Positions 1 through 64,000 of a stretch of DNA of 64,000 nucleotides are shown in pieces. The translations under genes and the position numbers were made by a program. The first letter of the stretch is position 1; every line of letters starts with the position of its first letter. This DNA is from Eledone cirrhosa (lineage: Eukaryota). Location of the stretch: assembly GCA_964016885.1 (NCBI GenBank), contig OZ024756.1, forward strand, positions 12,276,001 to 12,340,000. Reading direction: 5' to 3'. The notes beneath the pieces are model-generated. The model was given only the letters and a program-made list of their open reading frames with translations, was not told the origin of the DNA and did not search any database.

Positions 1-161
1 CGTCACTATGAACCAAAGTATCGTCTTCCTGTCTTCCTCCGGTTGCAACGTTTTTTGAAATATCCAGTTCTGCGTTTACAGATTGACTTTGTTAGTTTCA
101 GAAGATCCATTAAGGGTGAAAGCAGCGATTCTTTGCTTAAACTTTAATCTGTTATTTAATA

Positions 162-5168
<5,007 letters not shown>

Positions 5169-5256
5169 AATGAAAAATTGAACAGGGACAGAACAGAGAG
5201 GCAGTACGACAACTGTTTATTAAATTCACGCTCAGGAGAGTGGGGGGTAGGTGGGG

Positions 5257-5287
5257 GACGACGTTTCGGGCATAAGCCCTTCTTCAG
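5257..5287 (-). ncRNA. Minimal hammerhead ribozyme core lacking stem I (remnant)
   Basis: Minus strand CTGAAGA-A-GGGC-TTAT-GCCC-GAAA-C-GTC-G-TC; stems II and III present, but the flanks do not pair. Confidence 0.5.
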
Positions 5288-5367
5288 GTGAGAGTTCAAA
5301 AGGTGTGTAGGGGAGTGGTGGAGAGACATATAGCGAAAGGAAATGGTGCGAATGAAAAATTAACAAA

Positions 5368-5380
5368 TATATATATATAT

Positions 5381-5476
<96 letters not shown>

Positions 5477-5484
5477 ATATATAT

Positions 5485-5557
<73 letters not shown>

Positions 5558-5580
5558 ATATATATATATATGTGTATATA

Positions 5581-5613
<33 letters not shown>

Positions 5614-5652
5614 GTGTATATATATATATATATATATGTGTATATATATATA

Positions 5653-5683
<31 letters not shown>

Positions 5684-5696
5684 GTGTATATATATA

Positions 5697-5778
<82 letters not shown>

Positions 5779-5863
5779 TATATATATATATATATACACA
5801 TATATATATATATATATATACACATATATATATATATATATACACACATATATATATATATAT

Positions 5864-5908
<45 letters not shown>

Positions 5909-5911
5909 TAT

Positions 5912-5943
<32 letters not shown>

Positions 5944-5956
5944 GTGTATATATATA

Positions 5957-6033
<77 letters not shown>
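5368..6033. repeat. Interrupted (TA)n microsatellite
   Basis: Direct reading. Confidence 0.95.
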
Positions 6034-6040
<7 letters not shown>

Positions 6041-6250
6041 TAAAAGAATAATGAATAAAACAATGAAACAGTTCCTTATATTAAACAAAAAAAGTTCATT
6101 ATTTAACGATCGTTTCTAGGATATATATGTGTTAGAATTGGCATGCATATTCAACAGATCTATGTACAAAATTATACAAAATTATACAAACTATCAAGAT
6201 TAAATATACATACCAAACACACATATATGCCGTCTTCAGAAATAATTCAT
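6034..6250 (-). mobile_element. Solo diverged terminal fragment of the Penelope-like pLTR, containing an HHR motif (6095-6246)
   Basis: Aligns by eye with 11660-11866 (same orientation) and with the reverse complement of 19208-19415. Confidence 0.85.
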
Positions 6251-6309
6251 ACGGATTGGACACTACCGTAAACTCTTGGTAGATTTATCTACATATATAT
6301 ATATATATA

Positions 6310-6473
<164 letters not shown>

Positions 6474-6685
6474 TATATATATATATATTTACATCGTGTT
6501 TCTATATCTCTGTTTCCGGTTTCTTCCATTCATTAATTTAAATTTAGATTTAAAAATTTATTTTTATATTTATGAACTGCAGTTGCTCACGCTCTCACGC
6601 TGTCTCTATCTCTCTCTCTCTCTCTCTCCACCTCTCTCTCTCTCGATCAACGAGCTCTCTTTCTCCCTCTCTCTAGATCAACAAG

Positions 6686-6721
<36 letters not shown>

Positions 6722-6925
6722 TCTCTCTCCCTCTGACCCCCCCCCCCCACTCTTCCCGCTATCTCTCTCGCTCCTCTCTTCTGTCTCCCCCTTTTCTTTT
6801 CTTTTCTTCTGTTTCTCTTTCTTTTTCTCTCGCTGGAGTTATATCTCTATCTCCCTCCCTCACTCTGTCCCTCTCTAACCTCTACCCTACACCTCCCACT
6901 GTCTCTTTCTCCCCTCCACAGCGAA

Positions 6926-7879
6926 ATGGACTGCATGCAGGAAAAATGTGAAATCAGGAGTCAGCGAAACTGGTCGAAGATTGAACTAACGGTTTTGATC
7001 AAGGGGTGGACTATGGCTGATGGGTCTCCACCAAGCAAAAAGATGGCGGAGAACCTGAAGAGCCATGGGTTTCTGAGGAGCCTGGTACAGATAGAGAGAA
7101 AGAGAAAAGAAATTGAGAAGGCGTATGTCCTCATAGCGCCTCATATGGCGATGCTAAGCCGTGTCCTCAGGGAGGAGAAAACCGAAGGGAGGGATGAGGA
7201 GAAGGAGAGGGAAAAGGAAGAGGAAAAGGAAAGGGAAAAAGAAAAGGAGGAGAGCACAAGCACGGACCTGAAAGAAAATGATATACCCTCCGCTACAGGC
7301 AGGGAGGGCAGGCCGGGCAACCAACAAGCTAAGGGCAAAGGTGAAAAGCGAAATCACCTTCCGAAGGAGAACCAAGCGCAGAGGGACCAGTGGACAACTG
7401 TTCAAAGAAAGAACAGAAAGCACCGAGACACTGGGAGCAAAAAACACCAAGTAATGTGCAAGTTTTTCAAGAACGGGACATGCTGGTATGGAGAGACAGG
7501 GATGGGATGCAGATTCGCCCACCCTAGGTCTCAAACCAACTATGCCCATCATACTCGCGCAACAGGCCCCAGCCAAAGCCGAAATAAGCCGCTCCAGAAG
7601 TATGCTGATGTCGCGCGTGCTGCACCAACAAGGAGAAGGCACGCACATGCCGACGAGATACAGATGGCAGCAGCAGATCAGAAAAATTTTTTAGTGATGG
7701 CAGAGAAGATTGTGGGACAGCTGACCTGGCTGCATCGTCTCCAGAGCCAGGGTCATCCACACCAGCACTCGAGACCACCGCAGTTAAGGGACCCAGAGTG
7801 GCCGCCGCTGACACCAGACCAGGTGTCATACCGACAGCCATTACTGGCACCCCAAAAGTCACACCAGTGTTGCTGCTGA
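6926..7879 (+). CDS. LINE ORF1 protein: N-terminal Myb/SANT(trihelix)-like domain, E/K-rich linker, CCCH zinc finger
   Basis: [14 protein letters not shown]...[24 protein letters not shown] resembles the trihelix Myb/SANT pattern; [22 protein letters not shown] is a CCCH finger; lies directly before ORF2. Confidence 0.8.
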
Positions 7880-8706
7880 ATGTCAGGGGCCTGGTGAAAC
7901 TCAGCAACATGAGTAAAATTTCCTACCTGGGAGACTTAGCCATAAGCAATCAAGCACTATGCATGGCACTAACCGAAACGCACCTGACAAGCAGTATAGC
8001 AGATGCAGAAATACATATACCGAAATATACTGTATTTCGTTCGGACAGGAAGGAGAGAACTCATGGTGGGGTTGCTCTGTATATCCGTGAAGATGTCACA
8101 CCAATTGTACTGTTGACACATTCAAACTCAGTCTGTGACACACTGATAATACATATGAAGCAACTACAGACGGTAATATGTGTCACATATCGGCCGCCCG
8201 ATGCCCCCAGTCATGAGGGTAAATTTGAGGATAGCCTAAGTAGGATAGAAGAGGTCCTTGACAAGCTGGACCAGGGTCTCAACATCCTACTGCTGGGAGA
8301 CTTCAACCTACCAAAGGTCAAATGGCCTGAGGGCCACCTCCTCCCTGGAATGACGTCAATAGAACAGAGACAGACGGAATCCCTGCTGGCCCTCACACAC
8401 AGGCTGTTCATGGAGCAAGCAATACTCCTCCCAACAAGAGGTGAAAATGTCCTGGACCTCTGTTTTACAAACAACGAAGTGCTCATCCACAATGTAAAGG
8501 TGACACCAACAATTCTCTCGGATCATAACTTGGTAGAGCTAATGATATGTGGTCCAAGAGAACCAACAGAGACAAAACCACCAAGAAACTCCGGGACGCT
8601 ATCCAGCCTTAACTTCTACGGGGCTGACTGGAAGAAGATTAAGAGTGAAATCCGGAAGCAAACATGGAGTGCAAACATCGCCACACACAATTTCAACACT
8701 TCATGA
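7693..8706 (+). CDS. LINE ORF2 part 1: apurinic-like (APE) endonuclease
   Basis: Motifs LLNVRGL, LTETHL, GGVALY, YRPP, LGDFNLP, LDLCFTN, SDHNLV. Frame is open from 7609 with no ATG before the first motif; start given at the inferred frameshift site. Confidence 0.9.
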   Translation, partial: SDGREDCGTADLAASSPEPGSSTPALETTAVKGPRVAAADTRPGVIPTAITGTPKVTPVLLLNVRGLVKLSNMSKISYLGDLAISNQALCMALTETHLTSSIADAEIHIPKYTVFRSDRKERTHGGVALYIREDVTPIVLLTHSNSVCDTLIIHMKQLQTVICVTYRPPDAPSHEGKFEDSLSRIEEVLDKLDQGLNILLLGDFNLPKVKWPEGHLLPGMTSIEQRQTESLLALTHRLFMEQAILLPTRGENVLDLCFTNNEVLIHNVKVTPTILSDHNLVELMICGPREPTETKPPRNSGTLSSLNFYGADWKKIKSEIRKQTWSANIATHNFNTS

Positions 8707-10826
8707 CAACGATACACACCATATGCAAAAAGTGTGTCCCGGAGAAAGAGGCAAACAGACACAAAAATCTTATTCCCAGAGATAGGAAAATCCTTATGAG
8801 ACGTAGAACTAAACTCTCAAACCAGTTGAATAGTCAACAAAACCAAAACAAGAAGGAATCCTATTTGAAACGTGCACTACTTGACACCGAGATTGCACTC
8901 AAGCTTTCACATGAGAATGAGAGGGCAAGGAAAGAGAACAGGGCCATAGAAAACATTAAAACAAACCCTAAGGCCTTCTTTAAATTTGCAAAAGAAACTG
9001 CCTCAGTACACTGCAAGATTGGACCACTCTTCCACACGGACGGTTCATTAACCGAAAATCCCCAAGAGATATGTGAAATACTGAACGAACAGTACAAAAG
9101 TGTCTTCACATGTCCACTGAGGCACATGCAAATAACGAAGCCAGAGGAGTTCTTTGATGCCACAACACTACATCAAGAAATGGCAACCATCAACCACATA
9201 GACATAACGGAGGAGGATGTGGTGTACGCCATTGATGAAATTAGAACAGACTCGGCTGCTGGACCTGATGGATTCCCAGCAGTTCTCCTAAAAATATGTA
9301 AGCGGGCCTTAGCAACTCCACTGAAGATGCTCTTCAGAAGCTCCTTGGCTAGCGGTGTACTACCCAGGGAGCTGAAAGAAGGCACAATATGCCCTATCCA
9401 TAAAGGAGGTAGTAGAGCGGAGGCCAAGAACTATAGGCCAGTCTCCCTGACGTCGCATATCAGTAAGGTCATGGAGCGAGTCGTCAGAAAGAAACTAATC
9501 ACTTTCCTCGAAGAAAATGACCGCCTGACTAGCACGCAACATGGCTTCCGCCCAGGAAGAAGCTGCCTTACACAGCTGCTACATCACTACGACTGGGTAC
9601 TGAGACAGCTACTAGACAGCTCACATGTAGACGTGATATATCTTGACTTTGCGAAGGCCTTTGACAAGGTCGACCACGGAATGATATGTCACAAACTACA
9701 CGGACTCGGCATAACTGGAAAAGTAGGTGAGTGGCTGCATGGCTTCCTGAGGGACAGAAGCCAGGCAGTCGCAGCAAATGGGGCCCTCTCGAGGGAAACA
9801 CCGATAACAAGTGGGGTGCCTCAGGGGACAGTCCTGGGACCACTACTGTTTTTGGTGGCTCTCTCGGACATGCCCTCTGTGGTGCATGCAACAACATCCC
9901 TCACTAGCTATGCTGATGACACTAAGGTAGCACAGGCAATCAAAAACCCGGCTGACGCTGCCCTCTTACAGCAGGATCTGGATGCCATATACAGATGGGC
10001 GGAAGAAAACAACATGCAGTTTAATGCTGGCAAATTCCAAGCCCTACAATACAAACCTGCAAACACAAACACAAATATAGCGGAACACAGCTACACAGGA
10101 CCAGGAGGGACCGATATCCCCGTGTCAAAATCGATACGAGACCTGGGCATAGACATGAGCGATGATGCATCTTTTTCTTCACACATCATGAAGGTGGCGA
10201 CATCATGTAGACGATTCGCTGGCTGGATCTTGAGGACTTTCCTTACAAGAGATCGAGACACCATGTTGACACTGTGGAGGACTTTTGTCCTAAGCCGCCT
10301 GGACTACTGCTCCCAGCTGTGGTCACCCCATAGTGTCAAACTAACCACAGAGCTTGAGGCAATCCAGCGAAGCTACACCAAGAGGATTGCCAAGATGAGG
10401 GAGACAAGCTACTGGGAGAGGCTGAGGGAACTGAACCTCTACTCCTTGGAGCGAAGACGGGAGAGATACGCAGTGATCTACATGTGGAAAATCCTGGAGG
10501 GACTAGCACCAAACTTTGGCATTGGGAGCTGGACCAACCGTCGAACAGGACGTCACTGTGTGGTGCCAAAGGTCCCGTCTTCCACATCTAGAATAAGGAG
10601 CAGGTATTGCAATAGCCTGGGATTCAAGGGCCCTCAACTCTTCAACAGGCTGCCGAGGCATCTGCGAGACTTGCATGACGTGGAGGTGGATGTCTTTAAG
10701 AAACATCTCGACACCTTTTTATCCAGGATCCCGGATGAGCCCACAGCAAGACACGAGGGAAACCTAAGGGCAGCAGCAACACACTCCCTCCTACACCAGT
10801 GGCCAACCTATACAGGCTGGAGATAA
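8664..10826 (+). CDS. LINE ORF2 part 2: reverse transcriptase (frameshifted from part 1)
   Basis: [56 protein letters not shown], and a CR1-like C-terminus ([15 protein letters not shown]). Confidence 0.95.
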
Positions 10827-10900
10827 AATGTGTAGCAACAAGGGCGGTGCCCCAGCATGGCCTCAGCCGGATGGCTGAAACAGGTAAAAGAGTAAAAGAG

Positions 10901-13737
<2,837 letters not shown>

Positions 13738-13738
13738 T

Positions 13739-15361
13739 AAAAAGTATAAATCCGTCTTTCAAAAGGACCTTGATTCTACCCTATTGGACCTAAAAAAGTC
13801 TAAAAAAATCCATGTCCACTCGGACAAAACTGGTAACTTGTATCATATGGATATTGAACATTATAATGAGTTCATATATAAAGAACTCAGAAAAAGTTAT
13901 AAAAAATCTAATAATGCGTCACTCACCAACATCAACAACAAAACACACAACATAGTAAAAAAACTAAATATTGAAGATAGAACTGAACCTTTGGCATTGA
14001 GAAGTCCACACTTCAACCTGAAAGATCACAAATCTAACTTTAACTCTAATCCTTCTATTAGACTTATATGTCCCTCCAAATCAGATATTGGAATAATTAG
14101 CAAAAAAATTTTAGATAGAGTCATCCCACAAATAAGAAAATACGTTATTTTACCACTCTGGGAAAACACCTCCCAGGTAATTAATTGGTTTAAAAATATT
14201 AGGTGTAAATCTTCTGCTTCTTTCCTACAGTTTGATATAGATAACTATTATTCTTCTATATCACCCATACTCCTGAACAAAGCATTAATATTTGCTAAAA
14301 ATAGATCTAATTTAACTTCGGATGACATTAACATTATTACACATGCTAGACAAACACTTATTGAATTTCAGAATGAATACTGGACCAGAAACACTTATAG
14401 TAATCTTTTTGATATTACTATGGGTTCAAGCGATTCTGCCCAAATTACTGATCTTGTGGGCCTCTTTCTCCTTTTCAACATAAATGCCTCTTTTCCCCAC
14501 CTCAAAGGTGGTTTATATCGTGATGACTGTCTTCTTCTTTCTAACAACCTTAGCCTTTCAGAAATCGAAAAAAACAAAAAGCATATTAGAACTTTCCTTA
14601 AGGACTATTATAATCTTAATATTACTTTTGAAAAAACAAGTAAAGTAGTAAATTTCCTAGATATAACTTTAGATTTAGCTACGGGTATATACCAACCTTA
14701 CCATAAACCTAACCAAAACTTACATTACATACACTCACAATCTAATCACCCTAAATCTATCCTTAAAAACCTTGCATATAATATATCACTTAGAATTTCT
14801 AACCTTTCTTCTAACCAAGATGTATTTGATAAAAATGCGACCTTTTATAATGAAGCTCTAGATAGAAGTGGCCACAAAAATAGATTAGAGTATATAACTT
14901 CTACTAAAAATACTGAAAACATACAGCATAATATTACCAACAAACACCAAATGAAAGGTACACACCTAAATGCCACCCACAGTATACCCCAAAATACTAA
15001 ATCTTCTAATATAAAGTATAGTAACCCTCAAAAAACTACTTATCATAAGACTATAATAAATATTAATAATAAAACTCCTAATAAAAAAGATAAAACACCT
15101 AAATCTACAAATATAACTAAATATAGTTGTGGTGAGATCATTAACATTATTCCTCCTAGTAAAAATCATGATACAACATATAAAAATAATAAAAATAATA
15201 AACAACATAGAAACCGTAATAGACGAGTTACTTGGTATAATGCTCCTTTTAATTTACAAGTTAAGGATAATATTGCTAAAAAATTTTTTTATATCCTTGA
15301 GAAAAACTTCCCGCCAAACCACAAATACCATCAAATCTTAAATAGGTCTACAGTTAAATAA
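13739..15361 (+). pseudogene. PLE reverse transcriptase (5'-truncated, terminated by a 37-bp duplication)
   Basis: SDKTGNLY, LKDHKSNF, FDIDNYYSSI, FDITMGSSDSAQITDLVGLFLL, LYRDDCL, NFLDITLDL, YIHSQSNHP, VTWYNAPF. Confidence 0.92.
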
Positions 15362-15959
15362 ATACCATCAAATCTTAAATAGGTCTACAGTTAAATTCTC
15401 ATATTCTACAACAAATAACATAAAACAAAATATAAGTGCATATAATGCATATAAATGTAAGAAAACTATAAGTATACCACCAGTACATCAAATTAACAAT
15501 AATATCTCCTCAAATACAGAATTAACGAAAGGATGTAACTGTAGAAACAAAACAAACTGCCCATTAAAAGGGAATTGTCTTGTTAACAACATAGTCTATA
15601 AATGTAATGTTAAAACTAAAGATTCTATTTGCTCATATATAGGAGCTACCTCTAACAATTTTAAGACAAGGTATAATACCCACAAACATAGCTTTAAAAA
15701 TGCCGCACTGGCTAATACAACATCTCTAGCAGAAAAAATCAATAGTTATAAAAATAAAAATATAAAATATGATTTGACCTGGAGTGTGCTCAAAAGAGCC
15801 ACCCCTTATCAAAATAATAGAAAGGAATGTAGATTATGTTCCCAAGAACTATTTGAAATAATGAAGTCTAGGGATATCTTATTAAATAAAAGACAGGAAT
15901 TAATTATATCGTGTAATCATAAACTAAAAAAAACATTTAAATATTATAAACCTAATTAA
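15360..15959 (+). pseudogene. PLE GIY-YIG endonuclease (C-terminal part of the same ORF, frameshifted)
   Basis: Manual translation: CNCRNKTNCPLKGNCLVNNIVYKCNV...SYIGATSNNFKTRYNTHKHSF...CRLCSQE...LLNKRQE...CNH. Confidence 0.9.
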
Positions 15960-16177
15960 TAACATTATTCTAGAATTTAATTTAATTTAAATGTTAGTTA
16001 ACCTATAAATTTAATTTAATTAATATTTTATTACAGATGAGAAAATATTATGTAATCATTAATTTTGAAAAACCTTTAAATATTACTAATATATATTCAG
16101 TAATTTAATTTATAGATTAATTTTAACTTATTTTAACCTTTTATTATAATTTTTTAATTTAGTTTAACCTTTTATTA

Positions 16178-16221
<44 letters not shown>

Positions 16222-17342
16222 TATAATTCTTTTACAGATAAAATATAACAAAATAATATCATGTATCCTATGACGGAGAAAGAATTTTTAGTATTATTGA
16301 CCTAATTAATATACATTTTGGAAATATATTTATTATTTGGTTTTAGCTTTAATCAACCTAAAACTTTAATTTTAATTTTAATTTGCTTAAAATTAGTATC
16401 CTTGTACAGACGAATTGCAGAATTTCATGTAATCATAGAATGGGAGGTGTTTTTGGATATATACCTAGTTAATATATTCTGTGCAAAAATTTTTTGAAAA
16501 AGATATGTATATCTATATGTATATGTATATGTGTGTATTGTATGTGTATCTGTATGTATATTTATGTGACTATATATGTATGTATGTGTGTATATATATG
16601 TATATATATATATATATATGTGTATGTATATGTATATGTATGTGTATGTGTATGTATATGTATGTGTATGCGTATTAATTTTGATTTTTATTTGCATATA
16701 ATTATATTATGCTATTGATGAAATACAATATCTGCTTTATGTATTGTATACCTAATTAACATATACTAATTAACATATACTATTGAAATAAATATATAAT
16801 TTTTAACTTAGTTAACATATAATTTATATGCTACTACCGATGTAATACTTTATTTTATTTTTATTTGGGTTTCTTTTCCCTATTATTAACTTTAATTTAG
16901 TTATAATGTAATTAATAATCTACTACTTTTGACTTCATAATTCTGCTTCAAATATTATAAACCTAACTAATTTACACCTTGGAAATCAATATGTTGACTA
17001 TCTTTGGTTTAGTTGACATATGATTAATGGTATACTTTTTTATTTTGTGATGCATAGATTTCGTATTTCCTAGCATTGAAAATATGTAAGAACATACATT
17101 GAATTAAGATATGGAAAATATTATAGGTTTCTTGAAACATATATTTACTTTGATCCCCTTCTCCAAACCCCCCCCTTTCCCCCATACTATTATCATCTGT
17201 TTTTGTAAGTGTATATGTATGAATTTGGGTAGATGGGTGTCTATATAGTTTTTTTGGTATTTATTTCTAGATATAAAAATACATATATGAGCATGTAAAT
17301 ATGAATGTAAGATTGAGTGTGTATATATGATTGTACATACAT

Positions 17343-17796
17343 ATGTATGTATATGTATGTATATATATGTATTATATATGTACGTGTATGTGAATGTGTG
17401 GTATATATATATGTGTAGGTATATGTATATATGTGTGCGTATGTGTATGCTTGTATATGGGAATATATATGTGTGTATATATGTATATATGTATATGCGT
17501 GTTTGCATGTATGTGTATATGGGTTCTGTATATATTTGTATGTCTCTCTATTTATATGTTTATCTTCGTATCTATGTGATATATGTGTGTGTGTGTGCAT
17601 GTATGCATATGTATGTGTTTGTATGTGTTTGTATGTGTGTGTGTATATATATGTATGTATTTGGGCACACTCACATACATATATATATATATATATATAT
17701 ATGTATGTGAGTGTGTATGTGTGTCTGTATGTGTGTGGGTGTGTATATATGTGTATGTATATATATATGTGTATGTATGTGTATGTGTGTGTATAT

Positions 17797-17842
<46 letters not shown>

Positions 17843-17981
17843 ATATAGGTGTCTATGTGTGAATATATGTCTTTATTCGTATGTGTGTATTTATATATGT
17901 TTATATTTAGGTGTATGTATGTATGTGTATGTATGTATGTATATGTATGTGTATGTATGTATATGTGTATATGTGTGTATA

Positions 17982-18012
<31 letters not shown>

Positions 18013-18250
18013 TATTCTTTATTATTATTGTAATATAACTTATGTGTATATGTGTATAAGTGAGGTTGTGTAGGTATATATACTATATGTATATATAAGG
18101 GTAATGAAATGTATATATATATATATATATATATATATGTGCATGTCTGTATTTTATGTGTGTGTGTATATATATATATATGTGTATGTGTGTATATATG
18201 TATGTATATATGCATATATGTGTACGTGTGTGTATGTTTATATATGTATA

Positions 18251-18288
<38 letters not shown>

Positions 18289-18398
18289 TGGATGTTTGTA
18301 TGTGTTTTCATGGTGGTATGAGTGTGGGATATATATGTTTTGTATAAGTATATGTATGTGTATGTATATATATATGAGTCTATGTGTGTGTGTGTATA

Positions 18399-18437
<39 letters not shown>

Positions 18438-19415
18438 ATGTGTGTATGTGTTGCGCGTGTGTGTGTCCGTATTTTTATCTTTTTATATGTGTATGTGTAT
18501 GTTCGTGTAAATGTATGTGTGTGTATGACAGTATAGGTATGTGTGTATGTATGTATGTGTAGATATCTCTATGTGCGCGTACAAGTACGTATGTGTATGT
18601 ATATCTGTATGCGTATGTACATTATATTATATGTAATATATTTTATTGTTTTTATTTTTTTATTTTTCATAATTTATAGATACATTTATATTAGGCTGTC
18701 TGTCTGACAACCTAATACTGACCCCTCCCCCCCCCCTCCCACCTAATTTCTGTATCTTGATCTTGAAATGTGTGTACCAGTGTGTTTATGTGAGTGACTT
18801 AATTTCTATTTGCTTATGATTTTATATCCACATATATAAATGTGAGTGGGGGGTGTGTGTGCGTTTGTGTGTTCGTGGTTATGTGTATATTTTATATATA
18901 TACGCACATGTATGTGTGATTATACTGATATGTGTGAGTATGAAAAAAATATATTTATATGCTTGACTATATAAGTATCATTGCGTTTCTTATCAGCGCA
19001 TTAAGCTTACAGAGATATTAACCTTGAAATTTTTTATTTGCATCCATCTTTTTAGTATGCACATACATATTATACACACATTATTGTAAAATGTGTGTAG
19101 GGTTTTACATGTATATACACACACCAAACTGCTTTTTAACCCTTTGTGTTTTCATTGGTCAATTTTGAACTGATATTTTGAATTGTTGTTATTATCAATA
19201 AATATACTTCATTATTTCTGAAGACGGCGTATATATGTGTTAGGTATGTATATTTAATCTTGATAATTTGTATAATTTTGTATAATTTTGTACATAGATC
19301 TGTTAAATATGCATACCAATTATAGCACATATATGCCCTAGAAACGATCGTTAAATAGTGAACTTTTTTTGTTTAATATAAGGAATTGTTTGTTCATTAT
19401 TTGTTTAATATTTTA
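17343..19415 (+). repeat. Right arm (3' pLTR) of the PLE, microsatellite-rich
   Basis: Inverted counterpart of 11660-13737 with scattered substitutions and microsatellite length differences. Confidence 0.93.
19208..19362 (+). ncRNA. Type I hammerhead motif with ~115-nt stem II
   Basis: TTCATTATTT-CTGAAGA(19218-24)-[long hairpin]-GAAA(19341-44)-CGATCG-TT/AAATAGTGAA; 10-bp stem I, palindromic stem III, predicted GUU cleavage after 19352. Confidence 0.68.
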
Positions 19416-19459
19416 TATTCATATATATATATTCATATATATATATATATATATATATA

Positions 19460-19561
<102 letters not shown>

Positions 19562-19581
19562 TATATATATATATATATTCA

Positions 19582-19633
<52 letters not shown>

Positions 19634-20021
19634 CATATATATATATACATAAAAGAGGAGAATATAGATGTATAGATAGAATTACAGAAATAAATAAATG
19701 GTAGAAGAAATAGGAATTGAAAAGGAACTGAAGAGGGAATTTTGAATAACCAACAAGTTCGTCGAAACCCCCCCAACCCATGCTGCGGGGGAGAAAACCT
19801 ATAGAAGATAGAAGAAGAAGCAAAAGGAACAACAAAAAAAAAAAAATGAAAAAAGATAAATATAAAAAATACAGAAATGATTGCCAGGAGGGGAGAAGTA
19901 TATTGCTGATTGCGCATGCGTTTGAAGGAAGAGGGAGAAAAGAAAATCTTTAAATGAATAATATTCTGGAAGAGGAATAAATGAATATGCATATATATGT
20001 TGTCCGCACACACACACACAT

Positions 20022-20052
<31 letters not shown>

Positions 20053-20129
20053 AATGCATATATATAAATGCATATAGATACATATATATATTATATATAT
20101 ATATATATATTATATATGTATATATATAT

Positions 20130-20173
<44 letters not shown>

Positions 20174-20179
20174 ACATAC

Positions 20180-20216
<37 letters not shown>

Positions 20217-20231
20217 CATACATACATATAT

Positions 20232-20264
<33 letters not shown>

Positions 20265-20310
20265 CATATATATATATATATTTACATATGTACGTATATA
20301 TATATATATA

Positions 20311-20407
<97 letters not shown>

Positions 20408-20836
20408 CTGTGTGTGTGTATACACGCAAACACACAAACACACAAACACATACATATATAATGTACATACAGACAAATACACACACATAAAAATCATTGA
20501 GATCATTGTGGAAAGTGTTGCATAAATGATAGATAAAAAGAAATTCCTGACATGAAGAAAGGAAAAGCAAATTATTTCCATTATAAAGTGGAATATGGAC
20601 ATCGACAACAAGAAACGATCACACGAACACTCTAGCTGAGAAACATTCCTTCTTACACACGTACTGACACTTCCACACTCACACACGTACCTCACACCAC
20701 CAAATAAACACAGAAAATAGCCTGGAAAGCACACACACGTATACACACACAGACACACAATCATATATATATAAATACAATATATAGGAACTGTTTCATT
20801 GTTTTATTCATTATTTCTTTAATATTTTATATATAA

Positions 20837-20885
<49 letters not shown>

Positions 20886-21034
20886 TATATCGTTTCTGAA
20901 TTTGTTTAGCAAGATTCTTTATCTGAAAACGTGTGTTGAAACCGATATTGTTATACTTTGGGAGCGTCATGTTGCCAATAAGAAACCCACGCACCAGTTG
21001 CTTTCACTTCAATATATTATAATAAATTTATAAA

Positions 21035-21320
21035 TACAGTGTTTAGGCAACCACGTCACCTTTTTGTTCAACACTGACACAGGAACGATGTACTAGTTTC
21101 AAGCTTATTAGCTATCGTCAGCACCGTATACCTTTCTGCCAGATGGTTGAACGTCCGAAAGTATATACTTTCCTTATGAAAATTAACGGCTGAGCAGCCT
21201 AATTTGCATATCGAGTGAGTTCAGTCGGCCAGGCTGACGATAGCTAATAAGCTTGAAACTAGTACATCGTTCCTGTGTCAGTGTTGAACAAAAAGGTGAC
21301 GTGGTTGCCTAAACACTGTA
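21035..21320. repeat. 88-bp inverted repeat pair (21035-21122 / 21233-21320), each arm with an HHR core
   Basis: Arms are reverse complements by eye; 110-bp spacer. Confidence 0.9.
21085..21127 (-). ncRNA. Minimal type I hammerhead ribozyme
   Basis: ACGGTG-CTGACGA-T-AGCT-AATA-AGCT-T-GAAA-CTAG-TA/CATCGT: 6-bp stem I, 4-bp stem II, palindromic stem III, GUA site. Confidence 0.75.
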
Positions 21321-23050
21321 CGGCGTAATTCAGGCTGTTTGTTTGTTTACAAACGAACAAACCGAGCATTATAATAAATGTTCGGTAAACTGATACGTGC
21401 ATATATGTATGTGTGCCTGTATGTATATATATACATGCTACTGTACGTCTGTATACATATATGTATGTACGTATACATACATACTTACATTTATATATAT
21501 ATATATATATATATATAGTAAACGTAGGAAAATTAACAGAGAGGACAAGATAACGAACGAAAACAATGCAAAATGAAAACAATTCTTGAAGGGGAGCCTT
21601 AAGAAATTGTTTGTTTTCTTAAATAAAAATACAAGCGAAAGACTCAGATAAATGCAAGATATGGAATGAGAGAGATACTACTGTGGGGTACAAATATAAA
21701 GACTCCTTGGCATTTGTATATACTTGTTTTTAATCTAAGCAGACAAGCCAGTGCCCATTATAGATTTCAGTGCCCCAGAACCGGCGAATGTTGGGACTGC
21801 CTGAAAATGTATAGAGGAATAAAGACATAATCCCAACTCTTGCAAATCAGTGGAATTTGTTAACGTGTTTTAAAGGACAATGAGATCGTCAAACCGTTTC
21901 ATTACGAAAATATATTTTTCTATAAACTGTATAGATTTATGTTCGAACACTAGCATTTTCACATTCACAACTCTCTTAATATTCAAAATCAAAATGAATT
22001 TATGGTAATAATGATTTCTACTTTAAGGACAAGACCAGCACTTTTGGGGACAGGAACATTGATTACATCGATCAGAGTACTTTACTTTATCGACACCAAA
22101 TGTATAAAATCGAAGTTTACCTCGGTGGGACTTAAACTCAAAACGTAAAGATTCTGCAAAATTTTGTTGACCAATTGTCCGACACTCTACTGATTCTGGC
22201 AACCCACTTGTCTCAAGTTATAGGAATAATTGTTTCTACTTTACCTCAGTACATTACTGGTACTTTATTTTATCGACACGTAAGGATGAAAGGCAAAGTT
22301 AAGGCAAAGTATCATGAAAATAGTAATACACGCTAGCTTTAATAAAAAATATCCAAGAGTAAAGTACTCGTGTTTTAAGACGAAACAACAGCAAAGCTTT
22401 CATACGTTGTCAGATTTTTTCTTAACGTAGAGACATTTTATCAAACTGTAAAATGGTTTCATTTTGGCGGAAAATCCCTTGTTCTATCTTATTGTTAACA
22501 TCATACATTCCTGTGAACACTTTATAAATTAAAAATCTTCAGATTCCTCGATTATGTCAGATAAACTCAACTTTTTATAATAGATGGAATGTATATATAT
22601 ATGTATATTCCGAAGAATATATCAGGAGTTACTGCAAAATATACAACTATTTTCCCCAAAATTTCTTTGCAGTGATCTGAAATACGAAGCGATAAATAAA
22701 GGTAAAGGCAAAAATCGTAACAAGTAAGGATGTTCGTTCAACTAATTATATGCATTTCTGTATGTGCGATGCGTGGAGGAACCAACTATATGATAAATAA
22801 TATTGAACATCTCTTAAACTACTCGAATACCGTCCAGGAAAATTCACGTAATTTCCTAATAGATGAAAAATAAACAACATTTATGGTGATTTAGGCTCTC
22901 AATGGCACTATGTGATGTTGGAATATTTATTTTTCATTCAATCTGTAATAGATTGATCAAATAAACACATTCGTAATTATCATCGGACATAAGTGTGTAT
23001 GATTGCACATCTGTGCGTGTGTGTGTGTGTATACACACACACACACACAC

Positions 23051-23091
<41 letters not shown>

Positions 23092-23710
23092 ATGTGTACA
23101 CACACACATATACACACACATATATATATATGTATATACATGCGTTCACATTCATATATATTTATACATATTCACACACGCATAAATAGTTTTATACATA
23201 TAGACATACAAACATAAATACATATAAATTCATGCATATACATATATATATATACATATATAAATACATATATACAAATACATATATAAATACATATATA
23301 CAAATAAATATATACATATATATATATGCATATATATATATATACGTATATACACACAAACACATATACAAACATAAATAAACATACATATATACATATA
23401 TATAAACATAGATATATACATAAACACACAGACACATTTATATGTATACACACACACACACTATCTTTATATATATATAATATATATATAAAGTAATTCT
23501 AATAATTGTTTTATTATATTTATAAACAAAACAATATATACGCATATTTAGTCATACCTATATAAACTACATTTTCAGAAAAACGCAATTTATATGCAAA
23601 TTGCATATGAATTTATATACGCTTTTGAGTATATCAAATCTAAACTATGATAATGAGTATATTTGATATTGCAAATGTTTATATATATATATATATATAT
23701 ATACATACAT

Positions 23711-23759
<49 letters not shown>

Positions 23760-23871
23760 GAGAAACAATCAGTCAGTATCATGTACATAAATATATGCTC
23801 TGAACTTAATGTCTATTTTAGATTCCTTTGTTGAGTAACTTAGTCGATATACATTATGTGTGTATAAATTT

Positions 23872-23914
<43 letters not shown>

Positions 23915-24240
23915 TGGCAGATTAGATCTAAAAATATTGGTTGCCAGGAAATGAATGGGGCCCACCTACATATAAATGCTATCATTTTTATAATGAATAA
24001 ATAACATCTTCTAAAAATACATAAGTAGAAACAAAACAGTGCAATCAAATTTTTGCGGAAAAATATCTTACCTTCTCCAGTAAAAAATATGTATTTTGCA
24101 AAATCCAGAGACTTTCAATAACGACCAGAAGTCGACCCTCAATATTACTAATAACTCTATGAAAGCCATGAACGACAACACATCTTTTTAACTTTGATTT
24201 TGAAAGTAGGTTTATAATTGTCAATTTTCATTATACTTTT

Positions 24241-24468
24241 GCAGCTGTCTCGGTGGCCTAGTTGGAGGAATCGTAGATGGTGATGATCCTGTTCTGAAGT
24301 TCGATCCTGGTCGGGAGTAGGGGTTCGCGGTAAACTCTTTCAGTTTTGTTTTATCGGTTGTAAAATAAAAACTGAAAAACGTTACATGTACCTCTTGAGC
24401 AGGATTGAACCCAAGACCAGGATCTCCACCGTCTCTAGTAACTACCGCTAGGCCACAGAGACAACTAC
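24241..24468. mobile_element. Tail-to-tail pair of short tRNA-like (Pol III A/B-box) elements forming a diverged palindrome
   Basis: + strand GGTGGCCTAGTTGG...GTTCGATCC; - strand TGGCCTAGCGG...GGTTCAATCC; third copy at ~34502-34597(-). Confidence 0.6.
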
Positions 24469-24998
24469 GAAAATCTTATAAAAATTTATACTTATAAACC
24501 TATTTTCAAAATTCTCAAAACAAAGTGTTGTGGTGTCGTTCATGTCTTTCCTAATGTTATTGCTCCTACTTAAAGTGGACTTCTCAATCATTTGGGTGTT
24601 CCATAAACTACATCCTCGTTTTGTTTCACATCTATCTAGACTATATTTTAACCTGTAATCCATGTTTCATTTCTGTTCCACCTCATTTCTCCCCCCACTC
24701 TCTCTCTCTCTTTCTTTTTCTCTGTAATATTTGAATCTACTATGATTTGGGCTTACCTTATTCCTATATATATATGTTTGTGCATGTCAGTAAAACCATA
24801 ATGCACTGGGATAATTGCCGGCCTTGTGCCAAACATAGAAACAATCATCATTATTATCATTTGTTTTCGTACTTACAGGGTTGACAAAATAAAGTACCAG
24901 TCACGCACTGGAGTCGATTTAATTGACTTTACCCTCCCTCAGAATTGTTGGGAGGGTACCTAAATCAGAAATCATTATTATTAGTAGTAATAATAATA

Positions 24999-25186
24999 GG
25001 TAGCGTCAGACACCATGCTTTGCAGCATAGAGTTACGGTCCTTTACGGTCTGAGTTCAAATCCCGCCGAGGTTAACTATCCCTTTCGGGCTCGATAAAAT
25101 AAAGTACCAGTAAAGTACTAGCGTCGATTTGGTCTACTATCCTCTCCCCGCAAGTTGCTGGCCTTGTGCCTATACTAGAAATCGTT
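24999..25186 (+). mobile_element. SINE family A copy (tRNA-derived)
   Basis: GAGTTCAAATCCCGCCGAGG...GATAAAATAAAGTACCAG...GGCCTTGTGCC, shared with about ten other copies in the window. Confidence 0.75.
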
Positions 25187-26120
25187 ATTATTGGTAGTAG
25201 TAGTAGTAGTAGTAGTAGCAGCAGCAGCAGCAGCAGCAGCAGCAGAGTAGCAGTAGTAGTAGTAGCAGTAGTAGTGGTAGCAGTGTAGCAGTAGCAGTAG
25301 TAATAGTAGTAGTAGTAGCAGTAGTAGTAATAGCAGGTGATGATAGTAATCTATAGTTTCTATCGTTCATACCACCTCCTCCTCCCATCCTGGTATTATT
25401 TCGAGTTGGTTGTAAGTTTGGATGTGACTGTGTGGGGGGAAGGTGCTTAAAAAGGAGGAGAAGGAGAAGGAGAAAGAAAGCGGGTGTGTGCAATTGGTAG
25501 AAAGTTTGATATAATTTATTGTATAAATATTTCTCTTCTGTTCGTTCTTTTCCTCCTCCTTCTTCCTATCATCATCACCATCAACATCATTAAGTTTTAT
25601 CATCATCACCATCAGCATTCTTATTATTAATATTATTACTATTATTATTACTAGTATTATTACTATTATCATTACTATTATCATTATTATTATTATTACT
25701 ATTATTATTGTTATTATTATTATTGTTATTATTACTATTATTATCTCCGTCTATTGCTTATCGCAGCAACGGATTTCTCTCGCCCCTGGACATGAAAAAA
25801 GTAGAAAAACAAGATGGAAGTTGTGGTAACATTTTCGCTAATCCTTCGGCGACTTTTCAACGTTAACTTCGGCAGCCGATAACTTAACTGTTATCAACAT
25901 TAACAACAACAACAACAACAATAAAACAACAGCAAAACAACAACAAAAGTGACACACAGAGAAACAAAACAACAAAACACGAGGAAAACAAAAGCAAGGC
26001 AAGCAACATCAATAACAACAACAAGAACAATAACACCGACATCGTCAAACAAACAAATAAGTGCAAAGAGATAGCAGACGAGAAACATAAAATACCAATG
26101 ATAACAACAACATCAACAAT
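25187..26120. repeat. Cluster of trinucleotide microsatellites (TAG/CAG, CAT, ATT, AAC)
   Basis: Direct reading. Confidence 0.85.
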
Positions 26121-26341
26121 AGTAATGATTTATTTATTTATTTATCTAACGAATAAAACAACAACAAACCATCGGAAAGTATTATCTGAATTGGTAATTG
26201 GGAACGAGGGAAAATTTAAATACCTCCAAGCAACAAAATAAAATGTATTTGAAAACAAATAAATACACAGACAACATATATAGAAGCATAAAAGGGAAGT
26301 AAAACGCACGCGGACACGGCCAGACAAACACACACATTATA

Positions 26342-26375
<34 letters not shown>

Positions 26376-26492
26376 TTTTGAACAGAGCAGTTAATAGGCA
26401 ATTTACACATGATGTTGAGTAAGTTTCTCTATACTTCGAAGTATTTCATGAAGACATACATATGTATGTATCTCTCTCCCCCTCTCTCTCTC

Positions 26493-26572
<80 letters not shown>

Positions 26573-27370
26573 ACTACACTCATACATATGTTGCTTTATA
26601 GATTTATAGGTATAAAAATAAATATATATTGATGGGTGACTCGGGCAAGTACAAGATTCTTAGTGAAGACAGAAGGCTTAGTAGTTAAGAATTCGGCTGA
26701 GTTATGGATAAGAGTTCGGTTCTCGGCGGTGCGTTGTGGCCCCGAGCAAGACATTACTTCACGTTGGTCTAGTCTACTAAGTTGCAGAAATGCGAAGTAT
26801 CTTTAATTTAAAGGAGCAGTCTTGTCCCACATCATATGATGCTGAATCTTCTTGAGAATTGCACTAACGGTACATGTTTCTTAGGAATGCTCAGCGGCTT
26901 AAACTCCCATTATTAGGAGCAGGCTGTTTCATAGTTAGAACAAATAGAAGTCACCTCATCTGAACGGAAGGGATTATAACAACAACAACCAGAATCGTAC
27001 AGATTGCATATTATATTTATATTACTTGACAGGTACACGTGTTTCCTCGAACTAATAGTTAATTCATCAGGGGAATTAAGTAGCAGTCGACATACAGAAT
27101 TACAAATACACTACCAGGATTATAGCGGTTGGGCGCCTCCAAAGATTCCCATCAAAGTTGTCTACCCGTTATCTTCCGGTGGCCAACAAAAATGGGATTT
27201 ATCTGAGAGAGAATTTTCTCAACATGAGGCCAACTTAATAAGTGTTACTATGGAAACAATTCTAATTTTCTGTCTACAGAGACACGAGTAAAATCTCACA
27301 GCGGGGGTTAGAATTCTATGTTTACTTAAAAATGTTTTACCATACATTTCAAATTATAATGAGAACACGC

Positions 27371-28020
<650 letters not shown>

Positions 28021-28095
28021 ACTTAATTGCAACTACACAGCTCGCCATTTTTATACATATGTATATATACATATGTATATATATATATATCCACC

Positions 28096-28140
<45 letters not shown>

Positions 28141-28777
28141 TATATAAATATATATGCGTGTGTGTATATACAGGTGCGTGCGTGTGTGTGCGTGTCAGCA
28201 TGAGTGTGTGTGTGTGAGGTATCATTATTCGCGTGTTTATGTTTGCGTGTGTTTGCACACAACTGCACATACATGCACAATATTCTGAGATGAAAACCAC
28301 GAACGAGGCTATCACTTTACACAGAGAAATACTCGGGAACGCAAGGAACATATATATTTATTTTAAATGGATATTTAAATGTTCCATTAATATTTGACAG
28401 GATATAAATAGTCCTGTGGAGTGTCTTATAATAGGGGAGAGGAGAGAGAGGGGGGAGGGAGGGGGATAGATGGAAGGAGAGAGGAGAGGGGGAGGGGTGA
28501 TAGGGGGAAGTAGAAGGGGAGGAATTGGTAGAGAGAGAGGGAGAGGGTGTGTGAGTGAGAGGGTGTGAGGTAGACGAGATGGAGAAGGAGTGAGAGGGAG
28601 AGGTAGAGTGAGAATGAGACAGTGAGGGGGGAGTGAGGGTGAGAGTGAGAGGGGGGGGGGAGTGAGAGGGGGGGGGGTGAGAAGGGGAGGAAGAGGTAGA
28701 TTGAGAGGGAGAAAGGGTGAGCTGAAGAAAGAAAGGTAGATATATAGAGTGTGAGAGAGTAAACTCCATACACAACG

Positions 28778-28808
<31 letters not shown>

Positions 28809-28939
28809 GACATACGCATATATACACACATACACATATAGACACACATACATATACACATATATATGCATTATATACATACATACAATATACATATATA
28901 GATAATATACATATATAGCCTATAAACACATAAACGATC

Positions 28940-29897
28940 TACACATATATACAGGCAATATATATCCATATATACAGGCAATATATATACATATATACAT
29001 ATATACAGGCAATATATATACATATATACAGGCAATATATACATATATACAGGCATTATATACACATATACAGGCAATATATACATATATACAGGCATTA
29101 TATACATATATACAGGCAATATATATACATATATACAGGCAATATACAGGCAATATATACATATATACAATATATACATATATACATGCAATATATACAT
29201 ATATACATGCAATATATACATATATACAATATACACATATATACAATGTACACATATATACAATATACACATATATACAATATACACATATATACAATAT
29301 ACACATATATACAATATACACATATATACAATATACACATATATACAATATACACATATATACAATATACACATATATACAATATACACATATATACAAT
29401 ATACACATATATACAATGTACACATATATACAATGTACACATATATACAATGTACACATATATACAATGTACACATATATACAATGTACACATATATACA
29501 ATATACACATATATACAATATACACATATATACAATATACACATATATACAATATACACATATATACAATATACACATATATACAATATACTCATATATA
29601 CAATATACTCATATATACAATATATACATATATACAATCTATACATATATACAATATACACATATATACAGGCAATTTATACATAATTACAATATACACA
29701 CATATATACAATATACACATATATACAGGCTATATATACATATATACAATGTATACATATATATACAATATACACATATATACAATATACACATATATAC
29801 AGGCAATTTATACATAATTACAATATACACATATATACAGGCTATATATACATATATATACAATATACACATATATACAATATACACATATATACAG
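28940..29897. repeat. ~17-bp minisatellite (CAATATACACATATATA)n
   Basis: Tandem unit directly visible, with AGG-containing variants. Confidence 0.9.
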
Positions 29898-30051
29898 GCC
29901 AACAATATCTGAAATACAAAGACACTGGTACAGAGAGAAGACAATGAAATGTAGAGACATTTAAAATGTCTGACACACTAACATATAGCAATGTCAATTT
30001 ATGAAACTCCTTGCTTTTATTCACTTCATCTGACCTTTTCTATAATTATTT

Positions 30052-30213
30052 CGTCGGACGCCATGCTTTGAAGCATAGAGTTACGTCCCTTTATGATCTG
30101 AGTTCAAATCCCGCCGAGGTTAACTTTGCCTTTGATCCTTACGGGGTCGATAAAATAAAGTACCAGTAATACACTGGCATAATTGCTGGCTTTGTGCCAA
30201 AAATAGAAACAGT
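30052..30213 (+). mobile_element. SINE family A copy
   Basis: Same B-box-like and GTCGATAAAATAAAGTACCAG core. Confidence 0.75.
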
Positions 30214-31134
30214 TATATTTTATATCTACTCATCTATATTTATGTCTAACTATCTATCTCTCTGTCTGTCTGTCTATCTGTTAATCACTCTGTCTCTCTG
30301 TCTGTCTATCTGCCTGTCTAACTGTCTGTCTGTCTGTCTAACTGTCTGACTGTCGAACTGTTTTTTTTACTGTCTGTCTGTCTGCCAAACTGTCACTCTG
30401 TCCGTTAGTCTGTCACTCTGTCAGTCAGTCTGGCTCTCTGATTGCCTCGCTAAAAGGAGCAATGGGGCGCCAGACTTCGATCTTATGACCCTACGATCAA
30501 GAACCGTATACCCGCAGGCCTACACACACACATACACTGTGTGTCTGAGTACATATGTTTGTATTTGTGTGAGAATGAATGTGTACGTGTATTCGTTTGT
30601 TATTTTGTCTGGTTTAAACTCTGGACATGGGCTGCCCAGTGGTGCCACTCTCAGGTGTTTTATTCCGTTAAAGCAATTCCATTTTAACTTAAAATTTAAC
30701 AAATAATAAACTATGGGAAAATATCTGGCCCAAGCATTTAATTAAGAACGGATAAACATACATGGTTTGTAAACAACATCAATACTAAAAGAAAAGATAC
30801 AAATATTCCATTCGTGAAGAGACAGCTGCTGCAAGCACAAGGAGAGAGAAGAGGAAACTATCTTCCCTTTGTTTTTAAATCAAGCATAAAATTGGTTGGT
30901 TCAAGAAAACATTCTTAGAAGGCAAACAAAAAAGATACAGAGTTATTGAAGAGACATTTGGAATGATTAAAATTCTAATATAACAACTATCCACCAGTAT
31001 AAAATCAATTTTGTATCGATGCAAATACTTGTTTGAATATAGAGGTAGAGACGCCAGAAGTAAGAAGCCATAGAATGAACACAAGTGAAGGCAATTTTGT
31101 AGCATATAATATTCTGAAGACATACACACACAAC

Positions 31135-31165
<31 letters not shown>

Positions 31166-31829
31166 AAGATATATTAAAAAGAAAATATAAACATGCCAAC
31201 ATATTTATCAATATCTCTATATCTATGTATATAAGCATAGATATACTTACACGTTGATATATATACATGTACTCATATGTACATGTTTGCATGAAATATA
31301 TTATAAATATATATACTATATATATATATATATAAATATATATATATAAATATATAAAAGGGAGTGAAGTGGTGTACGAAATGTAATTTCGTTTTATGAT
31401 ATACATGATTGGAATTGTGTCACCAGAGACAGACACAGAGAGAATTTTTATCCATCTTAACAATGTGTCACAAACGTAATGGTCCGTTTTATCTCAACCA
31501 ATGTCGATGCTTTTATTCACAATATTCGTACTGCTGCCTTTGAAATGGTTATTTTTATTATTGTTTCAATTCTTCTTCTTACTTCCCACCCCAATATTTC
31601 TACTGATGTTTTCTCTCCGAGAGAAAAATAAGATGTTATTAGTTTGATAGTATTTTAGCGTTTCATTTTCTTTTGTTTTTATAAAAATACATTAAGACTG
31701 TGATCTACGTCTCCGCTTTAGTGTACATTGTAAGTGTTTTTGTGTTTCTTCTCTATCTGAGTGAAGAAACACAAATACACACACACACACACATATATAC
31801 ATATTTATTTATTTGTATATATATATATT

Positions 31830-31861
<32 letters not shown>

Positions 31862-32705
31862 TGTATGTATGTATGTATGTATGTATGTATGTATGTATGT
31901 ATGTATGTATGTATGTATGTATGTATGTATATATATACATACATACATTCATATATACATTTATATATAATACATACATACAAGCAGAGAGAAACGCGTG
32001 ATTAAATGTGTATTTATGTGTGTTGGGGGAAGAGATTGTGTGTGTTTTTGCAAAAACAAATGTCTTGTTATATATGATCATAATGAGTAAGTTTTATGAA
32101 GCTCAGTTAGACGTTGCGTAAAGATACACAGTTATGCATAGTTCATAAAGTATATTCGGAAAAAAGGGTCTCTTCACTTTCTGTAGAAAGCACACAAACC
32201 TCGGTTACAAGGACATTAATTGAATCCATCACGTGAACTCAATTCACTCACTCAGAACAATCATTCTGAATTGAGTTCTTAAGTGAATTATTTACTAGAT
32301 CACTTCTATAAATTTACATTGTAACTGCTCTATCTCCTGGTAACTTCACTTTAAAATATATTAGTTTAGCTCACCACTAAACACTGAATTAAAACTGACC
32401 ACCAGGTCTTTCAATTTGAATGGATCCTCTTCTAAAACGAAATTAAATATACCTCTCAAATTTAATCTAATTCTCTACACCAGATGTTTGTCCCAAAATA
32501 TGAGAGTCTCCCTCAGCCTCCACACCCAATAACTGTAGATAACTCCTGCTTCCGTCTTACAAAAATATGATATCATCAACACAGAACTAACGTCCCAGTA
32601 TAGGTTATTAACCCCACCGATATCTTCTGCAAATATTTCGAATCATTTATTCAAATCATATTGTTTATGAACGAACACTAGATATGCTCTCCGTATGCAT
32701 TCTCT

Positions 32706-32770
<65 letters not shown>

Positions 32771-32930
32771 GTTGAAAAGGTAATACACTAGAGACAGATA
32801 TACAGTGCGCTATCAATAAAACAGGGAAAAAACCACCAGTGTAAGGAATCTATAGAGCTCAGGATTTCTTCTCCTTTGAGCACATTATTAACAGGGAATG
32901 TCGAGGGCCTATGGCTCCGTTAATTTATCG

Positions 32931-32999
<69 letters not shown>

Positions 33000-33133
33000 A
33001 GAGAATGCATACGGAGAGCAAATCTAGTGTTCGTTTTGGTTAAAGTACGAACTTTTAATAAAATTCTTAATTTTTCTTCATAAACTTCACGCTTAATATT
33101 TGCTTTTCCTGAACATTATATATATACATATGG

Positions 33134-33483
33134 ATTGGCAGTGGTACTTTATTTTATCGACCCCGTAAGGATGAAAGGCAAAGTTAAACTCGGCGGGTTT
33201 TGAACTCAGAACATGAAGGGCCGTAACTCTATGCTGCAAAGCATGGCGTCCGACCATTTTCCGATACTGCCAATCCACCGCTGGTGTTAATAATAATTGT
33301 TTCTACTTTTGGCACAAGGTCAGCAATTACCCAGTACATTACTGGTACTTTAATTTATCGACCCCGTAAGGATGAAAGACAAAGTCAACCTCGGCGGGAT
33401 TTGAACTCAGACCGTAAAGGGACGTAACTATGCTGGAAAGCATGGCGTCCGACTCTCTACTGATACTGCCAACCCACCGCCCT
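33134..33483 (-). mobile_element. Two tandem SINE family A copies
   Basis: Reverse complements of the 37391-37580 element. Confidence 0.8.
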
Positions 33484-34011
33484 GGTGTTAATAATAATGG
33501 TAGTAGTTAGGAATATTACCGTAGTTAATGATGGTATATTATTAGTTGATAACAGCAAGAGATGTTGGTTTTGATGTTAAGGTCGGGGGACGCTCTCGTT
33601 GACGTATTTGCTCTTGGTCCTTATCTTCTTGCAACTAGTGTTATTGTTACTATTTATTTAGATCGACGCAACGACTGATAATTAAAAATAAGGATTCCCA
33701 GGAAGCCATTGCTATATCATTAATTACCAAAATAAGAATCTGACTTGCGATATCAGTGAAAAGTTGTGAATAGACAAGTTAACAAAGTACGTTGGAAGCC
33801 CCGAGAGGCATTCACATGACGCTGTCAGCAACAACAACAATCACAACTACAGCTACTACGACCAGTACTGTCATTATTATTATCTTTGTTGTTCCTAAAC
33901 TTGATGTATGTTGTCAATACTACTATTAATAACATAATTCCAGCTCCCTCTCTTCCACGCCTTTCACTCACATACACATATATAATCGTTAAGACATACA
34001 TTATATATACA

Positions 34012-34095
34012 CATACAACCAACCCTTATATATATATATACTCATACAACCAACCCATGTATATATATATATATATATACACTCATACAACCAAC

Positions 34096-34135
<40 letters not shown>

Positions 34136-34148
34136 TCATACAACCAAC

Positions 34149-34192
<44 letters not shown>

Positions 34193-34310
34193 TCATACAA
34201 CCAACCCATATATATATATATATACACTCATACAACCAACCCATATATATATATATATACACTCATACAACCAACCCATATATATATATATATACACTCA
34301 TACAACCAAC

Positions 34311-34352
<42 letters not shown>

Positions 34353-34365
34353 TCATACAACCAAC

Positions 34366-34409
<44 letters not shown>

Positions 34410-34422
34410 TCATACAACCAAC

Positions 34423-34464
<42 letters not shown>

Positions 34465-34500
34465 TCATACAACCAACCCATATATATATATATATATATA
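34012..34500. repeat. 11 copies of (A)CTCATACAACCAACCCA separated by variable (TA)n
   Basis: Direct reading. Confidence 0.92.
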
Positions 34501-34601
34501 TAAATATAAACCGAAAAAAGGTTGCATGCACCATGATTGAACCCAGGAGCAGGATTTCCACCAACTCTAGTACTTACCGCTAGGCTACAGAGACATCTGG
34601 T

Positions 34602-34720
34602 GAAGGCGTGTGGCTGAGTGGTTAGAGAATTGGATTCGCAATCGTAAGGTTGTGAGTTCGATTCCTGGACCAGGCGATGCGTTATGTCCTTGAGCAAGAC
34701 ACTTTATTTCACGTTGCTCC
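34602..34720 (+). mobile_element. SINE family B 5' part (tRNA head + GTCCTTGAGCAAGACACT core)
   Basis: TGGCTGAGTGG A box, GAGTTCGATTCC B box; related copies at ~26670-26980 and 54845-55480. Confidence 0.75.
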
Positions 34721-35487
34721 TTCTACCTGGAGTTGCGACCGATAGATAGTATTAGCAATTGGAAAGACCAACGGAAACATTGTTCCCTCGGTCCGATTTG
34801 ACGAAAGTCGATCGTTCTCGATATATATATATATATATGTGTGTTTTTATTTCATTGTTTTAACTTATATATATATGTATATATATATATATATATAAGT
34901 TAAAACAATGAAATAAAAAATCAAGTCATTAGAGATATTTCATTGTTTTAACTTATATCATGACTGTTTTCCTTTTAATGTGTTTATTGTTTTCCGGGAT
35001 TTATGTTAACCTACAACATTTTCAACATATGGATTACATTGAGTTCTTCATGCAGAATAGACCCCACAACTTACCGTGGATATCTCTGTGTATATATATA
35101 AGGAAAAGAAATCGAAAATGCAACTGCAGTCTTTTAAGAATATTTATTTATTTACTGGTTTCACAGTTCTTATGATTTTCAAAAGTAAAATTGAGAGGGT
35201 CTGTGTTTCTGTTGTGATCTGTCTCAACTGAAACACAAACCCTCCATCTCTGAAAGACCGGTAAAGAATTATGAAACCGGTAAAGTAAATAAATGAACAT
35301 TCTTAAAAGACTCCAGTTGTAGTTTCAATTTCTTTTCCTTATGCTTTCACCCGTGTAGGACATATCGTTTTAAAAAACCTCATTTTCATATATATATATA
35401 TGTGTGTGTATATTAATATATATATGTGTGTGTATATTAATATATATATGTGTGTGTATATTAATATATATATGTGTGTGTATATTA

Positions 35488-35577
<90 letters not shown>

Positions 35578-36204
35578 GCATTTACCAAGATTTAGTCTCA
35601 CCCACCACACACACGTGTGTGTTTATGTTCGATAAATAGTTATACCTACAAAGAATTGCTTACTGACACACACACACACTGACACACACATACATACACA
35701 CACACTGACACACACACACTCATGCTTCTAATTATCTCATAACATTTCTAAAACCTTTCACTGTCTCAGAACACATCCCCAATGAAAAGGAGACACATCT
35801 ATAACTACCCCCACCCCACTCAACTACCGTTGCCTCCATCATTCCATCGTGTTAACCCTTTAGTATTTAAACCAGCCGTATCCGGCCAGAATACTCTCAC
35901 TTCTTTTTGTTCAAACCGGCTGTAACCAGCCACTCATACTAATGTTAAGGTATTGTTCTCAAAATAAATAACATCAAAATCTCATAGATTCCATATTATG
36001 TGAGATAATTATGTGAAGTAAAGACTTTACTATGGAAATATAATTGTTTCTATTTTAGGCACAAGCCCAGCAATAACCCAGTACATTACTGGTACTAAAT
36101 TTGCCTTTCATCCTTACGGGGTCGATAAAATAAAGTACCAGTAATGTACTGGGTTTTTGCTGGCCTTGTGCCTAAAGTAGAAACAATTATTACACTAATA
36201 CTAT

Positions 36205-37372
36205 AGTAGTTGTTACTGTTGTAGTGTTGTGGTAGTTAGTGTTGTAGCAGTGTTGTTGGGGTTAGTGTTGTGGTGGTTAGTGTTGTGGTGGTTAGTGTTG
36301 AGGTGGTTAGTGTTGAGGTGGTTAGTGTTGTGGTGGTTAGTGTTGTGGTGGTTAGTGTTGTAGTGGTTAGTGTTGTGGTGGTTAATGTTGTGGTGGTTAA
36401 TATTGTGGTGGTTAATATTGTGGTGGTTAGTGTTGTTGTGTTTAGTGCTGTGGTGGTTAGTGTTGTTGTGTTTAGTGTTGTGGTGGTTAGTGTTGTAGTG
36501 GTTAGTGTTGTGGTGGTTAGTGTTGTGGTGGTTAGTGTTGTGGTGGTTAGTGTTGTGGTGTTTAGTGTTGTGGTGGTTAATGTTGTGGTGGTTAGTGTTG
36601 TGGTGGTTAGTGTTGTTGTGTTTAGTGTTGTGGTGGTTAGTGTTGTAGTGGTTAGTGTTGTGGTGGTTAGTGTTGTGGTGGTTACTGTTGTGGTGGTTAA
36701 TATTGTGGTGGTTAGTGTTGTAGTGTTGTTGTGGTTAGTGTTGTGTTTAGCGTTGTTGTGGTTAATATTGTGGTGGTTAGTGTTGTAGTGTTGTTGTGGT
36801 TAGTGTTGTGTTTAGTGTTGTTGTGGTTAATATTGTGGTGGTTAGTGTTGTAGTGTTGTTGTGTTTAGTGTTGTGGTTAGTGTTGTTGTTGTAGTAGTGT
36901 TGTTGTGGTTAGTGTTGTTGTTGTAGTAGTGTTGTTGTGGTTAGTGTTGTTGTGGTTAGTGTTGTAGTGTTGTTGTTGTAGCAGTGTTGTTGTGGTTAGT
37001 GTTGTAGTGTTGTTGTTGCAGCAGTGTTGTTGTGGTTAGTGTTGTAGTGTTGTTGTTGTTGTTGTAGCAGTGTTGTTGTGGTTAGTGTTGTGGTGGTTAG
37101 TGTTGTTGTGGTTATAGTTGTTGTAGTTATAGTTGTTGTTACTGTTGTAGCAGTGTTGTTGTGGTTAGTGTTGTAGTAGTTATAGTTGTTGAAGTGTTGT
37201 TGTGTTGTGTTAGTGTTGTTGTTATTGTGTTAGTGTTTTTGTTGTAGTGTTGTTGTTGTAGTGTTGTTGATGTTGTTGTGGTTATTGTGGTTATTGTTTT
37301 TGTTATAGTGTTGTTGTTGTTGTGTTGATGTTGTTGTTGTAGCGCTGTTGTTTTTGTTGTTGTAGTGGTGTT
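36205..37372. repeat. 15-bp G/T minisatellite (GTGGTGGTTAGTGTT)n decaying into (GTT)n
   Basis: Direct reading; explains the poly-V/S ORF. Confidence 0.92.
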
Positions 37373-37390
37373 TTTGAGGGTATTATATTA

Positions 37391-37580
37391 GGGCGGTGGA
37401 CTGGCAGTATCGGTAGAGCGTCGGACACCATGCTTTGTAGCATAAAGTTGTGGCCCTTTAAATTCTGAGTTCAAATCCCACTGAAGTTAACCTTGCCTCT
37501 CATCCATACGGTTCGATAAAATAAAGTACCAGTAATACACTGGGATAATTCCTATCAGTGTACCAAAAGTAAAAACATTT
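37391..37580 (+). mobile_element. Full-length-looking SINE family A copy
   Basis: GGCGGTGGACTGGCAGTATCGG head, GAGTTCAAATCC, AT-rich tail. Confidence 0.78.
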
Positions 37581-37937
37581 AGTATTGGTGGTAGTAATAG
37601 TGTTAATATAGTTTATAATATGTCTGTTATATTCTATTTTCCTATTTCTTTTCTTACCCGTCGGTGATAATAATATATGTTTTCATATTGTTCGTTGTTG
37701 ATATTGAAGATATATTTCTTATGTTTGTCGTTTTTATGTCAACAAATAACAATCACCAGACAGGGGATTAGCAGCCCCGTAAGAACGGTAGATAGTATAC
37801 TTTGTGGTTTCGCCTATACGAGCTTTGATTTCAAAACCCGACGAGGTTAGTATTGCATTTTATCATTTCGGCGTTGATAAAAACGTAGTAGTCCAGTACT
37901 AAGGTAGGTTCCTCTTAAATGTCATTTCTTCCTGTCC

Positions 37938-37997
<60 letters not shown>

Positions 37998-38309
37998 TTA
38001 ATAATAAATATGAAGACTAAAATCCAAAGAGGGCTCGATAAAGATAAATATATATCAAATATATAAGAACCCTAGAGCAAATATTTATTAAAATAACAGA
38101 TTAAAGTTTAAGCAAAGAATCGCTATTTTCACCCTTAACGAAGATCCCGTTAAGGATGAAAGCAGCGATTCTTCGCTTAAACTTTAATCTGTTATTTTAA
38201 TATATATATATATATGTAGAGGTTATATTTAATTTGTTGAGTGGCCCTTGAAATATGTATAATGAAATAAATATGGTTTCATAAATATAGTTTCCATTTG
38301 TTAATATAT

Positions 38310-38365
<56 letters not shown>

Positions 38366-38518
38366 ATATACATATATAAAGATGAAAATGCGAAGTTGAA
38401 GATATTAGGGTCCATCTTTATTTATATACTCCGTCATCCTTGTTTTTAGGAAGTAATATGACGTTGAGTGCTAGAAATGAATTGATCCCTGTATAGCGAA
38501 TGTGTGTGTATATATAAC

Positions 38519-38707
<189 letters not shown>

Positions 38708-41700
38708 CTGTGTATATCGTTAAACTTTGAGTGTTAATTGTCATAGCAAAGTGCTTTCGTCACAAACTTGTGGTCTCCACAGTTACTATTCTTGTCATGG
38801 TGTGCCTTATTTCTTCTATTTTACACTATCCATATAGAAATAAATATGTGAGACAATGTGAGTATTAATGTGGCAACGAGACGTGTAAACTAGTTAGTTA
38901 ATATAAAGTCATGACATGAAAGCAATCTTTCTCCTAGGTATCAAATTAAAACAATCAAAATTAGAGACATATATTGATCGATAGATAAAGAAAGATTAGA
39001 TCTCATGTTATCTAACACGCTTGTTTAATTTCAGTATTTGTTCCACACTTAAGGGTTAACGATGTTTTCTGTATGTTAGATATTATGTCTCTTAATATAG
39101 CAGAGATTAAACATTTGGATGAGAATGAATTTGTAATCTGATCCATCTGTTATTGAAACCCAATATATATTGTGTGATTAAACTAGAGTATATGCGAATG
39201 AGGTATAAATAATGCTTTCAATTACAAATAATCAGCATCGCTGTATACACCATAAATATAGAAATATAAAAGAGAAAAATAACAAAGAAATCCTGGAAAA
39301 GAAACAAAGAGAGAAAATAAAATGAATTAATGGAATCTTAGACGTATTTTAGTGAGCTTCTCGAAATATAGGTTTTGATTAGCACACAACAGTAGATATA
39401 ATAACTTGTCTGTTTGTCCAAGATGACTTTCTCGTTAGATTCTTTCCTATTTCTTATACTTGTGGTATTTACATTCAGTGTTGAGATAATTACACTGCGC
39501 AATTATCTTTATCTATATACCAGTTATCAATTTTCATCATCGTTCTTATAAATGCTGTAGGCATCTTACCAAGTTTCTACGATTCTTAATTAGCTTTCTA
39601 TTGAAGGGACATGCCCCATTGTTGGGAAGTTTATACATACATCGCAAACCTGTTTTCTAGCCTCAAAGATGTACAAACAGCGTGAGCGTTGGTCGTGTGT
39701 TGCATATAAATTATTTGGAAACTATTTGTAAATATTTCTAAATATAAATTGTTGTGGAATATATGTCCATTTATTGTTTACTGTTAAATGCAAATAACCA
39801 CAGTATTTTCTTTTCATAAAATTACTCACATGACACGAAACTTGTCAAATTCGTTCTCATTGTATTTTAGAAGGTTCTAGTTGATGATTGTGGTTCAGAT
39901 TTTTGGTTGAATATATGTGCGAAACAGCTTATAAGAGGGTACTTGTGAAGTCTTAACTGTATTAAAGATTAACGTTTTAATTTGTTTTCCTATACGTAAA
40001 TTCTAAATATTTTATGAGTACATAAGCTTATGACGGAGAAGAAATATATTTATAGATTTACTTTCCTTCTTCTACAGTTCTACTGATTTCAAACACATTA
40101 GGTAAAAAGTAACGATGACTTTTTATAGCAAGATACATTCATTTCTTATTAAAAAGGAAATATTTCGGTACCGCAAACCTTTCTAGTGTTGCATATAGCA
40201 GCAACAACAACTTTCACACGTACAGGTGTTTTGCCAAAAACAATTCTATAACGTTCACCATAAAAAGATATAAGAAAGAACGTTAAACTTTGGTTCGTTA
40301 CTTTGGCGTTAGAATATAGAAAGTTGTTTAATGCTGATTGGATAAGATCTGGTGACATATACTTAGGTGGGATCTCATTGGGAACGAGAGACCAGATAGT
40401 CCTCGAAAACAATATTATTTTCCAGAACTGTACCATGTATTGAGTACGGAGATTAATGCATTAAATTAAGTCATGTACGACAAACATTCCAGCAGATGCG
40501 TTGACCAGATAAGGTTTCTAAGTTGGAGAACAGCTTACGGACACAATATGTTCAGGTTTGAAGTATATAAACATTCTACAATTTGGTAGAGATTCTTTTG
40601 GAAATATATCAAAATGAACAACGACATTTCCAGCATTAGGAAAGATTGTGGAATGTTTCGTTCACGACGGGATATTTTGTTTGTTATGTTATGATTTTAG
40701 AGGCGTTGACGGGATGTACAGGGCGGCAGATCTTCGAGGGGTAGCTGATACAGTTAGCTATTTATTTATTAGATGCTCTAAACATAAATACGAATATAAT
40801 CATGCTGCCAAATTCGAGATGGAAATATGAAACTTTGCTTCTGAAAATAAGTCTGGTATATCATCGATCTCGTTGGAACACTGGTAAATACATACATACA
40901 TTGTGTGTCTATTGAGCTTGTACTTTATCGAGCTGAGAAAATGACAAACAAAGTTGACATTGGCAGTATTTGCAGAGAGCCGGAACGAAAAAGCGTAAAG
41001 TATTGCAGCCGACATTCTAACGACTTCGCCACATCGACGCTTATATATATTCAGACATACGCATATTAAAAATAATTGAACACAGCAGCAGAACTTGAAA
41101 GCAGATTATTCATATTTATTGTTGAATTCGGTTTGAGATAATCCTTGCATTTATTAGAAAGAAACAATATACATTTATGTCTTTGCTACGAGAATATATT
41201 AAACATGTTGACATATAGGCAAATATTTGCATGCATATAGCATTAAGAGATTTATATGCAGTTTATAAAATTAGCCACACGCATACACAGATGTATGTGT
41301 GCGTGTGCGTGTGTAAGCAGTGATTTGAAACATATTTCAATTCAATATATAAATATATATATATATATATATATGTTCGTGTAAAAGTTTTTAGCTATAT
41401 ATATAAGTATATATACAAATATATACATATATAAAGATATACATATATTTATTTATATATTTATATATATATATATATATATATATACGTATTTGAAAGG
41501 CAAACATATATATGGCTCATATAAGTTTGCTTGCATGCATGTTTAAATGTCACTTTTATCTTACATGTATGTACATACAGTCTGTCTAATAGTGTGTTTG
41601 TAGCTATTCACACGAATACGTCCGAACGAACAGTCACTCATTGATAATACTTCCTACTCTCTTTTTTATTTCCCACTTTGTCTATCGTTCCTCATATTTT

Positions 41701-42115
41701 TTTCTTCATCCACGATTTACTTTTTATGCTGGATTCAGCACACAACTATAAAGACATACAGGAATACCGTTTGTAGTTCTATGTATAGCTATTTGAAATG
41801 CTTACTGCAATATATGTAATATAAATATTTCTTTCACGTAATTCAGTTTCCAACGACATTATAATTCATGCACTGTTTTTCTTCCTTCTGCTATTTATTG
41901 CTCATGAAATATACTATTGTTACACGTTTGGGTTCTGTTCTTTTTTTAACCCTGTTTCAGCAGATTTTTTTTTTTTTATCAAATACATTCTAGCTATGAT
42001 AAGCCCGTTGGACCTCCGTCGGGTTACCCGATGAGTGTTTCAGATTTTTGATAAAATAAACACCCTTTCCATGAAACTACCGAGTGGTCTTTTACCACAC
42101 ACACACACACACACA

Positions 42116-42169
42116 GGGCTTTCCTGATGATTTCCTACGAATGAAACAGTTATAGTCCTGTAGAAGCCT
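42116..42169 (+). ncRNA. Type I hammerhead ribozyme motif
   Basis: GGGCTTTC-CTGATGA-T-TTC-CTAC-GAA-T-GAAA-CAG-TTATAGTC-CTG-TA/GAAGCCT; stem I with one bulge, GUA site. Confidence 0.65.
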
Positions 42170-42789
42170 TTTCTATATTAAATTTTGTACATATTCTATG
42201 TACTGAGCCCCTTACTGACTGTGGTTAACTCCGACTGAACCCGAGACACACACTCACACACAGACACACAGTCCCCTCAATCTATCTTATTTCTCATTCT
42301 TTTTTCAGATGAAGGACTAGCGTCCGAAGTGTTAAGTCCCTCTTCCTGCTATATCAAACGTTAACCTAATATATCCCTTCCATATACTGTAACGATTGTG
42401 TTATTTCTGTTTACCTTTTACATACATGCAAACATACATACATACATACATACATACATAAAATATTATTTTCAATAGAGAATCATTGTAATCTATTGTA
42501 TAAACCAAATTGTTAGGAAGTTGCATAGAAAACAGTCTCGGCAGACAAATACAAAATAGATTTTGCGAAGCCAATTCGGCTTATGTTTCTTCTTGAAATA
42601 CATTAAAATGTAAAGTACAGATTTATAAATTTGAAATCACTGACTTATCTAATTAATCCCATTGAAATTCTATAGTCATTGAATATTGCATTCTACGCAA
42701 AAAAGTTGAAACAAAGTCTCTTTCTGTAAGCTAAAATTTGAAAATTTCATTGGAACAAAACATGATTAATATTTTATGTAGTAACCAAT

Positions 42790-47743
<4,954 letters not shown>

Positions 47744-48353
47744 ATGGTGGCTGCCATCTCCTTTTCGAGTACGGCCACTACTTTATATCCATGTAGGAGA
47801 ACCCCTACCAATGCGCTGAACGAGTGTGAATTTTTAGTCCAGCCAGCAACTTGAAAACTCTGGTACAAAGACTACACTTGTAACAATTATTGACACATAG
47901 TGCTGGGCCCATGGTACCATGTGACGACAAGGGCAGAGAGATCTCCAGATATAAAGCAATGCTTGTGCCGTGAAGCTTTTATAGAGAGGAAAGGCACTGC
48001 ACAAAGCCAGTCCCACTCTCTTAACCAAGATGATATTTACCAAAAAGAAGAACAAGTCAACATCATTGGATACCATCAGGGTTGCAGGTGTTATATCAGA
48101 GTTTTCCTTCTCCTAGTATTCTGCCTTGACAAAGGCTAAGGGGTCATCTCTCCCGGTGATTTTGGATGGCCATTGACTCTTAAGAGCTCCTTTGTCCTTT
48201 GACAGGTTTTGTTTTTAGTCCTGCAGGATGTCCAAAATCACCTTCCTCACCAAGAAACCTTGGTGGGGTTGCCAGTTTAGTCGCCAACGTCCCGACCATG
48301 AGACAGGTTGTACTGGGATACATGTTACCAGTAGCACCAACTGGTGACCTGAC

Positions 48354-48354
<1 letters not shown>
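47744..48354 (-). mobile_element. ~610-bp bipartite RTE-derived non-autonomous element, copy 1
   Basis: Same ends as copies at 57430-58040 and 61134-61742; 3' part encodes a relic C2H2 finger; flanked by (TA)n. Confidence 0.75.
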
Positions 48355-48377
<23 letters not shown>

Positions 48378-48385
<8 letters not shown>

Positions 48386-49030
48386 TGAGATGGGAGACTA
48401 AGCATAAGAGGTATCAAATGTTGTGTTCTGGAGAGGAGACTGCGTTGGTATGGACATGTGATGCGTATGAAGGACGACAGTTGTATAAAAAGGTGCAGGG
48501 CAATGAAAATTGATGGAAGCTACAGAGTGAGTAGACCAAGAAAAACCTGGGACGAGGTGATAAAAACTGACCTTGCTCACCTACACCTCTCTAAGACAAT
48601 GTCACTGGATTGAGACCTTTGGCGCCATGCAGTTGTGCAGAAGTCCCGACTGCCATTGCATACAAACCTACAGTCAGTAGGCACCTCTTAACTCAATATA
48701 CACCCCACCACACACCCTGCCCCACCCTCCCTCTCCCATTTCGTCCACTGTGTCGATGACACAACAGTCCACACTGTAAGGTGGCCATGTAGGAGACACG
48801 AGAAAAAGGCTCCCAGTCCACACTGTAAGGTGGCCGTGTAGGAGACACGGTAAAAAGGCACCCAGTACACACTGTAAAGGTGCTTGGTGTTAGGAAGGGC
48901 ATCCAGCTGTAAAAAACATGCCAGAGACACTTCTGCACGAGCGAGTCTACCGACCATTCCCGCATCAAATGGAACAAAACTGTCTAACCCATGCTAGCGT
49001 GGAAAATGGACATTAAACGACGATGATGAT
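48378..49030 (+). mobile_element. RTE LINE 3' fragment with (GAT)n tail
   Basis: Encodes [17 protein letters not shown]...RPRKTW, homologous to the 59113-59400(-) region; 48-bp 3' UTR repeats. Confidence 0.85.
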
Positions 49031-49643
49031 ATATATATATTTTTTGTTATATATTTATACATATACAGAATTACACATACACTTACATAAAAATATACAC
49101 AATGGCCAAAAAAAATTTAAATAGCTCTGTAGAAAATATAGAGCCCTCTTCTTTCCTTTACCTTTTGTATGGAAATATATAACATATATATATTGTTATA
49201 CTTTGGGAGGGTCATGTTGCCAATAAAAACACTCATCTGCCAGTTTTCACTTCAACTTATTATAAGTTTCTTGTTGTTGGTTGGTTCGATAACTGGAAGG
49301 CTGTTTGTATATTGTCGAGGCTCTTTCATCACACATTCTGTGACTAGGCTTTTATTTTTGAGTGTCTCTCCTTTGTTCTGTCCTACACCATCTTGTTTTC
49401 ATGTTGTGTGCTTAGTTTGCGCACGCGTTACATCCAGGTGTGCGTGTGCGTGTGGTTATTTGTGTTTATTTATAGTTCTATCTGATTTCTTTTATGTGTG
49501 TCTGTATGTCTTCATTCTGTCCTTAATTACTAGTTGTGATGTTTATTCCACTCATGTTTTCTGTTTAATTTTGGTTGGAGTTCATTTGTAGTTGTTGCCT
49601 CTGTGATTTGTCTGATCATTGCCTCTAAATACACATATATATG

Positions 49644-49674
<31 letters not shown>

Positions 49675-52600
49675 GTGTGTGTTTATGTATGTATAAATAT
49701 ACTAAGAGGAGAACTATTCTTTCTAGACCACAGGCTGTGGTTTAGGAAGATTTGTTGTTTCTACAGTTAAGGCAGAGGTCACAAACCACAGGGCCGCGGA
49801 TCATTTGCTACTGAGCCACAAAGAAATAATAAGCCTGTCTAAAATTGTATAATTTAAAAAGATCTACAGTAGTCAAAAGATTTGAGGATATTTTACTTCA
49901 GACTTTTCTCTTATTCAAATGCTATTTCTACATTTCCTTGCTTCTACATATGTATACATAATTACATGTAAATCATGTACATATAAGCTGTTTTTACTTT
50001 TTAAGAACTAGGATATTTCCATTTTTATATTATCAAAAAATTATATTTTTAGTTCCCTTATGGTAAACCGTAGGGTGCAGTAAATCATACAAAAGATGCC
50101 TCCAGATCTGCAATGAAGGCAAAGTTATGTATATATTTGCCGAACCACATCTCTTAGCTTTCTCTCCATTTCAAAGAGTTCTGTAAAATAAATATTTATG
50201 TATATTGTACTAAATAGTTTCTCTTATATTCTCGGCTCCGTAATCATTGTAGAATTCTAAGACATTATGTAATGTTTTCTAGCATAGTTACATCCCTTTA
50301 CGATCTGAGTTCAAATCCCGCGGGGATTAACTTTGCCTTTCATCCTTACGGGGTCGATAAAATAAAGTACCAGTAATGCACTGAGATAGTTGCTGGCCAA
50401 ATGTAGAAACAGTTATTTCTATTATAAGTCGGAAAAGGAATTAAGTGTTTCAAATTAAATACAAAAAGATAAAGATAAAGGGAGATAACTCTAAAAAGCT
50501 TCCCTTAGAAACGCAAAATTCATTGAAAGTAAAATGCGTTAAGATTTGTTAAACTGTTAGTAAAAGAAGCCTTAATTCTTAAAAAATCTTTCCGAAACCA
50601 GTAAAATAAAATGGCTTATTTTCCAGGGGTCGTCTTATATGCCGGCAAATAAGGTAACATTAGACTTCTATAACAATCCCATCATGTCAACATTTGGAGC
50701 AAAAATTCACTTATCTGCCAACATTAAGAGTTAAACAGGTTTTCCAACTACCACTTTTTATATTGTAAAAGTATTTTAATACAATGAATTTAAGAAAGTT
50801 TCTCAGTAAAGCGGAATATAAGGACTTATACGTTAGAATAATTTTAGTAACTTACATAATTTTTTCTGATCAAGAAAGGTATGTCAGCATTTTGAACAAA
50901 TTTATATCCTGTTGTAAAACTGCCTCGTATTTTCTATTAAATGCCATAATGTAGAAAATCCAGTGGACAAATATAAAATGTGAACTTCAGAACTGCCCGA
51001 TAAACAAATTTTAGAAAAACGCTTCTTTATAAAAGCGTTAAAAAGGTAAAAAAAAAAATGCACTCTGAGTGACCAAACAATTACTTGGTCACTCAGAATA
51101 CATTAGGTTACATCAAATAAAAATCTTTTTTGATTTGCTTTGATAACAATGTTATTTTAGCGAAATAGATAAAAATACTGTTATAAAAATACATTTCAAC
51201 ATGTACTTTATTTATGTTAATGTAACAAAGGCCCTTTCTAAGTTTTAAAATTAACTATCATTGTTATACATCTTTAAAAACTGGTAATCAAGGATGTATT
51301 CTTCATTTTACAATTTCCGAAGCATATGGAAAAGTAAATTATTTAAGAGTATCTTAAAATAAAACATTTTGCTCAATTTGCAGACAAGACAATTTGCTGC
51401 AAAAGTTCTAGGTAAAATTTAGATTCATCCATTAAAAATATTATTTAAGGCAAGTCATTCATATTTTTATAATAATAAATCAGCAATTATCCCAGTAATT
51501 TATTTTATTAAACCCATTAAGGACCGTAACTTTATGCTGCAAAGCATGGTGTGCCATCCTTTTCTCATACTGCCAATATTCTCTTTAATAAAATTGTAAA
51601 TACAAAGTCAAATTTGTAACTGTAAAATAATTAGCAGCCCATTTAATAACATTTTTTATACCTAACATTAATAGTAAATTAAGAACCTTAGAAAAGTTCT
51701 TTGTTACATTAACATAAATAAAGTATATTATGTTTTGGTAAAATGTATTTAGATAGACATTATTTTTGTTCAAATAACATTGGTATCAAAGCAAATAAAA
51801 AAGAGTTTCTATTCGTGCTAAAAGAAATTTTTTGAAGGTTACTCAGAATAAATTTTTTTCTTTACCAGTTTTACTACTCTTTTACAAAGAAGCCTTCTTC
51901 TGAAATTTATGACTATAAAAAAACCTTAAAAATCTTTGACTTAAAAAAATGTAATTTACATCTTACGGCTTCCAAAGCAAACTTGTAACTGTGACAGCAA
52001 ATTTTTATTTTGAGAATATTTTAAAATATGTTTTGCTACTTTGAAAATTTACCATGGTTTAAACGCCGACTCATCTATACATGTTTTGTCTAAAATTGCC
52101 GTATATTGTCGACCCTTGTAAAATAAGCCGTTTTCTACATTACATCATTTAATAGATAGTAAGAGGCAGTTTTACAGTGTATTACCAGTGCTTTGCATTT
52201 GGCATATCAGCTAAACACTGGTTTCGGAGAGATTTTTTGTTTCAAATGCTGACATTTTTTATCAGAAAAAATTGTTTAGAAAGTTAACTAAATCTATTCT
52301 GGTGTATACAAGGATATTCTGTTAAATATATTTTATTAAAATTCTTTATATTTGGATTTCAAAGTTCTGGCATTTTTAACTTTAAATTAAGTATGAAAAT
52401 TGGGTTCTAAATTTTACCTTAGAACTTAGTTCAAATCGACATGTATGCCCCAGAAAATATGTTTTAGTCATTCAGATAAAAAATATCTTCAATTGCTTTG
52501 TATAACCTGGTATGCCAGGTTATACAAATGGAGCAAAATGTTATATTTTAAGATATTGTCAAAATATTAATTCTTTGAGATACAAATTTACTTTTTAAAC

Positions 52601-53058
52601 TTTAAAATCTGCAGCACATTTTTTAAAGATAAATCTAAAGCAATTGAAGATCTTTTTCATCTGAGTGACTAAAACATATTTTCTGGGAAAGTAAAAGTAA
52701 AAGATGGCCTGTAAAAATACCCATTTGTTGGTTAATAATTCAAATTATTATTTACAGTAAGATGACCCCTTTTATTCTCTACATTATGGGATCAAATAAA
52801 AAGTGAGAGTAGAGTGTACGAGTATTTGACAGACAGTTTTACATTTGATTGACTTTTACAAGTGCTCGATTTGCCATATTCATTTAACTAACAAATAGTT
52901 AGTCGCTCTACATGGCTGAATACAATAAATGTAATCTGAGTTTTTCGAATATTAATAATAATATGCGATTCATTTGCAATTATGCAAACATCCTCTTTTT
53001 AAGCCGTGTCAGTAGAATGAACCCATCATTCTTGCTCTTGTGTTGGCATGTAAACAGA

Positions 53059-53105
53059 ACTGCAGACACTAATGTTTCTGGGTGATTACCCTTCATCAGT
53101 ACAGT
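53059..53105 (-). ncRNA. Type I hammerhead ribozyme
   Basis: ACTGTA-CTGATGA-A-GGGT-AATC-ACCC-A-GAAA-CA-TTAG-TG-TC/TGCAGT: all three stems present, GUC site. Confidence 0.8.
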
Positions 53106-53608
53106 ATACTGATTACCTGCCAACTGTCAGAGCTAGAGAAAATATGACATTTTCTAAAACATACAGTGACTGGTCGGCCTAATTTGCATATTAACAGACC
53201 CACTGATCACAGTCCCCCCACCCACAAACACAGTAACTCCCTACACAATGATACACTCCCCCTCCCCGCACACACAGTAACCCCTACACAATGATACACC
53301 CTCCCACACACAGACATCTATGTTTGGATATATGTCTAACCCATGCTAGCGTGGAAGATAGACGTTAAACGAAAATAATGATGATGATGATGATGATGAT
53401 GATATAAATGTGGAAAGAAAAAATACATCTCATAGAGTTTATTTATTTATTTATTAATTCATTTGAAACTAATGATTCCGACCATCACAAGTCTCGGAGT
53501 TTCTAGCTAAATGTTATCCATCACAAGTCAAGGTGTCTCTTGCAATTCAGGGAGTCTTTTGCTAAATGTCATCCTTCAGGCAAAGGAAAGATAGTTTTGT
53601 GTTCTTGT

Positions 53609-53835
53609 TTAACCTTTTAACATTTAAACCAGCCATATCCGGTCAGAATTCTCTCTTTTTTCTGTTCAAACTGGTTACAACCGGCTGCTCATACTGACAT
53701 TAAGGTATTGTTCTCAAAATAAATAACATCAAAATCTCATAGATTTGGTATCATGTGAGATGATTATGTAATATAAAGCCTTTACCCCCAAAATACAATA
53801 GTATATATAGAGTAATGTAAATGCTAAAGGGTTTA
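53609..53835. mobile_element. piggyBac-like MITE (TTAA-CC... termini); partial copy at 35852-36030
   Basis: Ends TTAACCTTTTAACATTTA / TAAATGCTAAAGGGTTTA are imperfect inverted repeats; body matches 35852-36030. Confidence 0.6.
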
Positions 53836-53954
53836 TGGATGACTGCACGTAGCCAGAACAAACTAAGAAGCAATGGAATAAATGATCAGCTTTCAATAAA
53901 ACAATATATACATAAATATATTTATCACAGTTATATACAGCCTTTTAATTTATG

Positions 53955-54062
53955 TTATTTATGTTCTTCAAAATGTAAATTTAAAGAATCTGCATCTGGG
54001 AAAACATTGTTACACTGAGGGCACTGGTAGTGTTCCACAAATTCATGTTGCATTGCTTCCAT
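53955..54062 (-). CDS. Terminal coding exon (zinc finger) of NEMO/optineurin-like gene
   Basis: Acceptor ...ttgactttacag|ATG; translates MEAMQHEFVEHYQCPQCNNVFPDADSLNLHFEEHK*, resembling the NEMO C-terminal finger CPKC...PDMDTLQIH; phase 0 matches the upstream exon. Confidence 0.75.
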   Translation of the reverse strand: MEAMQHEFVEHYQCPQCNNVFPDADSLNLHFEEHK

Positions 54063-54204
54063 CTGTAAAGTCAATAAGACAAAGAAATGTCAAATATATT
54101 ATGACACAGGATCAAGATCTTTGGTGTTATGCAGTAATACAGAAGACACGCCTTCCCATACGCACAGACTCAAACATACTCCTAGTAAGCACCTCATAAC
54201 CACA

Positions 54205-54615
54205 GTAGCCCACACTGCAAAGAGGTCATGTAGGTGTCACGACAAAAAGCACCCAGCCCACACTACAAAGTGGTCGTGAAGGTGTCACAACAAAAAGCAC
54301 CCAGCCCACACTGTAAAGTGGTCGTGTAGGTGCCACGACAAAAATCACCCAGTCCACACTGTAAAATGGCCGTGTAGGTGTCACAACAAAAAGCACCCAG
54401 CCCACACTGCAAAGTGTTCATGTAGGTGTCACGGCTAAAAACACCCAGCACTCACTGTAAATGTGGTTGGCGTTAAGAAGGGCATCCAGCTGTAGAAATC
54501 TAGCTAGAAAAAGTCCTATACAAATAAGACACAAGCACCTGACCCAACCTACCTCAAATGGGACAACCCATCTAACCCATGCTAGCGTGGAAAATGGACG
54601 ATGATGATGATGATA
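54205..54615 (+). mobile_element. RTE-related 3' UTR fragment with ~5 x 48-bp tandem units and (GAT)n tail
   Basis: Period 48 (54252, 54300, 54348, 54396, 54444); ends CTAACCCATGCTAGCGTGGAAAATGGACGATGATG like ~48984-49030. Confidence 0.75.
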
Positions 54616-54844
54616 ATGATTATACCTGACCATCCATTTTGCATTGTTTTAGCCTTCTTACATGTATCGCTTTCCACATTATATTATAATTGTTTCTACT
54701 ATTAGCACAAGGCCAGCAATTACCCAGTGTATTACTGGTACTTTATTTTATCGACCCCGTAAGGATGAAAGGCAAAGTCAACTTCGGCAGGATTTGAACT
54801 CAGAATGAATACATTTTATTATAATGAATATATATTATAATGAG

Positions 54845-55480
54845 TGGAGATGCATGGTCTAGTGGTAAGTGTGTTTGACTCGGAGGTGTGTGGTCTGGTG
54901 GTAAGGGTGTTGGACTTATGATCATAATGTCGTGGGTTCGATTCCTGGGCTGGGTTGTGTGTTGTGTTCTTGAGCAAAACACTTCATTTCACGTTGCTCC
55001 AGTATACTCAGCTGAAAATGAGTACCAGCTGTATCTGAGGGTTAAACCTGTGGTGAACTGGGTTGTGTATTGTGTTCTTGAGCAAAACACTTCATTTCAC
55101 GTTGCTCCAGTATACTCAGCTGAAAATGAGTACCAGCTGTATCTGAGGGTTAAACCTGTGGTGAACTGGGTTGTGTATTGTGTTCTTGAGCAAAACACTT
55201 CATTTCATGTTGCTCCAGTATACTCAGCTGAAAATGAGTACCAGCTGTATCTGAGGGTTAAACCTGTGGTGAACTGGGTTGTGTGTTGTGTTCTTGAGCA
55301 AAACACTTCATTTCACGTTGCTCCAGTATACTCAGCTGAAAATGAGTACCAGCAATAGCTCAGAGTTTAACTTTGCGATGGACTGGTGTTCTGTCCAGGG
55401 GGAAGTGTTGTACTCTGTCACTTCATGCCACAGAAACCAGGATAAGCACCAGCCTGATGAGTCTCTGGATTCTAGATAGA
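54845..55480 (+). mobile_element. SINE family B with internal 108-bp unit amplified ~3.7x
   Basis: Units start at 54950, 55058, 55166, 55274; tRNA-like head with GGTTCGATTCC. Confidence 0.8.
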
Positions 55481-56692
55481 TAGATAGACTTTAGTCTTTA
55501 GATATTATAATGAGGCGGCAAATTAGAATGAACTTTGGATAAATTGCAGTATTCATTCCAACTGCTTGAGTTCAAATCCCACTGAGGTCAACTTTGCCTT
55601 TCATCCTTTTAAGGTCGATAAAAAAAGCACCAGTCTAGTATTAGGGACGATTCGTCCTCTATATCTCTTTCTCTCCTTCTATGGAAGAATTTGGCAATGT
55701 TCAATTCTGGAGTGAGGGCTTCACTAGATTTAATAAAAATGTCCAAGACATATGCCACTACAACATGATTCCATCAGGAGTCCAAGACTCCATCAGGAGT
55801 TATAAGTCTATACATGCATATAGGCAGTGAACTGATACAGTCATTAGAACGTCCGATATAGAATGTTTTGCAGTATTCATTCAGACAATTCAAATCCCAG
55901 AGATCACTTTACCTTTCATTCATTTAATGTCGACAAAACAGTAGCACTCCAGTACTGGGGCCAATTCTTCTTCTATATCTCTTTCTTACTATCTTTCTCT
56001 CTATAAGTGTTTTTTGTTAGTGTCCATGATTCCCATCCAGAGAGGAAAATGGATTCAACTGCTGCAAAGCGAATCCAACTCTTGCTTGCTTGTCTGTAAT
56101 GTAATATAGCCAAAAGGGTGCATAAAGCGTGAGCCGTTGGTGCATAAAGCGTGAGCCGTTGAGTCATGGGCGGTCTAGTGTATAATATATCATCATCATC
56201 ATCAACGTCTATCTTCCACGCTAGCATGGGTTTAGACGGGAATTATGGGATGGTGCATATATTTGGTTAAGAGGTGCCTACTGACTATATATATATATAT
56301 ATGTTGATAAACTGAATCCTCCGTTCGATCACCAATACCATGAGCTTGCCATTCACGTAAGTCTGATATTTGATTTCGGATTCAAAGAAACACTTTAAAC
56401 AATTGATCGTTTGATTTGTCCAGGTGTACTTTTCTCAACCTGATTAGTTCTATCGTTACTTTGGTATGTATTGTGTGTTAGTTTCGCCTACCACAATGTT
56501 TGATTTGTCAAGCTATTTAAACGTATGTTATTACTCTAAGGTCCTATCTTATCGAGTGCTTTGCTTACTCATCATTTCATATAAGTAGGGCGAATTTATT
56601 GGCAAACCGCCAGAGATTCGATTTTACTGATTTCCAATTATATATATATATATAGTTATATATAAAAACATAGTAAATATTTATTTACATAC

Positions 56693-56950
56693 CCCAGAAA
56701 CTTCAGAATTGTGTTTCCATCTCGCAGAAGCTTGCATACTGTTATAATTGGTTGCACATCTCTGCCTCATCTCAGACAATTGTTGTTCAGTATGAACTTC
56801 AATCCGAGATAATAAATCTTGGTTTTCATTGGCCAATCTTCGGTTCACAGTCTCCAATTGTTGTATACTTTGCTTTAATATGCCTGATTCATGTTTTTGC
56901 TTTATTCCAGATTCTCTTTCTGCTGCAAAGTCTGACTTGTATACATCAGC
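56693..56950 (-). CDS. Internal exon of NEMO (IKK-gamma)/optineurin-like gene, UBAN (CC2-LZ) ubiquitin-binding region
   Basis: tttgcag|GCT GAT GTA...TCT GGG|gtatgt, 258 nt, phase 0/0; ADVYKSDFAAERE matches NEMO ADIYKADFQAERQ and optineurin EVYCSDFHAERA, followed by coiled coil. Confidence 0.82.
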
Positions 56951-57061
56951 CTGCAAATAATTAATTAAAAGCAATCATTATCATCTCCATCACCATCATT
57001 TAATGTCTAAGTTCCATGCTTAACTCTTTAGTATTTGAATTACTCTATATTTACTATTATC

Positions 57062-57360
57062 TCACATAATTGGGAGAGCCACCAAAAACAGTTGTGGTCC
57101 CAGGATTGTCCCTTGGGGCACCCCACTTGTTATTGATGTTTCCTTTGAGAGGGCCCCATTTGCTGTGACTGTCTGGCTTCTGTCCTTTAAGAAGTCATGC
57201 AGCCACTCACCTACTTTTCCGGTTATGCCGAGTTTGTGACATATCATTCCGTGGTCGACCTTGTCAAAGGCCTTCGCAAAGTCAAGATATATCACGTCCA
57301 CATGTGTGCGGTCTAGCAGTTGTTTCAGTACCCAGTTGTAGTGATGTAGCAGCTGTGTAA
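57062..57360 (-). pseudogene. Internal RT fragment of the same CR1-group LINE family
   Basis: TQLLHHY...[13 protein letters not shown]...SGVPQGTILGP, homologous to ~9568-9865. Confidence 0.9.
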
Positions 57361-57429
57361 TACATATATACATATATACATATATACATGTATATATACA
57401 TACATACATATATATATATACATATATAT

Positions 57430-58040
57430 ATGGTGGCTGCTAACTCGTTTTCGAGTACGGCCACTACTTTATATCCATGTAGGAGAACCCCTACCGATGC
57501 GCTGAATGAGTGTGACTTTTTAGTCCAGCCAGCGACTTGAAAACTCTGGTACAAACACTACACTTGTGACAATTATTGACACATAGTGCTGGGCCCATGG
57601 TACCATGTGACGACAAGTGCAGAGAGATCTCCAGATATAAAGCAATGTCTGTGCCGTGAAGCTTTTATAGTGAGCAAAGGCACTGCACAAAGCCAGTCCC
57701 ACTCTCTTAACCAAGATGATATTTACCAAAAAGAAGAATAAGTCAACATCATTGGATACCATCAGGGTTGCAGGTGTTGTATCAGAGTTTTCCTTCTCCT
57801 AGAATTCTGCCTTGACAAAGGCTAAGGGGTCATCTCTCCCGGTGATTTTGGATGGCCATTGACTCTTAAGAGCTCCTTTGCCCTTTGACAGGTCTTGTTT
57901 TTAGTCCTGCAGGATGTCCAAAGTCACCCTCCTCACCAAGAAACCTTGGTGGGGTTGCCAGTTTAGTCGCCAACGACCCGACCATGAGACAGGTTGTACT
58001 GGGATACATGTTACCAGTAGCACCAACTGGTGACCTGACA
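57430..58040 (-). mobile_element. Bipartite RTE-derived element, copy 2
   Basis: Highly similar to copies 1 and 3, same termini. Confidence 0.75.
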
Positions 58041-58524
58041 TAAACATACATACATACATACATATATATATATATGTATATATATATACATACATATATA
58101 TATGTATATATATATACATATATATGTATATAGATATACATACATATATATATTTATATATATATACATATATATGTATATAGATATACATATATACATA
58201 CATACATACATACATATATATATGTATATATATATACATACATATATATATGTATATATATATACATATATATGTATATAGATATACATATATACATACA
58301 TACATACATACATATATATATGTATATATATATACATATATATATGTATATATATATACATATATATGTATATAGATATACATATATACATACATACATA
58401 CATACATATATATATGTATATATATATACATACATATATATATGTATATATATATACATATATATGTATATAGATATACATATATACATACATATATATA
58501 TATGTATATATACATATATACATG

Positions 58525-58564
<40 letters not shown>

Positions 58565-58633
58565 TATATATGTATATAGATATACATATATACATACATA
58601 TATATATATGTATATATACATATATACATGTAT

Positions 58634-60392
58634 ATCATCATCATCATCATCATCATCAGGTTTGGACGGGGGTTTTCCCACTTGAGGCAAGAGTGGTTGT
58701 CTTGCTCGCATAGGACTGTCTGGCGGGTTTTCTACAGTTGGATGCCCTTCCTAACACCAACCACATTTACAGTGTGGGGCTGGGAGGTTTTTACCGTGTT
58801 GCCTACACGGCCACATTACAGCGTGGACTGTCTGGCGGGTTTTCTACAGCTGGATGCCCTTCCTAACACCAACCACATTTACAGTGTGGGGCTGGGAGGT
58901 TTTTACCGTGTTGCCTACACGGCCACATTTACAGCGTGGACTGTGTGTTTTTTGTCGTGACACCTACACGATCTCATTTGTTTCGGCCTGGATGTTGTGG
59001 GACCAACATAACTTTACATTGAAAGGGGCGGTGTGGGTGGGGTGGAGGTGGTGGGACGGGGGTGTGTTTTGATAGAGATGCCTACTGACTGTAGTAGGTT
59101 TTTACTTTGTATTTAGGTAAGGCGGGTCTTCTCTATTACTGAGTACCGCCAAAGGTCTCGGTCCAGTGACATTGTCTTGGAGAGGTGTAAGCGTGTGAGG
59201 TCGGAATTTATCAGCTCGTCCCATGTTTTTCTGGGTCTGCCTACTCCGTGGCTACCGTCTATCTTTATTGCCCTGCACTTTGTTATACAGCTGTCGTCTT
59301 TCATGCGCATCACGTGACCGTACCAACGTAGCCTTCTCTCAAGTAAACAACATCTGATCCCTCTTATTTCTAATTTTTTCCTTAGTTCGTTTATGCTTTG
59401 CCGTTCACGTATATTACTATTGCACATCCAGCGGAGCATGCAAGCTTCGTTCCTCTCTAGTCTGCGTATATCCTCTGCACACAATGCCCAGGTCTCACTG
59501 CCATGCAGCATTGCTGTTCGTATGCAGGCATCGTATAACCTGCCTTTCATTTTTAGGGAGAACCCTCTAGCGGCTAATAGTGGTATAAGCTCTCTGAACT
59601 TTTTCCATCCAGTTCTGACTCTAGCTACTGTACTTTCAGAGCACCCTCCCCCACTGCTGATTTTGTCACCCAGATAACGGAAGCTGTCCACTATTTCTAT
59701 AGAACCCTCTGCGCAGTTGAAGGAGCTAGTATTTTGTGGGCATTTGCTGCTACTTATTGCACCAGAGCACCGGCCACATGTAAAATCTATGTTCTTAGTT
59801 AGCTTACCTGTGATCCCACTACATCTTTTATGCACCCATACTTTGCATTTGGGACATAAAATGGAGTTTCTACCTACGCCTTTCCTACACACTGAGCATG
59901 GCCATTTCCCCGATGGGACCGCCGCCTTATTTTCTTTCCTACAAACTAGAACTTTAGTCTTAGCCAGGTTAATTTTAAGGCCTTTTGATTCTAGGCCGTG
60001 CTTCCACGTTTGGAATTTCTTCTCTAGTTCGGTCATTGATTCAGCTATGAGCGTTAGATCATCTGCGTATAGGAGTTCCCATGGGCAGCCGGTCTTGAAC
60101 TCCTCTGTTATAGCCTGAAGGGCAATAATAAATAGTAGGGGGCTAAGAACAGAGCCCTGATGGACACCAACTTTTACGCTAAACTCTTCACTATATTCGT
60201 TGTTAATTCTAACCTTACTGACTGTTTCTTTATACATGGCTTGTATAGCTCTCACAAGCCATTCGTCAACACCTAGTTTTCTAAGAGACCACCAGATAAT
60301 GGAACGGGGGACTCTGTCGAAGGCTTTCTCCAAGTCGACGAAAGCTAAGTATAGGGGTTTACTTTTAGCTAGGTACTTCTCCTGTAGTTGTC
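58634..60392 (-). mobile_element. 5'-truncated RTE-clade LINE (RT C-half 59113-60392 open, PHD-like insertion, 3' UTR with 112-bp duplication, (GAT)n tail)
   Basis: [53 protein letters not shown]. Confidence 0.93.
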
Positions 60393-60430
60393 TATATATA
60401 TATATATATATATACATACATATATATATG

Positions 60431-60486
<56 letters not shown>

Positions 60487-60570
60487 CATACATACATACA
60501 TATATATATATGTACATACATATATATATATGTATATATATACATACATATATATATATATATGTATATG

Positions 60571-60604
<34 letters not shown>

Positions 60605-60609
60605 CATAC

Positions 60610-60658
<49 letters not shown>

Positions 60659-61133
60659 CATACATATATATATATATGTATATATATATACATATATATA
60701 TATATGTATATATATACATATATATATATATGTATATATATATACATATATACATACATACATACATATATATATGTATATATATATACATATATACATA
60801 CATACATACATATATATATATGTATATATATATACACATATATACATACATACATATATATATATGTATATATATATACATATATACATACATACATATA
60901 TATATATGTATATATATATACATATATACATACATACATATATATACATGTATATATATATACATATATACATACATACATATATATATATGTATATATA
61001 TATATATACATACATACATATATATATGTATATATATATACATATATATATACATACATACATATATATATGTATATATATATACATATATATATATACA
61101 TACATACATATATATATGTATATATATATACAT

Positions 61134-61742
61134 ATGGTGGCTGCCAACTCGTTTTCGAGTACGGCCACTACTTTATATCCATGTAGGAGAACCCCTACCG
61201 ATGCGCTGAACGAGTGTGACTTTTTAGTCTAGCCAGCGACTTGAAAACTCTGGTACAAACACTACACTTGTGACAATTATTGGCACAGTGCTGGGCCCAT
61301 GGTACCATGTGACGACAAGTGCAGAGAGATCTCCAGATATAAAGCAATGCCTGTGCCGTGAAGCTTTTATAGTGAGCAAAGGCACTGCACAAAGCCAGTC
61401 CCACTCTCTTAACCAAGATGATATTTACCAAAAAGAAGAACAAGTCAACATCATTGGATACCATCAGGGTTGCAGGTGTTATATCAGAGTTTTCCTTCTC
61501 TTAGAATTCTGCCTTGACAAAGGCTAAGGGGTCATCTCTCCCAGTGATTTTGGATGGCCATTGACTCTTAAGAGCTCCTTTGCCCTTCGACAGGTTTTGT
61601 TTTTAGGCCTGCAGGATGTCCAAAGTCACCCTCCTCACCAAGAAACCTTGGTGGGGTTGCCAGTTTAGTCGCCAACGACCCGACCATGAGACAGGTTGTA
61701 CTGGGATACATGTTACCAGTAGCACCAAGTGGTGACCTGACA
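61134..61742 (-). mobile_element. Bipartite RTE-derived element, copy 3
   Basis: Same termini; here [22 protein letters not shown] (C2H2) is in frame with the short ORF. Confidence 0.75.
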
Positions 61743-62065
61743 TAACATATATATACATATATATATATACATACATACATATATATATGTATATATATAT
61801 ACATATATATATATACATACATATATATATATATATATACATACATATATATATACATACATATATATATATATATATATACATACATACATATATATAT
61901 GTATATACATATATATATACATACATATATATATATATGTATATATATATACATATATACATACATACATATATATATATATGTATATATATATACATAC
62001 ATACATATATATATATATGTATATATATATACATACATACATATATATATATGTATATATATATA

Positions 62066-64000
62066 GGCAGGAGGAGAGTAACATGGTGGTGGAACAGTAA
62101 GGTGGAGGGGTCAATTAAGGCCAAAAAGCAGGCTTGGAAAGTGTGGCGGGATGGGGGAAGCAGAGAAGACTATCAAGTGGCCAGGAGGGAAGCTAGGAGA
62201 CAAGTGTACTTCGCAAGAAGGGAAGCAGAGGAAAGAAAGTTCAAGCATGTTCTACAACGTGAGGACCAAAAACGTGAGGTGTTCAGGATTGCTAGGCAAT
62301 GTGTCAAGGAAAACAGTGATATTGTCGGGGAGAAGTGTGTACTTAACGATGATGGCGTACTTGCCATCACCGACGCCGATAAGAAGGTAGCTTGGAAGTG
62401 TCACTATGAAAGGCTACTAAATGAGGAGAATAAATGGGAGAAAGACAGTCTCCCCCATATCGACCCGATAGAGGGACCAGCAGTGTTAGTCGAGGGTAGT
62501 ATAATAAGTAAGGCAATCAAAGATATGAAGACAGGCAAGGCGGCTGGGCCTTCGGAAATAGTTGCCAAGATGCTGAAGGCATCTGGTACGGTGGGACACA
62601 CCATGGTCACCCGGATAGTCAACCAAGTCATACAGAATGGGGTTGTTCCGAAGGACTGGCGCAGCAGCATTATCGTTAACTGTTATAAGGGTAAAGGAGA
62701 TGCCCTAGATAGGAGTAACTATAGAGGCATTAAATTAATCGACCAGGTCATGAAGGTCACGGAAAAAGTTATAGCGCAACTAATCAGAGAGCGAATTGAT
62801 CTAGCTGAAATGCAGTTCGGGTTTGTGTCAGGAAAAAGTAACACAGACGCTCTTTTCATTGTACGACAACTACAGGAGAAGTACCTAGCTAAAAGTAAAC
62901 CCCTATACTTAGCTTTCGTCGACTTGGAGAAGGCCTTCGACAGAGTCCCTCGTTCCATTATCTGGTGGGCTCTTAGAAAACTAGGTGTTGATGAATGGCT
63001 TGTGAGAGCTATACAAGCCATGTATAAAGAAACAGTCAGCAAGGTTAGAATTAACAACGAATATAGTGAAGAGTTTAGTGTAAAAGTTGGTGTTCATCAG
63101 GGCTCTGTTCTTAGCCCCCTACTATTTATTATTGCCCTCCAGGCTATAACAGTGGAGTTCAAGACCGGCTGCCCATGGGAACTCCTATACGCAGATGATC
63201 TAACGCTCATAGCTGAATCAATGGCCGAGCTAGAGAAGAAATTCCAAACATGGTAGCATGGCCTAGAATCAAAAGGCCTTAAAATTAACCTAGCTAAGAC
63301 TAAAGTTCTAGTTTGTAAGAAAGAAAATAAGGCGGCGGTCCCCTCCGGGAAGTGGCCATGCGCAGAGTGTAGGAAAGGCGTAGGTAGAAATTCCATTTTG
63401 TGTCCCAAATGCAAAGTTTGGGTGCATAAAATCTATGTTCTTAGTTAGGTAAGCTAACTAAGAACATAGATTTTACATGTGGCCGGTGTTCTGGGGAAAT
63501 AAGTAGCAGCAAGTGCCCACAAAATACTAGCTCTTTCAACTGCGCAGAGGGTTCTATAGAAATAGTGGACAGCTTCCGTTACCTGGGTGACAAAATCAGC
63601 AGTGGGGGAGGGTGCTCTGAAAGTACAGTAGCTAGAGTCAGAACTGGGTGGAAAAAGTTCAGAGAGCTTATACCACTATTAGCCGCTAAAGGGTTCTCCC
63701 TAAAAATGAAAGGCAGGCTGTACGATGCCTGCATACGAACAGCAATGTTGCATGGCAGTGAGACCTGGGCATTGTGTGCAGAGGATATACGCAGACTAGA
63801 GAGAAACGAAGCTTGCATGCTCCGCTGGATGTGTAATAGTAATATACGTGAACGACAAAGCATAAACGAACTAAGGAAAAAATTAGAAATAAGAGGGATC
63901 AGATGTTGTTTACTAGAGAGAAGGCTACATTGGTATGGTCACGTGATGCGCATGAAGGACGATAGCTGTATAACAAAGTGCAGGGCAATAAAGATAGACG
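62066..64000 (+). mobile_element. 5'-truncated RTE LINE copy (nonsense at 63254-56, frameshift at ~63432), continues beyond window
   Basis: TWWWN, KAAGP, YKGKGD, NYRGIKL, QFGF, YADD; from 62865 nearly identical to the reverse complement of the copy whose 5' end is at 60392. Confidence 0.93.

Follow-up and report, generated by a model that had tools for sequence, protein, structure and literature searches.

A predicted type I hammerhead with a 116-nucleotide stem II in the terminal repeat of a Hydra-clade Penelope-like element

The window analysed here, a 64,000-nucleotide stretch of Eledone cirrhosa DNA, carries a long and a short insertion of a Penelope-like element (PLE) of the Hydra clade, with a hammerhead motif at the end of the element, in its terminal repeat (pLTR). 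The long insertion, at 11660-19414, has an inverted arm (11660-13736) followed by one in sense orientation (13737-19414), and the two insertions comprise, apart from the sense-strand hammerhead itself, the following features.

6034-6246, minus strand: separate short insertion, subfamily B, with hammerhead copy 3 at 6095-6246 starting exactly at the TC/ATT boundary (the slash marks the bond)
6247-6293, plus strand: second arm, head-to-head with copy 3, with its end at terminus 2
11660-13736, minus strand: inverted, 5'-truncated arm of the long insertion, with hammerhead copy 2 at 11712-11866
13737-15959, plus strand: RT-GIY-YIG open reading frame (ORF) of the host, 5'-truncated and frameshifted by a short duplication near 15325-15395
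15960-19207, plus strand: microsatellite-rich 3' UTR of the host element

Between the insertions lies a LINE (6737-10826, plus strand) with a CCCH-finger ORF1, an AP endonuclease and an RT in different frames. Tail fragments of subfamily E of the same PLE occur in both orientations at about 34850-35030, and a 600-bp repeat is present in three copies of 96-98% identity (47743-48349, 57434-58035 and 61133-61739), which adjoin long open frames at 44579-47854 and 61736-63256.

An intact ORF of 813 residues is found in four other stretches of the 3.0-Gb genome, between hammerheads about 6.19 kb apart; the tandem unit is 6,188 bp, with its ATG 353 nt downstream of the cut site. The single ORF contains an RT with YRDD, followed by a C-terminal GIY-YIG with VYK..YIG (judged by eye), and no Pfam family passed for it. 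The Hydra-clade motifs RWR, DKT, CNCRNKTNC (CxCX5C), CRLC (CxxC) and CNH (CxH) are present and CCHH is absent, as judged by eye against the definition and alignment rows of PMC8557442, and the 3' flanks of copies show the (TA)n insertion of that clade. The length, with the long microsatellite-rich 3' UTR, departs from the generally under 3 kb of Hydra elements, which is a tendency in PMC8557442 and not a definition. Membership in the Naiad clade is ruled out by the C-terminal, instead of N-terminal, position of GIY-YIG, and membership in the non-LTR retrozymes by the coding capacity of the tandem units and the solo or inverted arrangement of the short copies. A search of the genome with the endonuclease gave at least 150 matches, all of those listed being 100% identical, which marks the family as young. 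Exact matching with three disjoint patterns over stem III gives 8,207, 7,283 and 1,822 genomic matches (17,312 in all), against 0, 1 and 0 for the reversed patterns. Contigs of three further organisms (B, F and D) carry pieces of the motif with few differences, reflecting either close relatives or recent transfer.

The hammerhead of the sense arm had been proposed in an earlier note on this DNA, and we find all of its parts where they had been placed, in a host with Hydra-clade motifs.

19208-19217, plus strand: stem I, 5' strand (motif reading, fold, compensatory pairs); an RNA starting at 19211 would hold 19211-19217 only
19210-19211, plus strand: 5' boundary of short copies, TC/ATT; putative RNA 5' end at an initiator-like start
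19218-19224, plus strand: catalytic core C3-A9, CUGAAGA (motif reading; C3-G8 / U3-A8 covariation)
19225-19340, plus strand: stem II region, 116 nt (fold, covariation)
19262-19300, plus strand: near-invariant apical motif, namely a GAU-AUC helix, a 4x3 internal loop (ANUU opposite UAG) and a UGUA-UACA helix (conservation); candidate docking site
19341-19343, plus strand: GAA, G12-A14 (motif reading)
19344-19351, plus strand: palindromic stem III ACGAUCGU (motif reading, duplex energy)
19352, plus strand: U17, with the predicted cut after it (motif reading)
19353-19362, plus strand: stem I, 3' strand (fold, covariation)
19363-19414, plus strand: tail, reaching terminus 1 some 62 nt past the cut site, then (TA)n
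19393-19402, plus strand: tail motif UUCAUUAUUU, which repeats the stem I 5' strand and is predicted to pair with the 3' strand of stem I in its place

The minimum-energy fold of 19208-19362 adopts the three-way layout at -48.7 kcal/mol (z -6.10), equalled or bettered by 0/200 shuffles. Three helices surround the core and the ends lie in stem I, as seen both in the fold and in pair counts. The core reads CUGANGA with GAAA, and the cut site conforms to NUH, position 17 being U or A among 168 scored copies. The palindrome ACGAUCGU of stem III is predicted to be worth -10.0 kcal/mol as a duplex and 0 as a hairpin, and in the monomer stem III amounts to 2 bp only; in subfamilies A and B the palindrome reaches 10 nt, so that A14 can pair with U17. 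One canonical feature is absent: the R10.1-Y11.1 pair that closes stem II is C.A in 161/168 copies. The earlier note had rightly pointed to a non-canonical base of stem II, but the surprise is lessened by the mismatches at the stem II base in the published Hydra and PLE-X rows (PMC8557442), where such mismatches are common among Hydra hammerheads, and by the tolerance of U.U at the R10.1-Y11.1 position (PMC3088659). The same C.A base also occurs in PLE-X1_cBra (PMC8557442) and at a further locus (L210). There is no short loop II, and no tertiary partner was located for the fixed C.C at the fourth pair of stem II, which could itself be a site of loop I-loop II contact.

Three copies are present in the window, as claimed beforehand and as recovered both by BLAST and by our own descriptor, in which stem II is allowed up to 260 nt: 19208-19362 (plus strand), 11712-11866 (minus strand, 98%) and 6095-6246 (minus strand, 93%). 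The 10-bp stem I described for them applies to 19208-19362 but not to copy 3, which is truncated within stem I and has 7 bp there. The replacement of AAATAGT by AAATAAT in copy 3 does convert a U.G into a U-A pair of stem I, as described. The asserted preservation of structure among the three copies is borne out for two of the three changes in copy 2, whereas the third breaks a pair, and three copies prove little; the real support for the structure comes from the other subfamilies in the genome. The expectation that standard descriptors would miss the motif is borne out by the Rfam hammerhead models, which give no match in 19100-19420 at E up to 10, where just four unrelated weak matches appear; across the whole window, the best 150 of 549 listed Rfam matches include microsatellite-driven miRNA matches only. 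Two more short type I hammerhead candidates, each with a 14-nt stem II, lie on the minus strand at about 53055-53105 (C3 at 53099) and at 21080-21127 (C3 at 21121).

Loci were sampled in genome order along one contig (C1), giving 224 aligned copies, of which the 168 with a recognisable core were scored. They fall into seven subfamilies (A, B, C, C2, D and E among them), whose stem II regions are 58-94% identical. Stem I, the core and the basal helix of stem II persist in all of them. At the 3-8 pair, 134 of the scored copies have C-G and 34 have U-A, with no mixed combination, so that the pair is intact in 168/168; the core is otherwise fixed, with variation at N7 and N17 only and never a G at N17. 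The U3-A8 variant is represented in subfamily E, and a GUA cut site in subfamily C. The swap from C3-G8 to U3-A8, already known from PLE hammerheads (PMC4209133), has a rationale in the active site of a hammerhead and nowhere else, and speaks for the hammerhead reading. Pair counting over 22 named pairs in 35 copies that span the subfamilies finds 95.1% of cells paired, against 29-46% when the strands are slid. Two-sided changes number 47, compared with 14.0 +/- 4.5 in shuffles (0/500 as high), a figure inflated by the relatedness of the copies, whose events are not independent; the signal is carried by stem I, the 3-8 pair and the second pair of stem II. In the basal helix, the modal sequences of the seven subfamilies form 42/42 pairs, against 6-29/42 when slid, and swapping arms between A/B/C/C2 and D/E leaves 2-4/7 pairs. 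The earlier note had named a lack of covariation, together with a lack of cleavage, as what would refute its claim; the covariation across subfamilies is strong and does not refute it. Against the fold, z varies from -10 to +0.7 in single old copies, and C2 and 3/5 D copies have a minimum-energy fold in which the core is paired or stem I is lost. Anchored counts were used in place of RNAalifold on a MAFFT alignment, which missed most of stem II with the arms gapped out of register.

The fold could conceivably be a catalytically dead relic, retained only as a protein-binding structure. That no copy begins at the cut site would fit such a relic, as would the weakness of PLE hammerheads in vitro (PMC4209133), but a paired change within an otherwise fixed core, across lineages about 60% identical in stem II, is hard to reconcile with a dead ribozyme, and we consider the relic improbable. 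That the fold is a selected hammerhead we regard as very likely.

The arm that sets this hammerhead apart is built as follows. Stem II starts with C.A, G.U, G-C and C.C, continues with a 14-bp helix (19229-19242 with 19323-19336), a 5-nt bulge and a 16-bp helix (19243-19258 with 19302-19317), and ends in the apical motif, then a loop with a 10-nt tandem repeat. The 14/12-nt pairing quoted earlier for this arm has to be replaced by the 14-bp basal helix and the four positions that precede it. The foot reads C.A, R-Y, G-C, C.C in all subfamilies, with C.U in part of E. Both halves of the apical motif are exact in 142/168 copies, and the 35 aligned copies contain no two-sided change there, so the apical structure is not supported by covariation. 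The motif includes a GATA-like word and may be conserved as DNA.

These properties invite the reading that the ribozyme is an ordinary Hydra hammerhead, its long arm a tolerated insertion grown by AT-repeat slippage for which any rod would do, and its invariant apical words DNA promoter elements downstream of the start. The region does vary from 90 to 126 nt across the 168 scored copies and carries the repeat in its loop. The promoter half of this reading draws on the invariance of the apical motif, on the internal promoter of Penelope downstream of its start (PMC2377424), and on a second Hydra family in the same genome (3.53-kb unit, 54-nt stem II, 19-nt stem III and U3-A8 core; L239:4750-4860, among loci L232-L261, G000), which has a start-like motif and a TATA-like word inside its stem II. 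Mere tolerance, however, sits poorly with a basal helix that has been rebuilt with different sequence in A-C, in D and in E on the same four-position foot, and with apical halves that stay complementary and in register while the intervening loop varies from 3 to about 26 nt. We regard this reading as unlikely, but as one with a real claim to attention. We prefer an arm kept for its shape.

The ends of the copies bear on how the RNA is made and copied. At the 3' side, 52 of 106 A/B copies end at terminus 1 (about 62 nt past the cut site) and 45 at terminus 2 (about 200 nt), the termini being about 137 nt apart; 5 enter the body of the element and 4 were not assigned. Most short head-to-head pairs have one arm per terminus, and the long pair of the window has terminus 1 in both arms. 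These ends fit two internal RT starts and the two-strand priming of PAc (PMC11167929).

At the 5' side, short copies pile up at TC/ATT (19210/19211), 7 nt before the core, which we take to be an initiator-like motif. Of 144 short copies, 65 begin within 11 nt around the boundary (4 of them SINE insertions, and paired arms are not independent), and 26 begin exactly 7 nt before C3, these 4 included. Among 9,634 genomic matches, 3,105 lack the C preceding ATTATTT. Subfamily E has a weaker boundary (9/27 short copies at -8 to +2) than B or C, and the same 5' junction recurs in organism D (loose end at X7 2123). Among 90 tail-anchored copies, none has its start at the cut site. The possibility of a further cut site at the boundary, which follows a UH, was ruled out for want of a stem I or stem III partner. 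Copies that start at the boundary never run into the element body (0/73), compared with 6/79 of the others, a weak hint that long copies derive from a template without ends. In the second Hydra family, 30/33 incidental copies begin at, or at most 22 nt inside, a TTC/ATTT in mid-stem II and none in the preceding 39 nt, so that most of its short copies carry half a hammerhead.

Most simply, the boundary is likely to mark where the RNA begins, at an initiator-like motif. Such motifs have been described in pLTRs of about 200 bp (PMC3846280), and Penelope transcription starts shortly before its hammerhead (PMC2377424; PMC4209133). Two other origins of the pile-up have to be weighed. The first is an endonuclease nick at C/ATTAT in new DNA, or an arrest of RT where the RNA refolds behind the enzyme. 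PAc cuts ATT motifs (PMC11167929), and a SINE of this genome inserts at C/ATTAT, repeatedly at the boundary bond itself. A cap-derived extra G is likewise not in evidence, with 649/3,105 (21%) at the boundary against 11/58 non-C bases (19%) at other junctions. Yet other C/ATTAT sites are not hot: within 2 nt of six internal sites there is one long-copy 5' end among those listed, and none at the site 131 nt upstream. Re-copied short units that end at the boundary (4/57 junctions) fit the end of a template better than a nick, and the boundary of the second Hydra family lies in mid-stem II, not at the edge of the ribozyme. A nick or an arrest therefore seems to us a rather poor explanation. The SINE is about 180 nt long and ends in GTAGAAACA; at nine loci it has entered ATTAT, in most cases following a C, and is flanked by target duplications of 3-18 nt. 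It is found repeatedly in stem I of the PLE and once at terminus 1. Differing target duplications mark these as separate insertions, which rules out a SINE-headed non-autonomous family.

The second is 3'-end processing of a read-through RNA after the conserved AATAAA at 19197-19202, with the hammerhead fold protecting the downstream piece. The hexamer precedes stem I in subfamilies A-E and could be the poly(A) signal of the element at its 3' repeat, and the missing cap signature suits this origin also. Its distance from the boundary is only 6-8 nt, however, below the usual 10-30 nt between AATAAA and the processed end, which counts against processing; in the second Hydra family, moreover, the boundary has no AATAAA before it. 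We give this origin little credence, and retain a transcription start at TC/ATT as the preferred reading.

The tail motif UUCAUUAUUU offers a predicted switch. In one subfamily A copy, addition of the tail lowers the predicted probability of stem I from 0.77 to 0.00 and raises that of the alternative pair to 0.95; over 84 distinct copies, stem I is predicted above 0.5 in 70 without the tail and in 15 with it. The background from shuffled tails is high (0.42-0.52 in A/B, against 0.94 for the real tail); U-rich shuffled tails also compete (mean 0.35), and in subfamily D (three copies) the tail has no effect (0.17 vs 0.18). All subfamilies retain the motif, with diverging spacers; its conservation may reflect a signalling role for the terminus, which follows 9-13 nt further on.

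In sum, we picture, with confidence somewhat above even, a type I hammerhead with a 116-base arm in a Hydra-clade pLTR, its shape kept across subfamilies, which is likely to lie at the RNA 5' end and whose cutting is predicted to require a dimer and to happen only part of the time; the best reading is a weak, dimer-dependent, switchable ribozyme with a likely docking rod. Transcription would start at the initiator-like TC/ATT, at 19211, and priming by the reverse transcriptase would be internal, at terminus 1 or at terminus 2. On the proximal repeat the enzyme would run off the RNA 5' end, yielding pLTRs, solo or head-to-head, that are about 205 or 340 nt long and hold an uncut hammerhead. The 8-nt palindrome is too short for a stem III in the monomer, so the 5' and 3' hammerheads of one transcript, or those of two RNAs, would pair, and cleavage would require an intermolecular stem III of 8 bp. 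Now and then the RNA would be cut twice and ligated into a 6.19-kb circle, which is likely to have templated the tandem arrays; a hammerhead-made circle has been proposed (PMC4209133), and here this step rests on the 0/73 versus 6/79 copies that enter the body. Once transcribed, the UUCAUURUUU motif of the tail would capture the stem I 3' strand, either keeping most RNA uncut or releasing the product. The long arm would leave the chemistry unchanged and act as a stiff rod that nucleates the junction, its invariant apical loop probably being bound, to judge from its conservation, by a protein of the element. Against this scheme, an RNA starting at 19211 is predicted to be 3.4 kcal/mol more stable misfolded than active.

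A bolder version, which we put forward tentatively as possible but doubtful, is a regulated natural hammerhead in which stem II is a docking rod whose apical loop binds the RT-endonuclease. Binding, together with the anti-stem-I motif of the tail, would decide between RNA that is cut and circularised (the tandem full-length template) and RNA that stays uncut (the mRNA, and the template of thousands of short pLTR copies), and if so the genome copies record both RNA pools, cut and uncut.

The role of hammerheads in PLEs is stated to be unclear (PMC8557442), and in one in vitro study cleavage was dispensable, insertion being unaffected by mutants of the PAc hammerhead (PMC11167929). The present family is young, with intact ORFs, at least 17,000 motif copies and subfamilies that amount to natural compensatory mutants, core included; cleavage by dimers, the making of circles and control through a downstream competitor can all be tested directly in it. 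A very large class is overlooked by descriptors and Rfam models that expect a short stem II, and reports of no hammerhead in PLEs may need rechecking.

Hydra-clade PLE hammerheads (Craig et al. 2021, PMC8557442) share with this one the type I topology near the element 3' end, extra or mismatched nucleotides at the stem II foot, a short palindromic stem III, A or U at position 17, (TA)n targets and the protein motifs of the host. U occupies the cleavage site in 10/26 Hydra rows of that work, where mismatched or extra bases at the stem II foot are common. The 10-mer of stem III was not found in its supplement. The odd stem II base and the GUU site are ordinary for the clade; the length is unusual. 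The arm, estimated beforehand at about 115 nt, spans 116 nt at this locus and 90-126 nt in the family, 4-10 times the 10-24 nt of the 26 Hydra rows in File S2 of PMC8557442, where the maximum for any row is about 53 nt (PLE-X1_sMoe), and the 6.19-kb unit likewise contrasts with elements generally under 3 kb. Among 77 metagenome loci with related ORFs, 47 have a hammerhead with a stem II of 11-25 nt, a relaxed descriptor adds one of 25 nt (48/77), and none exceeds 30 nt; at the other 29 no hammerhead was found, but many of these end near the ORF and may have had a long-armed one beyond. A PLE stem II of comparable size was not found in the literature searched, most subscription papers being outside our reach.

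PAc, the Poseidon element of Anolis (PMC11167929), likewise has two internal RT start sites that define a tail, primes both strands, uses unprocessed RNA as template and has no ends at the cut site. Its ORF starts inside stem II and its tail is 30-40 nt, whereas here the termini are about 137 nt apart and the ATG follows the cut site by 353 nt. The non-LTR retrozymes (Li, Clavereau and Pollet 2026, 10.64898/2026.07.22.740005) are, like our short copies, non-coding hammerhead copies derived from pLTRs, but they form head-to-tail arrays of monomers, while the short copies here are solo or head-to-head and the tandem units carry the ORF. With the minimal hammerheads (min-HHR) of Cervera and De la Pena 2014 (PMC4209133), the present motif has in common the location in pLTRs, the palindromic stem III, a predicted dependence on dimers, the U3-A8 variant, mostly solo dispersed copies and a proposed role in forming circles. 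The helix II there described as 'larger than usual' is 7-8 bp with a highly conserved G10.1-C11.1, in contrast to about 40 bp on a C.A base here, next to a stem I of 7-10 bp.

Follow-up and report, generated by a model that had tools for sequence, protein, structure and literature searches.

What kind of element carries a hammerhead ribozyme and, at a set distance upstream on the same strand, an octamer box like those of small nuclear RNA (snRNA) genes, and does it act on the gene beside it? The question arises at about 53 kb in a 64,000-nt stretch of the Eledone cirrhosa genome (hereafter the window), where a sequence-only reading had proposed a possibly undescribed family of short self-cleaving RNA units with their own octamer-containing promoter, one of which might cut the transcript of a NEMO-like gene. 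The evidence set out below makes it probable that the 53-kb cassette is a truncated, mutated non-LTR retrozyme with a likely snRNA-type promoter, of a kind whose multimeric RNAs are predicted to cut themselves and are then likely circularised and likely pasted into (TA)n by a Penelope-like element (PLE).

Results

The complete minus-strand hammerhead that had been described at 53059–53105 is indeed present, with all three helices, the core and the GUC triplet found on inspection of sequence and pairing. Read from 53105 to 53059, it is a type I motif in which CUGANGA, GAAA and UH surround three helices, helix I being open. Helix I pairs at 6 of 6 positions and is followed by CUGAUGA; helix II consists of 4 bp with a basal A.A mismatch and leads into GAAA; helix III has 3 bp closed by a UUAG loop; and the GUC triplet places the predicted cut between 53065 and 53064. 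Helix III is self-complementary, as in dimer-type hammerheads, with a predicted duplex energy of −8.8 kcal/mol. The active fold of the monomer is predicted to lie 6.2 kcal/mol above the minimum-free-energy fold, which sequesters CUGAUG, and this together with the mismatch in helix II weighs against self-cleavage. Around the ribozyme, an extended helix I is predicted at 53042–53124 (minus strand), and the region 53025–53135 folds at −40.4 kcal/mol (z −4.84), with 0 of 200 shuffles folding equally well. Three short hairpins are predicted 3' of the ribozyme at 52940–53032 (minus strand), and hairpins resembling them are visible by eye in the repeat families A and C described below.

Rfam gave no hammerhead family among 8 matches, nor among the 150 matches listed of 549, and its miRNA matches were rejected as microsatellite artefacts. 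A CAG/GTRAG sequence considered as a splice donor was also set aside, its bases being paired within the extended helix I of the predicted fold. Elsewhere in the window, a third hammerhead-like motif (CTGATGA ... GAAAC) lies on the plus strand at 42110–42180 without an octamer, and resembles repeats that form inverted pairs at three other loci (L097, L238 and L241).

Comparison with other copies sets the boundaries of the 53-kb element at 52868–53209 on the minus strand and identifies it as a solo, 5'-truncated copy of a retrozyme family, here called B, comprising 342 of 438 nt and differing from the majority of 30 aligned B copies at 17 positions in 340 columns. Its octamer box, ATGCAAAT at 53189–53182 within the 15-mer at 53177–53191 (minus strand), corresponds to the last of three 33-nt octamer repeats in the complete unit, of which the first two survive in this copy only as a remnant at 53209–53192. 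Downstream on the same strand follow a box at 53161–53175 resembling the proximal sequence element (PSE) of U1, U2 and U5 genes, with a C at 53173 where 28 of 30 B copies have T; an AT-rich palindrome at 53138–53154 whose TATA-like box is mutated in this copy; and, at the A of GGCA at 53118, a predicted transcription start placed by U1/U2 spacing. With no tandem partner, two octamers lost and the PSE and TATA boxes mutated, the copy is probably inert.

The cassette at 21 kb is a copy of a second family, A, at 21035–21232 (minus strand; octamer at 21209–21202, hammerhead core from 21121). A second family A copy, inverted and 5'-truncated, abuts it at 21233–21320 on the plus strand, forming 88-nt arms with 100% complementarity, and extends by eye to about 21490. 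The 15-mer said to be identical in the two cassettes does occur exactly at 21197 and 53177 and nowhere else in the window (with 2 mismatches allowed, shuffles average 0.47 matches); at the level of the families the match is 14 of 15, and the full identity is partly luck because the 53-kb copy has T at 53181, where C stands in 28 of 30 B copies. The spacing from 15-mer to core (CTGA) measured 78 nt at 53 kb and 76 nt at 21 kb, as had been reported. The similarity noted in the DNA between octamer and core also held, the alignment scoring 41 against 15.1 ± 6.8 for shuffles (0 of 1000 as high), which is above chance and shows the two cassettes to be homologous. That the stems differ in sequence yet still pair is correct for helices I and II; in helix III the two core-side pairs are identical in both cassettes.

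Two further repeats lie in the same window. A 51-nt inverted repeat (94%) at 52449–52687, enclosing a 14-bp perfect hairpin, is MITE-like and sits 180 nt beyond the 53-kb element. Near-identical LINE reverse-transcriptase fragments at 59318–60400 and 62100–63940, which we take to be RTE-like, are in opposite orientation with a microsatellite between them.

Across the 3.0-Gb genome the octamer–hammerhead pair is strongly enriched, with 18,337 matches against 0 in the control, those listed all belonging to family A. When a purine was required after the octamer, so that the majority forms of both A and B were left out, 766 matches against 4 remained, and 30 loci fetched from these include further diverged families. 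The family A ribozyme has 25,845 exact genome matches and that of family B 1,489; the best matches to family B other than itself are 88–92% identical (BLAST, 40 scored of 3,139 candidates). A tandem copy (L198) shows the full family B unit to be 438 nt long, with three 33-nt octamer repeats in which the octamer–PSE module is triplicated; tandem B units follow one another with nothing in between. Family A also occurs in tandem arrays, and units measure 438–484 nt. Families A and B are homologous by sequence comparison. Between families, helix I varies on both sides (its core-side pair being A-U, G-C or C-G), and spacers and stems diverge, while the octamer and the CAG at the PSE position are kept, at the same distance from each other. 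A further family, C (L084, L088 and L109), combines a B-like helix II with A-like flanks, a mixture that suggests recombination or descent between families. These are short non-coding units, present in tandem, with one hammerhead each and in high copy number, which is the pattern of non-LTR retrozymes.

Whether the block upstream of the hammerhead resembles a promoter was judged from the host's own snRNA genes. In the 9 distinct promoters of host U1 and U2 genes, a box of TCAGT type lies at −56 to −58, and in 8 of them TATA[TA] is matched at −28 to −38; host U6 and 7SK have TATA at −30. A PSE matrix built from the nine U1/U2 promoters, with leave-one-out scores of 7.8–15.4 and a background in the window of 6e-5 per position for scores of at least 10, placed its best site at −55/−56 in 8 of 8 U5 loci tested (scores 11.7–16.7; 8 of 15 loci fetched, two pairs of which share identical upstreams). 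On host U6 it scored about 0 in three promoter types, and on the single 7SK gene, on which the Pol III PSE position is based, 5.1 at −63. An octamer box was found in each of the three U6 promoter types (at −76, −77 and −78) and, with one mismatch, at −77 in one of 8 U6atac loci (L262); twelve further U6 matches and the other 7 U6atac loci, which had no proximal octamer box or looked like retrocopies, were left unused. No proximal octamer was seen in any host Pol II snRNA gene examined (U1, U2 and U5). In the upstream regions compared (L111, L112, L113, L262 and L156), the octamer of host U6 and U6atac lies far nearer than the vertebrate distal element, and these genes are devoid of the U1/U2/U5-type PSE, which 7SK shows weakly at −63.

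Against this reference, the retrozymes carry a host-matching PSE at one fixed offset from the octamer, strong in family B (11.0 in the 53-kb copy, 14.9 in copy L035) and weak in family A (only 1.3). Over 11 diverged representatives, hand-picked, chosen on the octamer and of common ancestry, so that conservation is being read rather than independent sampling, the mean score peaks at +14 from the octamer at 5.3 (4.6 without families A and B; individual scores −1.3 to 14.9); other offsets average −12.4 (sd 3.0), the next best being −2.4. The predicted start, which is the A of GGCA (53118 in the 53-kb copy, 21137 in the A copy) some 16–19 nt upstream of CUGA, lies 55 nt from the PSE in the 53-kb copy and 56 nt in family A, compared with 56–58 nt in host U1/U2, and is preceded by the U6/U6atac-type octamer box at 71–72 nt; in family B the cut site follows about 54 nt downstream of it. 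We suggest that the block is a hybrid snRNA-type promoter, in which an octamer of the U6 kind is combined with a PSE of the U1/U2/U5 kind, and we infer from the boxes that a POU factor and SNAPc would bind them. The copy numbers and the match to host snRNA promoters thus support the earlier proposal that short hammerhead units, each with an octamer-containing, promoter-like block, make up a family.

The position of copy ends gave a mixed picture of the predicted start, nominally positive in family B and negative in family A: 5' junctions fall there in 5 of 75 family B copies against 1.4 expected (p 0.015), a count that some 5-nt window reaches in 88% of random draws and one drawn from 'junctions' some of which are internal deletions of 33-nt repeats, and in 1 of 35 family A copies against 1.1. 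The whole upstream promoter region is present in many copies, the end of the reference being reached by 20 of 95 ribozymes in family B and by 53 of 92 in family A, which implies that the template was multimeric or circular.

A hybrid of this kind leaves two polymerases to be weighed. The U6-type octamer and the TATA position fit U6 and so make Pol III a candidate: the same retrozyme would then use a U6-type Pol III promoter, yielding a short RNA from GGCA to a T-run near the unit end, with unit-length templates arising from rarer read-through. Consistent with this, the proximal octamer box is confined, among host genes, to those of Pol III (U6 in three types, U6atac in one), with TATA at −30, family A has a TATA 30 nt before the predicted start, T6–T7 runs occur in the 3' part of both A and B units, and a TATA box is described as selecting Pol III in vertebrates (PMC9652321). 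The PSE speaks otherwise, however, the matrix scoring about 0 in host U6 and 11–15 in family B, at a PSE-to-start distance of 55–56 nt as in U1/U2 and not 63 nt as in 7SK; host U1 and U2 carry a TATA-like box too; and with runs of at least four T at 4–6 places in each A or B unit, an RNA ending at one of them would be without the promoter that the copies keep. From the U1/U2/U5-type PSE, and from T-runs expected to stop Pol III within one unit, we infer that the polymerase would be Pol II, and we regard the Pol III reading as unlikely.

It could also be that the boxes are inherited relics, or a part of a PLE terminal repeat, and that retrozyme RNA comes from read-through from host promoters, as has been proposed for animal retrozymes generally. 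Metazoan retrozymes seemingly lack promoters, according to a review (PMC7761336); the families share ancestry, by which the boxes could have been handed down; and the PSE match in family A is weak. Nevertheless, the octamer and the CAG at the PSE position have been retained, along with the distance between them, despite the divergence of spacers and stems, the octamer–PSE module has been triplicated in family B, and the PLE 3' repeat that was inspected contains no octamer or PSE boxes. We consider relics a rather improbable account, and a promoter that belongs to the retrozyme the better one.

How the units spread was surveyed at 59 family B loci (60 fetched, one duplicate removed). An adjacent inverted partial copy was present at 24 of these and more than one unit at 15, and a TA run marked the 3' end at 41, compared with 16% of random positions. 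Penelope-like elements are described as leaving inverted 5'-truncated copies and as having a (TA)n bias (Craig et al. 2021, PMC8557442), and the genome contains many elements with reverse transcriptase (RT) and GIY-YIG domains (150 scored of 10,596 candidates), with a minimal hammerhead in 5 of the 12 element 3' ends inspected. No terminal repeat shared with the retrozymes was found in 48 PLE loci (30 with GIY-YIG and 18 with long ORFs, drawn from those 150), near which retrozymes occur only as independent neighbouring insertions. The insertion pattern, together with the literature (PMC7229834; bioRxiv 10.64898/2026.07.22.740005), makes it likely that the retrozymes were moved by Penelope-like elements. 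That the 53-kb copy is itself an autonomous Penelope-like element was rejected, given that no ORF of at least 100 codons overlaps it and that the 438-nt tandem units abut.

Several observations accompany this survey. In a Neptune-like PLE family (L232, L233, L236, L242 and L243), the 3' repeat, about 350–410 nt past the ORF, contains both CCAAT-like boxes and a TATA-like one, together with a minimal hammerhead whose helix III is palindromic. At L266:1262-1630 (G000:C19:7531494 region) a retrocopy of U6atac with (CA)n(TA)n at its end is fused head to head to a truncated B copy in inverse orientation; this single case suggests that both RNAs are copied by one enzyme. On the 5' side of several further U6 and U6atac retrocopies there is also (TA)n.

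The neighbouring gene ends on the same strand as the 53-kb element. Its last coding exon (53955–54062, minus strand; stop at 53957–53955), identified by Pfam and a spliced contig, encodes a C2H2 zinc finger (PF18414, 27.5 bits, above cut-off), and the exon before it has weak NEMO matches (PF16516 below cut-off; PDB E 0.05–0.6), so that the name NEMO-like, or NEMO/optineurin-like, is plausible though not firm. In a contig from run X3, 54062 is spliced to 56693 across an interval with intron-type ends; the contig stops at 53806 in a high-copy repeat and is therefore uninformative on the 3' end of the gene. Between stop codon and element, four overlapping putative AATAAA signals lie in a simple repeat at 53438–53455 (minus strand), and the copy probably lies outside the NEMO-like mRNA.

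The sequence-only reading had rightly placed the ribozyme 850 nt past the stop (53955 to 53105) on the same strand, and had added that it could cut that transcript. On such an account the 53-kb copy would have been co-opted as a 3'-end or termination signal, and in its favour are the shared strand and short distance, the intact catalytic core and the splicing of the gene in run X3. The four AATAAA signals precede the ribozyme, however; the copy is one of thousands and differs at 17 positions from its family majority; it stands solo although its helix III is of the dimer type, and its active fold is disfavoured; and at most nascent read-through RNA would be cut. Cutting of the mature NEMO-like mRNA is thus unlikely, and we think it very improbable that the copy was co-opted at all.

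Discussion

The observations fit most readily a retrozyme that carries its own promoter. A POU factor and SNAPc would start transcription inside the unit, at the A of GGCA, and in tandem arrays the RNA would continue into the next units, giving multimers. Hammerheads would cut these mainly as dimers, through the self-complementary helix III, and RNA of unit length would be circularised. A PLE enzyme would then copy the circle or multimer into (TA)n, and, the template being circular or multimeric, the promoter upstream of the start would be copied along with the rest.

The 53-kb locus is by itself of little consequence, as the copy looks decayed. The wider interest is in how animal retrozymes come to be transcribed at high levels, for which the boxes, start and polymerase are here predicted from the host's own genes; if the model is true, it shows how an upstream promoter can be copied through retrotransposition. 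There is a fair chance, if somewhat short of a probable one, of a larger conclusion: an invertebrate retrozyme superfamily with a working hybrid promoter in its own RNA circle, by which a normally gene-external promoter retrotransposes and has seeded the genome with tens of thousands of POU and SNAPc modules, in convergence with newt satellite 2.

The suggestion that such units might be undescribed goes too far: the class is that of the non-LTR retrozymes (PMC7229834), and the internal snRNA promoter has a precedent in newt satellite 2 (PMC2220036). A literature search, with subscription journals, Repbase/Dfam and preprint supplements outside its scope, found no description of these families, nor of a PSE in invertebrate retrozymes. 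The metazoan non-LTR retrozymes described by Cervera and de la Pena (2020, PMC7229834) and by Li, Clavereau and Pollet (bioRxiv 10.64898/2026.07.22.740005) likewise have ORF-less, AT-rich units of a few hundred nt, both tandem and dispersed, with one type I hammerhead each, a short self-complementary helix III and co-occurring PLEs. The mismatch at the base of helix II recalls axolotl HHR_Amex2, and 8 of 9 Xenopus retrozymes are reported to have failed to cleave in vitro (bioRxiv 10.64898/2026.07.22.740005). At 438–484 nt, the present units are longer than the 170–400 nt of PMC7229834 and within the 51–972 nt of the bioRxiv report. What sets them apart is the conserved block resembling host snRNA promoters, as metazoan retrozymes, in the words of the review cited above (PMC7761336), seem to lack promoters.

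With Neptune-type PLEs (PMC8557442; Cervera and de la Pena 2014, PMC4209133) the retrozymes share 5' truncation, partial tandems, inverted 5'-truncated copies, (TA)n targets and a hammerhead within the repeat. They differ in that they have no ORF, that their hammerhead is canonical and not minimal, and that they show no homology to the PLE ends sampled.

The promoter of newt satellite 2 is said to consist of an octamer and a PSE. That satellite is a tandem repeat containing a hammerhead, and its transcription by Pol II is reported to be driven by an snRNA-type promoter within the repeat (PMC2220036); in both respects it parallels what is proposed here. It belongs to another animal lineage, however, and in the present retrozymes the octamer abuts the PSE at the position of the host U6/U6atac box, an arrangement that family B carries in triplicate.
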